From assembly GCA_024137785.1 (NCBI GenBank), contig JAHRHZ010000271.1, forward strand, positions 3,943,369 to 4,007,368: DNA of 64,000 bases. The letters are read 5' to 3'. Source of the DNA: Ginglymostoma cirratum (taxonomy: Eukaryota). A program made the position numbers and the translations under genes. The number at the start of each line of letters is the position of its first letter. Position 1 is the first letter of the stretch. Of the stretch, positions 1 to 64,000 are shown piece by piece. Below the pieces are notes generated by a model. The model searched no databases, was not told where the DNA came from, and worked only from the letters and a program-made list of their open reading frames with translations.

Positions 1-2209
1 AAGAGAGAAGTCATGAGGCCCCATTGTGAAGTTCTTGCTATATTCAGATGTTGTGAAAGATGTAATAGAAATTATAACTGTCTCAGGAAAGATGTTCTAT
101 ATTTGAGGATGTGGTTGAGTAAGAAGAGTCCTCCTGTAATGCTTGGGTTTGCTATGCAATAGGTATATCTGGTGCTGCAACTGCTGGTTATAGTGGCAGT
201 AACATGACTAAATGTACCATCCCAGCTCCTTGGCCCAATACGGTCTGTACAAATATTGATGCTAATTTCATTATACATAACCTGATGGCCAAAATATCTA
301 ATGTGGCATTCAGCATGTTCCATGCTGGCATTGCAACACTGCCATATGGATGAATACTGGAAAATTAACACATGAAGCCCTTGCCCAAAAGGTAAGTGAC
401 CAAGTGCCTGCTTCAGGGTCATCCTCCAGAAACTGGTCTGCCTTGCAAGTTACTAATACATGACTGAAAACTAAGTTTACATGCAGCCTTATGGAGAACT
501 TTGAAAAAATAAGTACCATAATGCAGTAAAGAGCTGTAAAGTACAGGAACAATCCTCCTGCTTCTACAGCTGTGCCAAAGGCTATTACATCAGGTTCTCA
601 TTCAAGCACTGTCTCCCAGTGATATCCAACTCTCAGCTGCAACAAGATACTTTTATTCTGAACTCTAAATCCAATCCAATTTTGAGGCTATAGGTTTTCA
701 ATAATTGCTTTACCAGAATGGGAGGTCCAAGATGTCAATTGTATCAACTGAGATTACAAGTGGATGACATTGAATGGTCAGTCATCTCATAACATATGTC
801 AAGGCCTTTATTGATTCAGGAGCCAGGAGTGATACGTATCTGTCATAATTCACACTGTTCCATGTAAATCTATTCCATTTAAAGACTAATTCTGCTTTCT
901 TCATTCGCTGACTGGCTTACAGCAAAATAACATGAAGCTTCTCTAAGATCCATATTTATATTACTTTTCCTGAAACATATAGTTTGGTTGGGAACCTCCA
1001 GCTCGCTGAGCAAATCAACAACCTCACCCATAACCCGAGCTACAGATCTTTGCCAAAACTTTGAACCTCACTAGTCTTTTAACAAATAGTTGTTTTGGCC
1101 ATATGTAGAACCTGTTTTCCTTAACACAGCCAGCTTCAATGGAAAAGAAAATTGGACGGTGTATAAAGTGTGACTGATGTGCAGTTGTCTGCTTCACACT
1201 ATCCCCTAAAGCAGAATCTACAAACTGGTGTCAAGGCAAAATAGTTACATAAATACAGAACATTGTCCCATTGTATGGGTGGGTATATAATTCTTTAAAT
1301 TGCACGCAATCCAATTACTGGACTGCCAAAACTATACGTCCCAGGGATTTTTTTGATTGTAAGCGTGGAACAGGATCATTAGGGACTGGCAGTTTCCTGA
1401 AAGACTATCCTAGAGCAAGTCCTTCTGCGCACTATGAAGAAGTGTACCAACCTGAAACATTAGCTTTCCTGCTCCTGTGGTGCTGCCTGGCCTGCTGTGT
1501 TCCTCCAGCTCTGCACCTTGTTATCTCAGACTCCAGCATCAGCAGTTCTTACTATCTCCTGCAAAGACAGATGTTGTTGTGTTTTATCCTTCTGGAGATG
1601 TGCAAAAACTGATGTTAAAAATTGAATGAAATCCTTGATTGTTAGTGGCTTAATGTAACGGTGTGTAGACTATTGCGCTGTGAAGATCACAATTTCCGAG
1701 CAGCTGTTAAACACGCCTGCACTGCAGGTAATGAAAGGGAACAATTTGCACTCTTGAGCATTGCTAATTAGTCAGTATCGAGAAGAAACAGAATAAAAGA
1801 ATATCAATCAATCTGCAAAATTTGATGTTGACTGCTCAACCAGCAATATTAATGTTGATGGAACCATCCAATCTCCTACCGTGTATTACTGATAAACAAC
1901 TGAGGGACTGATGCTTGTGCTCGTTTTTTTATCTATTTTTGACCTCACTCCTTATTCCTTATCTGTGTGCATGAGTATTGCATTATATTTTCCTATATAC
2001 ACTAATAAACTAATTCTCTGCTAACTTGCGAGAACCTGATTAAATTGATTCCTTTAATAACATAAATTTCTTTCATCTCTGAGAAATATTTCCTAATGGA
2101 AAGGGATCATTTTCAAATTAAGTTTATTGCACTCAACTCAGGGGCAGGTTAAAAAAGAAGAGGAGTCACTTCATTACACCTCACCCCAAGGTCAAAGAGC
2201 CATAAGTTA

Positions 2210-2925
2210 TAGAGTCACAGAGCGTGGAAACAGACCCTTCGATCTAGCCAGTCCATGCCAACTATGTTCCCAATCTACACTAGTCCCTTTTGCCTGCACT
2301 TGGTCCACGTCTCTCCAAACATTTCCTATTCATGTACTTATCCAAATGTCTTTTAAACATTGTAACTGTACCTGCATCCACCACTTTCTCTGGCAGTTCA
2401 TTCCACACACACAAACCACTCCTTTTGTGTAGTAAAGTTGCCCCTCATGTCCTTTTTAAACTTTCTCTTCTTGCATTAAAATATGCCCCCTAGTTTTGAA
2501 CTCCCATGCCCTAGGGAAAAGAGCCTTGTCATTCACGTTATCTATACCCCTCATGATAGTATAAACCTCAATAAGGTTACCCGTTAACCTCCTAAACTCC
2601 AGTAGAAAATGTCTCAGTCTTTCCAGTCTATTTTTATATGTCAAACCCTCCAATTCCAGCAACATCCTGGTAAATCTTTTCTGAACCCGCTCCAGCTTAT
2701 CCTTCCTATAAAAAGGCGATCAGAACTGCACATTGTACAGTGGCCTCACCAACATCCTGCAAAAACTCAACATGATGTCCCAACTTCTATACTCAATGCC
2801 TGAGCAATGAATCAACCATGCTAAATGCCTTCTTAACCACCCTGTCTATATGTGATGCAAACTTCAAAGAGTTATGTATTTGAACCCCTTGGTCTTTGTG
2901 TTCTATAACTCAGGGCCCTATTCAG
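2210..2925 (-). mobile_element. CR1/HER1-type LINE 3' fragment
   Basis: RT C-terminus LEGLTYKNRLERL..F.LEFRRLTGNLIEVYTIMRGID..KTRGH and a short tandem tail. Confidence 0.88.
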
Positions 2926-3990
2926 GCTTTCCCACCTGAAACTGTAACTGAACTGTGAGTTCTGAGGAAGGGTAACCGGACCTGAAACATTAACTCGGTT
3001 TGTTTCTTCACAGATGCTGCCGGAACTGCTGAACTTTTCCAGCAACTTTGTTTTTGTTCTTGAAATTGTAACAAATTGGGAAACCGCATCCAGGGATTGG
3101 TTGCAATGATGTGCTTTACAAGCTGTGACAGGATAATGGGCAACCTACTTTTGTAAACTATTCACAATGCTTTTCATTAGAGAAAGAACTATGTGGATAA
3201 CTTCTTTGTAAGTAAATAAAGAGCTTATTATTTCTTCACAGTTGCTGGATCAAAATCCTGGAACTCTCTACCCAACAACACTGTGGGTGTGCCTACACTA
3301 CACAACTACAGTGGTTTGAGAAGATGTCTCAAAACCATTTACCTGAGGGCAATTAGGTTAGGCAATGAATGATTGTGTTTCGTGAATAATGTCCCCCCAC
3401 CTTCATTTTGTGGAGGAATTTAAACAAAACATTTATTCTGTACCTTTAGCACAGTGCAAAGTAGACTGTGATTTATATAGCAATTTTAAATTCACTTTTT
3501 GTAAGCTTGGGTTTTTGAATTTTGAGTTAGTAATCTTCCTTTTAATTCACTCGTGGGACATGGGCATTGCTGACTGCCCAGCATTTATTGCCTGTCCCAA
3601 TTTGAAAAGTTGCTAGTGAACTGTTGATGAACTGTGCGGCTTCTGTGAGTCTGGAGTTAATAATTAACTTTTCAAGTATTTCTGAAGCCATAGTAATTTC
3701 TTTTAAAACTGTTTTTGGGGCCTGGCTTTAGAGTGAATCAAATTTTTAGAGTGAACCAATTAATTTCTTGTTTACCTTCGATTATTTTGTGAATCAGCAA
3801 GGTAAATAATGGGACCTCAAGGTTTACTAGAACCTGCCGGAATTTTTTTTTACCTTCCAAGAAACAGTCATAACTTAGAGGGAAACTGTTGCTTTCACTT
3901 TTACTTTGAGTGGGCAGTTCATTGAAATCCTGGTGTAGATCATTGCTCCTGAGAAGGGAATGGCATGATGAACTAGGTCAATGGTGATTT

Positions 3991-4293
3991 CATAGGATCT
4001 CTACAGTGTTGAAGCAGGCCATTTGGCCCATCGAGTCACACCGATCCTCTGAAGAGCAACTCATCCAGACATACCCCATCCCTGTAACCCTGCATTCCCC
4101 ATGTCTAACCCACCTTGCCTGCACATCCCTGGACAGTACGGACAATTTAGCATGGCCGATCCACCTAACCTGCACATCTTTGATCTGTGGGAGGAAACCG
4201 GAGCACCCGGAGGAAACGCAGGCAGACAGAGAACATGCAAACTCCACATAGACAGTCGCCCGAGGCTGGAATCGAACCTGGGTACCTAGCACT
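3991..4293 (-). mobile_element. HE1-type tRNA-derived shark SINE
   Basis: Reverse complement of ggttcgattccagcctcgggcgactgtctatgtggagtttgca...gatgtgcaggttaggtggatcggccatgctaaattg, with a CR1-like tail. Confidence 0.88.
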
Positions 4294-4529
4294 GCATGTT
4301 GTGGCAAGGTGAGAGTGTGTTGCATATGCAGGGCCAAACATTCAGTATGAGCATGCGCCATAATCATGCATCATATTTCTGGTATGAGAGGAAACTATGC
4401 ATGTGCAGTAAAGAAGTGTGTAACTGAAATGGCTGTAACTGCTTGCCTGGGCATATTTTCATGCCAGCACAGATTTTAAAGTACTTTTGGTATTGGCTTT
4501 GTTATAGTACTGGTTTAACTCTTAGATTC

Positions 4530-5475
4530 TCAGAAAAAACGGACAGATTTCTTGTCAAAACAGGCGATTCGTCTGCCAATGTCAATGAAGCATCTGAATC
4601 CAAAGGAAACGAAGAGTAAGAACTGTTCAGAGAAAAGCTATTTGGCTTTTTGGATTTTCACGAACAGGAGACGCTGCTCGTCCCTTACCTGAGTGTTTCA
4701 CCTGCACCGAGAAATTAGCAAACGCTGTGATAGCGCCAATAAGTACGTTAAGATGCCATTCAAAGGCAAACCATCCATCTCTTGTGAACAAATATATTTT
4801 CAGTACTTCAAAAGTTTGCGAGTACAAAACATGAACGAGACCCAGCGTCCGGTAGAGTGTGTGCAGGGATCAGATAAAGTTCACAAGGCTATTTACCTAG
4901 TGGCTTGGCTTGTAGCAAAGTCAGGGAAGCTCCATTCCGTTGCTGAAATATGCCTTCATGTAAAATAATCATAGGGTTGATGTGAGGAGCTGATACTGCA
5001 ATAGAGATTGAGAAAATTCCTCTCTCTGGTAACACAGTTAAATGGCAAATGTTAATGGAGTAAGGTTAGTGAGTGACCCCACCCCATCAATCCCTCCCCA
5101 AACCATAAGGCTCAGTACACAATGACAGATACAGGTTTCCGGGAAAAAAAACAGGTAAATTGCAATTTACTCCACTTTGCAGTTTGCTTTGGTCCATCGT
5201 TCACGAATTGTTAAACATTGCTGAGATGACCAGATTTTAACAATGTTTGTGCTCCCATTCAAAGATGGTGTATTTTGCTAGCAGATTTGAAACATTAATG
5301 CTTTTGATCTTCTTTAGTTTGTTGTATGTATAATGTTACGAATTTCCTAGTAAGACCGTAATCACAGTAAATAAAAGTAAATGTGATGTTTGAGTTTACC
5401 TGAAGAAGTGGGTGTACTGTGGAATCCTTTTCTTATTAAAGTGTGTTTTGATGCTGAAAAAGTTGGCAACCACAG
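4530..5475 (+). mobile_element. hAT (Charlie-like) DNA transposon remnant
   Basis: Frameshifted BED-finger-like GFSRTGDAARPLPECFTCTEKLAN, AIYLVAWLVAKSGKLHSVAE and KIPLSGNTV. TIR-like aaaagttggcaaccacag at about 5458-5475. Confidence 0.75.
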
Positions 5476-5786
5476 AACTGAGTCTTCTTAGAGTGAAGAG
5501 CTACTGTTAGTCCCAGACCAAAAGTGTTGTGATAAAACCCTGAAGAGGTTAATTAAAGCTAAATACGTTTAAATTCACGTGTATCATAGCTCCAAGAACA
5601 ACCTACAGTTCCAGTTTATAAGTTCAAGACACAAGTGACTTGAACCTACCAAGGCGTTGGATAGGCAGACTTTGGTATGACCATTTTCTGAGTAGTGTTT
5701 TAGGTAGTGTATCAGAGTGTTTTGTGTACTATATAAGAGCTGTTTATTTTTCTTTTCAATTTATTAAAGAAAGAGTGTCTTGACGT

Positions 5787-6120
5787 TGGGCAGCACAGTG
5801 GCTCAGTAATTAGCACTGCTGCCTCACAGTGCCAGGGACCCAGGCCTTAGCTGACAATCTGTATGGAGTTTACACATTCTCCTTGTGTTTGTGTAGGTTT
5901 CCTTCTGGCCCTCTGGTTTCCTCCACAGTCCAAAGATTAGGTGAATTGGCCATGCTAAATTACCCACTTTATTCAGAGATGTGCAGGCTACGTGGGTTAG
6001 TCATGGCAAATGCAGGGTTACAGAGATATGTTAGGCGGAGGTCTGGGTGGGATGCTCTTTCGAGGATCGATGTAGACTCATTGGGCCGAATGGCCTGTTT
6101 TGAAACTGTAGGGATTCAAT
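5787..6120 (+). mobile_element. HE1-type SINE
   Basis: A-box head ggcagcacagtggctcagtaattagcactgctgcctcac, central conserved block, tail ending actgtagggattc. Confidence 0.88.
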
Positions 6121-9100
6121 GATTCGAGTGGGATAGGGTAAATGGTTTATTTTATTCTATTTTATCTTCAATTCTTTTGTTAATAAATGTATTTTTAATT
6201 GTTAAGGCAAAACCTGCAGCACTATGTGCTTATGTTTCATCAAGGAAAGACTTTGTTAACATCAAAGCAAAGCAAAGCAAAATGTGGCCTTCCAAGCTAG
6301 GTTTCAGTCTGGGATCTGATTTTTCCAGTAATAACATTATCTTGGATTGTAACAATTTAGGGCTGTAAATTGCTTCCTAAGTGTGTTATCAAACAAAATT
6401 TGATATTGAGGCGTATAAGAATGTATTAAGTCTTAAGATCAAAATATTTGTCAAGGATGGAGATTTGAAGGAACATTTTAACAGTGCAGAAGCACTCGAT
6501 GAGAGGCCAAAATAATTTAACACAACTCAATATCACTTGGAGATTTCATTCTGATTAATTTTGAGCACATATTCACGAGCGGGTATGACAAGATTGCGTG
6601 GCTTTGATTTGATCCATTGGGTTGGGGATAGTTTTTGTTTGGCATGCATGTAGTGTGAGTGAAAATCACTGTAGTCTGCCCTCTAGTTAGAGGCTGGCAG
6701 TGGGTTTAGCCTGTGGATCACCACACCTCAGGCAGAGCTGAGCCTTTGTGGTGACCTTAGCTGACCCAGAAATTGGGGACACAGCAGTGGTGATATATTG
6801 CAATACAAACCAGCCATTCCTAACCACAGAAACGTGCAGAGGTGAGTAGACTGTTCTGAAGGCTAGAGTAACAAAACAGTTTTCACTTGACCTCATACAC
6901 AGCGCAGTTCTGGTGAAGCGCACACGATTGTTTCAAGCTCAGATGGTATTTTGATTGCTGAAATGATAGGAACTTGGAAAGAGAATAGTTGCCGAAGTAA
7001 ATCTTTACCCGCTAAAATTGTTCAAGAACCACATCAAGGTTTTTAAATGATCTCAAATGGGTACACTGAGATCATTCAAACAAATTAGATGTTTAGTGAA
7101 ATGTTCATTACTGAAGCAGATCTGCTGAAGATCATGAGTTCACATTGCGCAACCTGAAAAATTTGAAGGCCAAACAGTATCATACTGTCCTTAAACAAAA
7201 CCTTACTGTTTTGCTGCACTAATCTCCTGCACCCTGGTTTGTTTTCTAGTAGTATTCTGCATGTTGTTTAATATTTGCTTTTGGCTCCTGCATCTACTTT
7301 GTGTTTTCTCTGGTTCCTGTGCTCATTCTATGTCATCTCCTGTGCTTGTTTTGCCTTATTTTCCCTGTATCCTGTATCCCATTTTGTGTTCTCAACGTTC
7401 TAAACTCTGCTTTGTACTGCCCCAGCAACATAGAAAGTAACACACAAGCAGACCACACAATACACACTGCTTGCTATCCACAAGACAAGTTGCTTTATCT
7501 CTGCATATTGTCACTGACTGTCATCAATTCACTATCTTTTGGTGACCTGTAAACAACCTGCATGATTGAACCCCCTGTTGCTTTGCAGTATCAGCAAGTG
7601 TAATGGATAAGGGTGGATTAGGCTATCTAGTGGTGTACCGTTCAAACTGATCAAAGTCACAGAAATGCCTGAGATATGTATCCAAGCAGGAAACTAAAAT
7701 CTGTTTGTAGTTAACATCATCACTCCCCATTCACTGCAGCATTTACAGAAAGAGAGGAACAAGGCACGCCTTTTTCTTCTCAATTACAGTAATCAAACAC
7801 ATTTGATCTCTCAATTTGCTTTCTTAGTCTCCCACCCCCGCAATTGATGCTGACTAATGATATGGAAACTTAACATTGCCGTATCTTCTTGACCTGGATC
7901 TTTGAGAACAATTCTGTTTTTTAGTTTACACCTTATCTTTATCTTAACTGGAATGGGTTCTCTAAACATTGCGCTGATAATGAAAAGATTCCTCTTCTAG
8001 CTTCATGCAGTTCAAAAAGGATAGGTTTGTAGCCCCATTTTGCATATTTATTTTCAATGCCCAATATGGTTTACTGACCCATGGCCAATAGCTACTTCAG
8101 CACATGTGGTTCTTGAAAGTTTCCCTGGTTGAATTATGGCAATTTTTTGCAATGCACAAAATGTGCAGTTAATGCTAGAGATATGAGTTTGTCAATATCA
8201 GTCTGGGTACGTTTTGAACTAGGTGCTGTCTACATAAGTATTTTAAAATAAAAGATACATCAGCCCCAATTTTGGATCAGTGACAAAGACAGGCAGCTCA
8301 CCATTCAGTCTTAAAGTTGACACCAAGCATCTTTTTTTTTGAATAATAGCTTAGAGATCCTGAAGAGCCTTTCCAGAAAGGCAAGTGTACTGTGGAGTGT
8401 GTGAACCAGGGCAAAAGATGTTCTCAATTCAATCTTTCAGGAATCTTCATTGAGAAATGCAAAAGCCAAACTAGGAACTATAAACATAAATAACTAATTC
8501 AATTTAATTGCATTCAAATCACGTCCAGAAATAAAAATAAAATGAGGGAAAGAAAGATGGGATTAAGGGAGAGAAATGAAAGTGACCTGAAAGGAAAAAA
8601 GCATAAACAAGAATTTAACATTTTAAATTGAATTCTCAAGGTATGGAAATCCACACTTAGAAACATAAATCTTCAACGCCAGAGAAGTTATTTTGAATCT
8701 CACTGCACTGCACTGTTAAAAAATTAATTTACACCCTGATGCAGGTTTAAATTTTTCCTGTGTGTTTAGTGGGTTACAAATTGATAAGTAGCATAACTTT
8801 AAATCTTTCATGTACCTTGATGGCAAATCTACTGGGCAGGTACCAGTGTGGTGAAACATGTAGAGAAGTAAGGTAACTCCGAATACAACTTTCAGATTTC
8901 TGCTTTTAACTGCACAAGTGAGGACACTGGAAGTTGCTATCCCACTTGCCTTGTAATAACAGTGAGTTATAATACCTTCCACAAGATTAGCATCAATGAA
9001 TTTATGGCCTGGATTCCACAGCCCGAAATGGTGTTAGAACTATTTTCAAAGGAAATTTGCATAATTATTTGAAGAAACAACTGCAATGTTCTAGAGATGG

Positions 9101-9914
9101 GAGTGGTATTGATATGGGCATGATGGATAGAATATCTGTCATTAATTATATCTTTGAGGTTAACTAGAAACATTGATTGGCTGGTTACTTGAGCAAAAGT
9201 AAAGCGACATTTATTAACACAAGAAGGATGGTGTCAGGAGGGTAATAACTGATTCATACAATAAAAGGTCCATTCCAAATAAAGACTGACTAGTTTTGTC
9301 TTCACCAACTGGCTATTGGGAGTACAACACGTCTGCATGGTATGTTTCTATGACATTTACCTAGCTTAAGAACTCAATGTTAGCTGTCATTAACATTGAG
9401 GAACAAATTTTGATCACCATCAGGTCTCAATTTGCTGTAGTGAATGAGAGTGGGCAGATTGTGTATGCAAAAACTGTTGTGTTTATGTCAGCCCTGAGCT
9501 ATTCAAGATAGAACATAGGGAACAGGATGTTAAAAATTGTTGATAAACAAAGCATCCTTCCAGAAATATTTAACAAAAAGGGTGTTCATTTTCTTTGTTC
9601 AAGATGTTGTTGTTTTTGTGTGGTTTAATAGTGCCAGAGGTCCTGGCATGGTTTTAATAGATAGGGTTATAACAATACTGCAAACATGTGAACTTGGTCG
9701 TCATAGTGACTGTGCGCCTCAAAATATTATCTTTACTTTTAATTTCAGCTTCTGTTGACTCTTGAGCTACTGCTTATTCCTTGGTCTCTCAGCTACATCT
9801 TAGCAGCCGTTACTCGAAGCAGTAAGCCAGTCTTTTATGCAATCTCGAACCAACTCACTTCAGTCTTTTTCTTCTTGTGAACAGAAAGACATGAGAAAGT
9901 AATGGAGTCAATAC

Positions 9915-10220
9915 TAAACTGAGACTAAGGTGGTGCTGAATTGAAATCCGAGTGAACCTTGAGTGAGAGTAGAATGGCATCACAATGTTAGAAGTCAAAG
10001 AGAATACTGAATTTAGAATGGCATCTAACTGAGAACAGTAAGCATCAAACTGAGAAAAGGCGGGCATTAAACTGCGAGAATCCAGAAGTCAAATTGAGAG
10101 CTGTACACAATCAAATTGGTGTATATCTAACCAAGATAAAGTGGTGTAAATTGAGAATGGGGTGGATACCAAACAGAATTGGACAAAAATTAACTGAGAA
10201 TGCCATGGCCTCAAACGTGA
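9915..10220. repeat. Degenerate 21-22 bp minisatellite
   Basis: Recurring (t)caaactgagaa-like core at about 21-22 bp spacing. Confidence 0.5.
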
Positions 10221-11059
10221 GGATGGAAGAGAAGGGGGGGTCACTGGTCTCAAATTACCACTCTGTTTCTGTCTCCACGGATGCTTCCACACATGTTTTT
10301 TCCAGCATGTCCAATCTGAAATGCAAAAATTAAACCTTACATTATTTTCTCGTCTTCCTAAACCCCTCTTCCCATCTCCTCCAGCCTCAGCTCCAAAGGT
10401 TAGTACGAGGAGCTCCAGAACATCTTTGTCATTAGGATTAAGCCTATCCATTTATTTGCTTACAAGGGCTCTGCCATTAACTGTTGTCCTGGTTTGTGAC
10501 CATCCTCTTGTTACCTCCTTACCTTTCTCACAAAACCTATAACCACCCAAATTCCTTTCCTAGTCCCGATGCTTTTTCCTTATATCTATACATCCAGAAA
10601 TGGTCTTACACTCAACCAAATGATTTTCTTTCTCATCACCAAATCACCTGTGGTATTCCTTTTAACCTATTAACCACCAACAGTATATCACCATGTTCTC
10701 TAATTGATTGATGTATGTGTGAAACCCATTAAGGGCAATGCGAGCCATCAAAGGTGAGGAAGAGGTTTAGGGGTGGGGGGGGGAAGGGGCAAAATCGTGG
10801 TGTTAAAAAGTAAGGTAAGACACTCTAATGAATTGAGAGTATTGGCAGACACTGCCGTGCACCAACATAGCCACAGCTAATCTCAGTGTTATCTGATATT
10901 GTTAATCTCTCCGGTGTTATCTGTCTCCACTTTGATATCTGCCTTCATCAATATCTGCCTTCATCAGCCCTTGCCTCATTGTTTCAAAAAATTTTTCCAT
11001 CTTCAAGCTCCATTTCTTCTCCAGTGCCATTGGACATGATGTCACCTGTAAAATCCTTG

Positions 11060-12920
11060 CCCAACTTTTGTAGACCTGATATTTTACATCCCTCAGTGTT
11101 GGAAGAGATATCTATGAATACAATATATGCATTGGTGATCATCTTCCAAAATTCTATAGGCTTTAAAATTGTTCCTGTGGATTGGAGCGATGGGAGAGAG
11201 GAAAGATGGAGCTACAGATCAATTAACCTGACATCAACTGTAGAGAAAATGCTAGAATCTATCGTGAAGGGTCTGTTTGGTAACAGTTGGTATAGATTGG
11301 ACAATGGAGAATGGAGTCTGACGAACCTGTTGGAGTATTCTTGTGGACTTTATCAATCTTGTCAGTAAAGGGCAGCTGGTAGACAGTGTAATAAAATAAA
11401 ACGAAGAACCGCAGATTGCTGAGCATCTGAAAGAAAAGCAGTAAGTTCTGGAGAAAGTCAACAAGTCTGGCAGCATCTGTGGAGAGGGAAACAGTTTACA
11501 TTTTGAGCCCAGAAACCCTTTGTCAGTTTCTGGGCTCAAAACTTTAACTCTGTGGACATAGTATACTTGGATTTTCAGAATCCTTTTGATAAAATCTGCA
11601 AGGAAAGTTGGTTATCAAAATAAACACAAGATAGGAAACGATACATGGCATCATTAAAGAAAATCTAGCAAACAGAAAGCAAAGAAGTAATAAACAAGTC
11701 ATTCTCATTCGAGCAGGCTATAACTAGTTGGGCAATGCTAGTGTAGTCGTTAGCTATACTGTATATGTTTTTATATCAATGATTTGGACATGGAGACCAA
11801 ATGTAATGTTTACATGCAACCATATGAACAAACACATTAAAAGAAAAAGTAGGCCATTTGGCTCTTCAATCCTGCTGTTCCATTCACTAAGATAATTGTT
11901 GATCCAACTGTCCAGGAGGGGAGGAATCAAAGTTGCAATAAGTATTCTTTAGTTAGTGGAGCTCCTGCTCCTCTGATGCTTGGCCTGCTGTGTTCATCCA
12001 GCTCTACACCTTGTTATCTCAGATTCTCCAGCATCTGCAGTTCCTACTATCTCCTCTACAATATGGATGGGTTGCATCTTGACAGGACAGAAATAGCATC
12101 ATAACAGGAACATTTGTTAGTACTGATGGGCAGTGTTTAACCAAGATTGGCAGGGGTGTGGAGGAAGAGGGCCCAAGGGAAAACTTAGATTTAAGAGAAG
12201 TAAAAGTAGCAGAATGAAATAGAGGATCAGCAAGAAGAAAAAGACATAAATGGTAATGGCAAGCAGCAAATAGGATCAAATGGAGGAACATTTTTTTAAG
12301 GGGCTAAATTACAGGTACTCTATCTAATGAGCATAACATTCACAAACAGATTAATGATTTGAATAAACAAATTCAGGTAAATGGGTATGAATTAATTGCC
12401 ATTAGAAACGCATGGGTACAGGGTGACCAAGTTTGGGAACTGGATGTCCAAGGATAGTCTACATTTTGGAAAGGGAAGATTGGGGAATAATATCTACACA
12501 CTAGTATGAGGAATTTCTAGTTGAAGAATTGAGACATAGAACTAATTTGGTTGGAGCCAAGAGACGACAAGGGTTAAGCCAACGTTGCTACATGCAATAG
12601 ATTAGGAAATTAGAGACACGTGCAATGTAAGTATTCCTGTAATAATGGGTGACTGTCTAGCCCTAATGCATATAGACTGGGTTAACCAAGTCAGCATTAC
12701 GACTGTATTATTGAATTCCTGAATTGTGTATGAGATGGGTTTCTGGAAAAATATGCTGGTGAACTAATTAGGGAGCAGGCTATTTTTGGATTTGGTGTCG
12801 TGCAATAAGAAAGAGCAAGTAAAACTTTGCTGTAAATGAGCTTATGGAAAATAGTGAACATAGTATGTCAGAATCTTACATGAAGTTTGAATGCGCCATA
12901 GTTAATTCTAAAATTAATTT
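11060..12920 (+). mobile_element. Decayed CR1-type LINE fragments (RT about 11060-11810; endonuclease about 12290-12920) with Penelope-like inserts
   Basis: IFQNSI..VPVDW..YRSINLTSTVEKMLESIVK and VYLDFQ motifs; endonuclease-like remnants. Inserts at about 11390-11555 and 11962-12055. Confidence 0.75.
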
Positions 12921-13409
12921 CTCAAAGGTATAGGCCCTAAACGTCAGGCTTCCTGCTCCTCTGATGCTGCTTGGCCTGCTGTGTTCATCCAGCTCTACAC
13001 CTTGTTATCTTTTTGCAGTTGAGTCCTTTTGTGTCTTTTGAATCAAATGGTTCAAACCTGGGTTTTTTAAAAATCATATCTTCAAAAATAAAGATGCACT
13101 TCTCTATGGTAGTGTTTATTATAAAGGGATTGTAATACAAGAATAAAGGGGTCTTGCTACATTTGTACAAGTTTTTGACAGACATGGGCAGTATATTATG
13201 TGATACCAACAGATGAGATTTTGTTGAGGTCATGTTAAATGGACAGGTGCCCATTCCCACCTCCTTCCAACCCATCCCTGAGCTCACCCCTAAAATATGG
13301 AGAGTGAGTGGGCCCTGATACTTTCAGCATGTCCATCACATATGTCAATTGACTCAATTATTTTGTCACATCGAAAATTTGTTGCCCCAATATTACCCTG
13401 CTCAATCCT

Positions 13410-13500
13410 AGGGGCTCATGTAGTGCAGTAGTGATGCCCCTACCTCCGTGCCAGGTGGCCTGGGTTCAAGTCCCACCTGAATCCCAACATCTCTGAACAG
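13410..13500 (+). mobile_element. tRNA-derived SINE head
   Basis: A-box-like tagtgcagtag and B box gggttcaagtccc; no cloverleaf. Confidence 0.55.
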
Positions 13501-15064
13501 GCTCATCGGAAAATATACCCTAGTCACTCGTGGGCAAGTGAAGTGGAGTAGACTGTATTTAAAGTTGTAAAATGGTGGGAAAGAATTATGTGCTAACTTT
13601 AGAGAATGTCCTTTGCCCAGGAGAGGCACCTCCCGAGAAGATAGTACCCTCCCTACTCACTTATACTTCAAAACCCAAACCATCACTCCCAGTGCCCCAT
13701 CTCTAACAGGGCAAACCCTTAAATCCTTGCATCTTGAGCATCCTTAATTCTAACTGGTCCAATATTGGTGACTGTGCCAACATCTTATTCTTTGGAACTC
13801 CCTCTCCACCCGATTACTCTGCCTTGCCTGTTTAAGATGCTCCTTAGAACTACCTCTTTGACCAATCTTTTGTTTTAATGCCTCCTAATGTGGCATAATG
13901 ATCTGTTTTGTTTCATCGTCCTTCAGTGAAGCACCTTCAGATGGTTTGTAATATTAAAGGTGCTCTACAAGAATTGTGGGACATCAAATTGAGATTGACA
14001 TCATGCCATATTCTGATTGGAATGTATATGAAATTAAAAATAGAGAAGTGGGAATTAGCACTCCATGCCTGAAGAGCTGATACAGTCAGAATCTCCGTTG
14101 CATTTTAAAAAATACTTGGATTGTACTTGAATTTTCATGAACTATGATGCTATGAATTAAGCTGGACAGCTCCTTTTAGACTGGTGCAAACAGAATGAGC
14201 CTGCTATTAAAATTGTCTTTATTTCTGTTTATAATTGCCCGTAGGTTGCAGACATTAATGGACCCTGTTTAAATGAATGGAACTTGATTCATTTGCTCCA
14301 TGGCTCCCCTTCAGTTGAAATTGCTTCGCATTCGTGAAGGAGGCAGATCAATAGCGTAGTTCTTGTAGTGTCATTTGCAAATTTCGGAATGATCTGATCT
14401 GGCAGAGAACCAGACTTGATGATGGGCACATTGATCACCAAACAGTGAAATGTACAAGGGTCAGATTGGTCAGCTACGAGACTTGATTCATCATTAACTA
14501 ACTAACATATACAAAATCATCAATCATATCTGACAGTGCCATTCATATAAAGGATGAGTGTACCACCAGATATTGACAAATCATCCAATGAAATGAATTA
14601 ATTTGTAGCTCGCAAATCTTCAAGAAACCACAGAAATGATGCTCTTTGGAGGGTTGGTGTTGACTCGACGGGCTGAATGGCCTGCTTCCATACTGTAGGG
14701 ATTCTATGATTCAATTCTATGAATAGAGTTGTTTAGTGGATTATGTTACGAGAACAGGTTGCACAGGTTTGACTTGTATTCCCCCGAGATGGAATCGTGG
14801 AACGGTTACAGCACAGAGGATGCCATTCAATCCTTCCATGCTGTTCCTCTGCAGTAGTAACTCAACTAAGCCCATTCTCCCACACTGTCCCTGTAGTTCT
14901 ATTATTTTTTTCTTCGATTTACAAACTGTCCCAATGACAATGGGCTAGGAGGATTGTGACAAATTCTTCCAATTCACGTTTACACAGTATACCTTCCTGC
15001 AATCTCACTGAAAGAAGCACCGGGACTATTTATCTGGCTTTTTTAAATCAAAGGAAACATCATT

Positions 15065-16090
15065 GAAATAAAAGCAAAATGCCGCTGATACTGGAAATCT
15101 GAAATTATAAACAAAGTACAGGAGAAACCCAATAGGTCTGACAGCACCTATGGAGAAAAACAGAATTAAAGTGTCAAGACCAATTTGACTCCTTTTTGGA
15201 ACTGAAGAAGCTGGAAAATGAAGCTTTTTTTATGCTGTTGATAAAGGGGAGTGAGGAGAGAGTGGAACAGATAGTGAGGTTGTCTGGAGTAAATGCTAAA
15301 AGGAGTGCTAATTGTAGTAAAGGAGAAATAGGTACAGAATAGGTGTTAATGCAGAAAGCAAGCCTATACAAACAAGAAACAGGAGTCTGGAGTAGGGGAA
15401 GGATGTGAAACAAAATTGGGAATAGTGTTTATGGTCTGAAGTTGCTCTACTCAATGCTGAGTCCTGAAGCCTCTAAAATGCCTAAGTGGAAAATGAGGTA
15501 TTGTTGCTCCAGCTTGCATTGAGCTTTGGTGAAGCTTTGCAATAGGATTAGGACAGAAATGCTAGCATAAGAACAACATGGTGTATTGAAATGGGAAGAA
15601 ACTGAAAGGGGGGACATTCTTACAGACAGAGGTATTCCCCAAAGGCGTCACTCAGTCTGTGTTTTGTCTCACCAATACAGAGGACACCGTATTGTGAGCA
15701 GCGAATGCTGTAGACTAGATTGAAAGAAATGCAAGTAAAACTGCTTTGCTTGGAAGATGTGTTGGACCCTTGGACAGTGAGGAAGGAGGAGAGGAAACAG
15801 CAACTTCTGCAATTTCATGAGGGAGTTAAGAGGAGGAATTGGGAATGGTGGAGGAACGGAGCAGAGGGATGAGGAGGGAATGGTCCCTGTGGAGTACTGA
15901 CAAAGGAGGCCAAGGAATAGTTGGCAATAGCAATCTGTTGGTTGAGGCATAAATGGTGAAAGATGATGCTTTGAATGCAGAGACTGATGGTAAGGTTTAG
16001 TGAGGATGAGATTGCTCTGGGAGGGGAAGAGGTGAGGCTCTCTTCCCCTCAGTGAGCACATGGTGAGAGATTTTAGCCTGGAGAACACTT
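15065..16090 (-). mobile_element. Penelope-like element 3' part with GIY-YIG endonuclease remnant
   Basis: Minus strand SNLVYSIRCSQYGVLCIGENK (GIY-YIG-type motif), followed by a PLE terminal sequence. Confidence 0.75.
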
Positions 16091-16139
16091 ACTAGATCTC
16101 CAGTCCTTGAGCCATATTGAGGAAGTAACAATGGATAAA

Positions 16140-16436
16140 TGGGCGGCACGGTGGCTCAGTGGTTAGCACTGCAGCCTCACAGTGCCAGGGTCCCGGGTTC
16201 GATTCCAGCCCCAGGTGACTGTCTGTGTGGAGTTTGCACATTCTCCCCGTGTCTGTGTGGGTTTCCTCTGGGTGCTCTGGTTTCCTCCCACAGTCCAAAG
16301 ATGTGCAGGCTAGGTGGATTGGCCATGCTAAATTGCCCATAGTGTTCAGGGGTGTGTGGGTCTGGGTGGGATGTTCCAAGGGTTGGTGTGGACTTGTTGG
16401 GCCGAAGGGCCTGTTTCCACACTGTAGGGATTCTAA
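16140..16436 (+). mobile_element. HE1-type SINE, well preserved
   Basis: gggcggcacggtggctcagtggttagc, B box ggttcgattcc, tail ccacactgtagggattc. Confidence 0.9.
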
Positions 16437-16529
16437 TTCATAAAGTACATTATCACTCCGGGGGCCCCTACTAGAGTGGGGAGGTAAAGGAAGAAAGAGC
16501 TGTATAAGTAAGGCAATACTGCAGACTGC

Positions 16530-17640
16530 TGTAGTGAAGGGCAGCTACAGGGTACCTGACATCAACTCGTTTGATGCAGGACTGGTTGCCAACAGGCAAC
16601 CTCCTCATTGTTTGACTGGAAACCATGCCTTTGATAAGTGAGATAACAAGGTGGAGAGCTGGATGAACACAGCAGGCCGAGCAGGAAGGCTGATGTTTCT
16701 GGGCCTAAACCCTTCTTCAGAAATGATTTCTGATGTTGTTTGGCCTGCTGTGTTCATCCAGCTCGACACCTTGTTATCTCAGCATCTGCAGTTCCAACTA
16801 TCTCTGAATCCTTTAAGTGCTGTGGGATTGTTGAAGGTTGCTGTTGGATCATTGATTAACCCAGGCCCATTGGGAAATTGATCCATTTTGAAAACATGAG
16901 GAGTCTTTGAATAAGGCTTTGGCCTCCCCAACTTCACACAGGGCTAGAGAGGAGCTTGAAATGGGAGGGGAAAAATCTAATTGTAATGCGGGGGGCGAAG
17001 ATACCAATGGCATAGATAGAGCTATGCTCTGCAGAGGGAGTATGAACAGATTGGGCTACATTGAATGGCAGAATCACATAGATGATAGTCTTTGGATTAC
17101 TACCTGAACCACAAGCCACTTGGCATAGGGGAAATATGACCAGACAGTTGAAAGCATGGTTCAAAGTTTGGTAAATGGGCTTTGATGGGTCAGATGCTGA
17201 CACCCAATACTGAGGGAAGAAGGAGGTGTAACACTGGGAGGGTCTTCACCTGAATCATGTTCCAATCAGTGGCCAGGTGAATCCTATAACTAGGGCTATA
17301 GAGAGGGTTCCACTCTAAATCGTGGGGAAGAGTGGCGGGTCCACATGAAAGGAATTATAGAAATTATAATGGATCAAAGTTACTGGTGGGATTAGGTTCC
17401 AGGTCCCACAACTGTTACTACACTGTATGAAAGTGTATTGACTCTTGATTTTTGATCAGACAAAATTAAAACCAAATGATACTTGACCCAGACAACCAGT
17501 GCGTAGCTGGAGGAACACAGCAGAAGTAGGGTCCTGACCCAAAATGTCAACTTTCCTGTTCCTCTAATGCTGCCTGGCTGTGCTCCTCCAGCTTCACACT
17601 GTTATCTCTTACTCCAGCATCTGCAGTTCTTGCTATTACT
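16530..17640. mobile_element. Penelope-like remnants including inverted terminal pairs (16640-16805 and 17497-17640)
   Basis: gagataacaaggtggagagctggatgaacacagcaggcc pairs with its reverse complement at 16742-16780; degenerate CTGAAGA..GAAAC motif; possible RT remnants at about 16850-17260. Confidence 0.6.
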
Positions 17641-20600
17641 GAGTAATACTCGACCAACGTCAGGTTATTACTTTACAGTTCCCTTGGTTGCATTTTCTGA
17701 CTGAGGTTTGGCCTTCATCCCTCCCTGTCTGTCTCTGTCTCTCACTCTCTGGTCTTAGTCCTCCTTGTCAGGGTGAGGCTGATGGCTCCTCAACACTTAA
17801 TTTCATCTCTCAAATCATTTATTGTTCCTGCACAAGGAAGCATTACAAAACTTAGTTTTTAACCTCTTTACAGCCATCATATCATCTCACACCAAAGTCA
17901 AATTAACTTGATAACTGACTGTGAGGGTTACTAGCCTGATTTGATTACTTTTTAATTAAAACTCAAATTGATAAGACGCCTGTGCAGCAATGAACAAAGA
18001 CCTTTTCATGCTGTACAAAAGGGTATTCAGTGCACTGATACAGTGTTCCTTTTGTACACGACTCTATTCATTCCAACGATATAACCTGTTTAAGGTCTGC
18101 GCATCAAGGTCTCTTGCTTTAATCTCATGGCGCCGTGTTTTTACATTGTAGTCAATTACAAATATTTTTCACATCTCTGCGCTTATAATACCAATCCATT
18201 AATGCAGATATTTATATTGCAAGATTTCTAATTGACTAGCTGACACTAGTTAGTTGTAAATTTGCAGAGTTTGCAACATCCATTATGTTGGTAACTAGCC
18301 TATGTCATTATGGGGATTTCTGAGTAAACACTTGATTGAAATCCTAATGTAAGCCGTGGTGATTAATATCACACTTCATCAGACCTGTACTTTATTCCTT
18401 AATGTCCATCACAGCTCATTTAGGCATACTACCTATAGTTACAGTAATATGCATGATATATAGCAATACTGTTGTGTACCGCCAAGCAACTTGTCTCTTC
18501 TATTAGCCTCATATGCTCTTCATCAACCTGGAGGAGTGTAAGATTAATTCACTGGGGACATCACCAAGTCAAAGGAGTACATAATAAATTGGACAGTACT
18601 GAGAGGTATGGAGAAAGTGAGGAAGCCAGTGTCCACAGATGTGAGCGGAACAGAACAGATTGATATGGTGATAAAAATGACATAAAATACTTTACTAGCC
18701 AAAACATAGGAATTTGAAATAACTGCACAAAGGCTTGTATCCTGTCACAAGTCACCCTTTGTTTACAAGTGCACAGTGTACTCGCTGTGGCCAACCAGCT
18801 TGGAATCAGTTCCTGCAATTCGAGGAGATTCTAAATCCCCTGTTTATATTGCTCAACGAGGGCTTTTCTGTTTGGCTCAGGTTAACAACCCCAATCGAGG
18901 ACTTCATAGTCAACAAGGTCTACCTAGTTCCAATCACTACATCCCTCCCCAACGCAAATCCAGGGATGTAGGCCTGGTATTTCTCTTGTAGGTTTTCCTG
19001 TTATGTTTTTGCCCCAGGTTTGGTTCCTCTGATTCGGACTCTGACGGGTCAGCATATATTGGACCGTGGCCCATCTCTTGAGTCCAAAGAGCTTCGGGAA
19101 AGTTTCCTCCTCTTCTTCCGGCGGTAATGGCATTGAGGCTCCATCCGTTTCGACACTAAATGGAGGGGGAGGACTTGCAGTTTCTGACTGTTCTTTGGGG
19201 CCAGGTATGTCTTGCTCCTGCCCTGTTTGCGAGGTAACAGCTTTCAGGTGATCCACGTGTTTGTTCAGGACTGTATCACCTACCCAAACTTTGTAAGTCA
19301 CAGGACCTGACCTCACATCAACCTCACCTCATACCCACACAGGGCCATTTCTATGGTTCCGGCACCAAACTCTATCCCCTGAACTAAACTGTCTCTCTCG
19401 CTTAGAGGAAGTATTTGGCCTGCATTGGCATTTCTGATGCTGTTTCACCTCCCCCCTCCAGGTCTGGGAATATCAGCTTTAACCTGGTGCAGAGTCTTCT
19501 CCCCACCGGCAACTCTGCTGGAACTATCCCTGTTGTTGCATGTGAGGTGGTCCTGTAGTCGAATAGGAACTGGGACAGTTTGGTATTGAATGAAGCTGTA
19601 GGTTACTTCTTTAAGCCTGCCTTCAAATTGGGACCACTCTTTCCGCCAAACAATGGATGGTATGGAGCTGTCCTTATGTGCCGAATGCCATTCGACTTCA
19701 GGAAACACTCAAATTCCCTGCTGGTAAATGATGTCCCATTGTCCATGACCAATGCATCCTGGAGTCTGTGTATCGTGAATGATGCTCGCATTTTTTCAAT
19801 CATCATCCCTGAGTTTGCTGAATGAACTCTACACATGTCCAACAACTTTGAATGGACATTCACAATGATCAGGAACATTGAGCCTATGAAAGGACTGGCA
19901 TAGTCGACATGTCACTGAGTCCAGGGTTTACCAGGCCATTCCCACAAACATGGGGGTGCAGTGGGTGGCAAGTTTTGACCTGTTGGCAGTCTGGGCACTG
20001 CCCCACCAACACGGCTATGTTGGCATCCAACCCTGACCACCAGACATAGCTTCTTGCCAGCATCATCATCTTGGAAACTCTTGGATGACCCTGGTGGAGT
20101 TTGGCCAGTATCTGGCAGAGACCTTTACTCAGGATGATCACTTTTGCTCCCCATAGTAATATGTGTCCACATCTGATATTGTCAGCCATGACCAGAAGGG
20201 TGTCCAGGAAGTTAAACCCAAATGGACTCTTCCAGGGGAGGCACCACCAGTGGCGTATCTGCCAGTGGGAGGTGGCTCAAGGCTTCCCGGACGGTGTTCT
20301 AACTTGTAAGCTTTGAGAATAAGGACCCACCACTGAATTCTACCAGAAGCTACGGGTGGCGCTGCCTCGTCTTCCTTCAGTAGCCCTAGCAGGGGTTTGT
20401 GATCTGTTACTAAGACAAATTCTGTCTTTAAATGCATTGGTGGAATTTCCTTATGCCAAAGATGACCGCCAAACCTTCCTTCTCTATCTGGGCATATGTG
20501 TTCAGCATCAGCCAAAGTCCGGGAAGTGTACAATATTGGGCATTCCTTTCCATTGGGCCGCGAGTGAGCCAACACTATCCCAATACCATACCAGGAGTCA

Positions 20601-20954
20601 CATGTCAGCACCATCTCTCACTTTGGAGCAGACCTTAGATGACGATGGCTTCTTTTCAGTTCCCTAAATGGCTACTTGGCTACACCACCATTTCCAAGGC
20701 TGACCCTTTTACAACAGCAGATGTAAGAACGCCAAGATGAAGTTTCCATAATAATTTATTAAACAAGGAACGATCTAAGCTCAGGTACAGACCTGGGAGC
20801 TGAGGCTCCTTTGATTGCCATCACTTTATTTTGCAACATATGTAACGCGGTTTTGTTGACTCGTAACCCAAGTAGGTCACTTGGGATGCCTGGAACACAC
20901 ATTTTTCTCTTCTAAGATGTACACCAGTCTGGGAGAAACATTTAAGCACTACAA

Positions 20955-21130
20955 GATTTTGGAGTAGATTTGTAGCTCAGGTTGTGGGTGTAAAGGTTGG
21001 TTGGCTCGGCGAGCTGGTTTATTGTTCCGCAGACGTTTCATTACCCTGCTGGGTAACATCATCAGTGCAGCCTTCGATGAAGAGTCGGTGTGTTTTCCCG
21101 CCTGGTTTTTAAACACTGGAGTCTGTTGAG
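20955..21130 (-). mobile_element. Penelope-like element terminal fragment inserted in the Gypsy element
   Basis: Carries the hammerhead motif and interrupts the Gypsy internal region. A related + strand remnant lies at about 965-1062. Confidence 0.7.
21027..21070 (-). ncRNA. Penelope-type minimal type I hammerhead ribozyme motif
   Basis: Minus strand reads CUGCA-CUGAUGA-U-GUUACCC-AGCA-GGGUAAU-GAAAC-GUC-UGCGG: intact core, 7-bp stem II, 5-bp stem I, loopless palindromic ACGU stem III and GUC cleavage triplet. Confidence 0.7.
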
Positions 21131-21929
21131 CACTATGTCCAAGCCAGTTGTAGTGCCTGTTTGAAGTCTAGTTGGGCTTCAGCTAGTAGGTGTTTCTGCA
21201 TAGTTACATTAGTCCCACATACCAAACTGTCTCTCAGCATCTCACTCAGGGTTAACCCAAAATCACATGCCTCTGATAGTTATCTTAGCCTCGTCAAAAT
21301 CCTGATACGGATTCCCCTGGTCCTCTAACAGCCAAATAAAACCAATAGCATCTCAGGATTAGAAGAGACTTGGGGCCATAATATTCCATAACCAGCTATG
21401 CCGACTGTCAGAAAGTTTTAATGTCTGGTGCCTCTAGGAAAGTTAAGCCGCTTATAACTGAAAATGCTGCGGATCTACAAGCAGTAAGAAGGATTACTCG
21501 TAGCTTTTCATTTGCCCAAGAAAAAATGTTGCGTTCTTTCCACAATCTTTGACAGCAGGGTCAAATGAGTCAAGCTCCCCGAATAGAAGCATGATGCCAG
21601 AAATGCTTATCCCCAATTCCAAGATGACTGTTGCAAGTGAATGTTCTTCAGACATATACTGTTTTCTCTCATTGCCACTGAAATAACTGCGCAGAGGCCA
21701 ATATCCATCACCAAGTCACCCCTTATTTACTTGTGTGCACTTGACTGGCTATAGCCAGCCAGCTTGGAGTTAGTCCCTTAAACTTGAGGACGTTCTAAAT
21801 CCCCTAGTAATATTTGTCAGCCAGGGCTTTCCTGAAAGGCTCAGGTTTGCAAACCCAATCGAGGACCTCAATCGATAAGGTCTACCTGGTTCCAATCACT
21901 GCAGATTTACAAGCAGGAAGGTTAAGTGG

Positions 21930-22237
21930 GAATTATTTAAGATATGAGTAGGCCATTCCCTGAACATTGTGGGCTGTTATGGTCGCCATATTACAGAAAG
22001 AATGTAATTGCACTGGGTAGAGAAGGGCTTTATAAGGATATTACTAAGTCTGAAAAATTGCAGTGACAAGGAAAGATCGGATAGTCTTTGACAGTCCTAC
22101 CCTGGAATAGGGAAGGCTGAGGGTAGATCTGATTTAGAATACAAAGTCATGAGAGGTCTGGTAGATTGGATGAGTAAGCCACATTTCCCCGGGCAGTGAG
22201 GTCAGTCACTAGGAGGGCATGGATTTAAAGTGTTTGG
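21930..22237 (+). mobile_element. CR1-type LINE 3' fragment running into the assembly gap
   Basis: WSPYYRK-like and RLRVDLI..YKVMRG..TRRAW decayed RT C-terminus. Confidence 0.7.
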
Positions 22238-22637
22238 NNNNNNNNNNNNNNNNNNNNNNNNNNNNNNNNNNNNNNNNNNNNNNNNNNNNNNNNNNNNNNN
22301 NNNNNNNNNNNNNNNNNNNNNNNNNNNNNNNNNNNNNNNNNNNNNNNNNNNNNNNNNNNNNNNNNNNNNNNNNNNNNNNNNNNNNNNNNNNNNNNNNNNN
22401 NNNNNNNNNNNNNNNNNNNNNNNNNNNNNNNNNNNNNNNNNNNNNNNNNNNNNNNNNNNNNNNNNNNNNNNNNNNNNNNNNNNNNNNNNNNNNNNNNNNN
22501 NNNNNNNNNNNNNNNNNNNNNNNNNNNNNNNNNNNNNNNNNNNNNNNNNNNNNNNNNNNNNNNNNNNNNNNNNNNNNNNNNNNNNNNNNNNNNNNNNNNN
22601 NNNNNNNNNNNNNNNNNNNNNNNNNNNNNNNNNNNNN
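22238..22637. other. Assembly gap (400 N)
   Basis: Run of N. Confidence 1.
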
Positions 22638-22775
22638 CGGTGGGACAGTGTTCTCTGGGGTTTGAGGTACACGGTGGGACAGTGTTCTCTGGGGTTTGAG
22701 GTACACGGTGGGACAGTGTTCTCTGGGGTTTGAGGTACACGGTGGGACAGTGTTCTCTGGGGTTTGAGGTACGCG
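22638..22775. repeat. 34-bp minisatellite, four visible copies next to the gap
   Basis: Unit cggtgggacagtgttctctggggtttgaggtaca, near-identical copies. Confidence 0.95.
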
Positions 22776-22924
22776 GTTTGCCCTTCTGTCATTGTACGCT
22801 GTTTTTGTGCTCTCTCTTTTAAGAGCAAAGTGCTACATTGTTTTCTGCTGCTTGATGTACAAGGTATGACAGTGCATCCTGAGTTACTTGTTGTAGTTTG
22901 CTGACTGTGTATTCCTGGATATAA

Positions 22925-22957
22925 GCACACGCACACGCACGCGCACGCGCACACGCG
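22925..22957. repeat. Alternating purine-pyrimidine (CA/CG)n tract
   Basis: gcacacgcacacgcacgcgcacgcgcacacgcg. Confidence 0.9.
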
Positions 22958-25322
22958 GTGATATCTCTGTTGAGTGTTTGAAGTTTACAATGTTACTGTT
23001 CCCTGGTGTTGAGTGTACTGTGGTACTGAAACACAAATATTGACATTGCTGTCTGCTCCGTATGCAATACTTCTCCAGTGTTTGAAAGTCACAATACACC
23101 TCCCTTGTCTGGTGCTGCTGAACACTGCGATAATGCTGTGTTAAGTATGACATATCCTCAGGAACTGAAATATAAAATTTGACATCGTTCGCTGGTGTAT
23201 GAGTTCAATTTGTAAAAATGTTCTCTGTAATTTGAAGCGCACAATGCAGCAGGTGTCATTGGAAGTATGTAAAGCTCATAGAAAGAAGCAGTAAGGTGTA
23301 TGAAGAAAAATTTCAGGATCAGAATTACACATGCAGTTAAAACACGGATTCCTTTATTCTCCTCCAGACTTCCTCTACTGATATGGCAGCCTAAGTGGAC
23401 AAAATGCACAATGCAATTGTCAGTACACTGCCTGTCTCCTCTCCTTAGTAAATGTGAGGCTTGGTGTATTTCACCGGTTTGGTTTGAAAAAGTGCGAACA
23501 TTCAACCAAAGTAACTTCGTTTCATTTATGAAGCTAAATGTTTGTCAGGATCCTAGACCAGACTGCAGTAGTTTTGTTATCATCCCAAATGAGATCACCA
23601 AAATTACATTACAATCTGATTAGGGACCACTAAAGTTGACTTTTAAGGTGAACAAAACTTGGTATCCAGGGGACTTACTAAGAGAATAAAGCCACAAGAT
23701 TCCACTTGAGAACACTTGACTATCCAAATCATAATAGGAATCCAACCTACAATCCTGGCATAACTTATTTCTAACAACCAGAGTTAACATGTGATAATCA
23801 TGGCTAATATTGAACATCCCATAGTGCATATATGACTCCTCAGTATTTCCTGTGATTATGGTAGGTCATCAAATCTCACTAAACTCTACAAGGGAGTATA
23901 ATTTTTCACTTTTTCTGGGTTCACTTTCCCCTCGACTCAAGAAGCTGAACTCCCTCACAGGCATATCTCCAGCTTTTAGCTGACAGCTAGCTTCACCAAG
24001 TTAGATCTTTTCTTGTGTTTCTTTTACCCTGAGCTCCCAGACACTGCTTGTGGCTTTTCAACACCACCACCACCAATAGACCCCAGCCTTTCAGCTGTAA
24101 TGACTGATTGGTGCCCCTCAGCTTCTTGTAAATGTCAACTTCCAGGACTTTTCAATACTAGTTGTCCACTAACTCCTATACCTTGGCTTGAGTTCTCCAT
24201 TGCAAGGAGATATCTAACTGTTCTTGGCTTCTCACCAGGTCCCCAACTGCACAGGCTCAGTGTAGCTTCCTTGTCGTCTTAGCAACACAGCTCAGCAGTT
24301 CATTTCTACAGGAGATTGCTTTTCTTCCTCCTAGAACTTCCCTGAACCCCAGTTCCACAAAGCTATTCAACACTTTTTTATTCACTCACAGGATATAGGC
24401 GTCGCTGGCTGGGCCAGCATTTATTGCTCGTCCCTAGTTGCCCTTGAGAAGGTGTTGGTGAGATGCCTCTTGAACCCCTGCAGTCTATGTACTATAGGTG
24501 AACCCACAACTCTGTTAGGAGGACTCCAGCTATATGGAACTCCCCATGGAGTTCAGTTGCCTTCCCTATAACACAGTTCAAAATTAGCACTTCCTACATG
24601 GAATCTACCCTTTTTCTCCTTCACATCGTAACTGACTGTCAGCCATTTTCTGTGCTTTAGTGAAGTGAGCCCTGAACTACCCTGAGGGGGGGTGATCGAT
24701 TGGAAACCGTGCAATATGCCTGTGCCCTCAGGCGGGATAGTATTGAATGTTACCACCCAGCAATAACGGTGAGAACAGATTGTGAAATGTAACATTTACA
24801 GCACAGAGAACGCCTGCTTCCTTGGTACAAACGGAATATAACTGGAGGATTTCGTCACGTCTACCAACTGTGTGGTAGAAATGTAACAATGTACTCAGTC
24901 ATGTACAGTGATATGGAAGATTTGATCACCAACCGAAAATAGTTGGCTTTGTAACATAAACAGTTCAGTGCGTGGATGTTTGCTTTCATGAGTGCGATAT
25001 CATTTGACATCAGGTGTGGTCTTGTTCCAACTCACATTCGTCATCTGAGATTCAAATGCTGACAAATAGCTGCTTTTCAGCACTTTAAAGAATGACCCAC
25101 GTCATGTGGTGATTTGTGAACTGCACTCATTGATTCTACTGTGTAGGTCGAAACAAAAGGCTGGATTTTCAGCAAGACTGTTACGTTTTGCCAGCACTTT
25201 ATCTCCTGGCTTTAACAACAAAGCTCCAAATTCTGTGCTTGATTCCATATTTATTATTAGCCCATGACACAGACGTGCTTGGTAGTAATTAGCTCTGGAA
25301 GATGTATGAATGTTGGACATGC

Positions 25323-26185
25323 ATGTGCAAACTCCACACAGACCAGTCTTACAAGGCTGGACCTGAACCTGGGCCTCTGGTGCTGTGAAGCAGCAGTGCT
25401 GATCACTGAGCCACCGTACCACCCTAACGCTTGCATCCACTTTGAAAAAAGCAGTCAGACTGAAACCTGACCAGATTTTTTTAAACTTTGTTTGGACTCA
25501 CTCACATGCTGAGATTTGACAATGGGTCACTATTCGTCAGCAATGAGTTCAACAAATTCCTCAATCACCTGGATTTCACCCCTCGCAAAAAATCACACCC
25601 CATTTGCCAAGAATGAATGGAGAAGTTGGGTGTTATTTTTAAGTATTTCGAGAAACTGATTGCATACAGCTTTGGACGAGGGCAAGTCATGGAAGCAGGA
25701 AATGTTCTGCTTCCCTCATAATTACAGAGAGAGACTCCACTGTAGCCAGGCTGTTTTCAGTCACTGAGTGTGGAGTTTCTCTCTGTAATTGCGAAGGAAG
25801 TAAAACATTTCCTGCTTCCATGACTTGCCCTTATCTGAAGCTGTATGCAATCAGTTTCTCTAAGTACTCAAAATAACACCCAACTTCTCCATTCATTCTT
25901 GGCAAATGGGGTGTGATTTTTTTTTTTCCGGAGGTTGAAGCCCAGGTGTTTGGGACGTTTGTTGAACTCAATGCTGCTGAATAGTGACCCATTGCCACAT
26001 CTCAGCATGAGTGCGTCCAAACAAAGTAAAAGAATCTGGTCAGGTTTTAGGCTGTCTGCTTTTGTTGAAGTGGATGTAGCTATCAGGGTAGTACGGTAGG
26101 TCAGTGGTTAGCACTGTAGCCTCAGTGCTAGGGACCCAGGTCCAATTCCAGCCCCATGTGAATGCTCTGTGTGGAGTTTGCACAT
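25323..26185. repeat. Long inverted repeat (arms 25323-25740 and 25770-26185, 29-nt spacer)
   Basis: Arms are reverse complements, about 90% identical in the inner 150 bp by hand count, with a perfect run of at least 49 bp. Confidence 0.95.
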
Positions 26186-26540
26186 TTTTCCCAGTGTCTG
26201 TGTGGGTTTCCTCCCAAAGTTCAAAGATGTGCAGATTAATTGGCCATGCTAAATAACCCATAATGTGCATGTTAGGTGGATTAGCCATGGGAAATACAGG
26301 GTTACAGGAATGGGGTGAGTCTGGGTGGGATGCTCTTTGGAGAGTTGGTGTGGACTTGATGGGTTGAATGGCCTCCTTCCACACTGTAGGGATGCTATGA
26401 TATTTCCAGAACTGAGAATCTGCTGTGGACATCAATGGCAACAAGCTGGTCCCCACCCAAGGGCAATCTGCACATTCAACACTATCATCATTCCACAGTT
26501 CTGGAGGAAATTCAGGCACCTTGAGATGGACATGAAGATT
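25770..26540 (-). mobile_element. Gypsy integrase-core remnant split by an HE1 SINE
   Basis: Minus-strand frameshifted fragments LVAIDVHSRFSVLEI, ATSTSTKA..DQI, NGSLF.S.EFNK, ITPHLPRMNGEVG and GKSWKQEMF..NYRETP resemble a DDE integrase. Confidence 0.75.
26086..26400 (+). mobile_element. HE1-type SINE inserted into the Gypsy integrase remnant
   Basis: Same family sequence. Its head is duplicated in inverted form at 25323-25425. Confidence 0.88.
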
Positions 26541-27739
26541 TAGAACATAGAACAGTACTGCACAGTACAGGCCCTTTGGCCCGATAATGTTGTGCAACCG
26601 ATTATCTCACATTTGATCTGTAGTTGATTGACAAGGCAACATTGATGCTATACTCTTACGGTTTATTGCTGGGAATTGTACCTCTCCCTAAGCAGTTGTC
26701 TGATTTTGACAATTCCTCGTCTTTTTATTCGCTGGTGGGATGTTGGTATTGCTGGCTGGGCCACCATTAATTGTGCACCCCTAGCTGTCCTTGAGAAGGT
26801 GGGAGTGAGCTGCCGACTTGAACCACTGCAGTCCATGTGCTGTCAGCAAAGCCTCAATTTATCTTCATGCCCTCTATCAACACCATGTTTTCTCAATGAC
26901 TGCAATGACAATATGTAGTGCAGTATCATAGGCAGTTGCCCATTCTGATGAGAATAGAGAGTGAGTGATCTCGTTTGTAGACACTGTTTCAATCATGCCT
27001 TTTTCAGCTTTGAGATTCCAGAGCTATAGCATATCATTGCCACAATACAGCTTGTTTTATGGTTCCTTTCATGTTAGTTTTTTTTAGTGAATTATGCACC
27101 GCTTTTATGGCTTACATAGATTGAAGCTTATTTGGAATGCCTTTCTTCATAGCTGGTAGGACTGCCTATCAGCAAGAACAGATTCTTTGAAAGATAGCCC
27201 ACTGAGTTGAGTTGGCCTGGCAGGTACTTAACTTGAAACTAGTACTCTTGTACTGAGAGTGGGTGCTTTGCCATGTGGATTGTTGAACAAGCCTATATTG
27301 ATCGATGAGCAGGAATTACCTCACACTCACTTCCATATAAATAGATATGTAAGCGTGTGATCCTGCAAAATTGGACTAGCTACATGTTCCCCCATTATGC
27401 ACCAGCTTTCCTGCTCTCTTAGTGTAACCATATCCCTCAAAAACTCTTTGTATTGTCCTCATGACTCACACATTCATATCTTCACTGGAAATTCGCTACA
27501 ATGCAGTGGATCCCTTCATTCAAGTCATTGGTATAGATCGTTAATTGTCGAGGCACTTGATAAGTTACAGTTTGTCATTCTGAAAATGACCCTTTTTATT
27601 CCAGTTCTGTTTTCTGAGGGTTAGCTGGTCCTTTCTACTGGTGTAGTCCAGATTCCCTCTGTTGGTATATGTGTATTGTAGCCTTAAATAGACAAAATGC
27701 ACCATGTGACTCTAAATGCAGTTAAAATTACCTTGTGTT

Positions 27740-27925
27740 GCTGAAGCACACAGTGTGACAGTATACCTGGTGTTTGAAGCTCAGTGTAAGAGACTTCTGA
27801 ATTAACCAGTGTCTCCTGATGCTTGAAATACATGGTCACCGAATGTTTGTGATTATGAAGTACACAGTGTGACAGTGTCCTCCTGGGGTTTGAAGTACAG
27901 TGTGACAGTGCTTTCTCATGTTTGA
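27740..27925. repeat. Degenerate copies of the 34-bp minisatellite family
   Basis: acagtgtgacagtgtcctcctggggtttgaagtaca and similar units. Confidence 0.7.
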
Positions 27926-28207
27926 TACATATATCTCGTGGCATGTGTCAATGTACGGATGATTTTGAATCAAGATTGATTATGGTTCTCTTTAAATATT
28001 CAGCTTTATCAGAGTTTTATTTTACAATTTTAATGTATTTGGAGGTAAATTAGGGAAGACAACTTATATTTACCACAATGCTGTTGCTAATAAACATTTG
28101 CATCACTGCAGTTTCCCTCCCCTAATATAATTAATAGCAGCTCTTAACTTGGACATTCGATATTATCCAGTGGCATTGCTGACCAAGGTCTTCTCAACTT
28201 TCCCACC

Positions 28208-28225
28208 ATGCCACAGTGGGAGAAG
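28208..28225 (+). CDS. Candidate alternative micro first coding exon (MPQWEK)
   Basis: CCACC-ATG Kozak context, six codons, then AAG|GTAAGC consensus donor in phase 0, matching the phase-0 acceptor at 28412 (186 bp intron). No transcript evidence. Confidence 0.3.
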
Positions 28226-28411
28226 GTAAGCGATGCTGAATAGAGCTCATTAACATGTCATGTGCGACAGAGAAGAAGCAGAAGCAAAATTAGGCTCAGT
28301 CAAAAAGGGTTCCAAGTTTTAGTTACACTGACAACTGATCAATATGTACAGGGCTTAGTTAGCAGAGTTACTGGCTTTGTGATGCTCTGACATCTTACTT
28401 TGTTCCTACAG

Positions 28412-28556
28412 GTTATCAAGAAGCCAGGCATCGACAATGAGACTCCAATGATAGGCGATAAAGTATTTGTCCATTATACTGGGACCTTATTAAATGGAAA
28501 AATATTTGATTCAAGTAGAGAAAGAAAAGAACAATTTGTCTTTGATTTGGGTAAAG
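28412..28556 (+). CDS. FKBP5: FKBP5/FKBP4-type immunophilin coding exon (FK1 N-terminal half; equivalent to human FKBP5 exon 3)
   Basis: Acceptor ttcctacAG at 28410-28411 and donor GTAAGT at 28557. The 145 bp exon translates [48 protein letters not shown]+G, a classic FKBP PPIase motif (VHYTG..FDSS). Exon confidence is high; FKBP5 over FKBP4 is about 0.7. Confidence 0.93.
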
Positions 28557-29699
28557 GTAAGTGCTAAATGTAAGCGATGGCAGTTTATATCTGCTAAATC
28601 TCACACAGGAATCAGGGCAACTTCAACCTGTGTCCTTCACAAGCCTAGACTTTCTGCTCATCTGCTGTTGGTTTTGGAATCGCTGCAGGATCTCTGTCAC
28701 TTGGTGACATCGTTGTAAATTACAAAGTCAGCTTTCATCTGTCCGACCAAGACCAGCTTTCCCTCATTACATACTGTCTCAATCCCTCTGATTGGTAAGA
28801 CTGTTTCTTATGTGACCACTATTTAAGAAATCAAATTTTTCCCTCAGCAATGTATTGTAAAGGCAGAGATCATGGCCTTTGGTCCCTTACGCAAACTCTG
28901 TTCTCTCTGTCCCTCACCTTGAGTCCCTCTTAGCCTCACATCTCTCTACCTGTGTCAGCAAATGCAGCCCTAAACCTGTGAATATCTTGGCTTTCCTACC
29001 ATTTTGATCTCATGTGGATCTGAAAGTATTTTCAGTCCATCACTGGAAGCTGGTCCTTTAGCTTCCTCTGCCTTAAACCCTGAAAATGCCTGCCTTAAGC
29101 TCTCTACCTATTTCTCGCATTTTAAGTCCTCCTTTCAAACATACATCTTTGACAAAACTTGTGATCGTCTCCATCTTACCATGTCCTCAACATCATATTT
29201 TTATTAGTATTGCATTGTCTAAAGGGCACAATGTGCAGCAGAAAGACTGGACACACTGTTCCCAGGGAAGAGGAGGGTGGTTTGTGTGTGCAATATTCTG
29301 AAATTGATGATTGTGAAATCCCAGCCTTATCCCGACCTCTTCCAGGTTTCCTGAAGGCAGAATTGAAGGCAAGTGGCAAACCTCCTTGAATCTTGCTGAT
29401 ATTTTATTAGTGTCACTAGAAAGTCCAAATTAGTTCCAAATTTAGGATTTCCCAATCTGTCAGCCACTCTCCAGTATCATCCAGGTAGGGTACACAGTTA
29501 GAGTTTCTTCAATGAAACTGACAAACAGTTAAACCACTGATCAATGACAGTGAAGAGCTCCATTGAAAGGCTGCTGTTTAAAGCTTTTCTTTTCTCAGAG
29601 AATGCTGACACTACATGGCAGATAACTATTGTACCAATTTCTCAGAAGTCACTTTACCTCTCCCAGTACTTCACACACGTTCAGTCACACTTTCCCGTT

Positions 29700-30050
29700 G
29701 CCAGCTCTCACCATGGTACGGGAGTAATGTATACAGAGCCATCAATACCTCTAACAAGGGCAAACAGCGAAGGTCACACATTTACCCACTGCACTGATGA
29801 GAGAGAAGTAACACTAGCAGCACCATCACCTGCTGCCATCTCCTGAACTACATGCCCCCAAGTAGGGCAGAGGGGAAAAGACATCAAGATCCCAACTGGA
29901 GAAAGGCAAAACATCCCAACACAATATCTATAGATATAGGATCAACATGCCCAACCTGTGTGAGATCAGTACATCGAGGCTCAGTCTGTCATGGCAAATC
30001 ATTGCTGACATCTACAGCCTCTGAGATCAAGACATCCTTCCCAGAAGGCC
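29700..30050 (+). mobile_element. Highly decayed RTE-type LINE 3' end
   Basis: VYRAI and a C-terminal TCPTCVRS...SH zinc-knuckle-like remnant. Confidence 0.45.
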
Positions 30051-30942
30051 AAGTGGATAGTGCCTTTACCTTGCTAAAGCCTTCCAAGAATCCTGACACA
30101 AGAGTGGTCCTACTGTTCAGGAATGGGCTAAATCCAGAAGCTTTTACCCACAGTTTCTGCAATTGTCTTCAATACAGAAGAACCGATAGCTATGTATTGT
30201 TGCATCTCACCAATTCTATTTAGAACTGGCCATAGTTGTTACCTCCTTGGGACATAGTCACTTAACTAGTGACATCAACAAATATTTGAAGGAGAGCGCA
30301 ATGCAGATTTCAAAAAATAAATCCAATGGATACAACCTGCTGACTTCAGACAATGTTATCCACACCATAGAAGCTTCTTCCTGTACTTTCACACTTGACT
30401 GGACTGATTTCCTGTGTGCATGTCTCTGTTTGAATTTTCTTGTTCACTGTCAAAAGCAGGTAAAACACAATACACACGAGTTTTTATTAGATACCATAGG
30501 TGAATGAATTGATTCTTGCTTACAGTCTATGAAAAAATCAATAGTAATTGCCTTTTGTCTGCCTGATTTTCTTTCCTTGTCTTATGTAAGTTATTTTAAC
30601 ATTTCAATATTTGAAACAAACTTCTCATTTTTATTTCTCACTGCCCCCTTTCCCCATCACCCAGACTGAGCCTCCAGACATTTTCTTATTTGGAAAAACA
30701 GTCAAAAATCTACAAAGATTTGATTTCTTCATGGGATGTGAGGCCAGCGTATTTTGCCCATTCTTAGTTGTCCATGAGGAGGTGGTAGTGGGCTGCCTTC
30801 TTGAACCGCTGCAGTCCTTTGGGTATAGGCACACCCACTGTGCTGTTTTAGAAATGGAGTCTAGGATTCTGAGCCAGTGACAGTGAGGGAACTGCAATAT
30901 AATTCCAACTTAAGATGATGGGTTTCTTGGAGGAAACCTTGA

Positions 30943-31714
30943 ACATTGAACATAGAACATAGAACAGTACAGCACAGTATAGGCCCTTTGGCCCACTATG
31001 TTGTGCCGAAATTTTACCCTAAACCAAAGGTCTATCTAACCTCCACCCCTACCTTATACTATCATCCATATGCCTATCTAATAGCCGCTTAAATGCCCCT
31101 AATGAGGCCAACTCCGCCACCCTCTCCGGCAATGTATTCCACGCCCCTGCCACTCCGAGTATAAACCTACCTCTGAAGTCTCTGCATATCTACCTCCACT
31201 CGCTTTAAAACTATGTCCCCTGATAATAGCTACCTCCACCCTAGGAAAAAGTCTCTGGCTGTCCCCACTCTATCTGTACCTCTGATCATTTTGTACACCT
31301 CTATCAAGTCACCTCTCATCCTTCCTTCTTCTAAAGAGAAAAGCCCTAGCGCTCTCAACCCTTCCTCGTATGATCTTCCCTCCATTCCAGGCAACATCTT
31401 GGTAAATCTCCTCTGCACTTTTTCCAACGCTTCCACATCTTTCCTATAATGAGGCGACCAGACCTGGACACAATACTCCAGATGTGGTCGAACCAGGGCT
31501 TTGTATAGCCAGAGCATAACTTCACGGTTCTTGAACTTAATCCCTCTAATGAAAGCTAACACACCATATGCCTTCTTAACAACTCTATCCACCTGGGTGG
31601 CAGCTTTCAGGGAACTGTGGACATGAACCCCAAGATCCCTCTGCTCCTCCACACTGTCAAGAATCTTTCCCTTAACCCTGTATTCTGCTTTCAAGTTTGT
31701 CCTTCCAAAATGAG
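30943..31714 (-). mobile_element. Young CR1/HER1-type LINE 3' fragment nested in an older LINE tail
   Basis: 154-aa open RT C-terminus (EEQRDLGVHV..LVRPHLEYCVQVWSPHYRKD) and gaacata tandem tail. The host element (30725-30942) resumes at 31715. Confidence 0.92.
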
Positions 31715-32009
31715 TTGAGATAGTGGTGTTTCCAAATACCTGCTGCCCTTGTCTTTCTAGATTGTAGAGGTCACAGGTTTAGATAGTGCTTTCTAAGGAG
31801 CCATCGTGAATTTCTGTAGTCCATCTTATCGGTACACTGTTACAATGAAAGCCAGCACAAGATTTCCCAATTTATTACATTTCCAGATGGGTTACCCGAA
31901 ATTTTTAAGTTCTGTATCATCTTGGCAACCAGAGTGAAGTGCCCTTTTAGCTCCACTCTAATCGAAAAGGCACAAATGAAAAATAAAAGATAAATTCCAA
32001 TAAAAATCA

Positions 32010-33980
32010 ATTCCCGTTAGGATGAAGGGCAAGGCTGGTAGGTGTAGAGAATGCTGGATGACTAGAGAAATTGGGGTTTTGCTTAAGAATGAGAAGGAAG
32101 CTTATGTCAGGAATAAACATCAGAGATCGAGTGAATCTCTAGAAGAGTATAAAGGCTGTAGGAGTACACTTAAGAGGAAAATCAGAAGGGCCAAAAGGCA
32201 ACGCAACAAAGCTTTAGAAAATACAGTTAAAGAGAATCCAAAGGGATTCTACAAATACATTAAAGATAAAAGAGTAACAAGGGAGAAAATAGGACCCCTT
32301 AAAGATCCAATGTGTGGAACCGCATGAAATGGGGGAGTTACTAAACAAGTATTTTGCATCAGTGTTTACTGTGGGGAGGGATATGGAAGATAATAAACGT
32401 GAGGAAATAAATAGCAACATCTTGAAAAATGTCCATATTACAGAGGAGGAGGTGTTGCATGTCTTAAAATGCATAAATGTGGATAAATCCCCAGGAATTG
32501 ATCAGTCCTACTCTAGAACTCTGTGGGAAGATAGGAAGAGATTGTTAGACTCCTCGCTGAGATATTAGTATCATCAATAGTCACAAGTGAGGTGCCAGAA
32601 GACTGGAGGTTGACTAACGTGGTGCCACTATTTAAGAAATGTGGTAAGGAAAGGCCACAGAACTACAGACCGGTGAGTCTGACATCCATGGTGGGCTAGT
32701 AGTTGGGGGGAATCCTGAGGGACAGGATTTACATGTATTTGAAAAGGCAGAGACTGATTAGGAATAGTAAACATGGCTTTGTGCGAAGGAAATCATGTCT
32801 CTCTACTTCTTCAAAAAGCTCAGTCAAGTTAATGAAGAGGGTTGATGAAGGCAGAGCGGTGGATGTGATCTATATAGACTTCAGTAAAGCGTCTGGCAAG
32901 GTTCCTCCTAGTAGGCTGGTTAGCAAGGTTAGAGCATATGGAATACAGGGAGAACTACTATTTAGATACCAGCTTGACCAGCAGTGTGCAACAAGATTGG
33001 TACTGGATCCACTGCTTTTAGTCATTTACATAAATCATTTGGATGTGAATGTAGGAGGTACGGCTAGTAAGTTTGCAGATGACACCAAAATTGGAGGTGT
33101 AGTGGACAGTGAAGAAGGTTACCTTAGAGTACAACAGAACCTTAATCAGATGTGCCAATGGGCAGAGGAGTAGCAGATGGAGTTTAATTTAGATAAATGT
33201 GAGGTGCTACATTTTGAAAAGGCCAATCAGGGCAGGAGTTATACACTTAATGATAAGGTCCTAGAGAGTGTTGCTGAACAAAGGGATCTTGGAGTGCAGA
33301 TTGATAGTTCCCTGAAAGTGAATTGCAGATAGGATAGCGAAGGCCGCATTTGGTATACTTGCCTTTATTCGTCATTGCATTGAGTATAGGAGATGGGAGA
33401 TTGTGTTGAGGCTTTACAGGATATTGTTTTGGCCACTTTTGGAATGCTGTGTTCAATACCTGTCTCCCTGCTATAGGGAGGATGTTGTAAAACTTGAAAG
33501 GGTTCAGAAAAGATTGTAAAGGACATTATCAGGGTTGGAGGGTTTGAGCTATAGGGAAGAGGTTGAATAGGCTGGAGCTATTTTTCCTGGAGCATCGGAG
33601 GCTGAGGGGTGACGTCAGAGAGGTTTATAAAATCAGGAGGGGCATGGATAGAATGAGTAGCTAAGGTCTTTTCCCTGGGATGGGGTGTGCCAAAACTAGA
33701 GGGTGCAGATTAAGGTGAGAGGGGCAAGATTTAAAAGGGACGTAAGGGCAACTTTTTCATGGAGAGGCTGGTGCATTTTTGGAATGAGCTGCCAGAAGTG
33801 GTGGAGGCTAGTATGATTTCAGCAATTAAAAGTTATCTGGGTGGGTATATGAAAAGGAAAGGTTTAGAGGGATATGGGCCCAAATGCTGGCATATGGGAC
33901 TACACTAATTTAGGATATCTGGTCATCTTGGTCTGAAGGGACTGTTTCAGTGCTGGACAGTTCTATAACTCTTATGACTC
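32010..33980 (+). mobile_element. CR1/HER1-type LINE, 5'-truncated, about 2 kb, frameshifted
   Basis: KENPKGFYKYIK, LNKYFASVFT, DKSPG, VIYIDFSKA and SKFADDTKIGG motifs, plus 3' UTR. Confidence 0.92.
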
Positions 33981-36529
33981 TAGTTTCTGATTTAATAGTT
34001 TAAATTGAACTCAAATCTAGCAAAAAAAGTAATTTGAAGATTTAGGCATTTCAGCATTCCTATGCTTCCATGAGGGAGTCACATTCAAACAGAGAGTGGG
34101 CTGCATACTTGGGTTTCTATGCTAAAGATCTTTTAGCCACTTGACCTGGTTTTGCCATTCATTGTGGTCATGACTGATTCACAATCTAACTCCAAGTAAA
34201 CACATTTTTCAATTTCACTGAAGTCTATTGAGCATCGATCTTAGATTTAAAATTAACAACTGATTATCCATCGATTGTCATCTCCAGAAGAGTTCGAAAC
34301 CTCTCCCAGCCATTTCTGTGAACAAGTATTTCTTCATTTCATGCCAGAAAGATCTGGTTTTAAATTTTAGACTCTTATCCCTTGCCCTAACACATGGAAA
34401 TGGTTTCTCTCCATCTACCTTATCTGTTCCTCTTAATAGTTTGAAAACTTTTGATCAAATCGCTGTTTAACCTAATTCCAGAGAATATAATCCTGGTTTG
34501 TTGAGTTATTCTCCTTCATAGACCAGGTTTCATCCTATCAAATTTACACTGCGTTTTGTCCAAGATCAATAAGTTTTTCCTAAGGTGTGGTGAACAGAAT
34601 GAGCTACTGGTCCAGGCAAATATTTGAGTCACTTGGAAACTTCCTTCCACTATGTCACATCGAAGCTTATCAGCATAAAGGAACATGAGCGATTGTCAGG
34701 ATGAAAGCGAAAAGGAACACGAGCAATTGTCAGGATGATTGAGAATTGGAATTTCTATCAAACTACCCACAGCCTTATGCAAGAGACACAAAGCAACAAA
34801 GGCAAATGGATGTAATACAACGGTGAGCAAGTCTGAGCAAAAATAACTCGTCCCAATAATGATTGTGCAAGAGAAGTAGGAAGGGAACTGATCATATGTC
34901 ATCCTTTGGTGTCCCATGTGCCACTCCACATCCTTTAAATTTATATTTTAAATGGACGCCCAACAATTATCCACCCAAACATATTTCTAATACTTTGTTT
35001 CAGGGAGTAGTTGAGGCAACGTCTTTTGCATCTTTTAAAGCTGTCACAAAGCATGCATTATTACCATCATTGCCAGTTTTATGCTGATGTTGATATTCCT
35101 TTGTCAGCTGTAAAATACCTGCAGTCATTGCTCAATGAATATACACATATCCCTTCATCAGCATCAATATCTAACTCTGCTCCCAAATCCATGTTCAATT
35201 TGAGACTGCTTCCTGTTATTCAGTGTAAGGTTCCAGATATACAAACATTGCTCATAAATGTTAACTGGACACTCATCTTGGTAATAGGGAGGGACAAATC
35301 TTCTGGCAGTAGCTGGTTCTGACGTTCTGGCCATACATACCAGAACTAGAACAAATATCCTCAATGACCACAAGCAACTGCTGGTGAGTCCATTCCCAGA
35401 GGCATCCACTGCTCCTCTAGGGATGCAGGTGACACCAACTCAGCCACAAAGTATTTAGCTCCCATTTAGGAACAATCCATTTTGGGGACATGACATCAAC
35501 AGAGGACGTGACCAAGCTTTCAAGATTAGGGAATTGCAGCTGAATTCCATTTTTATGATGGCAGCTGCTTTTCTCACTTTTTTATAAACAGAACTTTTAC
35601 CCTAGCGCTATGGAACCAACATGGGTCATGCCGCAGGGTTCAAAGTTTGTCCCAAGTGTGACTCTGTAGCATCTCTCCCAAAACAGCAGGAACTCATGTT
35701 TAAATCAGTTGGTACCTGGACACCAGGATATGATTAAATTTCTGAAGTGAAACGGGACTTGTAACTTTGTCCTGGGGAGACAGTATTAGCACAATGCCTA
35801 TCCACAAAGAGGTTGAGTCACAGCCCTGTACCCCTCTTTGGAGACGACATAGTGGACAGTATTTAAACTTCCAAATGCCAGAAGGTTCAGGGGTTGAGAC
35901 CTAAAGGGTGGGCACAAGTAAAGAACCAGATTTGATTGAGAGTTCACTGAGTGATATATGGAGGTGCAAGGTGTATTGGGTTCAGGAATGTCACACACAG
36001 AATGTGGGAAAGTCAGCCTGTGAAGACTTGCACCTGAATTATCTGTTCCAATCAGACTGCCTGCCTCATGAGAACCTTGAACCTCGAACCTCATGATATC
36101 CTATTTCCAGGTCTGAATGACCACAATCCTGGTGCTCACTTCCTCAAACTATTCCATCCACATCTTGTTTTCCTCTCATCCATGAAAGATAAGACCTCAT
36201 TCAATACCTTGCATCCAAGAGCTGGAGATTGAGCACCTTTCCGGATCTCCAACCCATTCCTCTGATTGTGCTATTATTTTAGTCACAGTCAACTCTGCCA
36301 GCACGAAATGAAGTCGAGATGCTGCCGATGTTAGCAACAACTTGCTATGAAAGCCTGTGCTTTATGAGAAATCATTTCCTTTATCAAATTCAGTGCATCA
36401 TCCCAACCATCCTCTGTTAAAATGTCAGCAGCCTAAGCAGCAATGCTAATGACTGAGCTGAGAAGTGCAATAAAAATCTACCCTTGAATCAAATGGTTTC
36501 CTGACCCACAACTAAGGTTTCGCTGAGAG

Positions 36530-37300
36530 TTCTAGGAGTCTGGGTGCATAGTTCCTTGAAAACTGCATTACAGGTAGACAGGGTGGTGAAGAATGTATTT
36601 GGCACACTTGCCTTCTTCACTCAGAACACTGAATATAAGAGTTGAAGTACCATGTTATAGTTGTACAGGACATTGGGAAGGCCACATTTGGAGTACTGCA
36701 TACAATGTTAGCCACCTTGCTATAGGAAGGATGTTAATAAAGTGGAAAAGGTGCTATAACAATTTACAAGGATGTTACCAAGACTGTAAGGTTTGAGTTA
36801 TAAAAGAGGGTGGATAGGCTGGAATTTTTGCTTTGAAGCATAGGAGACTGAGGGAGTGACCTTAACAGGGGTTTATAAAATCATGAGGGGCATAGATAAG
36901 GCCAAGGCCTTGGTGAGTCCGCAACTAGGTGGCATAGATTTAGGGTGAGCGGAGAATGATATAAAAGAGACCTGAGGGGCAACACAGAGGATGATGCATG
37001 TTAGGGTTGATCTGCCAGACGAAGGAGTAGAGGTGGGTACAGTTACAACATTTTAAATACATTTTGACAAGTACATCGATAGGAAGAGTCGAGGGGGATA
37101 TGGGCTAAACACAGGCAAATGGGAAAGAAAACAGAAATTGCTTGAAAAGCTCTGTGGAAAGTATCTGTGGAAAGAAATGTTTCAGGTCTAGTGACCCTTC
37201 CTCAGGCAAATGGGACTGGTTCTATTTATGAAGCCTGGTTGCCATGGGTGAGTTGGACTAAAAGGGCTGTTTCTGAGCTGTATACTTCTGTTTCTATAAC
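36530..37300 (+). mobile_element. CR1-type LINE 3' fragment with a Penelope-like insert (about 37125-37205)
   Basis: RPHLEYC and DL..VYKIMRG motifs plus 3' UTR. Confidence 0.85.
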
Positions 37301-37640
37301 TTTCCATTTTAATCATGTACATTTATCCTTTCCCTTAACAACATCTCCTCTTTTTGTCTCATCTGCTTTGAGTTTCACATTCACATTGTAACTACTCCCT
37401 GGGTAATGAAATATCTCTTAAATTCCTTAGTGTTTATTAATGACTACTCTGTGTATATGAACCCTAATTCTGAACTCACTTATAATGGGACAATCTCTCT
37501 GCTTACTTATAGAATGTCTTCACGATTTTAAAGATCGTTATCAGCTTACTCCCTAGCCTAACCTTTCCAAGGAAAAAGAGACATTATGCTTATGCATCGC
37601 ATGCTGTACATTTTTCAGAAGCATGTTTTTCCTTCAATAG

Positions 37641-37783
37641 GTCAAGTGTTGAAAGCGTGGGATATCGGAGTGGCTTCGATGAAGAAGGGGGAGATCTGTC
37701 AGTTAATCTGTAAACCAAACTATGCCTATGGGGCTGCTGGCAGCCCCCCTAAAGTCCCTGCAAATGCTACATTACTGTTTGAG
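37641..37783 (+). CDS. FKBP5: FKBP5/FKBP4-type coding exon (FK1 C-terminal half; equivalent to human FKBP5 exon 4)
   Basis: Acceptor ccttcaatAG and donor GAG|GTGGGT. The 143 bp phase 1 to 0 exon joins the previous exon in frame: (G)[64 protein letters not shown] matches FKBP5 better than FKBP4. Confidence 0.94.
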
Positions 37784-37934
37784 GTGGGTGTGCCTTTTTT
37801 TGTTGCTGATTCTATTTCTGCCTTGATATTACACCATGACACTACTGTAGAGTTAGAAAACCTAACGCTGCCTTCTCAGGGCTACTAAAGGTGAACAATA
37901 AACACAGCCTTTCCAGTGTCACCTACAGGAATGC

Positions 37935-39345
37935 AGGAACATAGGAGCAAGAGTCAGCCATTCAGCCCATCAACCCTGCTCCACCAATCCCAATTGTGGC
38001 CGATCATCTATATCAGTGCTACTTTCCCACATTATTCCCATTTCCCTTGATGTCATTAGTGTCTATAAATCTATGACATTTGTCTTGAATATGACCAATG
38101 GCAGAGCTTTCATATCCACCTGAGGTGGAAAATTCCAACAACTCACCACCCTCTGAGTAAAGAAATATCTTCTCATCTTAGTCCTAAAGGTTTTGCCCCT
38201 TATTCTGAGTCTGTGTCCCATGGTTCTAAAGTCTTCAGCTAGGGGAAACATTTTTCTGCATTCTGTATTAAGGATTTTCAAATTTCAATCTCATCAACTA
38301 AGCTTTAAACCTTTGAAGAATTCTCTAAGCTACTTTCTCATTTTCCCCCTTCCTGAAGCATTTACTAATTAAAACAAAAAGGTCTCAAGGCAAGGTTCAC
38401 CTACCCCCATAACTCTTAATAGATTAGACTATGACTTGGATGGCAGAAGGGAATGTACTGCCACCAAATTTGCAGATGACACAAAAACAAATGGGAAGGC
38501 AAGGGGTAAGGATGATACCAAGAAGGATGTAGACAGGTTATGAGTCAGCAAAGACTTAGCAGGTGACATATAATGTTGGAAAATATGAAGCTGTGCACTT
38601 TAACTGGAAGAATTGAGGAGATGAATATTATTTAAATGGAGAAAGACTGCAGAAAGCTGCAGCAAAGCAGGATTTGGGGGTTTTCATGCATGAATCACAA
38701 TAAGCTTGCATCCAATTCAGCAAATAATGGGCAAAGTAAATAGAATGTTGACCTTTATTTCATAAGGAATGGAGTATAAAAATTGGATGTCTTGCTAAAA
38801 CTATCCAAGGCATGAGACACTGAAATTCTATTAACACTTTTTGTTACCTTATCCAAGGAAAGATATATTGGCATTGGAGGCAGTCTAGAGGGTATGAAGA
38901 AACTTTCTTATGAAGGCAGGTTGTGTAGGTTATGCTTGTATTCATTGGAGTTTAAGAATAAGAGGAAATGTTAGGGAAATAAATAATATTCTTAGGGGAT
39001 TTGACAGAGTAAATGTGGAGAGATCATTCTTCGCTTGTGGGAGAGTCTAGGGCCAAAGGCAATCATCTCAGAATTAGGGGTTGCCCGGTCCAGACAGAGA
39101 TGAGGAGGAATTTCTTCTCTGAGGGTAGTGAATCTATGGAATTTGTTATCATTAAAGCACTGTTGATATCCAAGGCTGAGATAGACATATTTTTAATCAG
39201 TAAGAGAATCAAGGGTTCTTGGGATAAGGCAGAAGAGTGAAGTTGAACATTACAAGATCAGCCATGGCCTCAGTGAATGGAGGAATATACTCAATGGGCT
39301 GAATGGCCTACTTCTGCTCCAATATCTTAATGATCTTTATGGTCT
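37935..39345. mobile_element. Two CR1-type LINE fragments (37935-38285 minus; 38430-39345 plus)
   Basis: TMGHRLRIRGK..RYFFTQRVV and KFADDTK motifs. Confidence 0.85.
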
Positions 39346-39699
39346 TATAGAGCTCAAAGTCATGAGTGAGCCATTCAATCTACTTAGTACTCACAGGAAG
39401 ATTTGGCAATCATGTTATTGAGGAAATCCAGGGTCTACTTGAAGGCAAAGTGTTTCAGAACAGAGGTAAAACTTTGAAAGTTCTTGCTAGTTTTGAGTGA
39501 CTGCAAGCTTTTAAACTATCATTCATTCCTTAAAATGTAGATCTGTCTTTATTTATTCCCTCCTCCTCCAGATTTCCTGAAGATGTTACTGCAAATTGGA
39601 TCTACTGGCATTGATCGTGGTCCATTGTTAAAACCCATTCAATGCCCAGTGAAAATAGCAGAAAAATAGAGCGCAAAAGAAAATGCTCCTCCCCCATCA

Positions 39700-40095
39700 C
39701 AACCCAAAAATGGCCAAAGAACTTTAAAGCCAATGAAGTACCTTTGAAGAGTCTTCACTGTTGTAATGTAGGAAATGTTGCAGCAAATGTGAATAGCATA
39801 TGGTTACAAACAGCAATGTAGTAATGATTATGTTTTAGCTGCTGGTTAAGGGATAAATTAGTCTTGACCGTGTGGAAAAGTTTGCACTAATTTGAAGAGT
39901 ATAATGAGATATTTAACATCCACCCCAAGAGTGTTGTTGGGTCTTTGGTTTGAGTCTCACCCAAAGACAATACCTCCATCAGAGAAGCACCCACTCTATA
40001 CTACCCTGAGAATGCCTGCAGGGAATTTTTGCTCAAGTGTAGGACTTGAACCCACAATCTTATGATTCAGAGATGCAGATGGCTAACCCAAGCTG
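39700..40095 (-). mobile_element. Deu-domain SINE (SacSINE1/AmnSINE1-like), decayed
   Basis: Reverse complement gives a tRNA head (gggttcaagtcc), a Deu-like core (ggaggtattgtctttgggtgagactcaaacc...ggtggatgttaaatatctcat) and an L2-like tail. Confidence 0.6.
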
Positions 40096-40984
40096 GCATC
40101 ATTCTGCATGGAGATCAAACCCTAAGACATGGAGAGTCCCAGGTTTCACCCCAGTTTGTCCTTCCTTTGAATGTATTGTAGAGCGCCCAAGGTACACCAC
40201 ACATGGTAACAGAGAGGTCTACTCATCATTGGGTGTGTCGGAGTTGGAGCTGGAGCTTTCTATATTACATTCAAGTGAGGGACCAACTTAAAAAATCATG
40301 GGACTCTCAGCTAGGATTGGGAGCCTGGGTGTTTCAGCTCTCTGAAACAACTGAAACTCCATGTAAGTGCAAACCCTAAATCAGTTGTTTTTTTAATTGA
40401 AGGTGCCTGTGATCCACATTACTGTGTGGTTTAGATGGCGTGTGGTTCCTGTTTGCCCACAATCATTTGTACCCCATGTCATTCCTACAAGTTCAGAATA
40501 AGTCTGAGTACACAAGATTCCATTTAATATGCACTTTCAGAGTTATCGATCAGATGGCTAGAAATAATATTAAAGAACAACAGAAAGGTTCAGTCAACAG
40601 AAAGCTTGTGGCATAATAGGTTATTACACAGAGAGTGCATCAATGTGTCATACTGCTCTGCTTATTATATCTAAGTGGTTCCTAACTGGCAGCATATCCG
40701 GTTGAAAATGCCCCACACAATAATGCCAATGCTGCAGAATGAGGACCCCTGAACTAGCTCCGCTCCTGCTCTGATTCATCCTCATTCATTCAGATGCATG
40801 GAGTTAACAATACCCAATACACAAGGTAATGACTGACAACTGTAAAATGCTTCATCTATGACTCAGACACAATAACTTAATGTGCAGCATGTTACGAGAA
40901 ACGTCTGGGCCCTTGGTGTCCAGGTAAAAGAATGGATCACAAGGCTGCACTTACTGAAAGGGGCACAGGGTGGACAACTTTTTT

Positions 40985-41545
40985 TTAAATATTCACTCAT
41001 GGGATGTGAGCATCACTGTCTGGCCAGCATTTATTGCCTGTCCATATTGCCCTTGAGAAGGTGGTGATGAGCTGCCTTGAACCACTGCAGTCTATGTGCT
41101 GTGGGTTGACACATAATGCCATGAGAGAGCAAAATCCAGGACTTTGAGCTAATGACAGTGAAGAAACGGTGATATATTTCCAAGTCAGGGTGGTGAGTGG
41201 CTTGAAGGAAACTTGCAGGTTGGTAGTGTTCCCATGTATCAGTTGCCCTTGTCGTTTGAGATGGAAATGGTCATGGGTTTGGAAGATGCTGTCTATGGAT
41301 CTATGGTGAATTTCTACAGTACATTTTGTAAATTGTACAAACTGCTGCTACTGAGCATCAGTGGAGGAGGGAGTGGATGCTTGTGGATGTAGTGCCAGTC
41401 AAGCGAGCTGCTTTGTCCTGGATGGTGTCAAGCTTCTTGAACATTGTTGGAGCTGCACCCATTTAGGCAAGTGGGGAGTATGCCATCACACTCCTGAATT
41501 GTGCCTTGTAGATGGTGGACAGGCTTTGGGGAGTCAGGAGGTGAT
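40985..41545 (-). mobile_element. 3' end of a second non-LTR retrotransposon family (CR1/L2 group)
   Basis: Terminal motif atgggatgtg..gctggccagcatttattgcc..cccttgagaaggtggtg recurs at about 3545, 24375, 26725, 30725 and 58440, and on + at about 3230-3390. Confidence 0.8.
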
Positions 41546-43684
41546 TGCACAGTCATCCTACACCAGCTATAATGCAGGCATCTGAGGTCTCAGCAGTGCC
41601 ACCACGTGAACCACTCATTACTGAGGACTGCAGGACACCTCAGGTAAACATTGAATTAAAAGTCAATGTGCCAAGTACCTTGGGCCCGAGCTGTCTCTGG
41701 TGGTCTTTTGTGTTGTGGGTGCTGCTTTCTCTATCTGTGTCCCTATCGTTAGCTTGACAGACGTTGTTCTTGCTTACACTGATGGCATCCTGACACAGCA
41801 GGGGACTATCCCATCACCAGAAAAAACGATCCCACTGAGCTCTCCATGACTTTATTGCAATCTCCTCTTCCCAGCCAGTCTGACCCATGTTTCACACTAA
41901 GATTCAATGTTTTCTGCATTGTATTCACTTCTAAACATTTAATGGGAAATCTCAGTGGAGACTGAATTATCATGCTCCATCTCACCAATGCTTGAGATTG
42001 TCCCAATCACTTGTAGAGATTCCTTTTCAATGGACACATCTATATGGCTCTATATTGGCTTGTGATCAAGGCCTCTGGCAGCTGGAGGTAGCCGAAACAC
42101 TATTGCAACTTAACTTTACTAGATATAGGCTCCCTAGTACCTATCCCTTTCTTTCCTTCCAGAACTTCTTCCTGGCATTATGACTGCAGAATCACACAGC
42201 CAAATGCCAAGTCTGAGAACTAAACTGGTGCCAACTCTTAACTCCAGTGTTCAAATCTGCACCAAGGCAGGTTGGTGCTCACTGTGAGTTCTGAGGAAGT
42301 CCCTGGACCCGAAATGTTAACTCTGATTTCTCTTCACAGATGCTGCCAGACCTGCTAAGATTTTCCAGCAAGCTCTGTTTTGTTGTTATTCGTGCTAACT
42401 CTACTCATGGTCTTTAATCCTGTCGTGAGTCCACATCCTATGAGGACATTCCACAGGGGAGGGGTCACTTGACATCCTGTCAGAGCAGAAATTGAAATCT
42501 TTCACAACTGGACCAAATATTGACAAACAGAGCAGGTCCACAATTCTGGCCCAACTCAATTCAATTGCAGAAAACAAGCATGGGGCTGGATGAACACAGC
42601 AGGTCAAGCAGCATCATAGGAGCAGGAAAACTTGACGTTTCGGCCCTAAACCCTTCATCAGAAATGGGTCAATTCAATCGCAGTTCATGAGAACTAATCA
42701 AGAGCCCAAGCCCACATTGAGACCATTCAATGCTAACTGCTCTCTTGCCAATGTAGTTGGACAAGACATTACACCCTCTGGATACAATCTGATGGACACC
42801 AAAGAGCAAAGCTCTGAGTCATCGCGAAAACATAGGATGAGGGATATTTAACGAAGAGGACAGTGATTCATCCTCCATGATGGTTTATATTTGGGACAGC
42901 TGTTGTTTGTTTTCCTTATGTGCCCTGTTTATAACACAACCTGTCACTGGGGCACAATTCCACATGCACCAACAGTTCACAGTTGCAAATATAGGAACAA
43001 CAAGAGACTGGAAAATCTATTTTGCTTTTTCCATTTGCCATGCACTGTATGTTATCCATGGCGTCATTTCCTAGGAAAGGCATAAAGATGGCCTAAAAAC
43101 TCAGGTTAATTTGGGGGGAATAAAACCTGAGAAATTCCCCTGAAAAATTTTTTGAAGCTAAGCGTTACTCCAGAGTATTCCAAGTCTGCTGTATACCATG
43201 CGGTGCCTTTGATACAAGGTGCACATTGCCCTAGCTGCATGAATATATCATTGGTGCTCTTATGCAGCCCTCCCAACAGTATTCAAATTCATCTTCCACC
43301 TTTGAAAAATCAGTGTAGTGCTGTGCCAGTCTCAAATTGTACTTTTCTCTGGCTGTTTATTCACGTACTGCAGCTTCACACACAGTCATGAGTTAAGACT
43401 AGAGATGGAGTAGAAGTGGATTGACACCCGACTTCAGAAAGTCATAGGCCAAGGCAATCTGTCATATTTGTGGAGCACACAGTATAATCCCTTTCAGGCA
43501 TTAGATCTGGGTAGCTTCTCGCTCTGCTGAGATCTTTCTGATTTTTAGAAGTGAATATTATGGCAGCAGAAGGTCTAGGTAAAGGACAACAAATGGCCCA
43601 CTAGAAGGTAGATCTGACAAATGCATAATATAAAGCGACTGACCTTCTATCTCTTTCCTGGCCACCACTAACTGATCTTTTTTC

Positions 43685-43925
43685 ATTAGTCATTTATGGG
43701 ATGAGGGTGTTGCTGGCTAGGGTAGCTTAGTTGCCCAGAGGGCACTTAAGAGTCAACAACATTGCTGTGGGTCTGGAGTCACATGTAGGCCAGACCAGGT
43801 AAGGAAGGCAGTTTCCTTCCCTAAAGGATATTAGGGAATCAAATGTCTTTTTCCAACAATCGACGACGGTAATCATTAGACCCTTAATTCCCAATATTTA
43901 TTGAATTCACGTTCCACCATCTGGG
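43685..43925 (-). mobile_element. SINE sharing its 3' tail with the second LINE family (other copies about 47870-48160 and 51395-51670)
   Basis: Recurrent core ttaagagtcaacaacattgctgtgggtctggagtcacatgtaggccagaccaggtaagg. Confidence 0.65.
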
Positions 43926-45948
43926 GTCTGTCCTATCTCAGTACTGGTTTCTCATGTGTGTCGTTAGGGGTTTTGTACCTTAAGAATCAAATGGATTCTG
44001 TTGAACTCCTCTGATAAGGTTGATTCTCTCCTCTTGGGATTAATATGTCTCTCACACCTTCTGATCACTCACCACCTGAATAAATTTTATTAAAGCTAAA
44101 TAAGTCTTGACTTCATTACAGCTCTGGTTCAGACTTGGGCTGACAAGTGGCAAGTAACATTCGTACCACGCAAATGCCAGGCAATGACCATCTCTGATAA
44201 AAGACCATCTAACTATCTTGACATTCAATCCTGGGGGTTATCATTGACCAGAAATACATCTGGACTCACCATATTAACACAGTGGCTACAAGGTTGGAGG
44301 CTAGGAATCCTAGCAGACAGTAACGCATCTCTTGACTTCCCAAAGCTTGTCAACTTGTTCATCTTCTGATTTAATCTATAGTTTGGAAACAATTCTGTAT
44401 CTAAAGAATTATTTTCTCCAAGCTCTCCAATCCTATAGTTTGTTATTTGTCTAGTCTCTTAAATATTCATGGCAATATTATTTCTGTTGCTATGTTTTCC
44501 TAATGTGGTTAATTATTTGTTTGTCTTCTAAAAAAATCTGAAGTTATAGCAAAGATGTAACTGTGTACTGGTGTACGCAAAGCTTTTACTGTGCTTTTAA
44601 AATCACAATAGTCAATATTGCGACATCATGGAGAAAACAACTTTTTTTGTTGTCGTTAATCATTTGGCATTTCGGATAGGTTGGAATGCTTGGTCACAGC
44701 CGCCAACTTTTCAAACTAAATAAGTTCATTTCTCCAAATTCCTTTTCCAGTTCCTCTGATCTCCTTCAGGTTTAGTTTGTAAATTCTATGATAGAGACAG
44801 CTGAACTTTTTATCCGAAATGATGCAGTATTGATCAAATGTTGTCAGTCTCACTGCCTGGCACAGTTGCAGTTACTACTGTAAGGAGATATTTTGTAATA
44901 GAGATGTTTTATCGATGAACATGTAACTCTACAAGCTCCGGATTGTGTTAAGTTCAAGCTAATATTCAGGTGGAGCTCTGGCACTGAATACCAACAGTTT
45001 TGAACGTGACAACTGGGAATGACGAGGAATACCTGGATTGGTTCCATTTGTTAAGAAATTTATTGTCGAACGTCTGTCTTGGATCGCAGTGTATCCAAAT
45101 GGTTCTTTTCAGATTTAGCTAAATATAATCCAGAGAATAGCAACTTGCTTAAGTATGAATGACGATAGTAGTAATAATAAATGGGAAAATAAAAAGACAA
45201 AAAGCAACAAATCTCACGCCCTTCTGCCCTTCGGGGACCCCTCGATTGATGGCTGGTTTGGAGGCTTTGGTTCATTCCTGGCACTATTCACGATTCCCAG
45301 CCAAGGTGAAGTCCAGCAACTTGGAACAAAACTCATGCAGTGTAACAAACAGCAAGGCACAGAAAACAATAGATACAATAGACAAAACTGCTGGGCAGTG
45401 CAGAAAACACAGCCACAGAGACAACAAGCTGCATGTGCTGACTTCAGCCTGTAAAGGAATGTTCACAGGACTCATTCAAGGTCATGCGAGCTTGTCAAGT
45501 ATCATGCTAAGCTTTCCCAGCCCATTTTCCCATCCTGTACAATCTATTTTCAGGCAGCCCCTGAATATCATCATTACCTTTTGGCCCTTCGGCCCATCCT
45601 ATACAGTATCATTTCTCCCACAACTTACTAAACTAGCAGACGGGAAGGAAAACAAGCACAACAAAGAGGAAGGGGGGAAAATGATGGAGAGGAATCACTG
45701 AGAAAGGGAAGAATTATGGAGGCGAATCAAGGAAAAGGAGGTAGTTACTGAAAAAAGACAAGAGAGAGTAGCAGGCAGAGTTGTGGTATGAAGAGAAATT
45801 GAGGAGAGTGGGCCTGTATTCTCTAGAAAAATGGGAGACCATTTCGTTGAAGCAAACAAAATTTTTATAGGCTGAAGAGAGTAGATGCAGGAAGGATGTT
45901 CTCCCAACTGCAGGGATGTAGAACCAAGGGGCAGTGTCACAAAATAAG

Positions 45949-46526
45949 AACAAACAAAGAACAAAGAAAATTACAGCACAGGAACAGGCCCTTCGGCCCT
46001 CCAAGCCTGCGCTGATCCAGATCCTCTATCTAAACCTGTTGCCTATTTTCCAAGGATCTGTATCCCTCTGCTCCCGGCCCATTCATGTATCTATCTAGAC
46101 ACATCTTAAATGACGCTCTCGTGCCCGTCTCTACCACCTCTGCTGGCAACACCTTCCAGGCACCCACCACCCTCTGCATAAAGAACTTTCTACGCATATC
46201 TCCCTTAAACTTTTCCCCTCTCACCTTGAAATCGTGACCCCTAGTAATTGAGTCCCCCACTCTAGGAAAAAGCTTCTTGCTATCCACCCTGTCCATACCT
46301 CTCATGATTTTGTAGACCTCAATCAGGTCCCCTCTCAACCTCCCTCTTTCTAATGTAAATAATCCTAATCTACTCAACCTCTCTACATAGCTAGCACCCT
46401 CCATACCAGGCAACATCCTGGTGAACCTCCTCTGCACCCTCTCCAAATCACCCACATCCTTTTGGTAATGTGGCGACCAGAACTGTACACAGTATTCCAA
46501 ATGTGGTCGAACCAAAGTCCTATTCA
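45949..46526 (-). mobile_element. Young CR1/HER1-type LINE 3' fragment inserted in an older + strand CR1 (about 45800-45948 and 46550-46800)
   Basis: Intact 161-aa RT C-terminal ORF 46030-46515 and aacaaag tandem tail. The host resumes at agggtgaagttatttaggactgaaatgagg. Confidence 0.92.
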
Positions 46527-48267
46527 GTATACTGTATATACAGTATACAGAGGGTGAAGTTATTTAGGACTGAAATGAGGAGGAATTTCTTCACTCAGAG
46601 GATGATGAATCTTTGGAACTCTGCATTCCAGAAGAATGTCAGTCAATGAGTATGTTCAAGACAGAGGCTGACAGATTGCTAGATTTTAAAGATATCAAGG
46701 GAGTTGGGCCTAATGGTGTTGAGGTAGAAGATTAGCCATGACTTGAAGAACTGTGGGGAAGGCTGGATGGGCTGAATAGCCTAATCCTGCTGCTATGATC
46801 CTAAATCAAAAATGGGAGAGTAACGGAGATAAATCAGAAAAAGAGGAGACTAGCAGTGATGAGGGAATAATGCCAGAAATCAGAGTATGGGACAGAACAA
46901 CAAAGGGAGGAGATAGTAGCTGAGACTACCTGAAAGTTAGGGAATAACAGAGCTCTACACCTTGTTATCTCAGATATAGAGAGGTTGTCTCTCCTCTTGG
47001 AGAGCCTGGAACACAGAGCTATGATCTCAAGATAAGCAATCACCCATTTCGGACTGAGATAAACAGAAATGTGTTTATTCGGGGAGTTGGGAGAGGGGTT
47101 GGGAAGTTTAGAATTCTCTATCTTAGAGAACTGTGGATGCAGTCATTGAGCACTTTCATGGATGAGATTAATACACTTTTGTACTCTAAGGAAATCAAAG
47201 TATACAAAGATGCGAGGGAAAGTGGAGTTGAGATAACACTGTACAGTCTATTCCAGCTCCTCTATCTTATATTCTTAAGTACTTTACAGTTTATCTCTTT
47301 GCTCATATTTATTTTGGAACAAAATGATAATATAATTGCAAATTCTTTGGTAGTAATTTATTGAATAATTCAGTTCTTTCCATGACAGGTTCATCTTGTT
47401 CTCTTTGTTCTTTCAGTATCTTCTGAAAGAAGCAGATCCGTAGCCCACTGATGAACAGTGTTACACCAGCTAGCTAGTTCTTGCTATTTAACACCTCAGA
47501 TCAAAATCAAGTGTCACTTTAGAGGTTTGATCTTTCCATGCTTTCCACCAATACTTAAGAATATTTAGTCTGGTCAGTTTTTATTTAAGAGGGGACTGTC
47601 CCATCAGCTTTTAGGAGTTTTTGAGTTTGGTATGGATACTGATCAAACAGTACAGCCTGGAGCTCAGAGAGAAACTTGTCTTGATGGCTCACATCTGATC
47701 CAGTGCTTGACACCAGAGTCAGTAAACATTCTGTTCTCGGGAACTGTAATCCATCCCTGTGGTAGTGAACAAAATCAATACAATCACTGATGCTATAGGC
47801 TGCACTTCTGCAGATTGTCTATTTTTTCTTTTTTATTCTATTTTATTCTCTTTTTTTTCTTTATCTTTAGTTGGGATTCGGGTGCGAACTTCTAGTTCTC
47901 CCTGAACTGAATGGCTTGCTGGGCTACTTAAGTAGTTGGTCTAGTTAAGAGTGAACCACATTTCTGCAGATCTGCGCTCATATTTAGGTCAGAATAGATA
48001 AGAACAGCAGATTTGTTTGGGACATTAGTGAACCAGATAGGCTTTTGCATCAATGATAGTTTCACCATCAAGAGTTACTAAATAAAGTCAAATTCTGCCA
48101 CTTGCCATGGTGGGACTGGAACCCGATGCAGTAGCCTGGCCCACTGGATGACTATGCTAACTGGGCTGTTCCTTATTTGACCAGTTATTTGACCAATAGT
48201 TGTCACATTGAGGTAATCACCAGATTGTGGTCCTACATTCTCTCCACATACTGTTCCCTTTGAGGTC

Positions 48268-48463
48268 TGAAATAACTCCATAAGGACCAGTATCCCCTTT
48301 ACTTACACGTGCTTAGCACTTGACACTGGTCCAGTTCGCACAGATCCAGCTCCTCGAGTGACCAGAACCCCTGACACTCCCTGATTGGACCAGATTAATA
48401 GCCCTAGTCAGGGAACTCATATTCTGTGAACTCCACCTGATTGACCTTGTTCCAATCACTACA
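48268..48463 (-). mobile_element. Solo LTR related to the Gypsy LTRs at 18715 and 21679
   Basis: Same termini (tgaaataact...gttccaatcactaca); flanks aggtc/aggtg form a near 5-bp TSD. Confidence 0.75.
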
Positions 48464-48899
48464 AGGTGTCAGTATTTGGGTTGGTGTACAGCAGCAGGAA
48501 ACAGCCTTGCCAGAGCTGCCTCTAAGGCCTCAGTATTCTCATCCTCAGAGGTCAAGGAGGTAGCTTCTAGGTGTTTCAGTATAGAGATCATGGAGACGTT
48601 GGCAGGACCTGCTACAGAGAAGAGAGAGAGGCATCTGAACCAGTGGTTAGAAGTGGTGTACAGTGGATGAGACTGACAGTGGGGTTATTATGAGGGTTGT
48701 AGTGGAATGAAGAATGGGGCTTCCTCTGTTGGTGCGACATGGGGAAATCCCTTGTCATCCCCAAAAGAGTGATCATAGTCTTCTCCTGCAGGGGAAAAAG
48801 CTCATTGTACGTGAGGAGCCTACTGTCAGGCAGCCTTCCACTGGCTTGCTCTGTTTTGTTTTAGATTAAATTCTCCTGCAGTGAGAGAAAGGGAGGAAT

Positions 48900-49657
48900 T
48901 GAGTGAGGTGAAAGTGAGTCACATGGCTGTTACTGCTGGTACAGATGAGTGAAAGGTGGCGAGGCAAACTAATGTAGCATGGCAGGAAGAAGTGATGGAA
49001 GATGTTTCAGGCAACAGTGAGATTGGCACACTATGAGCCTTGGTGGGAGGTGGGAGCAAGAACAAAAATAGAGTGAGTGTGAGGTAACAGAGAGAAGATG
49101 GCGGTACTTGGCCTGGCACAGTGTAGAAAGTAAATGACTTCCTTGCAGCACTAGTGGCTGCTCCTCCAGGCCATTGAGCTGACACTAGCCTGAGTAGTTT
49201 CCTTGGATGAGGTTACAAGGGTCTGGGATCATGACTTCCGCTGCCAGTGCTCAGGGCAGAGGAAAGATCGCCTCTGCACCACCCCATCCATCAGCATCCC
49301 CAGGTCCCTATCAGAGAATCATGGTGCCAACTTCCCTTGTCTGACATTTTCATGTTCTGTCTGTGTCTAAGCAGGGCAGCTTCAGAATACCAGTGTTCAT
49401 CCGGGCATACTGTCACCTTTTAAAATAGGCACGGGCACAAAAGATGCTGGTCATTTAACATATATCCGCAGAGTGATGAGTTGTTCTAGGAATGGTGCGT
49501 GGTAAAGTGGGGCTGGAATTGGACATGAGGGATACCATGGGACAGAGCAAGTGGATACCAAGGTAGGTTTGGTGAGATCTAACATGAAAACTCCCCAGCC
49601 TCATGGCAGAAATCCCTCCAACGACACTGACTTAGCCAAAAAAGTAAGATTCAGCCC
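48900..49657 (-). mobile_element. PIF/Harbinger-type transposon remnant with a Myb/SANT-like ORF relic
   Basis: Minus strand AP*FSDRDLGMLMDGVVQRRSFLCP..H*CCKEVI resembles the Harbinger Myb-like protein. TIR-like gggctgaatcttac ends at 49657. Left boundary unclear. Confidence 0.55.
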
Positions 49658-50669
49658 TATATATTTTAATCAAACCATCTCTGACCTTTTGAAGCTCCAG
49701 CAGTTACAGACCTAACCTCTTCAACCTCTCCGCATGAAGAGCCATCCCATTCCCAATAGTCTGGGGAACCTTTTCAGAATTGTTCCCAACACATTTGTAT
49801 CATTCCATAAGTAAACTGACCAATCGTGCATCGTACTCCCGACGCAGTCTCGCTTATGCCCTGTGTATCTGAAGCAAGACCTCCCTATCTTTGTATTCAA
49901 TTCTCTCTCACCCCCTTAGATGAACCGTCATGTCAATCCTTTGGAGGTTTAGTTCTTCCTACATTTCACAACTCAACCTCCAAATTGGAATCACCTCCCT
50001 CCTGCGAAAGTGATGACTAACTGACACTCTAACTTTCCAGATGGGAGTGGATTGGCTGCTTTTAAATGAGGCCCAGGAGATTGAATACCACACAGCACAG
50101 AATGTAGACCAGTAGGCGGGTTCCACACTTGCCCTGTTCCCAATTCCTTCACCAAAACCCACTTGGAATTAAAATTTGTAGCAGTTCGAATAAGAGATCA
50201 CAGATTGATAGCTCTGACGGTTTCTCACGTAACGTGCTCATCAAATTGGGGGCCAAGCTTTGAAAAGTCATTATTGATTTGCTTGGAAGCTTGCTGGACA
50301 GTCCTCAAGGGTTGGAGAGAAACCAACTGATGCCAACATCTAAAAATGCAGTAAATACTAGTGGTATCTCCCATTGACATTATCTTTATTAATGATCTGG
50401 ATGGAGGTGTCATGGGAACCACTTGCAGGCTTGGAGATGACACAAAGGCTTTGGATCCCCACCACACCCTGGCTGCAGTGTGAAAGACTAATGGTCCTAC
50501 CAAGGTATTCCACTACAGCCAGAATACTGGCATCCATCTGTCAAAGCGGCAAATTAAATCACATTCCATGCCCCATCATAAGGTCGGAAGTGGGGATGTT
50601 TGTTGATCGCCCAGTGTTCAGTACCATTCATAATTTTTCAAAAAAATGAAGCAGTTAGTTTTGTGCAAG

Positions 50670-51390
50670 GACATAAAACAGGGGAGCAGACATAGGCAAT
50701 TAAACCCAATGAGACTGCTCCACCATCCAAAGCAATCATGGCTGATCTGGTAATCCTCAACCCCACTTTCCGGACTTTCTCCCCATAACCCTTGATTCCC
50801 TTCCGGATTAAAAATCCGTTGACATCAGCCATGAATACTTAATGTCCCAGCCTCAACGACCCTTCTAAGAATCCCACATATTCAGTACCCTCTGAGAGAA
50901 GAAATCCCTCCACATCTCTGTCTTAAATGAGCAACACCTTATTCTGAGATTATGCCCTTGTCCTAGACTCTCTCACAAGGGGAAACAATGTTTCAGTATC
51001 TACCCTGTCAGGTCCCCTAAGAATCTTATGTTTCAATAAAGTTGCCTCTCATTACTCTACATTCCAATGAGTACAGGCCCAACATGTTCGACCTCTCCTC
51101 ATAGCTTATATCAGTCTAATAGACATTCTCTGGACTGCCTCTAATGCCTGTTTATCTTTCTTTAGATAAGTGGCCCAAAACTGCTGTCAGTATCCCAGTT
51201 GTGGTCTGACTAGTGCCTTGTATAGCATTAGCAAAACCTCCCTACTTTGGTAATCCATTCCCTTTGAAATAAAAACCAATATTCCATTTGTCTTCCCTGA
51301 TACCCACTGAATTTAGATGCTAGCTTTTTGTGATTCATGGACTCAGACTCCCAATTCCCTCTGTTCTGCAGCTTTCTGCAGTCTTTCTCC
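50670..51390 (-). mobile_element. CR1-type LINE 3' fragment
   Basis: GFLIRKGIKGYGEK 3' end; LVRPQLGY..FWA motif. Confidence 0.85.
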
Positions 51391-52278
51391 ATTGCTAGGA
51401 GTTTGCTAGGCCAGTTAAGAGTCAACTGTATTGTTGTGGATCTGAAATCACATGTAAGCAGATGGTAAGGATGTAGGTAAGGATGAGAGATTTCTCTCCT
51501 TACTGGCCAATGCAGAGTCATCTAGGCCTTTTGTACTAACTGATGATAATTTCATGCTTAGCAATACTGAAGTTTTCACTTCCCTGTCTTGTTAATTGAA
51601 TCTTTGATGGGATTTGTGCCTATGCATTAGCCAGGGCCTCTGGGTTGCCAGTCCAATGCCATCACAACGCATGACCGACTCACCAGACTTGCTGCAAACA
51701 AAATTTTCAAATTTTGCTCATCAGTTTGACAGTTTATACAAAAGGCTGGGAGTTGGAGCTGTGTCCATCAATTATTTTGGTCTTTTAGAGCTTTCTTGAG
51801 CGTTTCCAGGAGTCAGTGAGGATTCCTTTCCTAAATTACCTTCTCTTTCTTCTTCTGTCTTTTGGACCTCTCCCCAGGAGTTTGTGTGCCTCCTATGTTG
51901 GGGAGTGGCTACACTCTGAAACTAGAGGACATGGCTGATGGGCTAACTGATCAGTCCCTGTCTTTTATATACCTGTGCCATCATAAATTTATTTGTTGGC
52001 CATGAAGTGTTTTGAAACATGAGTACAGAGGCAGTGATATGGGGGAAGAGGAAGACTTGAATTGACCGTTGCATGCGCCTTGCTAGATGCTGACTCAGAA
52101 TGGTTTGCATCCTTGCTGATATTTGTCACACTGATTGGATTTTATTTCTTCAGATCGCAATATAAATGGAAGTTCTTTTTAGTTTCTGTGCCCAGATATT
52201 GAGGTGATATAATGATGCCCCTGCCCATTGTCATGCCCAGTTTTGTTCCATTCCTAAAAATGCTGTTTATTATTTCAG

Positions 52279-52399
52279 GTTGAACTCATAGACTTCAAAG
52301 GGGAGGATTTAACGGAATGCGAAGATGGAGGCATCATTCGTAGAATTAAGAAGAAAGGGCAGGGTTATTCCACCCCTAACGAAGGGGCTACTGTTGAAG
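52279..52399 (+). CDS. FKBP5: FKBP5/FKBP4-type coding exon (FK1-FK2 linker and FK2 start; equivalent to human FKBP5 exon 5)
   Basis: Acceptor tatttcAG at 52277-52278 and donor G|GTATGA at 52400. The 121 bp exon translates [40 protein letters not shown]+G. Missing from the ORF track. Confidence 0.94.
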
Positions 52400-53383
52400 G
52401 TATGAACTCAGTTACCAGGTGTATTGTAAGGAAGTCATAAAATTTCAAGTTAGGGGACAGTGTATTGACATATGAAAGCCAGAATCACTATTTTAGATTT
52501 GCTTGCAAAGACCAATTTTTATAGTCTTATGTATTGTTCCCATCAACTAAGTTCTAAAGGATAAATATCGTTTGCAGAGAAAGATAAAAACAGCTAAATA
52601 TTGCAAATGCTGGAGATCTGAAATACTGCACCACCTGTTGCTAATGTTTAAGTGTCTTTGCACAGTTACACTAACATCCTATTTATCCACCCTGTGCTTG
52701 TGTTATTTTCCACATTGCTGGAATATTTAATATTCATTTGAGGGGAGTTCAGGTTTACTGCAGTGTTTTAATCACACTTTTAATCAGATACCAGATGATC
52801 AATTATTAATGGTTCAACAATTATTAGGAATTAAGAAATTACAGTTCCACAAATACAGAATGCACTATTCAATAACAGAATGCAGATTCCTTAACAACCT
52901 ATATAAGCCATTTCTCTCAAGGAAATTGAGGAGAAGAACTAATATGAAATGGATATTGTTAATTATCATTTTATGGAAATGAAGAACAGGATATAATGAT
53001 TCTGTGGAAAAGATATTAATGAGTATTAAGTATCGTGTGTTATGATCCACTGGGGGCATATAAATTAATGAGGATTAAATGTAAAATGTAAACTAGGGGA
53101 TCTTGACATCAGCTGTTATGGTGACCTTTCACAGCCTTACAAGGTAACATCTTCTCTCCACTAATTTATCTGCTGGCAGATTTACTCTGAAAACTGGAAA
53201 ACTCCACCCTGTTTCTCAGTTTATCTGCATCTGAAATCCTCATTCATTCCCTTGTGAGTTCCAGGCTTGGTATTCCAAGGAGTCCAGGCAGTATCTCACA
53301 TATCTATCATTTTCTAGCCACCAGCAGTTGTAGAAAACTTAACTGCTTCCCAAAAGTAGAGGATAACTTATCAATGCTGATGA

Positions 53384-53900
53384 GAGGCACGGTGGCTCAG
53401 TGGTTAGCACTGCTGCCTCACAGCGCCAGGGACCTGGATTCCATCCCAGCCTCGGGTGACTGTGTGTGTGGGTTTTGCACATTCTCCCCCTGTCTGTGTG
53501 GGTTTCCTCCCACAGTCCGAAGATGTGCACTCAATAAGAACCGAAAGAACTGAGGATGCTGTAAATCAGGAGCAAAAACAGAAATTGCTGGCAAAGCTCA
53601 GAACTTCTGAGGAAGAGTCACCTGACCCGAAATTCTGATTTCTCTTCACAGATGCCTACAGAATTGCTGAGCTTTTCCAGCAATTTCAGTTTTTGTTGCC
53701 AAAGATGTGTACATTACGTGGATTGGCCTTGCTGAATTGCCCTGTAGAGTCCAAGGATGCACAAGCTGGGTGGGTTAGCCATGATAAATGAGAGGTTAAG
53801 GTGTAGGGTGAGTGGTGTTGGGTCTGGGTGGGTAGTCTTCAGAGGGTTGCTGCAGACGTGATGGGCTGAATGGCCTCTTATTGCACTATTGGGATTGTAT
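53384..53900 (+). mobile_element. HE1-type SINE interrupted by a Penelope-like inverted fragment (about 53531-53698)
   Basis: The SINE resumes after the insert with a duplicated ccgaagatgtgcac/ccaaagatgtgtac. Confidence 0.85.
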
Positions 53901-54202
53901 CAGAGCTGGGTGGTAGAATCTCTGGCTTTAGAGCATTCTAATTAAAGTGGAAGTGTCATACAACAGCAAATAATGGATGGGTTGAGCATTTTGCCCTTTT
54001 CTTTTATCTGAGCTAGGGAATTTTAATTTGTCAAATTTTAACATTAATTGAATAAGAATCTTTAAAAGCTCAGGTAATTCATTAATAAGTTTTTCATAGT
54101 ACATTAGTGGTAAGATTCATTAATAGGATTAAAGCTTATCAGCGGTATTGGGTTGATCAAATATAAATTAACTGGGAAAAGTTATTAATTAACTCATTGA
54201 AG

Positions 54203-57200
54203 ATGGCAGGGCAGATGATGTGTTGCAGCTGCTGCATGTGGGAGGTAGTGGACACCAGTGCAATCGGCAGCAAACATGTCTGCTGTAAATGTCTGCAGCT
54301 CAAGGAACATCAGCTCAGAGTCATTGGCCTGCAGACCCAGCTATAGACACCATGATGCATCAGGGAGGGAGAATGGTGCCTAGATGCTTTGTTCCGGAAG
54401 GCGGTCACACCCCTCAGAATGTGGTCAGTGGTCAAGGACAGGAAGCTGTGACTATGAATGAGGCAGATAATGAGACCAAGAGTTGAAAGTGATGAAGCCT
54501 CAAACCTTCCAATTCTTCAATAGGTTCAAAGTTCTTGAGCTTGTTTGGAGATTGCAAGGTAGATGAACGAGCTGACTACTACACTGCAGTGTGGAAGCCA
54601 TTCAATTGAGGAGGCTAATTAGGAATGTAGAGTAGTCAGGAACAATATAGTCAGGGGGATAGACACAATGCTCTATAGCCAAGACCCAGAACCCAGCAGG
54701 GCTGTGTAGCCTGCATGATGCCAGGGTTTAGGACATCTGTTCTAACTTGCAACAGGTGGAGAGGATTCAGTTGTGGTTTACTATATAGGTACCAGTGACA
54801 TAGTTAAGACGAGGAAAATTGTCCTCTTAAAGAATTATGAGCAGCTAAAAACTAACTTATAAAACAGAACCATAAAAGTAGTAATCTTTGACTATTACTT
54901 GAGCTATAAGCAAATTTGTGTAAATAAGATTAGAGAGACCAATGCATGCGTCAAAGACTGTTGTAGGAGAAATGGGTTTCAATTAATGGGGCACTAGTAG
55001 AAATATTGGGGAAATTAGGAATGGAGCCATTGGGCCCATCTTCACCAGAACAATACTGTGACTAATGTTCTGGTAAAGCATATAACTAGGTAGTAAAGGA
55101 GGGTTTTAAATTAATCAGACGACGCAAAGGGATGATGTGAGAGGAGAGATATTAAAACTTCACAAGGTAGTCAAGCAGGGTAGCAATCTGGGTAATGATA
55201 ACTAGAATGGAGCAGAAAGATTCAGAACATCTCTAAATGTAACAGTGCATTAGCACATAAGGCCAGAGATAACGAAAATGGCAAAAATACTGTTAAATGT
55301 TCTATATCTAAATGTGCACGGCATCCCTAACAAAATGAAAAAATTGTGAGCACAAATAGAAATAACTACATATGATGTTATAGCCGTTAAGGGGACATGG
55401 TTATGAGGTGTGCAAAATTGGAACCTGAACACTGAAGGGCATATGATATTTCAGAATTACAGAATGCTAGGAAAAGATGGTAAATTAGGTTTGTTAATTA
55501 AGAATGACACTAGTGCTGTAGTGAGAAATGACCTTAACTCAATAGGGCAACATGTAGTATCGTTTTGGGTAGAAATAAGAAATAGAAAAATTATGTAGTC
55601 ACTTACAGATTAGTTTGTAGGCCATAAAACAATAATTATAACGCAGGAAGAAATTGATAGGATATGTAACAAAGGTACTATAATAATCATGGGTGAATCA
55701 GATGAGCAATCGTAACCTCAAAGATTTGTTCACAGAGTACATTCAGAACAGTTGCTTAGAGGAGCATGTTCTTTTATCAACCAAAGAGCAGGCTATTCTA
55801 TATCCCATAATGTGTGATGAGACAGGATTAATCAACAGCGTCATTGTAAAGGAACCTCTAGGTGACAGCAATCACAATGTGGCAGAATTTCACATTCAGT
55901 TTCAAGGTGAGAAGTGTGGATGTAAGGATATGTCTTAAACCCGAATAAAAGGTATTTGTAAAGGTATGAAGACTGAGATGGTTAAAGTGAACTGGGAAAA
56001 GAGTCAAAAGGTCATAAGAGATGCAGTGGCAGATATTTAAGGAGCTATTTAATAACCTATTTAGTAATAACAGTAATAATTAATTTTATTAAATTTGTTA
56101 AGTAATTATTAAATAAAGAGTTAACCTAGAGAGAAAGAAGGACTGTTTGAAAAGGAAGCATCATGAAAAGGAGGGAATATGGATGAGAAGGATGGTATCA
56201 AAGTAAAAGTAACATTTTAACTCTGCAAAGACTGTTGACAGGGTTAGAAAATTGGATGGATTTTAAAAACTGCAATGACTGGCTAAAACAGTAAGGGAGG
56301 TGAAATTAGGGTATGAAACAAAGCTAGATGGAAATATAAAAACAGTAAAGCTTGTACAAGTATTTAAAAAGGAAAAGAGTAACTAAGTGGAGAATAAGCC
56401 TGGAAGAATTAAAAATGGAAAAAAGAAGGAAATGTCAACATGTAACTTCTGAGTGTCTCCATTGTAGACGATTTTGAAACATTCTGAAGATACCTAAAAC
56501 TCAGGAGGCAAAAATGAGGGAGATGGTCAAAACAACGACCATCACCAGTGAAATGATACTGGGAAGGTATTATTCATAATACACCTGATAGATTACATCT
56601 TAGAGAGTGGCTAGATAAATAGCTGCGATTATAATCCACCAAAATTGCTAGAATTTTGGAATGGCCCTAGCAAATCGGAAAGTTACAAAAGTAACATTTA
56701 CTCAAGAAAGACGGAGACAGAAAATAAGAACTACATGCCAGGAGGCCTAACATCTGACTTAAGAAAATTGCAAGCATTATTAGTAAGGAGTGTATAACAG
56801 GATTTTTAGAAAATGATGGGATCTGGAAGAGTTAACATGGCTTTGTGAATGTGGAATCGTGTTTGAATAATTTATGAGAGTTCTTTGAGGATGTAACAAA
56901 CAAGGAAGATTAAGAGGACCTGTAGATATGATGTATTTGGATTTTAAAATGTCTTTTGTTAGGGAGACATCATCACAGGCTAAGACATAGATTAAGGGCT
57001 CATGGTGTGCGGGTAATATATTAATGTGGATAAGGCAAAACAAAGAACTGTGGAAGCTGTAAATCTGAAACAGAGACAGAAAGTACTGGAGAAACTCAAC
57101 AGGTCTGGCAGCATCTGTGGAGAGAAAACTGAGTTAATGTTTTGCGTCTAGTGAGGCCCAGATAAAGGACTGGTTAACCAGTGGGAAACAGAGAGTAGGG

Positions 57201-58215
57201 ATAAATTAGTCATTTGCATTAGCAAGTTGTAACCAGTGGAGTGCCAAAGTGATCAGTGCAGGGACAACTATTTACAATCTATTTCAATGACTTGGATGAG
57301 ATGACCAAATGAATGGTAGTTAAGCTTGCTGGTGACATTGAGATAGGTAAGAAAGTAAGTTGTCAAGAGGAGATAGAGAGACTGCAAAGAGTCATAGATT
57401 GAGTGGGAAAAAAGTTGGCAGATGGTGTATAAAGTGGGAAATGCAGACTTGTCCACATTATCAGGAGCATTAGAAAGCTATTTAAATGGACAAAGATTGC
57501 AAAACTCGGTGGGACAGAGGGACCTTGATGTCCTGGTACAGGAAATGTAAAACATTAGTTTGTAGGTACAGTAAGTGACTAGGAAGGCAAATGGAATGTT
57601 GGAATTTAATATAAGGGAATGGAATATCAAAGAAAGGCTGTTTTTCTGCAGCTGTATAGGGTCTTGGTGTGACAACACCTGGTGTTCTATGTAGATCCTT
57701 GACCTTTTTTTAAAAAGGATATAGCTACTTCAGAAGCTGCTCAGAGGGGATTCACTTGACTTATTCCTAGGATGAAGGACTTCTTTTGTGAAAAAAGATT
57801 GAACAAGTTGGGCTTTCGCCTGCTGGAATTTAGAAGAACGCAAAATGTTCTTAGTGGAGCATAAAGTTCTGAGGAGACTTGTAAGGGTAGATAAGGACAG
57901 GATGTTTCCTTGTGTAGAGTAGACTAAAATAGGTGACAAATTTACAAGCTAGAGATTTCCCTTTTAATGCGAAGATGAGAAGAATTTTTTCTTTCAGTCT
58001 GCCGAATTCTATTCCCCAGAAAACAGTGAGAGATGAGTCATTGAATTTATTCAAGGTTGAATTAAATAGTGATTTTGATAGACAAAAGAGTCAAATGTTA
58101 CTGGCACGAACAGGGAAATGGGGTTAATATCTCAAATAGTTAGGCCAGTTTCTTACTGATCAGATCAGCACACTTTAAGGACTGAATACCCTACTTTTGT
58201 TCCTAAGGCCTATGT
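54203..58215 (+). mobile_element. Near full-length, heavily decayed CR1 LINE (ORF1 Zn finger and esterase; ORF2 endonuclease and RT)
   Basis: ATG at 54203: MAGQMMCCSCCMWEVV..HVCCKCLQL. SGNH-like IVRGIDT..VVVYYIGTSDI, endonuclease LYLNVHGI..EPLGDSNHN and RT VDMMYLDFK. Penelope-like insert at about 57035-57160. Confidence 0.85.
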
Positions 58216-58229
58216 TCCAACATTCCTGT

Positions 58230-60290
58230 ACTTATAGTAATCCAAAACTCTCTGCTGCCCATCTCTTAAACTACACCAAATCCCATTCACACGGTGTTCC
58301 TGCATTCAATAATCTACATTGGCTCTCAGAAGCAACAGCTCAATTTTAAAGTCCTCATCGTTATGTTCAAGTACTTCATTTCTCCTGCTTTGTAATCTTC
58401 TCCGAGCCTGTAATCCTCCAAGGCCTTTGAGTGTTTTTATTCTTTCATGGGATGTGAGCATTGCTGGCTGGGCCTGCATTTACTGACCATCCCTAATTGC
58501 CCTTGAAAAAGAGTTGTTGAGTTGCCTTCTTGAGCCACTGCTGCCCACGGGGTGTAACTAGACACTCAATGCTATTAGGAAACAGGCTTTGAATCAGTGA
58601 CAGTGAGGAACTATGACATAGTTCCAACTTAAGATAGTGTATGACTTAGAAGTTAACACACAGGTGATAGTTCTCCTATGCATCAGTTGCTCTTGACATT
58701 CTACGTGTTTTTAGTGCATGTTTGGGTGGTACTTTCCAGAGTTGCTTGGATGCTGCAGTGCATCTTGTAGATGGTACCCACTGCTGCCACTGAACGTCAA
58801 TGATAGAGAGAGTGAATGTTGAAAGTAGTGGATCAGGTGCTAATCAAGTGGCCTGCTCTGCCCGGAGTGGCTCTGAGCTTCTTGAATGCTGCATTCATCC
58901 AGGCAAATAGAGTATTCCATCACAATCTCAACTTGTGCCTTTTAAATGATGGGCAGGCTTTGGGGAACCTGCAGGTGAGTTACTCACCACAGAATTCCCA
59001 GCCTCTGATTTTTTTTTTTTTGTAGCCACAGTATTTATGTATGGCTTGGCCAGATCACTTACTGGTGAGTGGTAGCCCCAGGATGCTCATAGTGGTAGAT
59101 TTAGCAATGATAGCGCCATTGAATGTCAAAGGGGAGAAAGTTGCATCCTGTCTTACAGGAGATAGCCATTACGTGACACTTGTGCTTTAGAAAATGAGGA
59201 GTGGTGAATAGAGTTGAGTATTTTGCAGATATCAGTGAACGTCTCCATTTCTGACCACATTGATGGAGAGAAGGTCACTGAGAAAGCAACTTCTTCAATT
59301 CTGGCCTCTGGAGTTTCCACTATTATAATCACTTAATCTTCAGTGGCTGCACCTTCAACTGCTGAGGTCCTAAGCTCTGGTGTTTCCTCCCTAAGTCTTT
59401 GCTTCTTTTACTTCTCCTCAGACTCTCCTTGAAACCTATTGCTTTGACCATAGTCATAGAGTCATACAGACACTTCTGTCTAACTCATGCACACTGACCA
59501 GACATCACAATCTGACCTAGTCTCATTTGCCAGCATTTGGCCCATATCCCTTTAAATCCTTCCTTTCCATATACCCATCGAGATGTCTTTTAAATGTTGC
59601 AATTATACCAGCCTCCACGACTTCCTCTGGCAGCTTATTCCATATACACCACCCTCTGCATGAAAATGTTGCCCCTTACATCCCTTTTAAATCTTTCCCT
59701 CTCATCTTAAACCTATGCCCTCTAATTTTAGACTCCCCTACCCTAGGAAAAAAACCTTAGCTATTCATCTTATCAATGCCCCTCATGATTTTTTAAACCT
59801 CTATAAGATCACCCCCCAGCCTCCAACACTCCAGGAAAATAGCCCCAGTGTATTCAGCCTCTCCTTTTGCTCAAATCTTCCAACCCTGGCAATATCTTTC
59901 TGCACCCTCTCAAGTTTAACCACATCCTTCCTATAGAACAGCGATTAGAATTGTGCGCAGTATTCCAAAAGTGGCTTCGCCAATGTCCTATCCAGCCACA
60001 ACATGATCTCCCAGCTCCTATATCAGTGCTCTGACCAATGAAGGCAAGTGTGCTAAACACCTTCTTCACTGCCCTGTCTAGCTGCAACTATACTTTCAAG
60101 GAACTGTGTACTTGCAACACTAGGTCTCTGTTTGGCAACACTCCCCAACACTACCATTAACTGCGTGAGTCCTACCATATCTTTTATCATCTGACCTAAT
60201 GTCTTCTTGTGTGTTTCAGTGTCCAATTTGGTTTGATAACCAGGTTGTGAAACACTTGGAGATGTTTTATCACATTGAAGACACATATCG
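58230..60290. mobile_element. Old L2-like 3' end (+; about 58230-58435, 59290-59450, 60170-60290) split by a second-family LINE (58440-59290, -) and a CR1 (59451-60170, -)
   Basis: L2-like LHWL..FKVLIV.FK and a gtgaaacacttggagatgtttt tail flank the two inserts. Confidence 0.7.
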
Positions 60291-60589
60291 ATATATAGTC
60301 CTGCTGTAGGGTGAATGTCTCAGCACAAGATTCATATAACACTCGATAAGTGATGAACAAATTGCACCCTGAACTGGTTGGATGGCTGTGTGTAATTAAA
60401 GTTCCACATGTCATGGAGAGAATGATTCTCTTTTTAAGTGTACTTCACGAATCTAAATCTCTGCTACGAAATGAGTACATGATTGGTTTTGAAATGGGAA
60501 TAAAGAATATTAACAATGGAAAGTAATATAGGGGTCCTGCCATTTCTTTGAAGGATCGTATTTTGCTTATGCTACAGGAGTGGCTGATT

Positions 60590-60668
60590 TGAGTCAGAAT
60601 GTACTGAATGTTCTGTTCAGGCACTTCAGTCCAAACTCCCTGCCAATCTCCTAAGTACAGCATGTTCT
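60590..60668. promoter_or_regulatory. Candidate steroid-hormone response enhancer (two GRE/ARE-type sites plus AP-1)
   Basis: AGTACAgcaTGTTCT at 60654-60668 fits the RGnACAnnnTGTnCY consensus. TGTACTgaaTGTTCT is at 60600-60614 and TGAGTCA at 60590-60596. All lie in an island without recognisable repeats in the intron after the PNEGATVE exon. Confidence 0.65.
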
Positions 60669-61389
60669 TGCCAGGACAAGTACCTCAAGGCAAAGACTTA
60701 AACAAACTCTCAAAGATGGGGAAGAGAGAACACTTAATAATAGAAGCTGTGTTCTAAGTTCTTCCTTCTCAATGTTAGCTACTTCTAATCTTTCCTTGAG
60801 CGGGATGCAAGGGGAGATACCGCCAGCTCGCTATCTATATCCCTTGTTCCAGTCCCTTTTGAACTATTGTAGCCTTTGCCTTGGAAAGTGTCTGGTATGA
60901 CTGAAGCATTGTCCAGATCAGCAAGTACACCGTAGTTCTGCAGGGTCATTGCCAAACTCGTTACAATTAATGACCTTTCCTATAACAATACTGTTAAAAT
61001 GCTCGAATCAGTTCACTCTGTACATATGAATTAGTGAAAATAATGACTGTTCATATTTATTTTTAAAATGATAATTGTACTATTCCAGAAATAAAGCCTG
61101 CTTTGGTGTTTTGCTGCTGAACACAGTGGGACTGTGATCTTTTCTTACGCCTCTCATGCTTTCAATGCTACTCCAATCTTTATGGCTCTCCCCATATCTT
61201 TAACACTTCCTTCATGGTGTCACTCATACCACAGGGTTGGTTTCCCAACAGCACCATCCCTTTTGGTGACTGTGGTAGCTTTGATGGGCATTTGTGACTT
61301 TAGAACATAAATGATTCTCATTGATTCACTGCTGGATGGAGTGGAACGCGGGGGGCACGGTGCCAAGAGCAGGTAGAATCTTTAATGAC

Positions 61390-61790
61390 AGAAAATTGCA
61401 TTTACATAGCACCTTTCAGAACCTCAGGCCATCTTACCAACTTTATAGTTGACGATGTACAGCGGTTAAATAAATGGCCAGGTTAATCTTTTATTTGAGT
61501 CTGAGTTGAAGGATACGTGTTGATCAGACACCAGGGAGAATTCCCCTACACTTTTCAAAATAATGTCATGGGATCTTTTACAGCAACCTACAAAGGCAGA
61601 CATGAACTTTGTTCAACATCTTGTCTCAAAGATAGCACCTCCAATAATGCAGACAAATGCTCCAACAATGCAGCACGCCCTTAGGTTTCCACTATAATGT
61701 CAGCTTAGAGATTTGCACTCAAGGTGCTGAAATTGGACTTTATCCCTTGACCTCCCGGCTGAGAGTTAAGCATTACCTACTGAGCTATGA
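61390..61790 (-). mobile_element. Deu-domain SINE (SacSINE1-like)
   Basis: gacaccagggagaattcccct..atgggatctttta..aaagatagcacctcc is the reverse complement of the Deu core; L2-like tail. Confidence 0.7.
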
Positions 61791-61959
61791 TTGAAAGTTG
61801 TTGTAATCAAGTGGAGTTTAAACTCAATATGTCACAGTTAACAGCCATAACATAAAGTAACCCACACAGAGGGATGATGGATTTTGCTCAGAGCATTCAG
61901 CCTTTAAAGAACAAATAATAACTTTTGTCCTTCGAGTTTTGAGCAGTCAGAGGGTCTTT

Positions 61960-63990
61960 TTTAGCTGTTTGTTCAGGGAGGTGAGCTAGTCTGGAGGTGG
62001 TGATGAACTGCCTTCTTGAACCACTGCATTCCATAAGGTGTAGGAGCACCCAGACAGATGGAGTTTCAGGATTTTGTCAAACAACATTGAAGGAACTGTG
62101 GTATATCTCCCCAGCCAGGATTCTGTGTAGCTTGGAGGGGAACTTGCAGTCTATTGGTTTTCCCATGTATCTGCTGCTCTTGTCCTTCTAGATGGTAGAG
62201 GTAGTGGATTTGCTATTGTTGAAGGAGCCTTAGTGAGTTGCTGATGTGCATCTCGTAGATGGTACACGCTGCTGCCACTGTGTGTCAGTAATAGAAGGAA
62301 TCAATGTTTCTGGTGGTTCTTAGGCTGCCAATTCAATGGGGTCCTTTGTTCTATATGATAACTTACTTCTTGCCTATTATTGAACTGCACCCATCCAAAC
62401 AAATAGGAAGATTTCCATTGAATTCCTTACTTTCACCTTGTGGATAATAGACAGGCTTTTGAGACTCACGTGCTGAGCTTGTCACCGCAGAATTTCTCAC
62501 TTCTGACCTGTTCTTGTTACCATTGGACTTATATGGCAGGTCCAGTTCAGTTTCTGGTCAATATTTGTCATTAGGATGTTGATATTGGAGGATTCAGTGA
62601 TGGTAATGACACTGGATTTCAGGGGGAAATGGTTAGATTCTCTCTTATTGAAGATGATGATTACCTGGCACTTGTGCAGCCCAAATGTTGCTTTCCAATA
62701 TCAGCATAAACCCACTTAGTGTCCAGATCTTCCTTTACATGCATGTGGACTGCTTCAATGTCTGAGGAGCCATGAATGGTGCCAAACATTGTTTTATCAT
62801 CAGTGACAGTCCCTGCTTCTGAACTTATTTAGGATTGATGGTCATTAACGAAGCAACTGAAGGTGTTTGGGCTTAGGACACTACTCTCATATTCTCCTGC
62901 AGTGATATCCAAGGAGTGAAATGATTGACCTGCAACAAATAAAGTGATCTTTTTATATGCCAGGCAAGATCCCAGCAAGTGGAGATTTTGCCCCGATACC
63001 CATTGTTTCCAGGTTTGCTCGGGCTCCTTGAAGCCATTCTTGATCAAATGTGGCATTGATGTTAAGGGCTGTCACTTTCATCTTCATCTCTAGAATTCAG
63101 CTCTTTAGTCCATGTTTGAACCATGCTGTAATGAGATCAGGAGCTAAATGGCCCCCGGTGGGATCTGAACTGGGTATCACAGATCTGGCTATTTCTGAGT
63201 AAGTGATATTTTGATGGCGTTGTTGACCACACCTTCCATTACTTTGCTGATGATTACAGGTAGAATAATGGGTTAATAATTAGCTAGGTTAGATTTGTCC
63301 TGTTTATGGAAAGCACTACCTGGATGATTTTCCACATTGCCAGGTAGATGCCAATGTTGTAGGTGTATTGGAACAGCTGGATTAGATAGTATCGCTATTT
63401 CAGGAGCACAAGTCCTCAGCGTTATTACCAGAATGTTATCAGGGTGCTCAGCCTTTGCAGTATCCAATATCTCCAGCTGCTTCATGGTGTCATTTGGAGT
63501 GAATCATATTGGGTGAAGACTAGAATCTGTGACGCATCTTTTGCACTGATGTGCTGGGCTTGTCCTTCATTGAGGATGGGGATATCTATGGAGCCTCCCC
63601 ATCCAGTGAGTTCTTTAATTGTCCACCACCATTCACAACTGGATGTGACAGGACTGCGGAGCTTAGATGTAATCCGTTGATTATAGGATCACTTAGCTCT
63701 GTCTATCACTTGCTGCTAATGCCGCTTGTCATGTAAGTAGTTTTGTTTTGTAGCTTCACCAGGTTGAAACCTAATTTTTAGGTATCCGTGGTGTGACTGC
63801 TGGCATGCCACTCCTGCACTCTACACTGAACCAGGGTTGACAGTCATGGCAGAGTTGGGGAAAGGAGTGTTCACCAGGCCATGAAATTACAGACTGCATT
63901 TAAAACAATTCTGCTGCTGCTGCTGCCGAAGGCCCACAGCCCCTCATGGATAACCAGTTTTGACTTGCTTGATATGTTCAAAATCTACCT
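61960..63990 (-). mobile_element. Second-family non-LTR retrotransposon, RT region, decayed
   Basis: LDTAKA..PDNI..LRTCAPE..KQDKSNLANY and SVLSPNTFSCFVND. Confidence 0.85.
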
Positions 63991-64000
63991 ACATATCATG

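Follow-up and report, generated by a model that had tools for sequence, protein, structure and literature searches.

Paired hormone-response-like sites in the intron after the PNEGATVE exon of shark FKBP5: a candidate steroid-responsive enhancer

INTRODUCTION

A paired hormone response element in intron 5 of human and mouse FKBP5 was reportedly described by Hubler and Scammell in 2004. In mammals, FKBP5 is a direct steroid target, and the response runs via intronic elements (PMC2709584; GRE 6.1, PMC1904358). Two of the human elements, ARE VIII and ARE IX, lie 16 nt apart in the fifth intron, are kept in the mouse, and act as an enhancer (PMC2709584); the region that holds them is the same as GRE 6.1 (PMC1904358) and is conserved among mammals (PMC6305129, PMC12193527). 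As far as the available portions of PMC1904358 describe them, orthologous mammalian elements retain their entire core, spacer included. The human gene also carries a loose cluster of three sites in intron 7 (ARE X-XII), which is the strongest enhancer in the available portions of PMC2709584. The feedback loop between the receptor and FKBP5 is established in mammals (PMC11244253, PMC10687720, PMC8244946).

Outside mammals, zebrafish fkbp5 is GR-dependent (PMC10565112, PMC8526736) and is part of a GR-klf9-fkbp5 circuit (PMC8526736). Given the intronic FKBP5 elements of mammals and the control of zebrafish fkbp5 by GR, comparable sites in a shark are to be expected more than they are surprising. 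In cartilaginous fish, the GR and MR of the elephant shark drive the MMTV and TAT3 reporters, which are rodent-derived (PMC10446182), and receptors of this group can therefore read such elements. Elasmobranch GRs have a low hormone sensitivity, and DOC and corticosterone are the steroids to which they respond best (PMC3116920). A role of 1alpha-hydroxycorticosterone as a glucocorticoid has yet to be confirmed, and in the catshark dexamethasone lowers 1alpha-hydroxycorticosterone and acts via a mifepristone-sensitive receptor (PMC8772811); the available text of that paper is without any mention of "fkbp." Among the matches listed in our literature search, which did not extend to most subscription journals, none dealt with the control of fkbp5 by steroids in cartilaginous fish.

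Here, we analyze a 64,000-nucleotide stretch of DNA from the shark Ginglymostoma cirratum (hereafter, the window), in which an original prediction had placed a pair of hormone response elements and an AP-1 site in the equivalent of FKBP5 intron 5.

RESULTS

Three coding exons, all with AG/GT ends, were found on the plus strand of the window. The most upstream (28412-28556; 145 bp; in our assumption exon 3 by human numbering) encodes the first half of FK1, matches Pfam family FKBP_C, and covers residues 36-83 of the human FKBP5 and FKBP4 chains. Its translation is identical to the Hemiscyllium FKBP5-like protein (P0002) at 45 of 48 residues and to a whale shark protein (P0017) at 36 of 48, P0017 spanning just those 36. 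The second exon (37641-37783; 143 bp; presumably exon 4 by human numbering) encodes the second half of FK1, corresponds to residues 85-131 of the solved chains, and is identical to both P0002 and P0017 at 47 of 47 residues. The third (52279-52399; 121 bp; which we take to be exon 5 by human numbering) has PNEGATVE at its end and agrees with P0017 at 40 of 40 residues; its length is that of FKBP4, human FKBP5 being 2 residues shorter. Together, the three exons are identical to P0017 at all 123 residues in common. No further coding exons were found upstream of them in the window.

The named proteins nearest to these exons are FKBP5-like entries of sharks and rays. Searched one by one against solved structures alone, the exons are ambiguous between FKBP5 and FKBP4. 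A maximum-likelihood tree was built from 38 named proteins, picked from 126 hits to span groups; it contains full-length relatives and leaves out the window exons, and, having no outgroup, it is midpoint rooted for drawing only. In this tree, FKBP4 (10 rows, including FKBP4 of the chimaera Callorhinchus) is split from the 28 others with support of 100/100, and the FKBP5 proteins of cartilaginous fish and bony vertebrates fall together, apart from FKBP4. Because of this split and the identity of the exons to named shark FKBP5-like proteins, we conclude from sequence comparison that the host gene is FKBP5, in agreement with the original prediction. FKBP4 was considered as the host on account of a first exon that matches the FKBP4 chain slightly better, an FKBP4-like proline loop, and the 2 extra residues; the tree excludes it. 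The motifs described below had also been offered as support for the FKBP5 assignment, a role in which they are unneeded and would be circular.

A GT donor at 52400 opens the intron that follows the PNEGATVE exon (52400-64000, plus strand), which is still open at the end of the window and which we take to be intron 5 by human exon numbering. A tblastn search of 52400-64000 with three shark FKBP5 proteins did not find the next exon (best match, E = 1.5), and an exon 6 ahead of the motifs is ruled out on this ground. Since no later exon precedes the end of the window, the motif cluster belongs to the intron after the PNEGATVE exon, 8.2 kb inside it, just as had been proposed.

All three motifs of the original prediction were recovered in this intron: an exact match to the AP-1 consensus, TGAGTCA (60590-60596); a degenerate hormone response element, TGTACTgaaTGTTCT (60600-60614); and a near-perfect palindromic GRE/ARE/MRE/PRE of the IR3 type, AGTACAgcaTGTTCT (60654-60668). 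Together, they span 79 bp. The site at 60654 matches the consensus RGNACAnnnTGTNCY with zero mismatches and is the only site in the 64-kb window to do so. In a matrix scan of the whole window, it ranks first under both of the matrices described below (16.4 bits of a possible 17.0), and the claim that it is the best GRE match in the window, made by eye, holds. The site at 60600 departs from the consensus twice (T at positions 1 and 6) and retains G2, A4, C5, G11, T12, and C14; it ranks third under the literature matrix (13.5 bits) and seventh under our own approximate matrix (11.5 bits). It has the IR3 form, and its half-sites can also be read as a direct repeat spaced by 3 bp. It lies within a 9-bp tandem duplication (60597-60605 and 60606-60614, 8 of 9 bases identical), one of 17 comparable 9-bp tandem loci in the window, and, since its form is like the product of such a duplication, one slippage could have made it.

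Three weaker IR3 sites, which the original prediction did not include, lie at 60354-60368 (10.6 bits under the literature matrix and 9.3 under our own), 60915-60929 (11.1 and 7.3 bits), and 61010-61024 (12.0 bits, rank 9, and 9.0 bits). These three and the two named sites all have inverted hexamers with G2 and C5 around a 3-bp spacer; among the five, the full consensus is found at 60654 only.

The five sites lie in an island (60310-61380) that has no other copy in the window. Self-BLAST of the window at E = 1e-3 gave no match across 60177-61992, and a more sensitive in-window search gave nothing better than E = 0.13 inside the island and one repeat-like match at the left edge of that stretch (60177-60257, E = 3e-5), which carries the left-hand repeat on to about 60257. 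The island had been described as free of recognizable repeats; among in-window comparisons, this holds. Interspersed repeats do flank it as described, at 59495-60176 on the left (minus strand; five further stretches of the window match it at 67-75% identity) and at 61993-62677 on the right (repeated within the window). We take the left one to be the 3' end of a CR1-type LINE, and 61385-61800, for which no in-window copy was found, to be a decayed SINE by its features. In the frames tested, Pfam gave no family for the flanking repeats. Self-repeated sequence makes up about 20% of the window, so that old repeats were likely missed.

No Rfam family or tRNA was matched in the window, and a structured RNA or tRNA is ruled out on that basis. 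Two frames of the island had no Pfam match. Translated frame 60655-60897 (plus strand) had no protein relative, and frame 60448-60684 (minus strand) had 1 hit of 1.84 billion (E = 2e-4; 23 residues, 44%); because the DNA is non-coding, these searches are uninformative on conservation. One acceptor-like tract was seen, at 60779.

Taken singly, neither the perfect site nor the AP-1 site is remarkable. By chance, 64 kb should contain 0.38-0.56 perfect sites, and the window holds 10 core sites against 8.4-8.6 expected. Sites with at most one mismatch number 14, against a shuffle mean of 9.3, and 14 was reached by 9 of 100 shuffles. The site at 60654 alone is not significant (57 of 1,500 and 120-201 of 2,000 simulations).

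To score pairs, we used two matrices. Our own approximate matrix was composed after the sites were seen, and a second was therefore built from published probes, as the base counts of 14 probe cores (PMC2709584, Table S1); the elements on which it rests are predictions, and AR bound 9 of 13 of them well. With the literature matrix, the score of the pair was reached in 1 of 1,500 order-3 Markov windows, by 1 of 1,439 column-permuted motifs on the real sequence, and at none of 10 other spacer lengths. With our own matrix, a pair within 100 bp reached it in 1-4 of 2,000 Markov windows (orders 1, 3, and 5) and for 1 of 1,439 decoys. Among decoys built with the same G..C self-symmetry as the half-site, it was reached by 0 of 2,639 (literature matrix) and 8 of 2,639 (own matrix). 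The decoys in these tests are not independent of one another. When plain patterns were used, a perfect and a core site fell within 100 bp in 17-19 of 2,000 simulated windows and in 2-3 of 2,000 for the last 11.6 kb.

The wider cluster behaves differently under the two matrices. With the literature matrix, five sites in 670 bp were equaled by 3 of 1,439 decoys and in 0 of 1,000 Markov windows, and the three extra island sites compare with 0.59 expected (P = 0.022); with our own matrix, the 1-kb cluster was equaled by 40 of 1,439 decoys and in 49 of 1,000 simulations, with no excess of extra sites (P = 0.36). Consensus half-sites in the island number 12 against 3.5 expected, an excess that gives P = 0.026 once the four in the chosen sites are removed. 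Under an additive score with lower thresholds, the pair was reached by 11-85 of 1,500 simulations (spans of 100-150 bp) and is outscored by a cluster at 57800-57894 in LINE-like sequence. At 8 bits per 100 bp, there are six clusters in the real window and 1.1 under the Markov null, and the excess is found everywhere in the window; the Markov null is too lenient, because the real window is richer in clusters throughout.

The region was chosen by eye ahead of testing. A fair reading of these numbers is a per-window probability of order 0.001-0.02 for the receptor pair, which is found in the gene and the intron where it was predicted. The proposal of paired hormone-response-like sites beyond chance is upheld by the Markov, permuted-motif, and symmetry-matched controls.

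Several other features of the window were noted. A second cluster of receptor sites lies at 8099-8220 and 8410-8424, in the equivalent of intron 2 and upstream of the first exon found. Its sites are at 8099 (12-13 bits), 8153, 8206, and 8410, and it has no in-window repeat copy; the spacings from 8099 to 8153 (54 bp) and from 8153 to 8206 (53 bp) are the same as that of the intron-5 pair. The second-ranked single site in the window (29248-29262, 13.4-13.7 bits) is about 690 bp past the 145-bp exon and has a weaker partner at 29223. Three weak sites are found in LINE-like sequence at 57800-57908; the 57800-type site recurs at 17043 and 21961, and half-matches to the element are thus part of a repeat family. 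In the whole window, IR3 sites of at least 9 bits number 39 against 21.8 simulated (3 of 1,500), but a gene-wide enrichment is not established because this number is also attained by 12 of 95 closely matched decoys. A broken LTR-retrotransposon pol with integrase and RNase H matches occupies 19603-20617 (minus strand). At 22238-22777, a 400-base assembly gap is followed by a 34-bp tandem array (4.1 copies, 99%); consensus half-sites occur in the array, which was masked in the half-site, literature-matrix pair, cluster, and symmetry-decoy tests.

The AP-1 site is present in the cluster, as predicted, but we do not accept it as independent support for an enhancer. Its center is 14 bp from that of the 60600 site. 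At 14-18 bp between centers, GR and AP-1 can synergize or antagonize depending on the Jun/Fos make-up, and the spacing here is in that range. TGASTCA occurs 12 times in the window against 13-16 expected, and an AP-1 site this close has P of 0.015-0.05 before allowing for the choice among motifs. Three of the 15 motifs that were scanned fall within the core (AP-1, an NF1 half-site, and an HSE-like 8-mer), and AP-1 adds little because this choice among co-factor motifs must be counted. The motif at 60641-60646 (minus strand), 8 bp upstream of the 60654 site, which we take to be an NF1-type half-site, may be a chance occurrence: there are 45 in the window and 0.12 is expected in the 170-bp core. 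The HSE-like 8-mer at 60606 was rejected as a heat-shock element, having no third in-phase unit. Motifs enriched at GR-bound regions include AP-1, and the shark locus is like composite GRE/AP-1 elements in that an AP-1 consensus adjoins a receptor site (PMC1904358; PMC11244253, as far as their available text goes). Unlike those elements, the shark AP-1 is a consensus match alone, at a frequency attainable by chance.

We compared the shark pair by eye with the 27-base probes of ARE VIII and ARE IX, which include 6-nt human flanks (PMC2709584, Table S1). As in the human gene, the shark sites are located in the FKBP5 intron that follows the PNEGATVE exon and consist of two close IR3 sites, one degenerate and one palindromic. 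The start-to-start distances (31 bp in human and 54 bp in the shark) are both near whole helical turns, and the degenerate-then-palindromic order would be common to the two if the human numbering follows the gene. The gap between the sites, however, is 39 nt in the shark and 16 nt in human. The strong cores are identical at 12 of 15 bases, an agreement that the consensus alone explains, and the weak cores at 7 of 15. The spacers (0 of 3 and 1 of 3) and the flanks (5 of 24) agree at chance level. Unlike ARE VIII/IX, the weak shark site is a tandem duplication with an adjoining AP-1 consensus.

The conservation of core plus flank that marks the mammalian intron-5 enhancer was thus not found in the shark island. 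Judged by its bases, the island would fall outside the mammalian element, yet it appears to resemble that element in its way of working. The comparison gives no apparent sign of common descent, and the "deeply conserved enhancer" of the original prediction is unsupported so far, in view of the different gap and of spacers and flanks that agree with human only at chance level. A shared ancestor and a turnover of sites are both in play; turnover has a precedent in the Klf9 element, which is conserved in tetrapods and was not found in ray-finned fishes (PMC8724051, available portions).

Other known elements were also compared. The half-sites of human ARE VII, a single site in intron 5 that AR bound weakly in vitro (PMC2709584), match those of the 60654 site at 11 of 12 bases, with different spacers, and human ARE XI has the same two half-sites as the 60600 site in swapped order, again with different spacers. 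A counterpart of the human intron-7 cluster would lie outside the shark window. Zebrafish fkbp5, like the shark gene, has several predicted elements and belongs to a non-mammal, there under GR control; its predicted GREs fall within the promoter, exon 1, and intron 1, and none is reported for intron 5 in the available part of PMC10565112.

DISCUSSION

We propose that shark FKBP5 has in this island an intronic enhancer that responds to hormone and operates in the manner of the mammalian intron-5 enhancer, and we assign this reading a probability of about 0.68. By analogy with mammals and zebrafish, a liganded dimer of a 3-ketosteroid receptor would bind the site at 60654; GR or MR is the most likely candidate, and AR and PR read the same element. 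A second dimer would bind at 60600, 54 bp away, which is about five helical turns and would place both dimers on the same face of the helix. This second dimer and the weaker nearby sites would add cooperativity, and AP-1 perhaps helps to hold the chromatin open. Over a distance of more than 60 kb, the enhancer would then loop to the upstream promoter and raise FKBP5, whose product would damp the activity of the receptor. The DNA by itself would name neither the receptor nor the hormone.

The most serious challenge to this proposal is a neutral coincidence, in which a chance match to the consensus gained a second site through the 9-bp duplication in old unrecognized sequence and was noticed because of the mammalian story. 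We regard this as unlikely, although the base rates speak for it: 0.38-0.56 perfect sites and about 8.4 core sites are expected (10 core sites are seen), comparable tandems number 17 in the window, a weak cluster in LINE-like DNA scores higher, and AP-1 sites are at background frequency. Yet the pair and the cluster exceed nearly all of the real-sequence controls, the motif and the intron were predicted beforehand by the mammalian work, and, with the literature matrix, sites beyond the two named ones are also in excess. That the motifs are passengers in a decayed transposon, a cryptic exon, or a non-coding RNA seems to us very improbable. The self-repeated share of about 20%, with old repeats likely missed, and the acceptor-like tract at 60779 are compatible with such an origin; the lack of an in-window copy and of an Rfam match, together with two island frames that have neither a Pfam match nor a close protein relative, argues against it.

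Two narrower versions of the enhancer reading concern where the element came from and which receptor it serves. The island could be a direct homologue of human ARE VIII/IX (GRE 6.1), inherited from the jawed-vertebrate ancestor with its surroundings eroded. The shared intron, the two sites in the same order (if the human numbering follows the gene), the 12 of 15 identical bases in the strong cores, and the 31- and 54-bp distances near whole helical turns are consistent with homology, which we nevertheless find doubtful. The gaps differ (16 and 39 nt). The weak cores share 7 of 15 bases, the spacers 0 of 3 and 1 of 3, and the flanks 5 of 24, whereas in orthologous mammalian elements the complete core, with its spacer, is preserved (PMC1904358). 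The weaker shark site also has the look of a local duplication. Moreover, the zebrafish elements described in the available text occupy the promoter, exon 1, and intron 1 (PMC10565112), and the tetrapod Klf9 element was not found in ray-finned fishes (PMC8724051). Alternatively, a functional element might serve chiefly androgens or progestins rather than stress steroids. Such a role would fit the direct-repeat layout with a 3-bp spacer at 60600, which is the AR-selective type of human ARE III and ARE XI, the binding of the mouse intron-5 region by AR in prostate and not by GR in thymus (both PMC2709584), and the low hormone sensitivity of elasmobranch GRs (PMC3116920). It sits poorly with the non-selective palindrome at 60654, with the IR3 core kept in 60600, and with the dexamethasone effect via a mifepristone-sensitive receptor in the catshark (PMC8772811), and we consider it rather unlikely.

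Returning to the enhancer of shark FKBP5, a bolder and frankly speculative extension, which we would not expect to hold, is that the feedback loop was wired via this intron before sharks and bony vertebrates split. The place and the weak-then-strong, in-phase layout would then have been kept for ~450 million years, with all other bases replaced, and the 54-bp-spaced shark cluster in intron 2 (8099-8220) would belong to the same picture. If true, an enhancer older than the split would offer a native target in the shark on which to examine whether 1alpha-hydroxycorticosterone truly acts as a glucocorticoid; a native element, with fkbp5 mRNA as a read-out of stress, would make that question testable. 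If the island descended from the ancestor of the human enhancer, it would stand as one of the rare stress-hormone enhancers that have kept their position throughout the jawed vertebrates.

Two minor observations concern likenesses to other sequences. The 12 bases at 60648-60659 agree exactly with the human ARE IV probe, in its flank and first half-site. We set this likeness aside, because that element lies upstream of intron 5 by its number and one such match is a plausible coincidence among 13 probes. In the exon at 37641-37783, the FK1 loop of shark FKBP5 has an FKBP4-like proline where human FKBP5 has leucine, and both this proline and the linker longer by 2 residues are common to all nine shark and ray proteins compared. 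This loop position presumably governs receptor potentiation, and, given its FKBP4-like state, shark FKBP5 may be a less pure inhibitor.
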